The notes under the pieces are model-generated. The model was not told where the DNA came from. It did no database searches and worked only from the letters and a program-made list of their open reading frames with translations. From positions 15,250-79,249 of the forward strand of contig NW_027437467.1 of NCBI RefSeq assembly GCF_964204645.1: a stretch of DNA of 64,000 bases. Direction: 5' to 3'. Shown here piece by piece: positions 1-64,000 of this stretch; within the stretch, counting starts at the first letter, position 1; every line of letters starts with the position of its first letter. Made by a program: the position numbers and the translations under genes. This DNA is from Tubulanus polymorphus. Lineage: Eukaryota; Animalia; Nemertea.

Positions 1-2874
1 ATAGGGGGAATATTCGATACGAAAACGTCTTTTCTCGCGCCGAACGACGTTTTCGCGTCGAAAAGTGCTTTTCCTGACGATTTGAGCGCTTTTACGCATC
101 GGCATTGTCGTTTTTCCGATAGGGGGAATATTCGAAAAGAAAACGTCTTTTCTCGCGCTGAACTACGTTTTCGCGTCGAAAAGTGCTTTTCCTGACGATT
201 TGAGCGCTTTTACGCTTCGACATTGTCGTTTTACCGATAGTGAGAATATTCGATACGAAAACGTCTTTTCTCGCGCCGAACGACGTTTTCGCGTCGAAAA
301 GTGCTTTTCCTGACGATTTGAGCGCTTTTACGCATCGGCATTGTCGTTTTTCCGATAGGGGGAATATTCGATACGAAAACGTCTTTTCTCGCGCCGAACG
401 ACGTTTTCGCGTCGAAAAGTGCTTTTCCTGACGATTTGAGCGCTTTTACGCATCGGCATTGTCGTTTTTCCGATAGGGGGAATATTTGATAAGAAAACGT
501 CTTTTCTCGCGCTGAACTACGTTTTCGCGTCGAAAAGTGCTTTTCCTGACGATTTGAGCGCTTTTACGCATCGACATTGTCGTTTTTCCGATAGGGGGAA
601 TATTCGATACGAAAACGTCTTTTCTCGCGCCGAACGACGTTTTCGCGTCGAAAAGTGCTTTTCCTGACGATTTGAGCGCTTTTACGCATCGGCATTGTCG
701 TTTTTCCGATTGGGGGAATATTCGATACGAAAACGTCTTTTCTCGCGCCGAACGACGTTTTCGCGTCGAAAAGTGCTTTTCCTGACGATTTGAGCGCTTT
801 TACGCATCGACATTGTCGTTTTACCGATAGTGAGAATATTCGATACGAAAACGTCTTTTCTCGCGCCGAACGACGTTTTCGCGTCGAAAAGTGCTTTTCC
901 TGACGATTTGAGCGCTTTTACGCATCGACATTGTCGTTTTACCGATAGTGAGAATATTCGATACGAAAACGTCTTTTCTCGCGCTGAACGACGTTTTCGC
1001 GTCGAAAAGTGCTTTTCCTGACGATTTGAGCGCTTTTACGCATCGGCATTGTCGTTTTTCCGATAGGGGGAATATTCGAAAAGAAAACGTCTTTTCTCGC
1101 GCTGAGCGACGTTTTCGCGTCGAAAAGTGCTTTTCCTGACGATTTGAGCGCTTTTACGCATCGGCATTGTCGTTTTTCCGATAGGGGGAATATTCGAAAA
1201 GAAAACGTCTTTTCTCGCGCTGAGCGACGTTTTCGCGTCGAAAAGTGCTTTTCCTGACGATTTGAGCGCTTTTACGCATCGGCATTGTCGTTTTTCCGAT
1301 AGGGGGAATATTCGAAAAGAAAACGTCTTTTCTCGCGCTGAACTACGTTTTCGCGTCGAAAAGTGCTTTTCCTGACGATTTGAGCGCTTTTACGCATCGG
1401 CATTGTCGTTTTTCCGATAGGGGGAATATTCGATACGAAAACGTCTTTTCTCGCGCCGAACGACGTTTACGGGTCGAAAAGTGCTTTTCCTGACGATTTG
1501 AGCGCTTTTACGCATCGACATTGTCGTTTTACCGATAGGGAGAATATTCGACACGAAAACGTCTTTTCTCGCGCCGAACGACGTTTTCGCGTCGAAAAGT
1601 GCTTTTCCTGACGATTTGAGCGCTTTTACGCATCGGCATTGTCGTTTTTCCGATAGGGGGAATATTCGAAAAGAAAACGTCTTTTCTCGCGCTGAGCGAC
1701 GTTTTCGCGTCGAAAAGTGCTTTTCCTGACGATTTGAGCGCTTTTACGCATCGGCATTGTCGTTTTTCCGATAGGGGGAATATTCGAAAAGAAAACGTCT
1801 TTTCTCGCGCTGAACTACGTTTTCGCGTCGAAAAGTGCTTTTCCTGACGATTTGAGCGCTTTTACGCTTCGACATTGTCGTTTTACCGATAGTGAGAATA
1901 TTCGATACGAAAACGTCTTTTCTCGCGCTGAACGACGTTTTCGCGTCGAAAAGTGCTTTTCCTGACGATTTGAGCGCTTTTACGCATCGACATTGTCGTT
2001 TTTCCGATAGGGGGAATATTGGATAAGAAAACGTCTTTTCTCGCGCGGAACGACGTTTTCGCGTCGAAAAGTGCTTTTCCTGACGATTTGAGCGCTTTTA
2101 CGCATCGACATTGTCGTTTTTCCGATAGGGGGAATATTCGAAAAGAAAACGTCTTTTCTCGCGCTGAGCGACGTTTTCGCGTCGAAAAGTGCTTTTCCTG
2201 ACGATTTGAGCGCTTTTACGCATCGACATTGTCGTTTTACCGATAGTGAGAATATTCGATACGAAAACGTCTTTTCTCGCGCTGAACGACGTTTTCGCGT
2301 CGAAAAGTGCTTTTCCTGACGATTTGAGCGCTTTTACGCATCGGCATTGTCGTTTTTCCGATAGGGGGAATATTCGAAAAGAAAACGTCTTTTCTCGCGC
2401 TGAGCGACGTTTTCGCGTCGAAAAGTGCTTTTCCTGACGATTTGAGCGCTTTTACGCATCGGCATTGTCGTTTTTCCGATAGGGGGAATATTCGAAAAGA
2501 AAACGTCTTTTCTCGCGCTGAGCGACGTTTTCGCGTCGAAAAGTGCTTTTCCTGACGATTTGAGCGCTTTTACGCATCGGCATTGTCGTTTTTCCGATAG
2601 GGGGAATATTCGAAAAGAAAACGTCTTTTCTCGCGCTGAACTACGTTTTCGCGTCGAAAAGTGCTTTTCCTGACGATTTGAGCGCTTTTACGCTTCGACA
2701 TTGTCGTTTTACCGATAGTGAGAATATTCGATACGAAAACGTCTTTTCTCGCGCCGAACGACGTTTTCGCGTCGAAAAGTGCTTTTCCTGACGATTTGAG
2801 CGCTTTTACGCATCGGCATTGTCGTTTTTCCGATAGGGGGAATATTCGATACGAAAACGTCTTTTCTCGCGCCG
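1..2874 (+). repeat. 118-bp tandem satellite array, segment left of the retrotransposon (~24 monomers; continues beyond window start)
   Basis: Monomer ATAGGGGGAATATTCGATACGAAAACGTCTTTTCTCGCGCCGAACGACGTTTTCGCGTCGAAAAGTGCTTTTCCTGACGATTTGAGCGCTTTTACGCATCGGCATTGTCGTTTTTCCG recurs at 1, 119, 237 and so on, with only a few substitutions per copy. Confidence 0.99.
2870..2874 (+). other. Left target-site duplication CGCCG
   Basis: Satellite ...TTCTCG[CGCCG] abuts the LTR TGT; the same 5-mer follows the 3' LTR. Confidence 0.95.
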
Positions 2875-3116
2875 TGTCGAGAACAGGATGTTTATGTAAA
2901 AATGTCAGTAACCATATAGTGTTCACTCCCCCTTAGCCTATGTAGCGAATCATCATATATATTAGCATGCGCATGTGCAGTCGGGACAGGTGGTTAGCCT
3001 GTGTGTGACCGAAATAAACGAGTATCTTATGATCTGTAGACTGAACCCGTCGTGTTTTTAGTCTTTCTCTTCCTTTATCTCCGAACCTGGTCTTCTTTGT
3101 GACTCGCAACGCCACA
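2875..3116 (+). repeat. 5' LTR (242 bp)
   Basis: Starts TGTCGAGAAC, ends AACGCCACA; direct repeat of 8649-8890 with no mismatch found by eye. Confidence 0.97.
2956..2961 (+). promoter_or_regulatory. Candidate LTR TATA element (TATATA)
   Basis: CATATATATTAG about 80 bp into the LTR, upstream of AATAAA, consistent with U3-R-U5 order. Confidence 0.4.
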
Positions 3117-3117
3117 T

Positions 3118-3135
3118 TGGTGCCGTGACCAGGAT
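3118..3135 (+). promoter_or_regulatory. Primer binding site for tRNA-His(GUG)
   Basis: TGGTGCCGTGACCAGGAT, 1 nt after the 5' LTR, is the reverse complement of ATCCTGGTCACGGCA-CCA. That is the invertebrate (Drosophila-type) tRNA-His 3' end as I recall it. Confidence 0.88.
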
Positions 3136-3142
3136 CAGCCGA

Positions 3143-6100
3143 ATGGAGGATACTCAACTGAACCGGTCGACAATCACACGAACTGCAATCAGGCAGAAAG
3201 TTGATGATCTCGTCGTGAAATCGTCAACAATCGTCGAAGATTTTCGAACGACCGAAGACGATGTAGATTTACTAAATATCTACATCGAGCAGATCACAGA
3301 AAAGTTAAGTCGACTAGAGAAGCTAGACTCGACAATCGAGGACCTAACTCCTTTAACGCATCTTTCAGACACGATTCAAGAAGCAGAGGACTTCAGATCT
3401 AGCGTCATCGAAAAACGCGGCCGAATAATCCGATTTGTAGAAAAGGCGAAGCACACAACGCAACCTCATAATTCTTCGATGAACAATTCCGGTGCTTCTG
3501 CGACGCCATTTCGCCCGAACAAGGTAAATCTACCTAAACTTACGCTCGCCAAATTCGACGGCGATTTACTCAAATGGCAGGAATTCATAGACGGATTCAA
3601 TTCAGCGGTCAACGACGACCCGAATCTCGACGACGTCGTTAAGTTTCAATACTTACGCGCACAACTTAACGGCGAAGCTTACAGAACGATCGAGGGTCTG
3701 GCCCTCACCGCGTCGAATGATGCGAACGCACTTCAAGTACTGATAAAAAGGTATGGGCAACCGCAAATCATTATCAGTGCATATATGCGAGCGTTATGGG
3801 AACTTTCGCGACCGACAGAAGACATGCAGAGTCTGATGGAATTTTCGGATAAACTGGAAACATATATCCGAGGACTAAGTGCGCTCGGAAAAAACGAAGA
3901 TAGCTACGGAGATTTGTTGACTCCGATTATCTTAGATAAACTGCCTGGGATGATACGACGACAGATAACGAGGGATAATAACGGCGCGAATTGGAATCTC
4001 CAGTCGTTGCGAGATGCCCTTTCGAGAGAGATAACAGCGTTCCAGGCAGGAGTTTCAGTGTACCCAGAAACTGCTCACCTGGGTACCACGTCAGCGTTCC
4101 ACGTGGGCAATGCGATCAAGAGAAAACCATTAAAATGTACATTTTGTAAAGGGACACATTTCGCGTCAGATTGTGTTCTTGTAACCGAACCAGAGAAACG
4201 CCTGGATATCGTTAAACGTGATAAACTTTGTTTTAATTGCATGGGCACTCATCGTTCTCGGGACTGTAAATCCAAGAACACATGTAAAAAGTGCAGAGGG
4301 AAACATCACACGTTACTATGTGGTTCCTCCCTTACAGAAACGCGCGAGATTTCTACGAAAAATCGACCGCAAAACCCACAAAACGGAAGCAGAAGCGATT
4401 CTCACGATGTAAAAACTGTTCATCAAACGTATGCCGGCGCCCAACAACCACGACCAGATGGGCCCATACTTCTTAAAACAGCTGTGGCGGAGATTTTTTC
4501 GCCATCAACTTCCGCTAATAACCGCTCGAATGGTCGTAAGATAAACATTTTACTGGACGAAGGCAGCCATAGATCGTTTATCACGACGCGAATTTCTGTC
4601 AGCTTAAATCTCCCACATCTGGGCCAAGAGGAAATCAATCTAGCGACGTTCGGAGAACAACTGGCCGGTCGGCGATTACTTCAAAGAACGAACTTTAACA
4701 TCGCGTCATCAGAGGGTTCACCGATACTAATTGAAGCCCTCGTGATACCGACCATCTCCACGCCAATCAGCAATCTTGTAAACAATAAAGTTTTGGATCT
4801 TCCGCATCTGCGAAACCTAACTCTAGCGGAACAGCCATCATCAATAACCGGCGACTTTGATATCGATGTATTAATTGGCGCCGATTACTACTGGTCTATA
4901 GTCGGCGATAATACCGTGAAGGGCTACGGCCCGACTGCCGTTTCATCACGTATAGGGTATCTCTTATCAGGGCCCATACCGAGCCACACCTTACTCACCG
5001 GAGTAAGGAATTCAACCGTTCTCAACGTATCTTGTGTGAGAAATATGGATCTCAATTCGCACCGCGGAGAGGAAGTCTCATTACAATCGTTTTGGGACTT
5101 AGAAACGATCGGCATCAAAGATGACGCTTCTTTGATAAAAAACCGTGGACTTGCTTATTCGGACTATATTAAAACCCATCTAACTGTTGATAGCGATGGA
5201 CGCTATACTGCGAAACTACCTTGGAAAGAAAGCCACGCCCCCTTGCCGGACAACAGACACGTGGCCGAAGCACGGACTCGCAGTATGATACGCCGTTTAT
5301 CCGCAGAAATGAGAACCGTATACGATGCAATAATTGAAGAACAACTGTCGCGTGATTTCATAGAGGATGTAACACATGACATCTCTAGTATCGGACACTA
5401 TTTACCCCACCGAGGAGTAAAAAAGGACTCTACTACCACGCCTCTCAGAATCGTTTTCGACTGCAGTTGTAGAGTCGGAAGCGAACCGTCGTTGAATGAT
5501 TGCTTGGAAACTGGACCCCCGCTCCTAAACGATTTGGTATCTATATTGTTGCGATTTCGATTGTACTCTACAGGAATATCCACCGATATCGAAAAGGCAT
5601 TTTTACAAATAAGACTCCACGAACACGATCGGAAGTATACCAAATTCTTGTGGTTAACCGACCCGAATGATCCAGAAAGCGATTTCAAAGTACTTCAGTT
5701 TAAAAGTATCCTGTTCGGAGCGGTCTCGAGCCCGTTTGTTCTTAACGCCACTGTCAAATCCCACTTAGCCAATTACGATTGCGAAACCGCGGGGAAATTG
5801 GCCGAAAACATATACGTGGATAATATCGTCACTGGAGTAACATCTGAGGACAAAGCGATAAACTTTTATGCACAATCAAACGAAATAATGAATTCTGCAG
5901 GCTTGGCCCTCAGAGCGTGGGCAACTAATTGCCAGAGACTGCGTAATTTGGCGAGCTCGGATGGAGTAGCCGAGTCGAAACCCATCGCGAACGTCCTCGG
6001 GATCCGATGGGACACTCATAACGACACCCTTAGCATCAAGGTAGATGACGGAACGTCCGATCTGGTGACAAAACGTGAGGTAGTTAGCGCGGCGTCGAAG

Positions 6101-8476
6101 TTATATGATCCGCTTGGTTTTCTGGCCCCCGTACAGGTCAGGGCTAAGATGTACATCCAGGAACTCTGGAAACTTAATCTAGGCTGGGACGACCCAGTAC
6201 AGGACGAATCAATGCGAGAAAAATGGTTCTCGATTCGGAATGATTTGTCACGTGCGTCAGAAATTGTGTTATCAAGGAAATACTTAAGTCAACCGCAAAC
6301 CCAGAATTATGAAATACACGTGTTTGCTGATAGTAGCAAAGCAGCATTTGGAGCTGTGGTTTATTTACGAAACCAGCATGATACATCGTTTGTTATGTCT
6401 AAGACACGTGTCGCACCAGTAAAGGAATTAACTATTCCACGACTGGAATTACTTGCTGCTTTGACCGGTTCGAAGCTTATCGATTATGTAACTGAATCGC
6501 TCGGTTCCGAAATCGCTATAACCAAAAAAGTGCTTTGGAGCGATAGTCAGATTGTGCTTTGTTGGTTGAACTCCGATCGAAAGTTACCAGTATTCGTCAG
6601 CAACCGCGTGAAACAGATTAAATCTATCAAAATTGACGAGTACCGCTACTGCCCGACGTCTGATAATCCGGCAGACATACTATCGCGTGGAATCGACTCC
6701 GAGAAACTACGGCATTCTAATTTGTGGTGGTTTGGCCCCGAATGGCTGAAACATGGCGACTGGCCCGTGGATAAATTATACGCTGACACTAGCACAGTTA
6801 ATATCCTCCACATCAACGATCCTCAACCCGGGCAGGTTGAAGACGCGGAGGACGAACGGATTGGTTTGGTAGAAATAATCGACATTGAACGATTCATAGA
6901 GTTGGGATCATTATTACGTGTCACCGCTTACGTTTTCTTGTTTGTCGCGAAACTTCAACGCCAGACAGATCGGTCCGCCGAGGATCTGACGCCGGATGAT
7001 ATAGCCCGAGCTAGAACGGCGTGGATTAAAGCTGTGCAAAATGCTAATTATTCGAATGAAATTTTCGTGCTGCAGGGTAATCATGCAAAATCGCGAGCGC
7101 CCCTGACAAAACAGCTACGGTTGTTTATTGGCGATGATAGTTTGTTGAGAGTTGGAGGGAGACTCCATAACGCCCCGATTGATTATGGCGCGAAATTCCC
7201 AATATTACTACCCCCGAAAGGGCGATTTACCGAGTTAACTGTGATTGATGCTCACGCGAGAGCACTTCATTTGGGTACAGAATCAACGATTAACCGTATT
7301 CGACAAACGTATTGGATTCAAAGTATCAGGAAAGTCGTTAAATCTCTGTTGCGAAAATGTTACAATTGCAAAATCACTAGTGGTCAGCCATACCCACTAC
7401 CGGACCCTGCACCGTTGCAGAAGAGCAGGCTGACAGATGCCCCTCCCTTTACCGTAACGGGAGTGGATTTCACCGGACATTTGTTCGTGAGAGATAACAA
7501 CAGAGAAGCGAAAGCGTATATTATCTTGTTTACATGTGCGAACACACGTGCCGTTCATCTCGAGGTTGTTTCTGATATGTCGTGTGCCACATTTCTTCTC
7601 GCCTTCCGACGTTTCGCCGCACGTCGATCCTTACCCCAAAAGTTGATAAGTGATAATGGATCGGCATTCGTGGCCGCGGCGGGAGAAATAAAGAAGCTTC
7701 TCGATATTCATTCGGTTCGAAAATACATGCTCGAGAAAAATGTTGAATGGGTATTTATACCAAAGGCCGCCCCATGGCATGGTGGCTTTTGGGAACGTTT
7801 AGTTGGACTTACGAAACAAGTTCTGAAACGTGTTTTAGTCCGCGCATACATATCGATGTCTGAACTTATTACGCTCGTCGCGGAAATCGAAATGGTGATC
7901 AACAACCGCCCGCTTACGTATTTGTCCGATGACGTAACTGATCCAGAACCGCTAACACCATCGCACCTCCTTCACGGACGAGTTATGTCGAATCTACCGC
8001 ACCTATCTGATACCGATGCTATCAGTGATCCGGAGTATGGTGTTTCGATAAACACACAAAACCTCCAGAAACGCGCACAAAGAGTGATGGAACTCTTCGA
8101 ACATTTTCGGTCTCGTTGGACCAACGAATACGTTATTGCGCTACGTGAACGACATCTGTCCATGCGAAATAATGGCAGAACAAGCGAGATTCGATCAGGA
8201 GACGTTGTACTCGTACACGACGACCAAAAACGTAGAATTAACTGGAAGCTTGCTATCGTAACGAAACTGAACTACGGGAACGACGGCGCAGTTCGTTCAG
8301 CAGAAATTAGAATGGGCACTACAAATACTAGCCGACCTATAAATAAACTGTTCCCGCTTGAAATTAACACCGATATGGACTTTAAAGAGCCTGGCCCCGT
8401 TATAGCCTCTGATCCGCGACCCGTGCGAAACGCAGCGCGAAAGGCTCGTGCAAAAATCGTCGAATGTTTGAAATAG
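3143..8476 (+). CDS. gag-pol: Gag-Pol polyprotein, 1777 aa from first ATG: Gag (DUF1759-like ~3530-4040; three zinc knuckles 4136-4321), aspartic protease (LLDEGS, D at 4556), RT (DIEKAF; YVDN 5813-5824), RNase H (FADSS, RLEL, WSDS, NPAD), integrase (HHCC; GVDF, SDNG, WERL) and DUF5641-like C-terminus
   Basis: Uninterrupted ORF. The track start at 3125 is a GTG inside the PBS; the first in-frame ATG is 3143. Motifs read directly from the translation. Confidence 0.95.
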   Translation: MEDTQLNRSTITRTAIRQKVDDLVVKSSTIVEDFRTTEDDVDLLNIYIEQITEKLSRLEKLDSTIEDLTPLTHLSDTIQEAEDFRSSVIEKRGRIIRFVEKAKHTTQPHNSSMNNSGASATPFRPNKVNLPKLTLAKFDGDLLKWQEFIDGFNSAVNDDPNLDDVVKFQYLRAQLNGEAYRTIEGLALTASNDANALQVLIKRYGQPQIIISAYMRALWELSRPTEDMQSLMEFSDKLETYIRGLSALGKNEDSYGDLLTPIILDKLPGMIRRQITRDNNGANWNLQSLRDALSREITAFQAGVSVYPETAHLGTTSAFHVGNAIKRKPLKCTFCKGTHFASDCVLVTEPEKRLDIVKRDKLCFNCMGTHRSRDCKSKNTCKKCRGKHHTLLCGSSLTETREISTKNRPQNPQNGSRSDSHDVKTVHQTYAGAQQPRPDGPILLKTAVAEIFSPSTSANNRSNGRKINILLDEGSHRSFITTRISVSLNLPHLGQEEINLATFGEQLAGRRLLQRTNFNIASSEGSPILIEALVIPTISTPISNLVNNKVLDLPHLRNLTLAEQPSSITGDFDIDVLIGADYYWSIVGDNTVKGYGPTAVSSRIGYLLSGPIPSHTLLTGVRNSTVLNVSCVRNMDLNSHRGEEVSLQSFWDLETIGIKDDASLIKNRGLAYSDYIKTHLTVDSDGRYTAKLPWKESHAPLPDNRHVAEARTRSMIRRLSAEMRTVYDAIIEEQLSRDFIEDVTHDISSIGHYLPHRGVKKDSTTTPLRIVFDCSCRVGSEPSLNDCLETGPPLLNDLVSILLRFRLYSTGISTDIEKAFLQIRLHEHDRKYTKFLWLTDPNDPESDFKVLQFKSILFGAVSSPFVLNATVKSHLANYDCETAGKLAENIYVDNIVTGVTSEDKAINFYAQSNEIMNSAGLALRAWATNCQRLRNLASSDGVAESKPIANVLGIRWDTHNDTLSIKVDDGTSDLVTKREVVSAASKLYDPLGFLAPVQVRAKMYIQELWKLNLGWDDPVQDESMREKWFSIRNDLSRASEIVLSRKYLSQPQTQNYEIHVFADSSKAAFGAVVYLRNQHDTSFVMSKTRVAPVKELTIPRLELLAALTGSKLIDYVTESLGSEIAITKKVLWSDSQIVLCWLNSDRKLPVFVSNRVKQIKSIKIDEYRYCPTSDNPADILSRGIDSEKLRHSNLWWFGPEWLKHGDWPVDKLYADTSTVNILHINDPQPGQVEDAEDERIGLVEIIDIERFIELGSLLRVTAYVFLFVAKLQRQTDRSAEDLTPDDIARARTAWIKAVQNANYSNEIFVLQGNHAKSRAPLTKQLRLFIGDDSLLRVGGRLHNAPIDYGAKFPILLPPKGRFTELTVIDAHARALHLGTESTINRIRQTYWIQSIRKVVKSLLRKCYNCKITSGQPYPLPDPAPLQKSRLTDAPPFTVTGVDFTGHLFVRDNNREAKAYIILFTCANTRAVHLEVVSDMSCATFLLAFRRFAARRSLPQKLISDNGSAFVAAAGEIKKLLDIHSVRKYMLEKNVEWVFIPKAAPWHGGFWERLVGLTKQVLKRVLVRAYISMSELITLVAEIEMVINNRPLTYLSDDVTDPEPLTPSHLLHGRVMSNLPHLSDTDAISDPEYGVSINTQNLQKRAQRVMELFEHFRSRWTNEYVIALRERHLSMRNNGRTSEIRSGDVVLVHDDQKRRINWKLAIVTKLNYGNDGAVRSAEIRMGTTNTSRPINKLFPLEINTDMDFKEPGPVIASDPRPVRNAARKARAKIVECLK

Positions 8477-8636
8477 TTGCATAATAGTTACTATCAATGC
8501 CTGAATTTACTATTTAATCGTATTTTGAATTAACGTTTAGTTGTTTATTGATTTCCATAAGCTTTATTTACTTAATCCATTGTAATGATTAGTCATATAT
8601 CTCTCCGTTCTTACTCTTTATTTGTTTACCTTTGTC

Positions 8637-8648
8637 GCCCCGGAGAAA
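8637..8648 (+). promoter_or_regulatory. Putative polypurine tract region (GCCCCGGAGAAA) immediately 5' of the 3' LTR
   Basis: Position abutting the LTR; the purine run is only 7 nt (GGAGAAA, 8642-8648) and is preceded by a T-rich 3' UTR. Confidence 0.6.
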
Positions 8649-8890
8649 TGTCGAGAACAGGATGTTTATGTAAAAATGTCAGTAACCATATAGTGTTCAC
8701 TCCCCCTTAGCCTATGTAGCGAATCATCATATATATTAGCATGCGCATGTGCAGTCGGGACAGGTGGTTAGCCTGTGTGTGACCGAAATAAACGAGTATC
8801 TTATGATCTGTAGACTGAACCCGTCGTGTTTTTAGTCTTTCTCTTCCTTTATCTCCGAACCTGGTCTTCTTTGTGACTCGCAACGCCACA
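8649..8890 (+). repeat. 3' LTR (242 bp)
   Basis: Identical to 2875-3116; preceded by GGAGAAA and followed by the TSD. Confidence 0.97.
8787..8792 (+). terminator. Polyadenylation signal AATAAA in the 3' LTR (copy at 3013-3018 in the 5' LTR)
   Basis: Single canonical AATAAA followed downstream by a GT/T-rich tract (CGTGTTTTTAGTCTTTCTC). Confidence 0.65.
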
Positions 8891-8895
8891 CGCCG
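8891..8895 (+). other. Right target-site duplication CGCCG
   Basis: ACA[CGCCG]AACGACG; removing the element plus one copy restores a normal monomer. Confidence 0.95.
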
Positions 8896-10844
8896 AACGA
8901 CGTTTTCGCGTCGAAAAGTGCTTTTCCTGACGATTTGAGCGCTTTTACGCATCGGCATTGTCGTTTTTCCGATAGGGGGAATATTTGATAAGAAAACGTA
9001 TTTTCTCGCGCTGAACTACGTTTTCGCGTCGAAAAGTGCTTTTCCTGACGATTTGAGCGCTTTTACGCATCGACATTGTCGTTTTACCGATAGTGAGAAT
9101 ATTCGATACGAAAACGTCTTTTCTCGCGCCGAACGACGTTTTCGCGTCGAAAAGTGCTTTTCCTGACGATTTGAGCGCTTTTACGCATCGACATTGTCGT
9201 TTTACCGATAGTGAGAATATTCGATACGAAAACGTCTTTTCTCGCGCCGAACGACGTTTTCGCGTCGAAAAGTGCTTTTCCTGACGATTTGAGCGCTTTT
9301 ACGCATCGACATTGTCGTTTTACCGATAGTGAGAATATTCGATACGAAAACGTCTTTTCTCGCGCCGAACGACGTTTTCGCGTCGAAAAGTGCTTTTCCT
9401 GACGATTTGAGCGCTTTTACGCATCGACATTGTCGTTTTACCGATAGTGAGAATATTCGATACGAAAACGTCTTTTCTCGCGCTGAACGACGTTTTCGCG
9501 TCAAAAAGTGCTTTTCCTGACGATTTGAGCGCTTTTACGCATCGGCATTGTCGTTTTTCCGATAGGGGGAATATTCGAAAAGAAAACGTCTTTTCTCGCG
9601 CTGAGCGACGTTTTCGCGTCGAAAAGTGCTTTTCCTGACGATTTGAGCGCTTTTACGCATCGGCATTGTCGTTTTTCCGATAGGGGGAATATTCGAAAAG
9701 AAAACGTCTTTTCTCGCGCTGAGCGACGTTTTCGCGTCGAAAAGTGCTTTTCCTGACGATTTGAGCGCTTTTACGCATCGGCATTGTCGTTTTTCCGATA
9801 GGGGGAATATTCGAAAAGAAAACGTCTTTTCTCGCGCTGAACTACGTTTTCGCGTCGAAAAGTGCTTTTCCTGACGATTTGAGCGCTTTTACGCTTCGAC
9901 ATTGTCGTTTTACCGATAGTGAGAATATTCGATACGAAAACGTCTTTTCTCGCGCTGAACGACGTTTTCGCGTCGAAAAGTGCTTTTCCTGATGATTTGA
10001 GCGCTTTTACGCATCGACATTGTTGTTTTTTCCGATAGGGGGAATATTCGAAAAGAAAACGTCTTTTCTCGCGCTGAACGACGTTTTCGCGTCGAAAAGT
10101 GCTTTTCCTGACGATTTGAGCCCTTTTACGCATCGGCATTGTCGTTTTTACGATAGGGCGAATATTCGATACGAAAACGTCTTTTCTCGCGCTGAGCGAC
10201 GTTTTCGCGTCGAAAAGTGCTTTTCCTGACGATTTGAGCGCTTTTACGCATCGACATTGTCGTTTTTCCGATAGGGGGAATATTCGATAAGAAAACGTCT
10301 TTTCTCGCGCTGAACTACGTTTTCGAGTCGAAAAGTGCTTTTCCTGACGATTTCAGCGCTTTTACACATCGACATTGTCGTTTTACCGATAGGGAGAATA
10401 TTCGACACGAAAACGTCTTTTCTCGCGCTGAACGACGTTTTCGCGTCGAAAAGTGCTTTTCCTGACGATTTGAGCGCTTTTACGCATCGACATTGTCGTT
10501 TTTCCGATAGGGGGAATATTCGATACGAAAACGTCTTTTCTCGCGCTGAGCGACGTTTTCGCGTCGAAAAGTGCTTTTCCTTATGATTTGAGCGCTTTTA
10601 CGCATCGACATTGTTGTTTTTTTTCCGATAGGGGGAATATTCGATACGAAAAGGTCTTTTCTCGCGCTGAACGACGTTTTCGCGTCGAAAAGTGCTTTTC
10701 CTGACGATTTGAGCGCTTTTACGCATCGACATTGTCGTTTTTCCGATAGGGGGAATATTCGAAAAGAAAACGTCTTTTCTCGCGCTGAGCGACGTTTTCG
10801 CGTCGAAAAGTGCTTTTCCTGACGATTTGAGCGCTTTTACGCAT

Positions 10845-13800
10845 CGACATTGTCGTTTTTCCGATAGGGGGAATATTCGATAAGAAAACGTCTTTTCTCG
10901 CGCTGAACTACGTTTTCGCGTCGAAAAGTGCTTTTCCTGACGATTTGAGCGCTTTTACGCATCGACATTGTCGTTTTACCGATAGGGAGAATATTCGACA
11001 CGAAAACGTCTTTTCTCGCGCTGAACGACGTTTTCGCGTCGAAAAGTGCTTTTCCTGACGATTTGAGCGCTTTTACGCATCGACATTGTCGTTTTTCCGA
11101 TAGGGGGAATATTCGATAAGAAAACGACTTTTCTCGCGCTGAACTACGTTTTCGCGTCGAAAAGTGCTTTTCCTGACGATTTGAGCGCTTTTACGCATCG
11201 ACATTGTCGTTTTACCGATAGGGAGAATATTCGACACGAAAACGTCTTTTCTCGCGCTGAACGACGTTTTCGCGTCGAAAAGTGCTTTTCCTGACGATTT
11301 GAGCGCTTTTACGCATCGACATTGTCGTTTTTCCGATAGGGGGAATATTCGATACGAAAACGTCTTTTCTCGCGCTGAGCGACGTTTTCGCGTCGAAAAG
11401 TGCTTTTCCTTATGATTTGAGCGCTTTTACGCATCGACATTGTTGTTTTTTTTCCGATAGGGGGAATATTCGATACGAAAAGGTCTTTTCTCGCGCTGAA
11501 CGACGTTTTCGCGTCGAAAAGTGCTTTTCCTGACGATTTGAGCGCTTTTACGCATCGACATTGTCGTTTTTCCGATAGGGGGAATATTCGATAAGAAAAC
11601 GTCTTTTCTCGCGCTGAACTACGTTTTCGCGTCGAAAAGTGCTTTTCCTGACGATTTGAGCGCTTTTACGCATCGACATTGTCGTTTTTCCGATAGGGGG
11701 AATATTCGAAAAGAAAACGTCTTTTCTCGCGCAGAGCGACGTTTTCGCGTCGAAAAGTGCTTTTCCTGACGATTTGAGCGCTTTTACGCATCGGCATTGT
11801 CGTTTTTCCGATAGGGGGAATATTCGAAAAGAAAACATCTTTTCTCGCGCCGAGCGACGTTTTCGCGTCGAAAAGTGCTTTTCCTGACGATTTGAGCGCT
11901 TTTACGCATCGACATTGTCGTTTTACCGATAGGGAGAATATTCGACACGAAAACGTCTTTTCTCGCGCTGAACGACGTTTTCGCGTCGAAAAGTGCTTTT
12001 CCTGACGATTTGAGCGCTTTTACGCATCGACATTGTCGTTTTACCGATAGTGAGAATATTCGATACGAAAAGGTCTTTTCTCGCGCTGAATGACGTTTTC
12101 GCGTCGAAAAGTGCTTTTCCAGACGATTTGAGCGCTTTTACGCATCGACATTGTCGTTTTACCGATAGTGAGAATATTCGATACGAAAACGTCTTTTCTC
12201 GCGCTGAACGACGTTTTCGCGTCGAAAAGTGCTTTTCCTGACGATTTGAGCGCTTTTACGCATCGACATTGTCGTTTTTCCGATAGGGGGAATATTCGAT
12301 AAGAAAACGTCTTTTCTCGCGCTGAACTACGTTTTCGCGTCGAAAAGTGCTTTTCCTGACGATTTGAGCGCTTTTACGCATCGACATTGTCGTTTTTCCG
12401 ATAGGGAGAATATTCGACACGAAAACGTCTTTTCTCGCGCCGAACGACGTTTTCGCGTCGAAAAGTGCTTTTCCTGACGATTTGAGCGCTTTTACGCATC
12501 GACATTGTCGTTTTACCGATAGAGGGAATATTCGATACGAAAACGACTTTTCTCGCGCTGAACGACGTTTTCGGGTCGAAAAGTGCTTTTCCTGACGATT
12601 TGAGCGCTTTTACGCATCGACATTGTCGTTTTTCCGATAGGGGGAATATTCGATACGAAAACGTCTTTTCTCGCGCTGAGCGACGTTTTCGCGTCGAAAA
12701 GTGCTTTTCCTGACGATTTGAGCGCTTTTACGCATCGGCATTGTCGTTTTTACGATAGGGCGAATATTCGATACGAAAACGTCTTTTCTCGCGCTGAGCG
12801 ACGTTTTCGCGTCGAAAAGTGCTTTTCCTGACGATTTGAGCGCTTTTACGCATCGACATTGTCGTTTTTCCGATAGGGGGAATATTCGATAAGAAAAGGT
12901 CTTTTCTCGCGCTGAACGACGTTTTCGCGTCGAAAAGTGCTTTTCCTGACGATTTGAGCGCTTTTACGCATCGACATTGTCGTTTTTCCGATAGGGGGAA
13001 TATTCGAAAAGAAAACGACTTTTCTCGCGCTGAGCGACGTTTTCGCGTCGAAAAGTGCTTTTCCTGACGATTTGAGCGCTTTTACGCATCGGCATTGTCG
13101 TTTTTCCGATAGGGGGAATATTCGAAAAGAAAACGTCTTTTCTCGCGCTGAGCGACGTTTTCGCGTCGAAAAGTGCTTTTACTGACGATTTGAGCGCTTT
13201 TACGCATCGACATTGTCGTTTTACCGATAGGGAGAATATTCGACACGAAAACGTCTTTTCTCGCGCTGAACGACGTTTTCGCGTCGAAAAGTGCTTTTCC
13301 TGACGATTTGAGCGCTTTTACGCATCGGCATTGTCGTTTTTCCGATACGGGGAATATTCGAAAAGAAAACGTCTTTTCTCGCGCAGAGCGACGTTTTCGC
13401 GTCGAAAAGTGCTTTTCCTGACGATTTGAGCGCTTTTACGCATCGACATTGTCGTTTTACCGATAGGGAGAATATTCGATACGAAAACGTCTTTTCTCGC
13501 GCTGAACGACGTTTTCGCGTCGAAAAGTGCTTTTCCTGACGATTTGAGCGCTTTTACGCATCGGCATTGTCGTTTTTCCGATAGGGAGAATATTCGACAC
13601 GAAAACGTCTTTTCTCGCGCTGAACGACGTTTTCGCGTCGAAAAGTGCTTTTCCTGACGATTTGAGCGCTTTTACGCATCGACATTGTCGTTTTACCGAT
13701 AGGGAGAATATTCGATACGAAAACGTCTTTTCTCGCGCTGAACGACGTTTTCGCGTCGAAAAGTGCTTTTCCTGACGATTTGAGCGCTTTTATGCATCGA

Positions 13801-16745
13801 CATTGTCGTTTTTCCGATAGGGGGAATATTCGATAAGAAAACGTCTTTTCTCGCGCTGAACTACGTTTTCGCGTCGAAAAGTGCTTTTCCTGACGATTTG
13901 AGCGCTTTTACGCATCGACATTGTCGTTTTACCGATAGGGAGAATATTCGACACGAAAACGTCTTTTCTCGCGCTGAACGACGTTTTCGCGTCGAAAAGT
14001 GCTTTTCCTGACGATTTGAGCGCTTTTACGCATCGACATTGTCGTTTTTCCGATAGGGGGAATATTCGATAAGAAAACGACTTTTCTCGCGCTGAACTAC
14101 GTTTTCGCGTCGAAAAGTGCTTTTCCTGACGATTTGAGCGCTTTTACGCATCGACATTGTCGTTTTACCGATAGGGAGAATATTCGACACGAAAACGTCT
14201 TTTCTCGCGCTGAACGACGTTTTCGCGTCGAAAAGTGCTTTTCCTGACGATTTGAGCGCTTTTACGCATCGACATTGTCGTTTTTCCGATAGGGGGAATA
14301 TTCGATACGAAAACGTCTTTTCTCGCGCTGAGCGACGTTTTCGCGTCGAAAAGTGCTTTTCCTTATGATTTGAGCGCTTTTACGCATCGACATTGTTGTT
14401 TTTTTTCCGATAGGGGGAATATTCGATACGAAAAGGTCTTTTCTCGCGCTGAACGACGTTTTCGCGTCGAAAAGTGCTTTTCCTGACGATTTGAGCGCTT
14501 TTACGCATCGACATTGTCGTTTTTCCGATAGGGGGAATATTCGATAAGAAAACGTCTTTTCTCGCGCTGAACTACGTTTTCGCGTCGAAAAGTGCTTTTC
14601 CTGACGATTTGAGCGCTTTTACGCATCGACATTGTCGTTTTTCCGATAGGGGGAATATTCGAAAAGAAAACGTCTTTTCTCGCGCAGAGCGACGTTTTCG
14701 CGTCGAAAAGTGCTTTTCCTGACGATTTGAGCGCTTTTACGCATCGGCATTGTCGTTTTTCCGATAGGGGGAATATTCGAAAAGAAAACATCTTTTCTCG
14801 CGCCGAGCGACGTTTTCGCGTCGAAAAGTGCTTTTCCTGACGATTTGAGCGCTTTTACGCATCGACATTGTCGTTTTACCGATAGGGAGAATATTCGACA
14901 CGAAAACGTCTTTTCTCGCGCTGAACGACGTTTTCGCGTCGAAAAGTGCTTTTCCTGACGATTTGAGCGCTTTTACGCATCGACATTGTCGTTTTACCGA
15001 TAGTGAGAATATTCGATACGAAAAGGTCTTTTCTCGCGCTGAATGACGTTTTCGCGTCGAAAAGTGCTTTTCCAGACGATTTGAGCGCTTTTACGCATCG
15101 ACATTGTCGTTTTACCGATAGTGAGAATATTCGATACGAAAACGTCTTTTCTCGCGCTGAACGACGTTTTCGCGTCGAAAAGTGCTTTTCCTGACGATTT
15201 GAGCGCTTTTACGCATCGACATTGTCGTTTTTCCGATAGGGGGAATATTCGATAAGAAAACGTCTTTTCTCGCGCTGAACTACGTTTTCGCGTCGAAAAG
15301 TGCTTTTCCTGACGATTTGAGCGCTTTTACGCATCGACATTGTCGTTTTTCCGATAGGGAGAATATTCGACACGAAAACGTCTTTTCTCGCGCCGAACGA
15401 CGTTTTCGCGTCGAAAAGTGCTTTTCCTGACGATTTGAGCGCTTTTACGCATCGACATTGTCGTTTTACCGATAGAGGGAATATTCGATACGAAAACGAC
15501 TTTTCTCGCGCTGAACGACGTTTTCGGGTCGAAAAGTGCTTTTCCTGACGATTTGAGCGCTTTTACGCATCGACATTGTCGTTTTTCCGATAGGGGGAAT
15601 ATTCGATACGAAAACGTCTTTTCTCGCGCTGAGCGACGTTTTCGCGTCGAAAAGTGCTTTTCCTGACGATTTGAGCGCTTTTACGCATCGGCATTGTCGT
15701 TTTTACGATAGGGCGAATATTCGATACGAAAACGTCTTTTCTCGCGCTGAGCGACGTTTTCGCGTCGAAAAGTGCTTTTCCTGACGATTTGAGCGCTTTT
15801 ACGCATCGACATTGTCGTTTTTCCGATAGGGGGAATATTCGATAAGAAAAGGTCTTTTCTCGCGCTGAACGACGTTTTCGCGTCGAAAAGTGCTTTTCCT
15901 GACGATTTGAGCGCTTTTACGCATCGACATTGTCGTTTTTCCGATAGGGGGAATATTCGAAAAGAAAACGACTTTTCTCGCGCTGAGCGACGTTTTCGCG
16001 TCGAAAAGTGCTTTTCCTGACGATTTGAGCGCTTTTACGCATCGGCATTGTCGTTTTTCCGATAGGGGGAATATTCGAAAAGAAAACGTCTTTTCTCGCG
16101 CTGAGCGACGTTTTCGCGTCGAAAAGTGCTTTTACTGACGATTTGAGCGCTTTTACGCATCGACATTGTCGTTTTACCGATAGGGAGAATATTCGACACG
16201 AAAACGTCTTTTCTCGCGCTGAACGACGTTTTCGCGTCGAAAAGTGCTTTTCCTGACGATTTGAGCGCTTTTACGCATCGGCATTGTCGTTTTTCCGATA
16301 CGGGGAATATTCGAAAAGAAAACGTCTTTTCTCGCGCAGAGCGACGTTTTCGCGTCGAAAAGTGCTTTTCCTGACGATTTGAGCGCTTTTACGCATCGAC
16401 ATTGTCGTTTTACCGATAGGGAGAATATTCGATACGAAAACGTCTTTTCTCGCGCTGAACGACGTTTTCGCGTCGAAAAGTGCTTTTCCTGACGATTTGA
16501 GCGCTTTTACGCATCGGCATTGTCGTTTTTCCGATAGGGAGAATATTCGACACGAAAACGTCTTTTCTCGCGCTGAACGACGTTTTCGCGTCGAAAAGTG
16601 CTTTTCCTGACGATTTGAGCGCTTTTACGCATCGACATTGTCGTTTTACCGATAGGGAGAATATTCGATACGAAAACGTCTTTTCTCGCGCTGAACGACG
16701 TTTTCGCGTCGAAAAGTGCTTTTCCTGACGATTTGAGCGCTTTTA
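10845..16745 (+). repeat. Higher-order repeat: two tandem copies of a 25-monomer unit (2953 bp)
   Basis: Rare variants recur at offset 2953 (AAAACATC, GAATGACG, TCCAGACG, GATACGGG; ORF pairs 11548/14501 and 12050/15003). Confidence 0.9.
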
Positions 16746-17209
16746 CGCATCGACATTGTCGTTTTACCGATAGGGAGAATATTCGACACGAAAACGTCTT
16801 TTCTCGCGCTGAACGACGTTTTCGCGTCGAAAAGTGCTTTTCCTGACGATTTGAGCGCTTTTACGCATCGGCATTGTCGTTTTACCGATAGGGAGAATAT
16901 TCGACACGAAAACGTCTTTTCTCGCGCTGAACGACGTTTTCGCGTCGAAAAGTGCTTTTCCTGACGATTTGAGCGCTTTAACGCATCGGCATTGTCGTTT
17001 TTCCGATAGGGAGAATATTCGACACGAAAACGTCTTTTCTCGCGCTGAACGACGTTTTCGCGTCGAAAAGTGCTTTTCCTGACGATTTGAGCGCTTTTAC
17101 GCATCGACATTGTCGTTTTACCGATAGGGAGAATATTCGACACGAAAACGTCTTTTCTCGCGCTGAACGACGTTTTCGCGTCGAAAAGTGCTTTTCCTGA
17201 CGATTTGAG

Positions 17210-20200
17210 CGCTTTTACGCATCGGCATTGTCGTTTTACCGATAGGGAGAATATTCGACACGAAAACGTCTTTTCTCGCTCTGAACGACGTTTTCGCGTC
17301 GAAAAGTGCTTTTCCTGACGATTTGAGCGCTTTTACGCATCGGCATTGTCGTTTTTCCGATAGGGGGAATATTCGATACGAAAACGTCTTTTCTCGCGCG
17401 GAAAAGACGTTTTCGTGTCGAAAAGTGCTTTTCCTGACGATTTGAGCGCTTTTACGCATCGACATTGTCGTTTTTCCGATAGGGGGAATATTCGAAAAGA
17501 AAACGTCTTTTCTCGCGCCGAACGACGTTTTCGCGTCGAAAAGTGCTTTTCCTGACGATTTGAGCGCTTTTACGCATCGGCATTGTCGTTTTTCCGATAG
17601 GGGAATATTCGAAAAGAAAACGTCTTTTCTCGCGCTGAGCGACGTTTTCGCGTCGAAAAGTGCTTTTCCTGACGATTTGAGCGCTTTTACGCATCGGCAT
17701 TGTCGTTTTTCCGATAGGGGGAATATTCGAAAAGAAAACGTCTTTTCTCGCGCAGAGCGACGTTTTCGCGTCGAAAAGTGCTTTTCCTGACGATTTGAGC
17801 GCTTTTACGCATCGGCATTGTCGTTTTTCCGATAGGGGGAATATTCGAAAAGAAAACGTCTTTTCTCGCGCAGAGCGACGTTTTCGCGTCGAAAAGTGCT
17901 TTTCCTGACGATTTGAGCGCTTTTACGCATCGGCATTGTCGTTTTTCCGATAGGGGGAATATTCGAAAAGAAAACGTCTTTTCTCGCGCAGAGCGACGTT
18001 TTCGCGTCGAAAAGTGCTTTTCCTGACGATTTGAGCGCTTTTACGCATCGGCATTGTCGTTTTTCCGATAGGGGGAATATTCGAAAAGAAAACGTCTTTT
18101 CTCGCGCCGAGCGACGTTTTCGCGTCGAAAAGTGCTTTTCCTGACGATTTGAGCGCTTTTACGCATCGACATTGTCGTTTTACCGATAGGGAGAATATTC
18201 GACACGAAAACGTCTTTTCTTGCGCTGAACGACGTTTTCGCGTCGAAAAGTGCTTTTCCTGACGATTTGAGCGCTTTTACGCATCGACATTGTCGTTTTA
18301 CCGATAGTGAGAATATTCGATACGAAAACGACTTTTCTCGCGCTGAACGACGTTTTCGGGTCGAAAAGTGCTTTTCCTGACGATTTGAGCGCTTTTACGC
18401 ATCGGCATTGTCGTTTTTCCGATAGGGGGAATATTCGATACGAAAACGTCTTTTCTCGCGCCGAACGACGTTTTCGCGTCGAAAAGTGCTTTTCCTGACG
18501 ATTTGAGCGCTTTTACGTATCGGCATTGTCGTTTTTCCGATAGGGGGAATATTCGATACGAAAACGTCTTTTCTCGCGCTGAACGACGTTTTCGGGTCGA
18601 AAAGTGCTTTTCCTGACGATTTGAGCGCTTTTACGCATCGGCATTGTCGTTTTTCCGATAGGGGGAATATTTGATAAGAAAACGTCTTTTCTCGCGCTGA
18701 ACTACGTTTTCGCGTCGAAAAGTGCTTTTCCTGACGATTTGAGCGCTTTTACGCATCGGCATTGTCGTTTTTCCGATAGGGGGAATATTCGATACGAAAA
18801 CGTCTTTTCTCGCGCCGAACGACGTTTTCGCGTCGAAAAGTGCTTTTCCTGACGATTTGAGCGCTTTTACGCATCGACATTGTCGTTTTTCCGATAGGGG
18901 GAATATTCGATACGAAAACGTCTTTTCTCGCGCCGAACGACGTTTTCGCGTCGAAAAGTGCTTTTCCTGACGATTTGAGCGCTTTTACGCATCGGCATTG
19001 TCGTTTTTCCGATAGGGGGAATATTCGATACGAAAACGTCTTTTCTCGCGCCGAACGACGTTTTCGCGTCGAAAAGTGCTTTTCCTGACGATTTGAGCGC
19101 TTTTACGCATCGACATTGTCGTTTTTCCGATAGGGGGAATATTCGATACGAAAACGTCTTTTCTCGCGCCGAACGACGTTTTCGCGTCGAAAAGTGCTTT
19201 TCCTGACGATTTGAGCGCTTTTACGCATCGACATTGTCGTTTTTCCGATAGGGGGAATATTCGATACGAAAACGTCTTTTCTCGCGCCGAACGACGTTTT
19301 CGCGTCGAAAAGTGCTTTTCCTGACGATTTGAGCGCTTTTACGCATCGGCATTGTCGTTTTACCGATAGGGAGAATATTCGACACGAAAACGTCTTTTCT
19401 CGCTCTGAACGACGTTTTCGCGTCGAAAAGTGCTTTTCCTGACGATTTGAGCGCTTTTACGCATCGGCATTGTCGTTTTTCCGATAGGGGGAATATTCGA
19501 TACGAAAACGTCTTTTCTCGCGCTGAACGACGTTTTCGCGTCGAAAAGTGCTTTTCCTGACGATTTGAGCGCTTTTACGCATCGACATTGTCGTTTTTCC
19601 GATAGGGGGAATATTCGAAAAGAAAACGTCTTTTCTCGCGCCGAACGACGTTTTCGCGTCGAAAAGTGCTTTTCCTGACGATTTGAGCGCTTTTACGCAT
19701 CGGCATTGTCGTTTTTCCGATAGGGGGAATATTCGAAAAGAAAACGTCTTTTCTCGCGCTGAGCGACGTTTTCGCGTCGAAAAGTGCTTTTCCTGACGAT
19801 TTGAGCGCTTTTACGCATCGGCATTGTCGTTTTTCCGATAGGGGGAATATTCGAAAAGAAAACGTCTTTTCTCGCGCAGAGCGACGTTTTCGCGTCGAAA
19901 AGTGCTTTTCCTGACGATTTGAGCGCTTTTACGCATCGGCATTGTCGTTTTTCCGATAGGGGGAATATTCGAAAAGAAAACGTCTTTTCTCGCGCAGAGC
20001 GACGTTTTCGCGTCGAAAAGTGCTTTTCCTGACGATTTGAGCGCTTTTACGCATCGGCATTGTCGTTTTTCCGATAGGGGAATATTCGAAAAGAAAACGT
20101 CTTTTCTCGCGCAGAGCGACGTTTTCGCGTCGAAAAGTGCTTTTCCTGACGATTTGAGCGCTTTTACGCATCGGCATTGTCGTTTTTCCGATAGGGGGAA

Positions 20201-21350
20201 TATTCGAAAAGAAAACGTCTTTTCTCTCGCGCCGAGCGACGTTTTCGCGTCGAAAAGTGCTTTTCCTGACGATTTGAGCGCTTTTACGCATCGACATTGT
20301 CGTTTTACCGATAGGGAGAATATTCGACACGAAAACGTCTTTTCTTGCGCTGAACGACGTTTTCGCGTCGAAAAGTGCTTTTCCTGACGATTTGAGCGCT
20401 TTTACGCATCGACATTGTCGTTTTACCGATAGTGAGAATATTCGATACGAAAACGACTTTTCTCGCGCTGAACGACGTTTTCGGGTCGAAAAGTGCTTTT
20501 CCTGACGATTTGAGCGCTTTTACGCATCGGCATTGTCGTTTTTCCGATAGGGGGAATATTCGATACGAAAACGTCTTTTCTCGCGCCGAACGACGTTTTC
20601 GCGTCGAAAAGTGCTTTTCCTGACGATTTGAGCGCTTTTACGCATCGGCATTGTCGTTTTTCCGATAGGGGGAATATTCGATACGAAAACGTCTTTTCTC
20701 GCGCTGAACGACGTTTTCGGGTCGAAAAGTGCTTTTCCTGACGATTTGAGCGCTTTTACGCATCGGCATTGTCGTTTTTCCGATAGGGGGAATATTTGAT
20801 AAGAAAACGTCTTTTCTCGCGCTGAACTACGTTTTCGCGTCGAAAAGTGCTTTTCCTGACGATTTGAGCGCTTTTACGCATCGGCATTGTCGTTTTTCCG
20901 ATAGGGGGAATATTCGATACGAAAACGTCTTTTCTCGCGCCGAACGACGTTTTCGCGTCGAAAAGTGCTTTTCCTGACGATTTGAGCGCTTTTACGCATC
21001 GACATTGTCGTTTTTCCGATAGGGGGAATATTCGATACGAAAACGTCTTTTCTCGCGCCGAACGACGTTTTCGCGTCGAAAAGTGCTTTTCCTGACGATT
21101 TGAGCGCTTTTACGCATCGGCATTGTCGTTTTTCCGATAGGGGGAATATTCGATACGAAAACGTCTTTTCTCGCGCCGAACGACGTTTTCGCGTCGAAAA
21201 GTGCTTTTCCTGACGATTTGAGCGCTTTTACGCATCGACATTGTCGTTTTTCCGATAGGGGGAATATTCGATACGAAAACGTCTTTTCTCGCGCCGAACG
21301 ACGTTTTCGCGTCGAAAAGTGCTTTTCCTGACGATTTGAGCGCTTTTACG
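17210..21350 (+). repeat. Higher-order repeat: ~two copies of an 18-monomer unit (~2125 bp)
   Basis: CGCTCTGAAC at ~17277/19401, TCTTGCGC at ~18218/20343, ORF pair 18307/20432. Confidence 0.8.
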
Positions 21351-21599
21351 CATCGGCATTGTCGTTTTTCCGATAGGGGGAATATTCGATACGAAAACGT
21401 CTTTTCTCGCGCCGAACGACGTTTTCGCGTCGAAAAGTGCTTTTCCTGACGATTTGAGCGCTTTTACGCATCGGCATTGTCGTTTTTCCGATAGGGGGAA
21501 TATTCGATACGAAAACGTCTTTTCTCGCGCCGAACGACGTTTTCGCGTCGAAAAGTGCTTTTCCTGACGATTTGAGCGCTTTTACGCATCGACATTGTC

Positions 21600-23720
21600 G
21601 TTTTACCGATAGTGAGAATATTCGATACGAAAACGTCTTTTCTCGCGCCGAACGACGTTTTCGCGTCGAAAAGTGCTTTTCCTGACGATTTGAGCGCTTT
21701 TACGCATCGACATTGTCGTTTTACCGATAGTGAGAATATTCGATACGAAAACGTCTTTTCTCGCGCTGAACGACGTTTTCGCGTCGAAAAGTGCTTTTCC
21801 TGACGATTTGAGCGCTTTTACGCATCGGCATTGTCGTTTTTCCGATAGGGGGAATATTCGAAAAGAAAACGTCTTTTCTCGCGCTGAGCGACGTTTTCGC
21901 GTCGAAAAGTGCTTTTCCTGACGATTTGAGCGCTTTTACGCATCGGCATTGTCGTTTTTCCGATAGGGGGAATATTCGAAAAGAAAACGTCTTTTCTCGC
22001 GCTGAGCGACGTTTTCGCGTCGAAATGTGCTTTTCCTGACGATTTGAGCGCTTTTACGCATCGGCATTGTCGTTTTTCCGATAGGGGGAATATTCGAAAA
22101 GAAAACGTCTTTTCTCGCGCTGAACTACGTTTTCGCGTCGAAAAGTGCTTTTCCTGACGATTTGAGCGCTTTTACGCATCGGCATTGTCGTTTTTCCGAT
22201 AGGGGGAATATTCGATACGAAAACGTCTTTTCTCGCGCCGAACGACGTTTACGGGTCGAAAAGTGCTTTTTCCTGACGATTTGAGCGCTTTTACGCATCG
22301 ACATTGTCGTTTTACCGATAGGGAGAATATTCGACACGAAAACGTCTTTTCTCGCGCCGAACGACGTTTTCGGGTCGAAAAGTGCTTTTCCTGACGATTT
22401 GAGCGCTTTTACGCATCGGCATTGTCGATTTTCCGATAGGGGGAATATTTGATAAGAAAACGTCTTTTCTCGCGCTGAACTACGTTTTCGCGTCGAAAAG
22501 TGCTTTTCCTGACGATTTGAGCGCTTTTACGCATCGGCATTGTCGTTTTTCCGATAGGGGGAATATTCGATACGAAAACGTCTTTTCTCGCGCCGAACGA
22601 CGTTTTCGCGTCGAAAAGTGCTTTTCCTGACGATTTGAGCGCTTTTACGCATCGGCATTGTCGTTTTACCGATAGTGAGAATATTCGATACGAAAACGTC
22701 TTTTCTCGCGCCGAACGACGTTTTCGCGTCGAAAAGTGCTTTTCCTGACGATTTGAGCGCTTTTACGCATCGACATTGTCGTTTTACCGATAGTGAGAAT
22801 ATTCGATACGAAAACGTCTTTTCTCGCGCTGAACGACGTTTTCGCGTCGAAAAGTGCTTTTCCTGACGATTTGAGCGCTTTTACGCATCGGCATTGTCGT
22901 TTTTCCGATAGGGGGAATATTCGAAAAGAAAACGTCTTTTCTCGCGCTGAGCGACGTTTTCGCGTCGAAAAGTGCTTTTCCTGACGATTTGAGCGCTTTT
23001 ACGCATCGGCATTGTCGTTTTTCCGATAGGGGGAATATTCGAAAAGAAAACGTCTTTTCTCGCGCTGAGCGACGTTTTCGCGTCGAAATGTGCTTTTCCT
23101 GACGATTTGAGCGCTTTTACGCATCGGCATTGTCGTTTTTCCGATAGGGGGAATATTCGAAAAGAAAACGTCTTTTCTCGCGCTGAACTACGTTTTCGCG
23201 TCGAAAAGTGCTTTTCCTGACGATTTGAGCGCTTTTACGCATCGGCATTGTCGTTTTTCCGATAGGGGGAATATTCGATACGAAAACGTCTTTTCTCGCG
23301 CCGAACGACGTTTACGGGTCGAAAAGTGCTTTTTCCTGACGATTTGAGCGCTTTTACGCATCGACATTGTCGTTTTACCGATAGGGAGAATATTCGACAC
23401 GAAAACGTCTTTTCTCGCGCCGAACGACGTTTTCGGGTCGAAAAGTGCTTTTCCTGACGATTTGAGCGCTTTTACGCATCGGCATTGTCGATTTTCCGAT
23501 AGGGGGAATATTTGATAAGAAAACGTCTTTTCTCGCGCTGAACTACGTTTTCGCGTCGAAAAGTGCTTTTCCTGACGATTTGAGCGCTTTTACGCATCGG
23601 CATTGTCGTTTTTCCGATAGGGGGAATATTCGATACGAAAACGTCTTTTCTCGCGCCGAACGACGTTTTCGCGTCGAAAAGTGCTTTTCCTGACGACTTG
23701 AGCGCTTTTACGCATCGGCA
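21600..23720 (+). repeat. Higher-order repeat: two copies of a 9-monomer unit (1063 bp)
   Basis: CGAAATGTG, GTTTACGGG and GTCGATTTT variants repeat at offset 1063; ORF pairs 21730/22793 and 22125/23188. Confidence 0.88.
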
Positions 23721-26700
23721 TTGTCGTTTTTCCGATAGGGGGAATATTCGATACGAAAACGTCTTTTCTCGCGCCGAACGACGTTTTCGCGTCGAAAAGT
23801 GCTTTTCCTGACGATTTGAGCGCTTTTACGCATCGACATTGTCGTTTTACCGATAGTGAGAATATTCGATACGAAAACGTCTTTTCTCGCGCCGAACGAC
23901 GTTTTCGCGTCGAAAAGTGCTTTTCCTGACGATTTGAGCGCTTTTACGCATCGACATTGTCGTTTTACCGATAGTGAGAATATTCGATACGAAAACGTCT
24001 TTTCTCGCGCTGAACGACGTTTTCGCGTCGAAAAGTGCTTTTCCTGACGATTTGAGCGCTTTTACGCATCGGCATTGTCGTTTTTCCGATAGGGGGAATA
24101 TTCGAAAAGAAAACGTCTTTTCTCGCGCTGAGCGACGTTTTCGCGTCGAAAAGTGCTTTTCCTGACGATTTGAGCGCTTTTACGCATCGGCATTGTCGTT
24201 TTTCCGATAGGGGGAATATTCGATACGAAAACGTCTTTTCTCGCGCCGAACGACGTTTTCGCGTCGAAAAGTGCTTTTCCTGACGATTTGAGCGCTTTTA
24301 CGCATCGGCATTGTCGTTTTTCCGATAGGGGGAATATTCGAAAAGAAAACGTCTTTTCTCGCGCTGAACTACGTTTTCGCGTCGAAAAGTGCTTTTCCTG
24401 ACGATTTGAGCGCTTTTACGCTTCGACATTGTCGTTTTACCGATAGTGAGAATATTCGATACGAAAACGTCTTTTCTCGCGCTGAACGACGTTTTCGCGT
24501 CGAAAAGTGCTTTTCCTGAAGATTTGAGCGCTTTTACGCATCGACATTGTCGTTTTTCCGATAGGGGGAATATTGGATAAGAAAACGTCTTTTCTCGCGC
24601 TGAACGACGTTTTCGCGTCGAAAAGTGCTTTTCCTGACGATTTGAGCGCTTTTACGCATCGACATTGTCGTTTTTCCGATAGGGGGAATATTCGAAAAGA
24701 AAACGTCTTTTCTCGCGCTGAGCGACGTTTTCGCGTCGAAAAGTGCTTTTCCTGACGATTTGAGCGCTTTTACGCATCGACATTGTCGTTTTACCGATAG
24801 TGAGAATATTCGATACGAAAACGTCTTTTCTCGCGCTGAACGACGTTTTCGCGTCGAAAAGTGCTTTTCCTGACGATTTGAGCGCTTTTACGCATCGGCA
24901 TTGTCGTTTTTCCGATAGGGGGAATATACGAAAAGAAAACGTCTTTTCTCGCGCTGAGCGACGTTTTCGCGTCGAAAAGTGCTTTTCCTGACGATTTGAG
25001 CGCTTTTACGCATCGACATTGTCGTTTTACCGATAGTGAGAATATTCGACACGAAAACGTCTTTTCTCGCGCTGAACGACGTTTTCGCGTCGAAAAGTGC
25101 TTTTCCTGACGATTTGAGCGCTTTTACGCATCGGCATTGTCGTTTTTCCGATAGGGGGAATATTCGAAAAGAAAACGTCTTTTCTCGCGCAGAGCGACGT
25201 TTTCGCGTCGAAAAGTGCTTTTCCTGACGATTTGAGCGCTTTTACGCATCGGCATTGTCGTTTTTCCGATAGGGGGAATATTCGAAAAGAAAACGTCTTT
25301 TCTCGCGCTGAGCGACGTTTTCGCGTCGAAAAGTGCTTTTCCTGACGATTTGAGCGCTTTTACGCATCGGCATTGTCGTTTTTCCGATAGGGGGAATATT
25401 CGATACGAAAACGTCTTTTCTCGCGCCGAACGACGTTTTCGCGTCGAAAAGTGCTTTTCCTGACGATTTGAGCGCTTTTACGCATCGACATTGTCGTTTT
25501 ACCGATAGGGAGAATATTCGACACGAAAACGTCTTTTCTCGCGCTGAACGACGTTTTCGCGTCCAATAGTGCTTTTCCTGACGATTTGAGCGCTTTTACG
25601 CATCGACATTGTCGTTTTACCGATAGTGAGAATATTCGATACGAAAACGACTTTTCTCGCGCTGAACGACGTTTTCGGGTCGAAAAGTGCTTTTCCTGAC
25701 GATTTGAGCGCTTTTACGCATCGGCATTGTCGTTTTTCCGATAGGGGGAATATTTGATACGAAAACGTCTTTTCTCGCGCTGAGCGACGTTTTCGCGTCG
25801 AAAAGTGCTTTTCCTGACGATTTGAGCGCTTTTACGCATCGGCATTGTCGTTTTTCCGATAGGGGGAATATTCGAAAAGAAAACGTCTTTTCTCGCGCTG
25901 AGCGACGTTTTCGCGTCGAAAAGTGCTTTTCCTGACGATTTGAGCGCTTTTACGCATCGGCATTGTCGTTTTTCCGATAGGGGGAATATTCGATACGAAA
26001 ACGTCTTTTCTCGCGCCGAACGACGTTTTCGCGTCGAAAAGTGCTTTTCCTGACGATTTGAGCGCTTTTACGCATCGGCATTGTCGTTTTCCGATAGGGG
26101 GAATATTCGATACGAAAACGTCTTTTCTCGCGCCGAACGACGTTTTCGCGTCGAAAAGTGCTTTTCCTGACGATTTGAGCGCTTTTACGCATCGACATTG
26201 TCGTTTTACCGATAGTGAGAATATTCGATACGAAAACGTCTTTTCTCGCGCTGAACGACGTTTTCGCGTCGAAAAGTGCTTTTCCTGACGATTTGAGCGC
26301 TTTTACGCATCGGCATTGTCGTTTTTCCGATAGGGGGAATATTCGAAAAGAAAACGTCTTTTCTCGCGCTGAGCGACGTTTTCGCGTCGAAAAGTGCTTT
26401 TCCTGACGATTTGAGCGCTTTTACGCATCGGCATTGTCGTTTTTCCGATAGGGGGAATATTCGAAAAGAAAACGTCTTTTCTCGCGCTGAGCGACGTTTT
26501 CGCGTCGAAAAGTGCTTTTCCTGACGATTTGAGCGCTTTTACGCATCGGCATTGTCGTTTTTCCGATAGGGGGAATATTCGAAAAGAAAACGTCTTTTCT
26601 CGCGCTGAACTACGTTTTCGCGTCGAAAAGTGCTTTTCCTGACGATTTGAGAGCTTTTACGCTTCGACATTGTCGTTTTACCGATAGTGAGAATATTCGA

Positions 26701-27009
26701 TACGAAAACGTCTTTTCTCGCGCTGAACGACGTTTTCGCGTCGAAAAGTGCTTTTCCTGACGATTTGAGCGCTTTTACGCATCGACATTGTCGTTTTTCC
26801 GATAGGGGGAATATTTGATAAGAAAACGTCTTTTCTCGCGCTGAACGACGTTTTCGCGTCGAAAAGTGCTTTTCCTGACGATTTGAGCGCTTTTACGCAT
26901 CGGCATTGTCGTTTTTCCGATAGGGGGAATATTCGATACGAAAACGTCTTTTCTCGCGCTGAACGACGTTTTCGCGTCGAAAAGTGCTTTTCCTGACGAT
27001 TTGAGCGCT

Positions 27010-30000
27010 TTTACGCATCGGCATTGTCGTTTTTCCGATAGGGGGAATATTCGATACGAAAACGTCTTTTCTCGCGCTGAACGACGTTTTCGCGTCGAAA
27101 AGTGCTTTTCCTGACGATTTGAGCGCTTTTACGCATCGACATTGTCGTTTTTCCGATAGGGGGAATATTCGAAAAGAAAACGTCTTTTCTCGCGCTGAGC
27201 GACGTTTTCGCGTCGAAAAGTGCTTTTCCTGACGATTTGAGCGCTTTTACGCATCGACATTGTCGTTTTTCCGATAGGGGGAATATTCGACACGAAAACG
27301 TCTTTTCTCGCGCTGAGCGACGTTTTCGCGTCGAAAAGTGCTTTTCCTGACGATTTGAGCGCTTTTACGCATCGACATGGTCGTTTTACCGATAGGGAGA
27401 ATATTCGAAAAGAAAACGTCTTTTCTCGCGCTGAGCGACGTTTTCGCGTCAAAAAGTGCTTTTCCTGACGATTTGAGCGCTTTTACGCATCGGCATTGTC
27501 GTTTTTCCGATAGGGGGAATATTCGATACGAAAACGTCTTTTCTCGCGCTGAACGACGTTTTCGCGTCGAAAAGTGCTTTTCCTGACGATTTGAGCGCTT
27601 TTACGCATCGACATTGTCGTTTTTCCGATAGGGGGAATATTCGAAAAGAAAACGTCTTTTCTCGCGCTGAGCGACGTTTTCGCGTCGAAAAGTGCTTTTC
27701 CTGACGATTTGAGCGCTTTTACGCATCGGCATTGTCGTTTTTCCGATAGGGGGAATATTCGAAAAGAAAACGTCTTTTCTCGCGCTGAACTACGTTTTCG
27801 CGTCGAAAAGTGCTTTTCCTGACGATTTGAGCGCTTTTACGCTTCGACATTGTCGTTTTACCGATAGTGAGAATATTCGATACGAAAACGTCTTTTCTCG
27901 CGCTGAACGACGTTTTCGCGTCGAAAAGTGCTTTTCCTGATGATTTGAGCGCTTTTACGCATCGACATTGTTGTTTTTTCCGATAGGGGGAATATTCGAA
28001 AAGAAAACGTCTTTTCTCGCGCTGAACGACGTTTTCGCGTCGAAAAGTGCTTTTCCTGACGATTTGAGCCCTTTTACGCATCGGCATTGTCGTTTTTACG
28101 ATAGGGCGAATATTCGATACGAAAACGTCTTTTCTCGCGCTGAACGACGTTTTCGGGTCGAAAAGTGCTTTTCCTGACGATTTGAGCGCTTTTACGCATC
28201 GGCATTGTCGTTTTTCCGATAGGGGGAATATTCGAAAAGAAAACGTCTTTTCTCGCGCTGAGCGACGTTTTCGCGTCGAAAAGTGCTTTTCCTGACGATT
28301 TGAGCGCTTTTACGCATCGGCATTGTCGTTTTTCCGATAGGGGGAATATTCGAAAAGAAAACGTCCTTTCTCGCGCTGAGCGACGTTTTCGCGTCGAAAA
28401 GTGCTTTTCCTGACGATTTGAGCGCTTTTACGCATCGGCATTGTCGTTTTTCCGATAGGGGGAATATTCGATACGAAACGTCTTTTCTCGCGCCGAACGA
28501 CGTTTTCGCGTCGAAAAGTGCTTTTCCTGACGATTTGAGCGCTTTTACGCATCGGCATTGTCGTTTTTCCGATAGGGGGAATATTCGATACGAAAACGTC
28601 TTTTCTCGCGCTGAACGACGTTTTCGCGTCGAAAAGTGCTTTTCCTGACGATTTGAGCGCTTTTACGCATCGACATTGTCGTTTTTCCGATAGGGGGAAT
28701 ATTCGAAAAGAAAACGTCTTTTCTCGCGCTGAGCGACGTTTTCGCGTCGAAAAGTGCTTTTCCTGACGATTTGAGCGCTTTTACGCATCGACATTGTCGT
28801 TTTTCCGATAGGGGGAATATTCGACACGAAAACGTCTTTTCTCGCGCTGAGCGACGTTTTCGCGTCGAAAAGTGCTTTTCCTGACGATTTGAGCGCTTTT
28901 ACGCATCGACATGGTCGTTTTACCGATAGGGAGAATATTCGAAAAGAAAACGTCTTTTCTCGCGCTGAGCGACGTTTTCGCGTCAAAAAGTGCTTTTCCT
29001 GACGATTTGAGCGCTTTTACGCATCGGCATTGTCGTTTTTCCGATAGGGGGAATATTCGATACGAAAACGTCTTTTCTCGCGCTGAACGACGTTTTCGCG
29101 TCGAAAAGTGCTTTTCCTGACGATTTGAGCGCTTTTACGCATCGACATTGTCGTTTTTCCGATAGGGGGAATATTCGAAAAGAAAACGTCTTTTCTCGCG
29201 CTGAGCGACGTTTTCGCGTCGAAAAGTGCTTTTCCTGACGATTTGAGCGCTTTTACGCATCGGCATTGTCGTTTTTCCGATAGGGGAATATTCGAAAAGA
29301 AAACGTCTTTTCTCGCGCTGAACTACGTTTTCGCGTCGAAAAGTGCTTTTCCTGACGATTTGAGCGCTTTTACGCTTCGACATTGTCGTTTTACCGATAG
29401 TGAGAATATTCGATACGAAAACGTCTTTTCTCGCGCTGAACGACGTTTTCGCGTCGAAAAGTGCTTTTCCTGATGATTTGAGCGCTTTTACGCATCGACA
29501 TTGTTGTTTTTTCCGATAGGGGGAATATTCGAAAAGAAAACGTCTTTTCTCGCGCTGAACGACGTTTTCGCGTCGAAAAGTGCTTTTCCTGACGATTTGA
29601 GCACTTTTACGCATCGGCATTGTCGTTTTTACGATAGGGCGAATATTCGATACGAAAACGTCTTTTCTCGCGCTGAACGACGTTTTCGGGTCGAAAAGTG
29701 CTTTTCCTGACGATTTGAGCGCTTTTACGCATCGGCATTGTCGTTTTTCCGATAGGGGGAATATTCGAAAAGAAAACGTCTTTTCTCGCGCTGAGCGACG
29801 TTTTCGCGTCGAAAAGTGCTTTTCCTGACGATTTGAGCGCTTTTACGCATCGGCATTGTCGTTTTTCCGATAGGGGGAATATTCGAAAAGAAAACGTCCT
29901 TTCTCGCGCTGAGCGACGTTTTCGCGTCGAAAAGTGCTTTTCCTGACGATTTGAGCGCTTTTACGCATCGGCATTGTCGTTTTCCGATAGGGGGAATATT

Positions 30001-30080
30001 CGATACGAAAACGTCTTTTCTCGCGCCGAACGACGTTTTCGCGTCGAAAAGTGCTTTTCCTGACGATTTGAGCGCTTTTA
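27010..30080 (+). repeat. Higher-order repeat: two copies of a 13-monomer unit (~1534 bp)
   Basis: CATGGTCG, GTCAAAAAG and CGTCCTTT variants repeat; ORF pairs 27129/28663 and 27377/28911. Confidence 0.85.
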
Positions 30081-30319
30081 CGCATCGGCATTGTCGTTTT
30101 TCCGATAGGGGGAATATTCGATACGAAAACGTCTTTTCTCGCGCCGAACGACGTTTTCGCGTCGAAAAGTGCTTTTCCTGACGATTTGAGCGCTTTTACG
30201 CATCGACATTGTCGTTTTACCGATAGTGAGAATATTCGATACGAAAACGTCTTTTCTCGCGCTGAACGACGTTTTCGCGTCGAAAAGTGCTTTTCCTGAC
30301 GATTTGAGCGCTTTTACGC

Positions 30320-33300
30320 ATCGGCATTGTCGTTTTTCCGATAGGGGGAATATTCGAAAAGAAAACGTCTTTTCTCGCGCTGAGCGACGTTTTCGCGTCG
30401 AAAAGTGCTTTTCCTGACGATTTGAGCGCTTTTACGCATCGGCATTGTTGTTTTTCCGATAGGGGGAATATTCGATACGAAAACGTCTTTTCTCGCGCCG
30501 AACGACGTTTTCGCGTCGAAAAGTGCTTTTCCTGACGATTTGAGCGCTTTTACGCATCGACATTGTCGTTTTACCGATAGTGAGAATATTCGATACGAAA
30601 ACGTCTTTTCTCGCGCCGAACGACGTTTTCGCGTCGAAAGTGCTTTTCCTGACGATTTGAGCGCTTTTACGCATCGACATTGTCGTTTTACCGATAGTGA
30701 GAATATTCGATACGAAAACGTCTTTTCTCGCGCTGAACGACGTTTTCGCGTCGAAAAGTGCTTTTCCTGACGATTTGAGCGCTTTTACGCATCGGCATTG
30801 TCGTTTTTCCGATAGGGGGAATATTCGAAAAGAAAACGTCTTTTCTCGCGCTGAGCGACGTTTTCGCGTCGAAAAGTGCTTTTCCTGACGATTTGAGCGC
30901 TTTTACGCATCGGCATTGTCGTTTTTCCGATAGGGGGAATATTCGAAAAGAAAACGTCTTTTCTCGCGCTGAGCGACGTTTTCGCGTCGAAAAGTGCTTT
31001 TCCTGACGATTTGAGCGCTTTTACGCATCGGCATTGTCGTTTTTCCGATAGGGGGAATATTCGAAAAGAAAACGTCTTTTCTCGCGCTGAACTACGTTTT
31101 CGCGTCGAAAAGTGCTTTTCCTGACGATTTGAGCGCTTTTACGCTTCGACATTGTCGTTTTACCGATAGTGAGAATATTCGATACGAAAACGTCTTTTCT
31201 CGCGCTGAACGACGTTTTCGCGTCGAAAAGTGCTTTTCCTGATGATTTGAGCGCTTTTACGCATCGACATTGTTGTTTTTTCCGATAGGGGGAATATTCG
31301 AAAAGAAAACGTCTTTTCTCGCGCTGAACGACGTTTTCGCGTCGAAAAGTGCTTTTCCTGACGATTTGAGCGCTTTTACGCATCGGCATTGTCGTTTTTC
31401 CGATAGGGGGAATATTCGAAAAGAAAACGTCTTTTCTCGCGCTGAGCGACGTTTTCGCGTCGAAAAGTGCTTTTCCTGACGATTTGAGCGCTTTTACGCT
31501 TCGACATTGTCGTTTTACCGATAGTGAGAATATTCGATACGAAAACGTCTTTTCTCGCGCTGAACGACGTTTTCGCGTCGACAAGTGCTTTTCCTGATGA
31601 TTTGAGCGCTTTTACGCATCGACATTGTTGTTTTTTCCGATAGGGGGAATATTCGAAAAGAAAACGTCTTTTCTCGCGCTGAACGACGTTTTCGCGTCGA
31701 AAAGTGCTTTTCCTGACGATTTGAGCCCTTTTACGCATCGGCATTGTCGTTTTTACGATAGGGCGAATATTCGATACGAAAACGTCTTTTCTCGCGCTGA
31801 GCGACGTTTTCGCGTCGAAAAGTGCTTTTCCTGACGATTTGAGCGCTTTTACGCATCGACATTGTCGTTTTTCCGATAGGGGGAATATTCGATAAGAAAA
31901 CGTCTTTTCTCGCGCTGAACTACGTTTTCGCGTCGAAAAGTGCTTTTCCTGACGATTTGAGCGCTTTTACGCATCGACATTGTCGTTTTACCGATAGGGA
32001 GAATATTCGACACGAAAACGTCTTTTCTCGCGCTGAACGACGTTTTCGCGTCGAAAAGTGCTTTTCCTGACGATTTGAGCGCTTTTACGCATCGACATTG
32101 TCGTTTTACCGATAGGGAGAATATTCGACACGAAAACGTCTTTTCTCGCGCTGAACGACGTTTTCGCGTCGAAAAGTGCTTTTCCTGACGATTTGAGCGC
32201 TTTTACGCATCGACATTGTCGTTTTTCCGATAGGGGGAATATTCGATACGAAAACGTCTTTTCTCGCGCTGAGCGACGTTTTCGCGTCGAAAAGTGCTTT
32301 TCCTTATGATTTGAGCGCTTTTACGCATCGACATTGTTGTTTTTTTTCCGATAGGGGGAATATTCGATACGAAAACGTCTTTTCTCGCGTCGAAAAGTGC
32401 TTTTCCTGACGATTTGAGCGCTTTTACGCATCGGCATTGTCGTTTTTCCGATAGGGGGAATGTTCGATACGAAAACGTCTTTTCTCGCGCCGAACGACGT
32501 TTTCGCGTCGAAAAGTGCTTTTCCTGAAGATTTGAGCGCTTTTACGCATCGACATTGTCGTTTTACCGATAGGGAGAATATTCGACACGAAAACGTCTTT
32601 TCTCGCGCTGAACGACGTTTTCGCGTCGAAAAGTGGTTTTCCTGACGATTTGAGCGCTTTTACGCATCGGCATTGTCGTTTTTCCGATAGGGGGAATATT
32701 CGAAAAGAAAACGTCTTTTCTCGCGCTGAGCGACGTTTTCGCGTCGAAAAGTGCTTTTCCTGACGATTTGAGCGCTTTTACGCATCGGCATTGTCGTTTT
32801 TCCGATAGGGGGAATATTCGAAAAGAAAACGTCTTTTCTCGCGCTGAACTACGTTTTCGCGTCGAAAAGTGCTTTTCCTGACGATTTGAGCGCTTTTACG
32901 CTTCGACATTGTCGTTTTACCGATAGTGAGAATATTCGATACGAAAACGTCTTTTCTCGCGCTGAACGACGTTTTCGCGTCGAAAAGTGCTTTTCCTGAT
33001 GATTTGAGCGCTTTTACGCATCGACATTGTTGTTTTTTCCGATAGGGGGAATATTCGAAAAGAAAACGTCTTTTCTCGCGCTGAACGACGTTTTCGCGTC
33101 GAAAAGTGCTTTTCCTGACGATTTGAGCCCTTTTACGCATCGGCATTGTCGTTTTTACGATAGGGCGAATATTCGATACGAAAACGTCTTTTCTCGCGCT
33201 GAACGACGTTTTCGGGTCGAAAAGTGCTTTTCCTGACGATTTGAGCGCTTTTACGCATCGGCATTGTCGTTTTTCCGATAGGGGGAATATTCGAAAAGAA

Positions 33301-36300
33301 AACGTCTTTTCTCGCGCTGAGCGACGTTTTCGCGTCGAAAAGTGCTTTTCCTGACGATTTGAGCGCTTTTACGCATCGGCATTGTCGTTTTTCCGATAGG
33401 GGGAATATTCGAAAAGAAAACGTCCTTTCTCGCGCTGAGCGACGTTTTCGCGTCGAAAAGTGCTTTTCCTGACGATTTGAGCGCTTTTACGCATCGGCAT
33501 TGTCGTTTTTCCGATAGGGGGAATATTCGATACGAAAACGTCTTTTCTCGCGCCGAACGACGTTTTCGCGTCGAAAAGTGCTTTTCCTGACGATTTGAGC
33601 GCTTTTACGCATCGGCATTGTCGTTTTTCCGATAGGGGGAATATTCGATACGAAAACGTCTTTTCTCGCGCCGAACGACGTTTTCGCGTCGAAAAGTGCT
33701 TTTCCTGACGATTTGAGCGCTTTTACGCATCGACATTGTCGTTTTACCGATAGTGAGAATATTCGATACGAAAACGTCTTTTCTCGCGCTGAACGACGTT
33801 TTCGCGTCGAAAAGTGCTTTTCCTGACGATTTGAGCGCTTTTACGCATCGGCATTGTCGTTTTTCCGATAGGGGGAATATTCGAAAAGAAAACGTCTTTT
33901 CTCGCGCTGAGCGACGTTTTCGCGTCGAAAAGTGCTTTTCCTGACGATTTGAGCGCTTTTACGCATCGGCATTGTTGTTTTTCCGATAGGGGGAATATTC
34001 GATACGAAAACGTCTTTTCTCGCGCCGAACGACGTTTTCGCGTCGAAAAGTGCTTTTCCTGACGATTTGAGCGCTTTTACGCATCGACATTGTCGTTTTA
34101 CCGATAGTGAGAATATTCGATACGAAAACGTCTTTTCTCGCGCCGAACGACGTTTTCGCGTCGAAAAGTGCTTTTCCTGACGATTTGAGCGCTTTTACGC
34201 ATCGACATTGTCGTTTTACCGATAGTGAGAATATTCGATACGAAAACGTCTTTTACGCATCGGCATTGTCGTTTTTCCGATAGGGGGAATATTCGAAAAG
34301 AAAACGTCTTTTCTCGCGCTGAGCGACGTTTTCGCGTCGAAAAGTGCTTTTCCTGACGATTTGAGCGCTTTTACGCATCGGCATTGTTGTTTTTCCGATA
34401 GGGGGAATATTCGATACGAAAACGTCTTTTCTCGCGCCGAACGACGTTTTCGCGTCGAAAAGTGCTTTTCCTGACGATTTGAGCGCTTTTACGCATCGAC
34501 ATTGTCGTTTTACCGATAGTGAGAATATTCGATACGAAAACGTCTTTTCTCGCGCCGAACGACGTTTTCGCGTCGAAAAGTGCTTTTCCTGACGATTTGA
34601 GCGCTTTTACGCATCGACATTGTCGTTTTACCGATAGTGAGAATATTCGATACGAAAACGTCTTTTCTCGCGCTGAACGACGTTTTCGCGTCGAAAAGTG
34701 CTTTTCCTGACGATTTGAGCGCTTTTACGCATCGGCATTGTCGTTTTTCCGATAGGGGGAATATTCGAAAAGAAAACGTCTTTTCTCGCGCTGAGCGACG
34801 TTTTCGCGTCGAAAAGTGCTTTTCCTGACGATTTGAGCGCTTTTACGCATCGGCATTGTCGTTTTTCCGATAGGGGGAATATTCGAAAAGAAAACGTCTT
34901 TTCTCGCGCTGAGCGACGTTTTCGCGTCGAAAAGTGCTTTTCCTGACGATTTGAGCGCTTTTACGCATCGGCATTGTCGTTTTTCCGATAGGGGGAATAT
35001 TCGAAAAGAAAACGTCTTTTCTCGCGCTGAACTACGTTTTCGCGTCGAAAAGTGCTTTTCCTGACGATTTGAGCGCTTTTACGCTTCGACATTGTCGTTT
35101 TACCGATAGTGAGAATATTCGATACGAAAACGTCTTTTCTCGCGCTGAACGACGTTTTCGCGTCGAAAAGTGCTTTTCCTGATGATTTGAGCGCTTTTAC
35201 GCATCGACATTGTTGTTTTTTCCGATAGGGGGAATATTCGAAAAGAAAACGTCTTTTCTCGCGCTGAACGACGTTTTCGCGTCGAAAAGTGCTTTTCCTG
35301 ACGATTTGAGCGCTTTTACGCATCGGCATTGTCGTTTTTCCGATAGGGGGAATATTCGAAAAGAAAACGTCTTTTCTCGCGCTGAGCGACGTTTTCGCGT
35401 CGAAAAGTGCTTTTCCTGACGATTTGAGCGCTTTTACGCTTCGACATTGTCGTTTTACCGATAGTGAGAATATTCGATACGAAAACGTCTTTTCTCGCGC
35501 TGAACGACGTTTTCGCGTCGACAAGTGCTTTTCCTGATGATTTGAGCGCTTTTACGCATCGACATTGTTGTTTTTTCCGATAGGGGGAATATTCGAAAAG
35601 AAAACGTCTTTTCTCGCGCTGAACGACGTTTTCGCGTCGAAAAGTGCTTTTCCTGACGATTTGAGCCCTTTTACGCATCGGCATTGTCGTTTTTACGATA
35701 GGGCGAATATTCGATACGAAAACGTCTTTTCTCGCGCTGAGCGACGTTTTCGCGTCGAAAAGTGCTTTTCCTGACGATTTGAGCGCTTTTACGCATCGAC
35801 ATTGTCGTTTTTCCGATAGGGGGAATATTCGATAAGAAAACGTCTTTTCTCGCGCTGAACTACGTTTTCGCGTCGAAAAGTGCTTTTCACGATTTGAGCG
35901 CTTTTACGCATCGACATTGTCGTTTTACCGATAGGGAGAATATTCGACACGAAAACGTCTTTTCTCGCGCGCTGAACGACGTTTTCGCGTCGAAAAGTGC
36001 TTTTCCTGACGATTTGAGCGCTTTTACGCATCGACATTGTCGTTTTACCGATAGGGAGAATATTCGACACGAAAACGTCTTTTCTCGGCGCTGAACGACG
36101 TTTTCGCGTCGAAAAGTGCTTTTCCTGACGATTTGAGCGCTTTTACGCATCGACATTGTCGTTTTTCCGATAGGGGGAATATTCGATACGAAAACGTCTT
36201 TTCTCGCGCTGAGCGACGTTTTCGCGTCGAAAAGTGCTTTTCCTTATGATTTGAGCGCTTTTACGCATCGACATTGTTGTTTTTTTTCCGATAGGGGGAA

Positions 36301-36660
36301 TATTCGATACGAAAACGTCTTTTCTCGCGTCGAAAAGTGCTTTTCCTGACGATTTGAGCGCTTTTACGCATCGGCATTGTCGTTTTTCCGATAGGGGGAA
36401 TGTTCGATACGAAAACGTCTTTTCTCGCGCCGAACGACGTTTTCGCGTCGAAAAGTGCTTTTCCTGAAGATTTGAGCGCTTTTACGCATCGACATTGTCG
36501 TTTTACCGATAGGGAGAATATTCGACACGAAAACGTCTTTTCTCGCGCTGAACGACGTTTTCGCGTCGAAAAGTGGTTTTCCTGACGATTTGAGCGCTTT
36601 TACGCATCGGCATTGTCGTTTTTCCGATAGGGGGAATATTCGAAAGAAAACGTCTTTTCT
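30320..36660 (+). repeat. Higher-order repeat with ~3940-bp period (34 monomers including one 18-bp and one 60-bp deletion); second copy partial
   Basis: ORF pairs 30697/34637, 31021/34961 and 32460/36400; GTCGACAAG variant at ~31577/35517. Confidence 0.8.
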
Positions 36661-39600
36661 CGCGCAGAGCGACGTTTTCGCGTCGAAAAGTGCTTTTCCT
36701 GACGATTTGAGCGCTTTTACGCATCGGCATTGTCGTTTTTCCGATAGGGGGAATATTCGAAAAGAAACGTCTTTTCTCGCGCAGAGCGACGTTTTCGCGT
36801 CGAAAAGTGCTTTTCCTGACGATTTGAGCGCTTTTACGCATCGACATTGTCGTTTTTCCGATAGGGAGAATATTTGATAAGAAAACGTCTTTTCTCGCGC
36901 TGAACTACGTTTTCGCGTCGAAAAGTGCTTTTCCTGACGATTTGAGCGCTTTTACGCATCGACATTGTCGTTTTACCGATAGGGAGAATATTCGACACGA
37001 AAACGTCTTTTCTCGCGCTGAACGACGTTTTCGCGTCCAATAGTGCTTTTCCTGACGATTTGAGCGCTTTTACGCATCGACATTGTCGTTTTACCGATAG
37101 TGAGAATATTCGATACGAAAACGACTTTTCTCGCGCTGAACGACGTTTTCGGGTCGAAAAGTGCTTTCCTGACGATTTGAGCGCTTTTACGCATCGGCAT
37201 TGTCGTTTTTCCGATAGGGGGAATATTCGATACGACTTTTCTCGCGCTGAACGACGTTTTCGGGTCGAAAAGTGCTTTTCCTGACGATTTGAGCGCTTTT
37301 ACGCATCGACATTGTCGTTTTACCGATAGGGAGAATATTCGATACGAAAACGTCTTTTCTCGCGCTGAACGACGTTTTCGCGTCGAAAAGTGCTTTTCCT
37401 GACGATTTGAGCGCTTTTACGCATCGGCATTGTCGTTTTTCCGATAGGGGGAATATTCGATACGAAAACGTCTTTTCTCGCGCTGAACGACGTTTTCGCG
37501 TCGAAAAGTGCTTTTCCTGACGATTTGAGCGCTTTTACGCATCGACATTGTCGTTTTTCCGATAGGGGGAATATTCGAAAAGAAAACGTCTTTTCTCGCG
37601 CTGAGCGACGTTTTCGCGTCGAAAAGTGCTTTTCCTGACGATTTGAGCGCTTTTACGCATCGACATTGTCGTTTTTCCGATAGGGGGAATATTCGACACG
37701 AAAACGTCTTTTCTCGCGCTGAGCGACGTTTTCGCGTCGAAAAGTGCTTTTCCTGACGATTTGAGCGCTTTTACGCATCGACATTGTCGTTTTACCGATA
37801 GGGAGAATATTCGACACGAAAACGTCTTTTCTCGCGCCGAACGACGTTTTCGCGTCGAAAAGTGCTTTTCCTGACGATTTGAGCGCTTTAACGCATCGGC
37901 ATTGTCGTTTTTCCGATAGGGAGAATATTCGACACGAAAACGTCTTTTCTCGCGCTGAACGACGTTTTCGCGTCGAAAAGTGCTTTTCCTGACGATTTGA
38001 GCGCTTTTACGCATCGACATTGTCGTTTTTCCGATAGGGGGAATATTCGACACGAAAACGTCTTTTCTCGCGCTGAGCGACGTTTTCGCGTCGAAAAGTG
38101 GTTTTCCTGACGATTTGAGCGCTTTTACGCATCGGCATTGTCGTTTTTCCGATAGGGGGAATATTCGAAAAGAAAACGTCTTTTCTCGCGCAGAGCGACG
38201 TTTTCGCGTCGAAAAGTGCTTTTCCTGACGATTTGAGCGCTTTTACGCATCGGCATTGTCGTTTTTCCGATAGGGGGAATATTCGAAAAGAAAACGTCTT
38301 TTCTCGCGCAGAGCGACGTTTTCGCGTCGAAAAGTGCTTTTCCTGACGATTTGAGCGCTTTTACGCATCGACATTGTCGTTTTTCCGATAGGGAGAATAT
38401 TTGATAAGAAAACGTCTTTTCTCGCGCTGAACTACGTTTTCGCGTCGAAAAGTGCTTTTCCTGACGATTTGAGCGCTTTTACGCATCGACATTGTCGTTT
38501 TACCGATAGGGAGAATATTCGACACGAAAACGTCTTTTCTCGCGCTGAACGACGTTTTCGCGTCCAATAGTGCTTTTCCTTATGATTTGAGCGCTTTTAC
38601 GCATCGACATTGTTGTTTTTTTTCCGATAGGGGGAATATTCGATACGAAAACGTCTTTTCTCGCGTCGAAAAGTGCTTTTCCTGACGATTTGAGCGCTTT
38701 TACGCATCGGCATTGTCGTTTTTCCGATAGGGGGAATGTTCGATACGAAAACGTCTTTTCTCGCGCCGAACGACGTTTTCGCGTCGAAAAGTGCTTTTCC
38801 TGAAGATTTGAGCGCTTTTACGCATCGACATTGTCGTTTTACCGATAGGGAGAATATTCGACACGAAAACGTCTTTTCTCGCGCTGAACGACGTTTTCGC
38901 GTCGAAAAGTGGTTTTCCTGACGATTTGAGCGCTTTTACGCATCGGCATTGTCGTTTTTCCGATAGGGGGAATATTCGAAAAGAAAACGTCTTTCTCGCG
39001 CAGAGCGACGTTTTCGCGTCGAAAAGTGCTTTTCCTGACGATTTGAGCGCTTTTACGCATCGGCATTGTCGTTTTTCCGATAGGGGGAATATTCGAAAAG
39101 AAAACGTCTTTTCTCGCGCAGAGCGACGTTTTCGCGTCGAAAAGTGCTTTTCCTGACGATTTGAGCGCTTTTACGCATCGACATTGTCGTTTTTCCGATA
39201 GGGAGAATATTTGATAAGAAAACGTCTTTTCTCGCGCTGAACTACGTTTTCGCGTCGAAAAGTGCTTTTCCTGACGATTTGAGCGCTTTTACGCATCGAC
39301 ATTGTCGTTTTACCGATAGGGAGAATATTCGACACGAAAACGTCTTTTCTCGCGCTGAACGACGTTTTCGCGTCCAATAGTGCTTTTCCTGACGATTTGA
39401 GCGCTTTTACGCATCGACATTGTCGTTTTACCGATAGTGAGAATATTCGATACGAAAACGACTTTTCTCGCGCTGAACGACGTTTTCGGGTCGAAAAGTG
39501 CTTTTCCTGACGATTTGAGCGCTTTTACGCATCGACATTGTCGTTTTACCGATAGGGAGAATATTCGACACGAAAACGTCTTTTCTCGCGCCGAACGACG

Positions 39601-42600
39601 TTTTCGCGTCGAAAAGTGCTTTTCCTGACGATTTGAGCGCTTTAACGCATCGGCATTGTCGTTTTTCCGATAGGGAGAATATTCGACACGAAAACGTCTT
39701 TTCTCGCGCGCTGAACGACGTTTTCGCGTCGAAAAGTGCTTTTCCTGACGATTTGAGCGCTTTTACGCATCGACATTGTCGTTTTTCCGATAGGGGGAAT
39801 ATTCGACACGAAAACGTCTTTTCTCGCGCTGAGCGACGTTTTCGCGTCGAAAAGTGGTTTTCCTGACGATTTGAGCGCTTTTACGCATCGGCATTGTCGT
39901 TTTTCCGATAGGGGGAATATTCGAAAAGAAAACGTCTTTTCTCGCGCAGAGCGACGTTTTCGCGTCGAAAAGTGCTTTTCCTGACGATTTGAGCGCTTTT
40001 ACGCATCGGCATTGTCGTTTTTCCGATAGGGGGAATATTCGAAAAGAAAACGTCTTTTCTCGCGCAGAGCGACGTTTTCGCGTCGAAAAGTGCTTTTCCT
40101 GACGATTTGAGCGCTTTTACGCATCGACATTGTCGTTTTTCCGATAGGGAGAATATTTGATAAGAAAACGTCTTTTCTCGCGCTGAACTACGTTTTCGCG
40201 TCGAAAAGTGCTTTTCCTGACGATTTGAGCGCTTTTACGCATCGACATTGTCGTTTTACCGATAGGGAGAATATTCGACACGAAAACGTCTTTTCTCGCG
40301 CTGAACGACGTTTTCGCGTCCAATAGTGCTTTTCCTGACGATTTGAGCGCTTTTACGCATCGACATTGTCGTTTTACCGATAGTGAGAATATTCGATACG
40401 AAAACGACTTTTCTCGCGCTGAACGACGTTTTCGGTCGAAAAGTGCTTTTCCTGACGATTTGAGCGCTTTTACGCATCGGCATTGTCGTTTTTCCGATAG
40501 GGGGAATATTCGATACGACTTTTCTCGCGCTGAACGACGTTTTCGGGTCGAAAAGTGCTTTTCCTGACGATTTGAGCGCTTTTACGCATCGACATTGTCG
40601 TTTTACCGATAGGGAGAATATTCGATACGAAAACGTCTTTTCTCGCGCTGAACGACGTTTTCGCGTCGAAAAGTGCTTTTCCTGACGATTTGAGCGCTTT
40701 TACGCATCGGCATTGTCGTTTTTCCGATAGGGGGAATATTCGATACGAAAACGTCTTTTCTCGCGCCGAACGACGTTTTCGCGTCGAAAAGTGCTTTTCC
40801 TGACGATTTGAGCGCTTTTACGCATCGACATTGTCGTTTTTCCGATAGGGGGAATATTCGAAAAGAAAACGTCTTTTCTCGCGCTGAGCGACGTTTTCGC
40901 GTCGAAAAGTGCTTTTCCTGACGATTTGAGCGCTTTTACGCATCGACATTGTCGTTTTTCCGATAGGGGGAATATTCGACACGAAAACGTCTTTTCTCGC
41001 GCTGAGCGACGTTTTCGCGTCGAAAAGTGCTTTTCCTGACGATTTGAGCGCTTTTACGCATCGACATTGTCGTTTTACCGATAGGGAGAATATTCGACAC
41101 GAAAACGTCTTTTCTCGCGCCGAACGACGTTTTCGCGTCGAAAAGTGCTTTTCCTGACGATTTGAGCGCTTTAACGCATCGGCATTGTCGTTTTTCCGAT
41201 AGGGAGAATATTCGACACGAAAACGTCTTTTCTCGCGCTGAACGACGTTTTCGCGTCGAAAAGTGCTTTTCCTGACGATTTGAGCGCTTTTACGCATCGA
41301 CATTGTCGTTTTTCCGATAGGGGGAATATTCGACACGAAAACGTCTTTTCTCGCGCTGAGCGACGTTTTCGCGTCGAAAAGTGGTTTTCCTGACGATTTG
41401 AGCGCTTTTACGCATCGGCATTGTCGTTTTTCCGATAGGGGGAATATTCGAAAAGAAAACGTCTTTTCTCGCGCAGAGCGACGTTTTCGCGTCGAAAAGT
41501 GCTTTTCCTGACGATTTGAGCGCTTTTACGCATCGGCATTGTCGTTTTTCCGATAGGGGGAATATTCGAAAAGAAAACGTCTTTTCTCGCGCAGAGCGAC
41601 GTTTTCGCGTCGAAAAGTGCTTTTCCTGACGATTTGAGCGCTTTTACGCATCGACATTGTCGTTTTTCCGATAGGGAGAATATTTGATAAGAAAACGTCT
41701 TTTCTCGCGCTGAACTACGTTTTCGCGTCGAAAAGTGCTTTTCCTGACGATTTGAGCGCTTTTACGCATCGACATTGTCGTTTTACCATACGCACTGAAA
41801 ACGTCTTTTCTCGCGCTGAGAGACGTTTTCGTGTCGAATAGTGCTTTTCCTGACGATTTGAGCGCTTTTACGCATCGACATTGTCGTTTTACCGATAGTG
41901 AGAATATTCGATACGAAAACGACTTTTCTCGCGCTGAACGACGTTTTCGGGTCGAAAAGTGCTTTTCCTGACGATTTGAGCGCTTTTACGCATCGGCATT
42001 GTCGTTTTTCCGATAGGGGGAATATTCGATACGACTTTTCTCGCGCTGAACGACGTTTTCGGGTCGAAAAGTGCTTTTCCTGACGATTTGAGCGCTTTTA
42101 CGCATCGACATTGTCGTTTTACCGATAGGGAGAATATTCGATACGAAAACGTCTTTTCTCGCGCTGAACGACGTTTTCGCGTCGAAAAGTGCTTTTCCTG
42201 ACGATTTGAGCGCTTTTACGCATCGGCATTGTCGTTTTTCCGATAGGGGGAATATTCGATACGAAAACGTCTTTTCTCGCGCCGAACGACGTTTTCGCGT
42301 CGAAAAGTGCTTTTCCTGACGATTTGAGCGCTTTTACGCATCGACATTGTCGTTTTTCCGATAGGGGGAATATTCGAAAAGAAAACGTCTTTTCTCGCGC
42401 TGAGCGACGTTTTCGCGTCGAAAAGTGCTTTTCCTGACGATTTGAGCGCTTTTACGCATCGACATTGTCGTTTTTCCGATAGGGGGAATATTCGACACGA
42501 AAACGTCTTTTCTCGCGCTGAGCGACGTTTTCGCGTCGAAAAGTGCTTTTCCTGACGATTTGAGCGCTTTTACGCATCGACATTGTCGTTTTACCGATAG

Positions 42601-45600
42601 GGAGAATATTCGACACGAAAACGTCTTTTCTCGCGCCGAACGACGTTTTCGCGTCGAAAAGTGCTTTTCCTGACGATTTGAGCGCTTTAACGCATCGGCA
42701 TTGTCGTTTTTCCGATAGGGAGAATATTCGACACGAAAACGTCTTTTCTCGCGCTGAACGACGTTTTCGCGTCGAAAAGTGCTTTTCCTGACGATTTGAG
42801 CGCTTTTACGCATCGACATTGTCGTTTTACCGATAGGGAGAATATTCGACACGAAAACGTCTTTTCTCGCGCTGAACGACGTTTTCGCGTCGAAAAGTGC
42901 TTTTCCTGACGATTTGAGCGCTTTTACGCATCGGCATTGTCGTTTTACCGATAGGGAGAATATTCGACACGAAAACGTCTTTTCTCGCGCTGAACGACGT
43001 TTTCGCGTCGAAAAGTGCTTTTCCTGACGATTTGAGCGCTTTTACGCATCGGCATTGTCGTTTTACCGATAGGGAGAATATTCGACACGAAAACGTCTTT
43101 TCTCGCGCTGAACGACGTTTTCGCGTCGAAAAGTGCTTTTCCTGACGATTTGAGCGCTTTTACGCATCGACATTGTCGTTTTACCGATAGGGAGAATATT
43201 CGACACGAAAACGTCTTTTCTCGCGCTGAACGACGTTTTCGCGTCGAAAAGTGCTTTTCCTGACGATTTGAGCGCTTTTACGCATCGACATTGTCGTTTT
43301 TCCGATAGGGGGAATATTCGAAAAGAAAACGTCTTTTCTCGCGCTGAGCGACGTTTTCGCGTCGAAAAGTGCTTTTCCTGACGATTTGAGCGCTTTTACG
43401 CATCGACATTGTCGTTTTTCCGATAGGGGGAATATTCGATAAGAAAACGTCTTTTCTCGCGCTGAACTACGTTTTCGCGTCGAAAAGTGCTTTTCCTGAC
43501 GATTTGAGCGCTTTTACGCATCGACATTGTCGTTTTACCGATAGGGAGAATATTCGACACGAAAACGTCTTTTCTCGCGCTGAACGACGTTTTCGCGTCG
43601 AAAAGTGCTTTTCCTGACGATTTGAGCGCTTTTACGCATCGACATTGTCGTTTTTCCGATAGGGGGAATATTCGATAAGAAAACGACTTTTCTCGCGCTG
43701 AACTACGTTTTCGCGTCGAAAAGTGCTTTTCCTGACGATTTGAGCGCTTTTACGCATCGACATTGTCCATTGTCGTTTTACCGATAGGGAGAATATTCGA
43801 CACGAAAACGTCTTTTCTCGCGCTGAACGACGTTTTCGCGTCGAAAAGTGGTTTTCCTGACGATTTGAGCGCTTTTACGCATCGGCATTGTCGTTTTTCC
43901 GATAGGGGAATATCGAAAAGAAAACGTCTTTTCTCGCGCAGAGCGACGTTTTCGCGTCGAAAAGTGCTTTTCCTGACGATTTGAGCGCTTTTACGCATCG
44001 GCATTGTCGTTTTTCCGATAGGGGGAATATTCGAAAGAAAACGTCTTTTCTCGCGCAGAGCGACGTTTCGCGTCGAAAAGTGCTTTTCCTGACGATTTGA
44101 GCCGCTTTTACGCATCGACATTGTCGTTTTTCCGATAGGGAGAATATTTGATAAGAAAACGTCTTTTCTCGCGCTGAACTACGTTTTCGCGTCGAAAAGT
44201 GCTTTTCCTGACGATTTGAGCGCTTTTACGCATCGACATTGTCGTTTTACCGATAGGGAGAATATTCGACACGAAAACGTCTTTTCTCGCGCTGAACGAC
44301 GTTTTCGCGTCCAATAGTGCTTTTCCTGACGATTTGAGCGCTTTACGCATCGACATTGTCGTTTTACCGATAGTGAGAATATTCGATACGAAAACGACTT
44401 TTCTCGCGCTGAACGACGTTTTCGGGTCGAAAAGTGCTTTTCCTGACGATTTGAGCGCTTTTACGCATCGGCATTGTCGTTTTTCCGATAGGGGGAATAT
44501 TCGATACGACTTTTCTCGCGCTGAACGACGTTTTCGGGTCGAAAAGTGCTTTTCCTGACGATTTGAGCGCTTTTACGCATCGACATTGTCGTTTTACCGA
44601 TAGGGAGAATATTCGATACGAAACGTCTTTTCTCGCGCTGAACGACGTTTTCGCGTCGAAAAGTGCTTTTCCTGACGATTTGAGCGCTTTTACGCATCGA
44701 CATTGTCGTTTTTCCGATAGGGGAATATTCGAAAAGAAAACGTCTTTTCTCGCGCTGAGCGACGTTTCGCGTCGAAAAGTGCTTTTCCTGACGATTTGAG
44801 CGCTTTTACGCATCGACATTGTCGTTTTTCCGATAGGGGGAATATTCGACACGAAAACGTCTTTTCTCGCGCTGAGCGACGTTTTCGCGTCGAAAAGTGC
44901 TTTTCCTGACGATTTGAGCGCTTTTACGCATCGACATTGTCGTTTTACCGATAGGGAGAATATTCGACACGAAAACGTCTTTTCTCGCGCCGAACGACGT
45001 TTTCGCGTCGAAAAGTGCTTTTCCTGACGATTTGAGCGCTTTAACGCATCGGCATTGTCGTTTTTCCGATAGGGAGAATATTCGACACGAAAACGTCTTT
45101 CTCGCGCTGAACGACGTTTTCGCGTCGAAAAGTGCTTTTCCTGACGATTTGAGCGCTTTTACGCATCGACATTGTCGTTTTACCGATAGGGAGAATATTC
45201 GACACGAAAACGTCTTTTCTCGCGCTGAACGACGTTTTCGCGTCGAAAAGTGCTTTTCCTGACGATTTGAGCGCTTTTACGCATCGGCATTGTCGTTTTA
45301 CCGATAGGGAGAATATTCGACACGAAAACGTCTTTTCTCGCGCTGAACGACGTTTTCGCGTCGAAAAGTGCTTTTCCTGACGATTTGAGCGCTTTTACGC
45401 ATCGGCATTGTCGTTTTACCGATAGGGAGAATATTCGACACGAAAACGTCTTTTCTCGCGCTGAACGACGTTTTCGCGTCGAAAAGTGCTTTTCTGACGA
45501 TTTGAGCGCTTTTACGCATCGACATTGTCGTTTTACCGATAGGGAGAATATTCGACACGAAAACGTCTTTTCTCGCGCTGAACGACGTTTTCGCGTCGAA
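36500..45600 (+). repeat. Domain of degenerate ~13-mer HORs (~1.52-1.53 kb) marked by AAGTGGTTTT, GTCCAATAG, GCTTTAACG and a 6-bp deletion monomer
   Basis: Marker variants recur, e.g. the 6-bp deletion at ~37232, 40514, 42030 and 44505; ORF offsets 1527 (36834/38361) and 1516 (40818/42334). Confidence 0.75.
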
Positions 45601-48600
45601 AAGTGCTTTTCCTGACGATTTGAGCGCTTTTACGCATCGGCATTGTCGTTTTTCCGATAGGGGGAATATTCGATACGAAAACGTCTTTTCTCGCGCTGAA
45701 CGACGTTTTCGCGTCGAAAAGTGCTTTTCCTGGCGATTTGAGCGCTTTTACGCATCGACATTGTCGTTTTACCGATAGGGAGAATATTCGACACGAAAAC
45801 GTCTTTTCTCGCGCCGAACGACGTTTTCGCGTCGAAAAGTGCTTTTCCTGACGATTTGAGCGCTTTTACGCATCGACATTGTCGTTTTACCGATAGGGAG
45901 AATATTCGACACGAAAACGTCTTTTCTCGCGCCGAACGACGTTTTCGCGTCGAAAAGTGCTTTTCCTGACGATTTGAGCGCTTTTACGCATCGGCATTGT
46001 CGTTTTTCCGATAGGGGGAATATTCGATACGAAAACGTCTTTTCTCGCGTCGAAAAGTGCTTTTCCTGACGATTTGAGCGCTTTTACGCATCGGCATTGT
46101 CGTTTTTCCGATAGGGGGAATATTCGATACGAAAACGTCTTTTCTCGCGCCGAACGACGTTTTCGCGTCGAAAAGTGCTTTTCCTGACGATTTGAGCGCT
46201 TTTACGCATCGACATTGTCGTTTTACCGATAGGGAGAATATTCGACACGAAAACGTCTTTTCTCGCGCTGAGCGACGTTTTCGCGTCAAAAAGTGCTTTT
46301 CCTGACGATTTGAGCGCTTTTACGCATCGGCATTGTCGTTTTTCCGATAGGGGGAATATCCGAAAAGAAAACGTCTTTTCTCGCGCTGAGCGACGTTTTC
46401 GCGTCGAAAATTGCTTTTCCTGACGATTTGAGCGCTTTTACGCATCGACATTGTCGTTTTTCCGATAGGGGGAATATTCGATAAGAAAACGTCTTTTCTC
46501 GCGCTGAACTACGTTTTCGCGTCGAAAAGTGCTTTTCCTGACGATTTGAGCGCTTTTACGCATCGACATTGTCGTTTTACCGATAGGGAGAATATTCGAC
46601 ACGAAAACGTCTTTTCTCGCGCTAAACGACGTTTTCGCGTCGAAAAGTGCTTTTCCTGACGATTTGAGCGCTTTTACGCATCGACATTGTCGTTTTACCG
46701 ATAGGGAGAATATTCGACACGAAAACGTCTTTTCTCGCGCTTAGCGACGTTTTCGCGTCGAAAAGTGCTTTTCCTGACGATTTGAGCGCTTTTACGCATC
46801 GGCATTGTCGTTTTTCCGATAGGGGGAATATTCGAAAAGAAAACGTCTTTTCTCGCGCAGAGCGACGTTTTCGCGTCGAAAAGTGCTTTTCCTGACGATT
46901 TGAGCGCTTTTACGCATCGGCATTGTCGTTTTTCCGATAGGGGGAATATTCGATACGAAAACGTCTTTTCTCGCGCCGAACGACGTTTTCGCGTCGAAAA
47001 GTGCTTTTCCTGACGATTTGAGCGCTTTAACGCATCGACATTGTCGTTTTACCGATAGGGAGAATATTCGACACGAAAACGTCTTTTCTCGCGCTGAGCG
47101 ACGTTTTCGCGTCAAAAAGTGCTTTTCCTGACGATTTGAGCGCTTTTACGCATCGGCATTGTCGTTTTTCCGATAGGGGGAATATCCGAAAAGAAAACGT
47201 CTTTTCTCGCGCTGAGCGACGTTTTCGCGTCGAAAAGTGCTTTTCCTGACGATTTGAGCGCTTTTACGCATCGACATTGTCGTTTTACCGATAGTGAGAA
47301 TATTCGATACGAAAACGTCTTTTCTCGCGCTGAACGACGTTTTCGCGTCGAAAAGTGCTTTTCCTGACGATTTGAGTGCTTTTACGCATCGACATTGTCG
47401 TTTTTCCGATAGGGGGAATATTGGATAAGAAAACGTCTTTTCTCGCGCTGAACTACGTTTTCGCGTCGAAAAGTGCTTTTCCTGACGATTTGAGCGCTTT
47501 TACGCATCGACATTGTCGTTTTACCGATAGGGAGAATATTCGACACGAATACGTCTTTTCTCGCGCTAAACGACGTTTTCGCGTCGAAAAGTGCTTTTCC
47601 TGACGATTTGAGCGCTTTTACGCATCGACATTGTCGTTTTACCGATAGGGAGAATATTCGACACGAAAACGTCTTTTCTCGCGCTGAGCGACGTTTTCGC
47701 GTCGAAAAGTGCTTTTCCTGACGATTTGAGCGCTTTTACGCATCGGCATTGTCGTTTTTCCGATAGGGGGAATATTCGAAAAGAAAACGTCTTTTCTCGC
47801 GCAGAGCGACGTTTTCGCGTCGAAAAGTGCTTTTCCTGACGATTTGAGCGCTTTTACGCATCGGCATTGTCGTTTTTCCGATAGGGGGAATATTCGATAA
47901 GAAAACGTCTTTTCTCGCGCTGAACGACGTTTTCGCGTCGAAAAGTGCTTTTCCTGACGATTTGAGCGCTTTTACGCATCGGCATTGTCGTTTTTCCGAT
48001 AGGAAGAATATTCAATACGAAAACGTCTTTTCTGGCGCCGAACGACGTTTTCGCGTCGAAAAGTGCTTTTCCTGACGATTTGAGCGCTTTTACGCATCGA
48101 CATTGTCGTTTTACCGATAGGGAGAATATTCGACACGAAAACGTCTTTTCTCGCTCTGAACGACGTTTTCGCGTCGAAAAGTGCTTTTCCTGACGATTTG
48201 AGCGCTTTTACGCATCGGCATTGTCGTTTTTCCGATAGGGGGAATATTCGAAAAGAAAACGTCTTTTCTCGCGCAGAGCGACGTTTTCGCGTCGAAAAGT
48301 GCTTTTCCTGACGATTTGAGCGCTTTTACGCATCGACATTGTCGTTTTACCGATAGGGGGAATATTCGACGCGAAAACGTCTTTTCTCGCTCTCAACGAC
48401 GTTTTCGCGTCGAAAAGTGCTTTTCCTGACGATTTGAGCGCTTTTACGCATCGGCATTGTCGTTTTTCCGATAGGGGGAATATTCGATACGAAAACGTCT
48501 TTTCTCGCGCTGAACGACGTTTTCGCGTCGAAAAGTGCTTTTCCCTGACGATTTGAGCGCTTTTACGCATCGACATTGTCGTTTTTCCGATAGGGGGAAT

Positions 48601-51600
48601 ATTCGAAAAGAAAACGTCTTTTCTCGCGCAGAGCGACGTTTTCGCGTCGAAAAGTGCTTTTCCTGACGATTTGAGCGCTTTTACGCATCGGCATTGTCGT
48701 TTTTCCGATAGGGGGAATATTCGAAAAGAAAACGTCTTTTCTCGCGCAGGGCGACGTTTTCGCGTCGAAAAGTGCTTTTCCTGACGATTTGAGCGCTTTT
48801 ACGCATCGACATTGTCGTTTTACCGATAGGGGGAATATTCGACACGAAAACGTCTTTTCTCGCTCTCAACGACGTTTTCGCGTCGAAAAGTGCTTTTCCT
48901 GACGATTTGAGCGCTTTTACGCATCGGCATTGTCGTTTTTCCGATAGGGGGAATATTCGATACGAAAAACGTCTTTTCTCGCGCTGAACGACGTTTTCGC
49001 GTCGAAAAGTGCTTTTCCTGACGATTTGAGCGCTTTTACGCATCGACTTTGTCGTTTTCCGATAGGGGGAATATTCGAAAAGAAAACGTCTTTTCTCGCG
49101 CTGAGCGACGTTTTCGCGTCGAAAGTGCTTTCCTGACGATTTGAGCGCTTTTACGCATCGACATTGTCGTTTTACCGATAGGGAGAATATTCGACACGAA
49201 AACGTCTTTTCTCGCGCTAAACGACGTTTTCGCGTCGAAAAGTGCTTTTCCTGACGATTTGAGCGCTTTTACGCATCGACATTGTCGTTTTACCGATAGG
49301 GAGAATATTCGACACGAAAACGTCTTTTCTCGCGCTGAGCGACGTTTCCGCGTCGAAAAGTGCTTTTCCTGACGATTTGAGCGCTTTTACGCATCGGCAT
49401 TGTCGTTTTTCCGATAGGGGAATATTCGAAAAGAAAACGTCTTTTCTCGCGCAGAGCGACGTTTTCGCGTCGAAAGTGCTTTTCCTGACGATTTGAGCGC
49501 TTTTACGCATCGGCATTGTCGTTTTTCCGATAGGGGAATATTCGATACGAAAACGTCTTTTCTCGCGCCGAACGACGTTTTCGCGTCGAAAAGTGCTTTT
49601 CCTGACGATTTGAGCGCTTTTACGCATCGGCATTGTCGTTTTTCCGATAGGGGGAATATTCGATACGGAAAACGTCTTTTCTCGCGCTGAACGACGTTTT
49701 CGCGTCGAAAGTGCTTTTCCTGACGATTTGAGCGCTTTTACGCATCGACATTGTCGTTTTTCCGATAGGGGGAATATTCGAAAAGAAAACGTCTTTTTCT
49801 CGCGCTGAGCGACGTTTTCGCGTCGAAAAGTGCTTTTCTGACGATTTGAGCGCTTTTACGCATCGACATTGTCGTTTTTCCGATAGGGGGAATATTCGAC
49901 ACGAAAACGTCTTTTCTCGCGCTGAGCGACGTTTTCGCGTCGAAAAGTGCTTTTCCTGACGATTTGAGCGCTTTTACGCATCGACATTGTCGTTTTACCG
50001 ATAGGGAGAATATTCGACACGAAACGTCTTTTCTCGCGCTTAGCGACGTTTTCGCCGTCGAAAAGTGCTTTTCCTGACGATTTGAGCGCTTTTACGCATC
50101 GGCATTGTCGTTTTTCCGATAGGGGGAATATTCGAAAAGAAAACGTCTTTTCTCGCGCAGAGCGACGTTTTCCGCGTCGAAAAGTGCTTTTCCTGACGAT
50201 TTGAGCGCTTTTACGCATCGGCATTGTCGTTTTTCCGATAGGGGGAATATTCGATACGAAAACGTCTTTTCTCGCGCCGAACGACGTTTTCGCGTCGAAA
50301 AGTGCTTTTGCTGACGATTTGAGCGCTTTTACGCATCGACATTGTCGTTTTACCGATAGGGAGAATATTCGACACGAAAACGTCTTTTCTCGCGCTGAGC
50401 GACGTTTTCGCGTCAAAAAGTGCTTTTCCTGACGATTTGAGCGCTTTTACGCATCGGCATTGTCGTTTTTCCGATAGGGGAATATCCGAAAAGAAAACGT
50501 CTTTTCTCGCGCTGAACTACGTTTTCGCGTCGAAAAGTGCTTTTCCTGACGATTTTGAGCGCTTTTACGCATCGACATTGTCGTTTTACCGATAGTGAGA
50601 ATATTCGATACGAAAACGTCTTTTCTCGCGCTGAACGACGTTTTCGCGTCGAAAAGTGCTTTCCTGACGATTTGAGCGCTTTTACGCATCGACATTGTCG
50701 TTTTTCCGATAGGGGGAATATTCGACACGAAAACGTCTTTTCTCGCGCTGAGCGACGTTTTCGCGTCGAAAAGTGCTTTTCCTGACGATTTGAGCGCTTT
50801 TACGCATCGACATTGTCGTTTTACCGATAGGGAGAATATTCGACACGAAAACGTCTTTTCTCCGCGCCGAACGACGTTTTCGCGTCGAAAAGTGCTTTTC
50901 TGACGATTTGAGCGCTTTTACGCATCGGCATTGTCGTTTTTCCGATAGGGGAAATATTCGATACGAAAACGTCTTTTCTCGCGCCGAACGACGTTTCGCG
51001 TCGAAAAGTGCTTTTCCTGACGATTTGAGCGCTTTTACGCATCGGCATTGTCGTTTTTCCGATAGGGGAAATATTCGATACGAAAACGTCTTTTCTCGCG
51101 CCGAACGACGTTTTCGCGTCGAAAAGTGCTTTTCCTGACGATTTGAGCGCTTTTACGCATCGGCATTGTCGTTTTTCCGATAGGGGGAAATATTCGATAC
51201 GAAAACGTCTTTTCTCGCGCCGAACGACGTTTCCGCGTCGAAAAGTGCTTTTCCTGACGATTTGAGCGCTTTACGCATCGACATTGTCGTTTTTCCGATA
51301 GGGGGAATATTCGATACGAAAACGTCTTTTCTCGCGCTGAACGACGTTTTCGCGTCGAAAGTGCTTTTCCTGACGATTTGAGCGCTTTTACGCATCGACA
51401 TTGTCGTTTTTCGATAGGGGGAATATTTGATAAGAAACGTCTTTTCTCACGCTGAACTACGTTTTCGCGTCGAAAAGTGCTTTTCCTGACGATTTGAGCG
51501 CTTTTACGCATCGACATTGTCGTTTTACCGATAGGGAGAATATTCGACACGAAACCGTCTTTTCTCGCGCTGAGCGACGTTTTCGCGTCGAAAAGTGCTT

Positions 51601-53399
51601 TTCCTGACGATTTGAGCGCTTTTACGCATCGGCATTGTCGTTTTTTCCGATAGGGGGAATATTCGATACGAAAACGTCTTTTCTCGCGCCGAACGACGTT
51701 TTCGCGTCGAAAAGTGCTTTTCTGACGATTTGAGCGCTTTTACGCATCGACATTGTCGTTTTACCGATAGGGAGAATATTCGACACGAAAACGTCTTTTC
51801 TCGCGCTGAGCGACGTTTTCGCGTCAAAAAGTGCTTTTCCTGACGATTTGAGCGCTTTTACGCATCGGCATTGTCGTTTTTCCGATAGGGGGAACATTCG
51901 AAAAAGAAAACGTCTTTTCTCGCGCTGAGCGACGTTTTCGGTCGAAAGTGCTTTTCCTGACGATTTGAGCGCTTTTACGCATCGGCATTGTCGTTTTACC
52001 GATAGGGGGAATATTCGAAAAGAAAACATCTTTTCTCGCGCCGAGCGACGTTTTCGCGTCGAAAAGTGCTTTTCCTGACGATTTGAGCGCTTTTACGCAT
52101 CGACATTGTCGTTTTACCGATAGGGAGAATATTCGACACGAAAACGTCTTTTCTCGCGCTGAACGACGTTTTCGCGTCGAAAAGTGCTTTTCCTGACGAT
52201 TTGAGCGCTTTTACGCATCGACATTGTCGTTTTACCGATAGTGAGAATATTCGATACGAAAACGACTTTTCTCGCGCTGAACGACGTTTTCGGGTCGAAA
52301 AGTGCTTTTCCTGACGATTTGAGCGCTTTTACGCATCGGCATTGTCGTTTTTCCGATAGGGAGAATATTCGAAAAGAAAACGTCTTTTCTCGCGCAGAGC
52401 GACGTTTTCGCGTCGAAAAGTGCTTTTCCTGACGATTTGAGCGCTTTTACGCATCGGCATTGTCGTTTTACCGATAGGGAGAATATTCGACACGAAAACG
52501 TCTTTTCTCGCGCTGAACGACGTTTTCGCGTCGAAAAGTGCTTTTCCTGACGATTTGAGCGCTTTTACGCATCGCATTGTCGTTTTTCCGATAGGGGGAA
52601 TATTCGAAAAGAAACGTCTTTTCTCGCGCTGAGCGACGTTTTCGCGTCGAAAAGTGCTTTTCCTTATGATTTGAGCGCTTTTATGCATCGACATTGTTGT
52701 TTTTTTCCGATAGGGGGAATATTCGATACGAAAAGGTCTTTTCTCGCGCTGAACGACGTTTTCGCGTCGAAAGTGCTTTTCCTGACGATTTGAGCGCTTT
52801 TACGCATCGACATTGTCGTTTTTCCGATAGGGGGAATATTCGAAAAGAAAACGTCTTTTCTCGCGCTGAGCGACGTTTTCGCGTCGAAAAAGTGCTTTTC
52901 CTGACGATTTGAGCGCTTTACGCATCGACATTGTCGTTTTTCCGATAGGGGGAATATTCGATAAGAAAACGTCTTTTCTCGCGCTGAACTACGTTTCGCG
53001 TCGAAAAGTGCTTTTCCTGACGATTTGAGCGCTTTTACGCATCGACATTGTCGTTTTTCCGATAGGGGAAATATTCGATACGAAAACGTCTTTTCTCGCG
53101 CTGAGCGACGTTTTCGCGTCGAAAAGTGCTTTTCCTGACGATTTGAGCGCTTTTACGCATCGGCATTGTCGTTTTTACGATAGGGCGAATATTCGATACG
53201 AAAACGTCTTTTCTCGCGCTGAGCGACGTTTTCGCGTCGAAAAGTGCTTTTCCTGACGATTTGAGCGCTTTTACGCATCGGCATTGTCGTTTTTACGATA
53301 GGGCGAATATTCGATACGAAAACGTCTTTCTCGCGCTGAGCGACGTTTTCGCGTCGAAAAGTGCTTCTTCCTGACGATTTGAGCGCTTTTACGCATCGA

Positions 53400-54820
53400 C
53401 ATTGTCGTTTTACCGATAGGGAGAATATTTGATAAGAAAACGTCTTTTCTCGCGCTGAACTACGTTTTCGCGTCGAAAAGTGCTTTTCCTGACGATTTGA
53501 GCGCTTTTACGCATCGACATTGTCGTTTTACCGATAGGGAGAATATTCGACACGAAAACGTCTTTCTCGCGCTGAACGACGTTTTCGCGTCCAATAGTGC
53601 TTTTCCTGACGATTTGAGCGCTTTTACAGCATCGACATTGTCGTTTTACCGATAGTGAGAATATTCGATACGAAAACGACTTTTCTCGCACTGAACGACG
53701 TTTTCGGGTCGAAAAGTGCTTTTCCTGACGATTTGAGCGCTTTTACGCATCGGCATTGTCGTTTTTCCGATAGGGGGAATATTCGAAAAGAAAAACGTCT
53801 TTTCTCGCGCTGAGCGACGTTTTCGCGTCGAAAAGTGCTTTTCCTGACGATTTGAGCGCTTTTACGCATCGGCATTGTCGTTTTTCCGATAGGGGGAATA
53901 TTCGAAAAGAAAACGTCTTTTCTCGCGCTGAGCGACGTTTTCGCGTCGAAAAGTGCTTTTCCTGACGATTTGAGCGCTTTTACGCATCGGCATTGTCGTT
54001 TTTCCGATAGGGGGAATATTCGAAAAGAAAACGTCTTTTCTCGCGCTGAGCGACGTTTTCGCGTCGAAAAGTGCTTTTCCTGACGATTTGAGCGCTTTTA
54101 CGCATCGACATTGTCGTTTTTCCGATAGGGAGAATATTTGATAAGAAACGTCTTTTCTCGCGCTGAACTACGTTTTCGCGTCGAAAAGTGCTTTTCCTGA
54201 CGATTTGAGCGCTTTTACGCATCGACATTGTCGTTTTACCGATAGGGAGAATATTCGACACGAAAACGTCTTTTCTCGCGCTGAACGACGTTTTCGCGTC
54301 CAATAGTGCTTTTACTGACGATTTGAGCGCTTTTACGCATCGACATTGTCGTTTTACCGATAGTGAGAATATTCGATACGAAAACGACTTTTCTCGCACT
54401 GAACGACGTTTTCGGGTCGAAAAGTGCTTTTCCTGACGATTTGAGCGCTTTTACGCATCGGCATTGTCGTTTTTCCGATAGGGGGAATATTCGAAAAGAA
54501 AACGTCTTTTCTCGCGCTGAGCGACGTTTTCGCGTCGAAAAGTGCTTTTCCTGACGATTTGAGCGCTTTTACGCATCGGCATTGTCGTTTTTCCGATAGG
54601 GGAATATTCGAAAAGAAAACGTCTTTTCTCGCGCTGAGCGACGTTTTCGCGTCGAAAAGTGCTTTTCCTGACGATTTGAGCGCTTTTACGCATCGGCATT
54701 GTCGTTTTTCCGATAGGGGGAATATTCGAAAAGAAAACGTCTTTTCTCGCGCTGAGCGACGTTTTCGCGTCGAAAAGTGCTTTTCCTGACGATTTGAGCG
54801 CTTTTACGCATCGACATTGT
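53400..54820 (+). repeat. Higher-order repeat: two copies of a 6-monomer unit (~709 bp)
   Basis: GTCCAATAG followed by CTCGCACTG at ~53589/53685 and ~54298/54393. Confidence 0.7.
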
Positions 54821-57800
54821 CGTTTTACCGATAGTGAGAATATTCGATACGAAAACGACTTTTCTCGCGCTGAACGACGTTTTCGGGTCGAAAAGTGCTT
54901 TTCCTGACGATTTGAGCGCTTTTACGCATCGACATTGTCGTTTTTCCGATAGGGAGAATATTCGACACGAAAACGTCTTTTCTCGCTCTGAACGACGTTT
55001 TCCGCGTCGAAAAGTGCTTTTCCTGACGATTTAAGCGCTTTTACGCATCGGCATTGTCGTTTTTCCGATAGGGAGAATATTCGACACGAAAACGTCTTTT
55101 CTCGCGCTGAACGACGTTTTCGCGTCGAAAAGTGCTTTTCCTGACGATTTGAGCGCTTTTACGCATCGACATTGTCGTTTTACCGATAGAGGGAATATTC
55201 GATACGAAAACGACTTTTCTCGCGCTGAACGACGTTTTCGGGTCGAAAAGTGCTTTTCCTGACGATTTGAGCGCTTTTACGCATCGACATTGTCGTTTTT
55301 CCGATAGGGGAAATATTCGATACGAAAACGTCTTTTCTCGCGCTGAGCGACGTTTTCGCGTCGAAAAGTGCTTTTCCTGACGATTTGAGCGCTTTTACGC
55401 ATCGGCATTGTCGTTTTTACGATAGGGCGAATATTCGATACGAAAACGTCTTTTCTCGCGCTGAGCGACGTTTTCGCGTCGAAAAGTGCTTTTCCTGACG
55501 ATTTGAGCGCTTTTACGCATCGGCATTGTCGTTTTTACGATAGGGCGAATATCGATACGAAAACGTCTTTTCTCGCGCTGAGCGACGTTTTCGCGTCGAA
55601 AAGTGCTTTTCCTGACGATTTGAGCGCTTTTACGCATCGACATTGTCGTTTTTCCGATAGGGAGAATATTTGATAAGAAAACGTCTTTTCTCGCGCTGAA
55701 CTACGTTTTCGCGTCGAAAAGTGCTTTTCCTGACGATTTGAGCGCTTTTACGCATCGACATTGTCGTTTTACCGATAGGGAGAATATTCGACACGAAAAC
55801 GTCTTTTCTCGCGCTGAACGACGTTTTCGCGTCCAATAGTGCTTTCCTGACGATTTGAGCGCTTTTACGCATCGACATTGTCGTTTTACCGATAGTGAGA
55901 ATATTCGATACGAAAACGACTTTTCTCGCACTGAACGACGTTTTCGGGTCGAAAAGTGCTTTTCCTGACGATTTGAGCGCTTTTACGCATCGGCATTGTC
56001 GTTTTCCGATAGGGGAATATTCGAAAAGAAAACGTCTTTTCTCGCGCTGAGCGACGTTTCGCGTCGAAAAGTGCTTTTCCTGACGATTTGAGCGCTTTTA
56101 CGCATCGGCATTGTCGTTTTTCCGATAGGGGGAATATTCGAAAAGAAAACGTCTTTTCTCGCGCTGAGCGACGTTTTCGCGTCGAAAAGTGCTTTCCTGA
56201 CGATTTGAGCGCTTTTACGCATCGGCATTGTCGTTTTTCCGATAGGGGGAATATTCGAAAAGAAACGTCTTTTCTCGCGCTGAGCGACGTTTTCGCGTCG
56301 AAAAGTGCTTTTCCTGACGATTTGAGCGCTTTTACGCATCGGCATTGTCGTTTTTCCGATAGGGGGAATATTCGATACGAAAACGTCTTTTCTCGCGCCG
56401 AACGACGTTTTCGCGTCGAAAAGTGCTTTTCCTGACGATTTGAGCGCTTTTACGCATCGACATTGTCGTTTTACCGATAGTGAGAATATTCGATACGAAA
56501 ACGTCTTTCTCGCGCTGAACGACGTTTTCGCGTCGAAAAGTGCTTTTCCTGACGATTTGAGCGCTTTTACGCATCGGCATTGTCGTTTTTCCGATAGGGG
56601 GAATATTCGAAAAGAAAACGTCTTTTCTCGCGCTGAGCGACGTTTTCGCGTCGAAAAGTGCTTTTCCTGACGATTTGAGCGCTTTTACGCATCGGCATTG
56701 TCGTTTTTCCGATAGGGGGAATATTCGAAAAGAAAACGTCTTTTCTCGCGCTGAGCGACGTTTTCGCGTCGAAAAGTGCTTTTCCTGACGATTTGAGCGC
56801 TTTTACGCATCGGCATTGTCGTTTTTCCGATAGGGGGAATATTCGAAAAGAAAACGTCTTTTCTCGCGCTGAACTACGTTTTCGCGTCGAAAAGTGCTTT
56901 TCCTGACGATTTGAGCGCTTTTACGCTTCGACATTGTCGTTTTACCGATAGTGAGAATATTCGATACGAAAACGTCTTTTCTCGCGCTGAACGACGTTTT
57001 CGCGTCGAAAAGTGCTTTTCCTGACGATTTGAGCGCTTTTACGCATCGGCATTGTCGTTTTTCCGATAGGGGGAATATTCGAAAAGAAAACGTCTTTTCT
57101 CGCGCTGAGCGACGTTTTCGCGTCGAAAAGTGCTTTTCCTGACGATTTGAGCGCTTTTACGCATCGGCATTGTCGTTTTTCCGATAGGGGGAATATTCGA
57201 TACGAAAACGTCTTTTCTCGCGCCGAACGACGTTTTCGCGTCGAAAAGTGCTTTTCCTGACGATTTGAGCGCTTTTACGCATCGACATTGTCGTTTTACC
57301 GATAGTGAGAATATTCGATACGAAAACGTCTTTTCTCGCGCTGAACGACGTTTTCGCGTCGAAAAGTGCTTTTCCTGACGATTTGAGCGCTTTTACGCAT
57401 CGGCATTGTCGTTTTTCCGATAGGGGGAATATTCGATACGAAAACGTCTTTTCTCGCGCTGAACGACGTTTTCGCGTCGAAAAGTGCTTTTCCTGACGAT
57501 TTGAGCGCTTTTACGCATCGACATTGTCGTTTTTCCGATAGGGGGAATATTCGAAAAGAAAACGTCTTTTCTCGCGCTGAGCGACGTTTTCGCGTCGAAA
57601 AGTGCTTTTCCTGACGATTTGAGCGCTTTTACGCATCGACATTGTCGTTTTTCCGATAGGGGGAATATTCGACACGAAAACGTTTTTTCTCGCGCTGAGC
57701 GACGTTTTCGCGTCGAAAAGTGCTTTTCCTGACGATTTGAGCGCTTTTACGCATCGGCATTGTCGTTTTTCCGATAAGGGGAATATTCGATACGAAAACG

Positions 57801-60800
57801 TCTTTTCTCGCGCCGAACGACGTTTTCGCGTCGAAAAGTGCTTTTCCTGACGATTTGAGCGCTTTTACGCATCGACATTGTCGTTTTACCGATAGGAATA
57901 TTCGATACGAAAACGTCTTTTCTCGCGCTGAACGACGTTTTCGCGTCGAAAAGTGCTTTTCCTGACGATTTGAGCGCTTTTACGCATCGGCATTGTCGTT
58001 TTTCCGATAGGGGGAATATTCGAAAAGAAAACGTCTTTTCTCGCGCTGAGCGACGTTTTCGCGTCGAAAAGTGCTTTTCCTGACGATTTGAGCGCTTTTA
58101 CGCATCGGCATTGTCGTTTTTCCGATAGGGGGAATATTCGAAAAGAAAACATCTTTTCTCGCGCTGAGCGACGTTTTCGCGTCGAAAAGTGCTTTTCCTG
58201 ACGATTTGAGCGCTTTTACGCATCGACATTGTCGTTTTTCCGATAGGGGGAATATTCGACACGAAAACGTCTTTTCTCGCGCTGAGCGACGTTTTCGCGT
58301 CGAAAAGTGCTTTTCCTGACGATTTGAGCGCTTTTACGCATCGGCATTGTCGTTTTTCCGATAAGGGGAATATTCGATACGAAAACGTCTTTTCTCGCGC
58401 CGAACGACGTTTTCGCGTCGAAAAGTGCTTTTCCTGACGATTTGAGCGCTTTTACGCATCGGCATTGTCGTTTTTCCGATAAGGGGAATATTCGATACGA
58501 AAACGTCTTTTCTCGCGCCGAACGACGTTTTCGCGTCGAAAAGTGCTTTTCCTGACGATTTGAGCGCTTTTACGCATCGGCATTGTCGTTTTTCCGATAG
58601 GGAGAATATTCGATACGAAAACGTCTTTTCTCGCGCTGAACGACGTTTTCGCGTCGAAAAGTGCTTTTCCTGACGATTTGAGCGCTTTTACGCATCGACA
58701 TTGTCGTTTTTCCGATAGGGGGAATATTCGAAAAGAAAACGTCTTTTCTCGCGCTGAGCGACGTTTTCGCGTCGAAAAGTGCTTTTCCTGACGATTTGAG
58801 CGCTTTTACGCATCGACATTGTCGTTTTACCGATAGGGAGAATATTCGACACGAAAACGTCTTTTCTCGCGCCGAACGACGTTTTCGCGTCGAAAAGTGC
58901 TTTTCCTGACGATTTGAGCGCTTTAACGCATCGGCATTGTCGTTTTTCCGATAGGGAGAATATTCGACACGAAAACGTCTTTTCTCGCGCTGAACGACGT
59001 TTTCGCGTCGAAAAGTGCTTTTCCTGACGATTTGAGCGCTTTTACGCATCGGCATGGTCGTTTTTCCGATAGGGGGAATATTCGATACGAAAACGTCTTT
59101 TCTCGCGCCGAACGACGTTTTCGCGTCGAAAAGTGCTTTTCCTGACGATTTGAGCGCTTTTACGCATCGACATTGTCGTTTTACCGATAGGGAGAATATT
59201 CGACACGAAAACGTCTTTTCTCGCGCTGAGCGACGTTTTCGCGTCAAAAAGTGCTTTTCCTGACGATTTGAGCGCTTTTACGCATCGGCATTGTCGTTTT
59301 TCCGATAGGGGGAATATCCGAAAAGAAAACGTCTTTTCTCGCGCTGAGCGACGTTTTCGCGTCGAAAAGTGCTTTTCCTGACGATTTGAGCGCTTTTACG
59401 CATCGACATTGTCGTTTTACCGATAGTGAGAATATTCGATACGAAAACGTCTTTTCTCGCGCCGAACGACGTTTTCGCGTCGAAAAGTGCTTTTCCTGAC
59501 GATTTGAGCGCTTTTACGCATCGACATTGTCGTTTTACCGATAGTGAGAATATTCGATACGAAAACGTCTTTTCTCGCGCTGAACGACGTTTTCGCGTCG
59601 AAAAGTGCTTTTCCTGACGATTTGAGCGCTTTTACGCATCGGCATTGTCGTTTTTCCGATAGGGGGAATATTCGACACGAAAACGTCTTTTCTCGCGCTG
59701 AGCGACGTTTTCGCGTCGAAAAGTGCTTTTCCTGACGATTTGAGCGCTTTTACGCATCGGCATTGTCGTTTTACCGATAGGGAGAATATTCGACACGAAA
59801 ACGTCTTTTCTCGCGCTGAGCGACGTTTTCGCGTCGAAAAGTGCTTTTCCTGACGATTTGAGCGCTTTTACGCATCGGCATTGTCGTTTTTCCGATAGGG
59901 GGAATATTCGAAAAGAAAACGTCTTTTCTCGCGCAGAGCGACGTTTTCGCGTCGAAAAGTGCTTCTCCTGACGATTTGAGCGCTTTTACGCATCGGCATT
60001 GTCGTTTTTCCGATAGGGGGAATATTCGAAAAGAAAACGTCTTTTCTCGCGCTGAGCGACGTTTTCGCGTCGAAAAGTGCTTTTCCTGACGATTTGAGCG
60101 CTTTTACGCATCGGCATTGTCGTTTTTCCGATAGGGAGAATATTCAATACGAAAACGTCTTTTCTGGCGCCAAACGACGTTTTCGCGTCGAAAAGTGCTT
60201 TTCCTGACGATTTGAGCGCTTTTACGCATCGACATTGTCGTTTTACCGATAGGGAGAATATTCGACACGAAAACGTCTTTTCTCGCTCTGAACGACGTTT
60301 TCGCGTCGAAAAGTGCTTTTCCTGACGATTTGAGCGCTTTTACGCATCGGCATTGTCGTTTTTCCGATAGGGGGAATATTCGATACGAAAACGTCTTTTC
60401 TCGCGCTGAACGACGTTTTCGCGTCGAAAAGTGCTTTTCCTGACGATTTGAGCGCTTTTACGCATCGACATTGTCGTTTTTCCGATAGGGGGAATATTCG
60501 AAAAGAAAACGTCTTTTCTCGCGCTGAGCGACGTTTTCGCGTCGAAAAGTGCTTTTCCTGACGATTTGAGCGCTTTTACGCATCGGCATTGTCGTTTTTC
60601 CGATAGGGGGAATATTCGAAAAGAAAACGTCTTTTCTCGCGCAGAGCGACGTTTTCGCGTCGAAAAGTGCTTTTCCTGACGATTTGAGCACTTTTACGCA
60701 TCGGCATTGTCGTTTTTCCGATAGGGGGAATATTCGAAAAGAAAACGTCTTTTCTCGCGCAGAGCGACGTTTTCGCGTCGAAAAGTGCTTTTCCTGACGA

Positions 60801-63800
60801 TTTGAGCGCTTTTACGCATCGGCATTGTCGTTTTTTCCGATAGGGGGAATATTCGAAAAGAAAACGTCTTTTCTCGCGCAGAGCGACGTTTTCGCGTCGA
60901 AAAGTGCTTTTCCTGACGATTTGAGCGCTTTTACGCATCGACATTGTCGTTTTACCGATAGGGAGAATATTCGACACGAAAACGTCTTTTCTCGCTCTCA
61001 ACGACGTTTTCGCGTCGAAAAGTGCTTTTCCTGACGATTTGAGCGCTTTTACGCATCGGCATTGTCGTTTTTCCGATAGGGGGAATATTCGAAAAGAAAA
61101 CGTCTTTTCTCGCGCAGAGCGACGTTTTCGCGTCGAAAAGTGCTTTTCCTGACGATTTGAGCGCTTTTACGCATCGACATTGTCGTTTTACCGATAGGGA
61201 GAATATTCGACACGAAAACGTCTTTTCTCGCTCTCAACGACGTTTTCGCGTCGAAAAGTGCTTTTCCTGACGATTTGAGCGCTTTTACGCATCGGCATTG
61301 TCGTTTTTCCGATAGGGGGAATATTCGAAAAGAAAACGTCTTTTCTCGCGCAGAGCGACGTTTTCGCGTCGAAAAGTGCTTTTCCTGACGATTTGAGCGC
61401 TTTTACGCATCGACATTGTCGTTTTACCGATAGTGAGAATATTCGATACGAAAACGACTTTTCTCGCACTGAACGACGTTTTCGGGTCGAAAAGTGCTTT
61501 TCCTGACGATTTGAGCGCTTTTACGCATCGGCATTGTCGTTTTTCCGATAGGGGGAATATTCGAAAAGAAAACGTCTTTTCTCGCGCTGAGCGACGTTTT
61601 CGCGTCGAAAAGTGCTTTTCCTGACGATTTGAGCGCTTTTACGCATCGGCATTGTCGTTTTTCCGATAGGGGGAATATTCGAAAAGAAAACGTCTTTTCT
61701 CGCGCTGAGCGACGTTTTCGCGTCGAAAAGTGCTTTTCCTGACGATTTGAGCGCTTTTACGCATCGGCATTGTCGTTTTTTCCGATAGGGGGAATATTCG
61801 AAAAGAAAACGTCTTTTCTCGCGCTGAGCGACGTTTTCGCGTCGAAAAGTGCTTTTCCTGACGATTTGAGCGCTTTTACGCATCGGCATTGTCGTTTTTC
61901 CGATAGGGGGAATATTCGATACGAAAACGTCTTTTCTCGCGCCGAACGACGTTTTCGCGTCGAAAAGTGCTTTTCCTGACGATTTGAGCGCTTTTACGCA
62001 TCGACATTGTCGTTTTACCGATAGTGAGAATATTCGATACGAAAACGTCTTTTCTCGCGCTGAACGACGTTTTCGCGTCGAAAAGTGCTTTTCCTGACGA
62101 TTTGAGCGCTTTTACGCATCGGCATTGTCGTTTTTCCGATAGGGGGAATATTCGAAAAGAAAACGTCTTTTCTCGCGCTGAGCGACGTTTTCGCGTCGAA
62201 AAGTGCTTTTCCTGACGATTTGAGCGCTTTTACGCATCGGCATTGTCGTTTTTCCGATAGGGGGAATATTCGAAAAGAAAACGTCTTTTCTCGCGCTGAG
62301 CGACGTTTTCGCGTCGAAAAGTGCTTTTCCTGACGATTTGAGCGCTTTTACGCATCGGCATTGTCGTTTTTCCGATAGGGGGAATATTCGAAAAGAAAAC
62401 GTCTTTTCTCGCGCTGAACTACGTTTTCGCGTCGAAAAGTGCTTTTCCTGACGATTTGAGCGCTTTTACGCTTCGACATTGTCGTTTTACCGATAGTGAG
62501 AATATTCGATACGAAAACGTCTTTTCTCGCGCTGAACGACGTTTTCGCGTCGAAAAGTGCTTTTCCTGACGATTTGAGCGCTTTTACGCATCGACATTGT
62601 CGTTTTTCCGATAGGGGGAATATTTGATAAGAAAACGTCTTTTCTCGCGCTGAACGACGTTTTCGCGTCGAAAAGTGCTTTTCCTGACGATTTGAGCGCT
62701 TTTACGCATCGGCATTGTCGTTTTTCCGATAGGGGGAATATTCGATACGAAAACGTCTTTTCTCGCGCTGAACGACGTTTTCCGCGTCGAAAAGTGCTTT
62801 TCCTGACGATTTGAGCGCTTTTACGCATCGACATTGTCGTTTTTCCGATAGGGGGAATATTCGAAAAGAAAACGTCTTTTCTCGCGCTGAGCGACGTTTT
62901 CCGCGTCGAAAAGTGCTTTTCCTGACGATTTGAGCGCTTTTACGCATCGACATTGTCGTTTTTCCGATAGGGGGAATATTCGACACGAAAACGTCTTTTC
63001 TCGCGCTGAGCGACGTTTTCGCGTCGAAAAGTGCTTTTCCTGACGATTTGAGCGCTTTTACGCATCGGCATTGTCGTTTTTCCGATAAGGGGAATATTCG
63101 ATACGAAAACGTCTTTTCTCGCGCCGAACGACGTTTTCGCGTCGAAAAGTGCTTTTCCTGACGATTTGAGCGCTTTTACGCATCGACATTGTCGTTTTAC
63201 CGATAGGGAGAATATTCGACACGAAAACGTCTTTTCTCGCGCTGAACGACGTTTTCGCGTCGAAAAGTGCTTTTCCTGACGATTTGAGCGCTTTTACGCA
63301 TCGGCATTGTCGTTTTTCCGATAGGGGGAATATTCGAAAAGAAAACGTCTTTTCTCGCGCAGAGCGACGTTTTCGCGTCGAAAAGTGCTTTTCCTGACGA
63401 TTTGAGCGCTTTTACGCATCGGCATTGTCGTTTTTCCGATAGGGGGAATATTCGAAAAGAAAACGTCTTTTCTCGCGCAGAGCGACGTTTTCGCGTCGAA
63501 AAGTGCTTTTCCTGACGATTTGAGCGCTTTTACGCATCGACATTGTCGTTTTTCCGATAGGGGGAATATTCGAAAAGAAAACGTCTTTTCTCGCGCTGAG
63601 CGACGTTTTCGCGTCGAAAAGTGCTTTTCCTGACGATTTGAGCGCTTTTACGCATCGACATTGTCGTTTTACCGATAGGGAGAATATTCGACACGAAAAC
63701 GTCTTTTCTCGCGCTGAGCGACGTTTTCGCGTCGAAAAGTGCTTTTCCTGACGATTTGAGCGCTTTTACGCATCGACATTGTCGTTTTTCCGATAGGGGG

Positions 63801-64000
63801 AATATTCGAAAAGAAAACGTCTTTTCTCGCGCAGAGCGACGTTTTCGCGTCGAAAAGTGCTTTTCCTGACGATTTGAGCGCTTTTACGCATCGGCATTGT
63901 CGTTTTTCCGATAGGGGGAATATTCGAAAAGAAAACGTCTTTTCTCGCGCTGAGCGACGTTTTCGCGTCGAAAAGTGCTTTTCCTGACGATTTGAGCGCT

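Follow-up and report, generated by a model that had tools for sequence, protein, structure and literature searches.

The window analysed here, a stretch of 64 kb, is the end of the unplaced contig C50 (79,249 bp) of the nemertean Tubulanus polymorphus. It carries a BEL/Pao element of 6,016 bp on the forward strand (2875-8890), bounded by two long terminal repeats (LTRs) of 242 bp each, the 5' LTR at 2875-3116 and the 3' LTR at 8649-8890. Direct-repeat comparison revealed that the two LTRs were 100% identical, both starting with TGT and ending with ACA. The 5' LTR contains a TATA-like run (2956-2964) and an AATAAA (3013-3018), whose roles are predicted from sequence only. Immediately downstream, an 18-nt primer-binding site (3117-3134) is perfectly complementary to the CCA-bearing 3' end of the host tRNA-His(GTG); nine identical copies of this tRNA gene in the host have the matching 3' end, and one of them was confirmed by ARAGORN. 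At the other end of the internal region, the short putative polypurine tract GGAGAAA (8642-8648) abuts the 3' LTR. The 5-bp target-site duplication CGCCG is perfect on both sides (2870-2874 and 8891-8895), its left copy being part of a satellite monomer. LTRs with TG...CA ends, a tRNA primer-binding site and a duplication of 4-6 bp, all of them present here, are the marks by which a BEL/Pao element is recognised. The lack of any difference across 242-bp LTRs bounds the age of this copy only loosely.

A single gag-pol open reading frame (ORF) lies between the LTRs on the same strand; its ATG is at 3143 and its stop at 8476, and it codes for 1,777 amino acids with no stop in between. The start at this ATG is the sole correction made to the earlier description of the element. 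Pfam found DUF1759 of gag (aa 138-277), the protease-like DUF1758 with LLDEGS (aa 460-609), the reverse transcriptase RVT_1 with YVDN (aa 796-923), Peptidase_A17 (aa 976-1135, E 3e-47), Integrase_H2C2 (aa 1369-1411), the rve core (aa 1439-1532) and DUF5641 (aa 1644-1739), and three CCHC knuckles lie in gag (aa 332-393). Since all seven Pfam families are present in BEL/Pao order, the element was assigned to BEL/Pao (Belpaoviridae). The integrase has the HHCC and DD35E motifs, and relatives of the polyprotein carry the same domain families. Degenerate enzymes, which the odd-looking YVDN and LLDEGS could indicate, were considered and rejected, because 120 relatives typically carry YVDN and D-E-G as well. 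By Pfam, no extra targeting module (chromodomain or CR motif) was found beyond DUF5641, which most relatives share, and only 38 residues follow DUF5641 in the polyprotein. The protein cluster consisted of six copies, all from the T. polymorphus assembly, and added no insertion sites. The element was absent from one possible RNA run of the species, which is no proof of silence. The original prediction of an intact, very young BEL/Pao element was thus confirmed in each of its grounds, namely the identical LTRs, the perfect 5-bp duplication and the uninterrupted 1,777-aa ORF.

On either side of the element there is satellite alone, as had also been predicted: Tandem Repeats Finder reported 118-bp repeats at 1-2872 and 8891-64000, with matches of 92-95%. 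Outside the target duplication, the left array extends over 1-2869 and the right array over 8896-64000, the latter with about 467 monomers and no further insertion. The repeat spacing across the element is 6139, which equals 6016 + 5 + 118, indicating that the phase of the satellite was kept across the insertion. When the element was taken out together with one of the two CGCCG copies and the flanks were joined, a single monomer was restored, a CCG variant of the consensus TCTCGCGCTGAACG. A homology-guided insertion was rejected, satellite-like sequence being absent from the element.

The satellite was counted in the genome by a conserved 30-nt pattern with at most 3 mismatches, which was calibrated on the window and recovered 91-97% of the monomers both there and in the two variant arrays. 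The pattern gave 12,061 genome matches, a total of about 1.4-1.5 Mb (0.53% of the assembly), and zero genome matches when it was reversed as a control. Raw Illumina reads from a second animal (run X5) cover the satellite at a depth of about 257,000, which is 1.57% of all letters read, so that the satellite is about three-fold under-assembled. This is consistent with the genome size of 313-358 Mb from flow cytometry (PMC8468679) against an assembly of 268 Mb. At least five chromosome-scale contigs each have the arrays at a single interior locus, namely at 15.70-15.76 Mb of 32.1 Mb on C1, 16.78-16.85 Mb of 27.8 Mb on C3, 13.52-13.59 Mb on C4, 6.83 Mb on C9 and 7.33-7.68 Mb on C12, and arrays were also found on several small contigs. 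The mapping of large contigs covers these five, leaving C2, C5-C8, C10 and C11 without a placed array. The 118-bp satellite is centromere-like, by position only.

It had been proposed that the element represents a centrophilic family, with the reservation, with which we agree, that one insertion cannot establish a preference. An LTR search of the T. polymorphus assembly, in which all 29 candidates were scored and the flanks of the copies were then inspected, gave 13 independent insertions of the family. Ten of them have two LTRs (C50, C35, C1, C3, C8, C11, C28 and three on C2), and three are solo LTRs (C5, C6 and C7). In twelve of the 13 the insertion has a perfect 5-bp duplication of its own; these duplications share no motif, and none was seen at the C6 solo LTR. 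The distinct duplications and different flanks indicate that the insertions were independent events. The two LTRs are identical in four copies and differ at one site in two others, at two sites in one, at three in two and at four in one. The full ORF (1,774-1,777 aa) is kept in four copies, and in the remaining ones it is disrupted by stops, frameshifts, deletions within the element or an insertion nested in it. Identity to the copy in the window was 98.7-99.4% across copies. Furthermore, an integrase search recovered the same ten copies at 97-100% identity, and the next relative in the genome reached at most 55%, a gap that sets the family apart as discrete.

Read depth in the run X5 individual corresponded to 11-15 copies of the element, compared with 10 assembled, so that unassembled satellite contains no large hidden pool. 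A few further satellite-embedded copies may be unassembled, given the three-fold under-assembly of the satellite. At five of the seven sites private to the window copy, the same individual carries the window allele at 3.5-21%, and at the other two it was found in 0 of 88 reads (3719) and 0 of 80 reads (7377). This individual has copies of the sub-lineage of the window copy, perhaps without the exact window copy itself, and the read counts hint at an insertion polymorphism.

Inspection of the flanks revealed that three of the 13 insertions (C50, C35 and C1) are in the satellite or its variants, while the other ten (77%) have no satellite within 2 kb. The copy in the window is in the homogeneous main variant. 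The array around the C35 copy resembles the main variant at about 81% and has a dimer period of 246 bp, and the C1 copy, at 15.75 Mb, is in a 1.8-kb block of variant monomers (about 80%) inside a 92-94% array. The C28 copy adjoins a Penelope-like element on a satellite-bearing unplaced contig and is counted among the ten. The three satellite insertions fall at monomer positions of about 42, 63 and 106. A single insertion that was later duplicated with the array was rejected as their origin, since each of the three has its own target duplication, its own position in the monomer and its own array variant. Of the four copies with identical LTRs, one is in the satellite and three are elsewhere, and the same split applies to the four copies that keep a full ORF. 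The census therefore bears out the proposal in one part and not in the other: most copies are non-satellite, whereas the share in satellite is above expectation.

The satellite makes up 0.5% (assembly) to 1.6% (reads) of the genome, and the excess of the family in it is 15- to 40-fold (3/13 against a share of 0.56%, P = 4.8e-5; against 1.6%, P = 1.0e-3). One explanation, possible though doubtful in our judgement, is a real bias of integration, in which the integrase or a bound host factor favours the chromatin of the 118-bp satellite, be it CENP-A chromatin or heterochromatin, and the family would be a weakly centrophilic BEL/Pao. The excess itself points in this direction, and so does its lack of an age trend: the satellite holds one of the four copies with identical LTRs and one of the four oldest two-LTR copies, and the share in the satellite is no higher among copies with more diverged LTRs, which a slow retention filter would not predict. 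In addition, the three satellite copies are all oriented the same way with respect to the monomer. However, ten of the 13 insertions are elsewhere, the positions within the monomer differ among the satellite copies, two of these three (C35 and C1) are in monomers that match the main variant at only about 80%, and the protein has no chromodomain or other added module. Because the window locus was flagged for being in satellite, the fair test is the one that discounts it; the remaining 2/12 gave P = 2e-3 to 1.5e-2, which is unremarkable in a genome with hundreds of TE families.

Two controls bear on the same point. The first was a very young gypsy-like LTR family with 192-bp LTRs, many pairs of which are identical; it came to light as a nested insertion in the C5 solo LTR. 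About 19 insertions of this family were sampled, and none had satellite within 1.5 kb (Fisher P 0.058). The second comprised 90 other BEL/Pao integrase loci, placed by coordinates only, none of which was in the five mapped arrays; three of the 90 were on small contigs, compared with three of ten in the family studied here (Fisher P 0.013). Both results favour a bias that belongs to the family. On the other hand, de novo BEL-Pao insertions of Drosophila occur preferentially in euchromatin and at gene ends, and the enrichment of inherited ones in heterochromatin is due to selection (PMC10018349). The Drosophila data argue against biased integration and support a second explanation, for which we see about an even chance. 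Here, integration is near-random, insertions are not purged from a gene-poor, low-recombination satellite, and the excess is partly sampling noise and ascertainment at 13 events. In accordance with this, a 2026 preprint on 325 genomes reported satellite centromeres invaded by all transposon classes, Bel-Pao among them in Metazoa (10.64898/2026.09.17.752431), and BEL/Pao loci of T. polymorphus in general cluster in central chromosome parts. However, tolerance and chance have to account for equally young control families without satellite copies and for a satellite fraction that stays flat with LTR divergence, and they need an at least 15-fold filter before any LTR mutation, which is a strong demand.

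Taken together, the family-specific satellite excess is probably real statistically, but modest. It is highly probable, in our view, that this is an ordinary, recently transposing BEL/Pao family that integrates genome-wide and is over-represented in the satellite, yet has in the satellite neither its main nor its exclusive target. The element in the window is one copy of an autonomous-looking BEL/Pao (Belpaoviridae) family. Its reverse transcription would be primed by the host tRNA-His, and its DDE integrase would have joined the DNA copy into one satellite monomer by a 5-bp staggered cut, with no recognisable target sequence guiding the family as a whole. A centromere specialist would have most of its insertions, especially the youngest, in centromeric repeats, whereas here the satellite contains 3/13 insertions and 1/4 of the identical-LTR copies. 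By this definition the family is no centromere specialist. Thus, the window element is a well-preserved BEL/Pao. The centrophilic reading has partial support, in the form of a modest excess, but targeting as such is unsupported, 77% of the insertions being elsewhere and no targeting domain being found.

A family-specific integration bias to satellite chromatin with no recognisable targeting domain, which would make this the first such BEL/Pao and the first such spiralian retrotransposon resolved at the base level, seems rather unlikely to us. If the bias is real, the convergent colonisation of centromeres and satellites would extend to a third LTR superfamily and to a little-studied phylum, and the 13 insertions would form a countable family for asking how a chromodomain-free integrase finds satellite chromatin. 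For now, the locus is a clean and dated case of something already known, the presence of young LTR elements within arrays of satellite. Its anatomy, in particular the tRNA-His primer and the 5-bp duplication, is useful for the annotation of BEL/Pao elements in nemerteans, at present listed by RefSeq as uncharacterised proteins.

The same phenomenon has been described at survey level. In the preprint mentioned above, Bel-Pao was frequent among the non-satellite interruptions of metazoan centromere arrays, and array-embedded LTR elements were younger than other LTR elements (10.64898/2026.09.17.752431). Single BEL/Pao families were not dissected there, and neither Tubulanus nor Nemertea occurs in its text (10.64898/2026.09.17.752431). 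The original prediction held that no satellite-targeting BEL/Pao was well characterised; our literature search found no paper characterising such a family, though the presence of Bel-Pao in centromere arrays had already been reported (10.64898/2026.09.17.752431). Achilles, a BEL-Pao element of the olive fly Bactrocera oleae, labels every centromeric region and, in addition, about 22 bands in euchromatin, and a fragment of it was found between arrays of a centromeric satellite (PMC4580426). The T. polymorphus family is similar to Achilles in being dispersed with some copies in centromeric repeats. However, the mapping of Achilles was cytological, and no satellite association was claimed by its authors (PMC4580426), whereas the junctions in T. 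polymorphus are base-resolved and counted.

Among BEL/Pao elements of marine invertebrates, the family resembles other T. polymorphus families and those of Lineus longissimus in domain order, in a single gag-pol ORF of about 1,800 aa, in the YVDN and D-E-G motifs, in short LTRs and in the 5-bp duplication, with RT-IN identities of 45-54%. It differs from the other BEL/Pao loci of T. polymorphus in the higher share of its copies on satellite-bearing contigs. The well-described colonisers of centromeres are the Ty3/gypsy elements CRM and ATHILA, the Ty1/copia elements Tal1 and ALE, and the non-LTR element G2/Jockey-3, which have most of their copies in centromeres; in CRM and Tal1, a determinant lies at the C-terminus of the integrase. 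Unlike these, the T. polymorphus family has 23% of its insertions in satellite, in a satellite that is centromere-like by position only, and no determinant was found in its protein. Like them, it includes a young, intact element within a chromosome-central satellite, and its insertions there are in excess of the satellite's share of the genome.

A first-pass search of the whole T. polymorphus assembly returned 876 candidate BEL/Pao integrase loci, which were denser in the central parts of chromosomes. Several BEL/Pao families other than that of the window copy had many copies each, with open frames of 1,812-1,837 aa. Judging from these candidate loci and multi-copy, open-frame families, BEL/Pao elements make up a large share of the genome, and one that is apparently active. 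Two bases private to the window copy, G at window 3719 (0/88 reads) and C at window 7377 (0/80 reads), did not occur in the Illumina reads of another individual (run X5), and its five further private alleles were found at 3.5-21% in the same reads. The two alleles without reads could reflect an insertion polymorphism, or else mutation after insertion.

The family's copy on contig C1 (about 15.75 Mb) was set in a block of about 15 variant monomers whose likeness to the main variant was only about 80% (positions 1270-1998 and 8008-9100 of the extracted segment L003), with a 92-94% array around this block. The copy on C28 held a nested insert of about 6.7 kb, and a Penelope-like element fragment with RT and GIY-YIG (L009:482-1372; C28, about 14.5-15.4 kb) directly adjoined this copy. 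On C5, a solo LTR of the family contained a nested 7.9-kb LTR retrotransposon (C5:10216455-10224359; L013:2091-4086 plus L014:1-2000), whose 192-bp LTRs were identical and bracketed by the 4-bp duplication ATTA. Its gag was Retrotrans_gag/zf-CCHC, and a 277-aa ORF at the 3' side gave a faint, sub-threshold GDSL-lipase-like match. This nested element's family had at least 40 LTR matches, many of them in identical pairs, grouped close to the chromosome centres.

Across window 8891-64000, the scores for 236- and 354-bp periods were about equal to, or above, that for 118 bp, which suggests a higher-order structure of dimers or trimers. At about 46,045, next to a 100-bp-period irregularity (45945-46154), there was a break in the call of the 118-bp array. 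The satellite, measured at window 2775-2874, made up 1.57% of run X5 reads whereas it was 0.53% of the assembly, and thus it is about three-fold under-assembled. Flow cytometry gave a genome size of 313-358 Mb (PMC8468679), compared with 268 Mb for the assembly.
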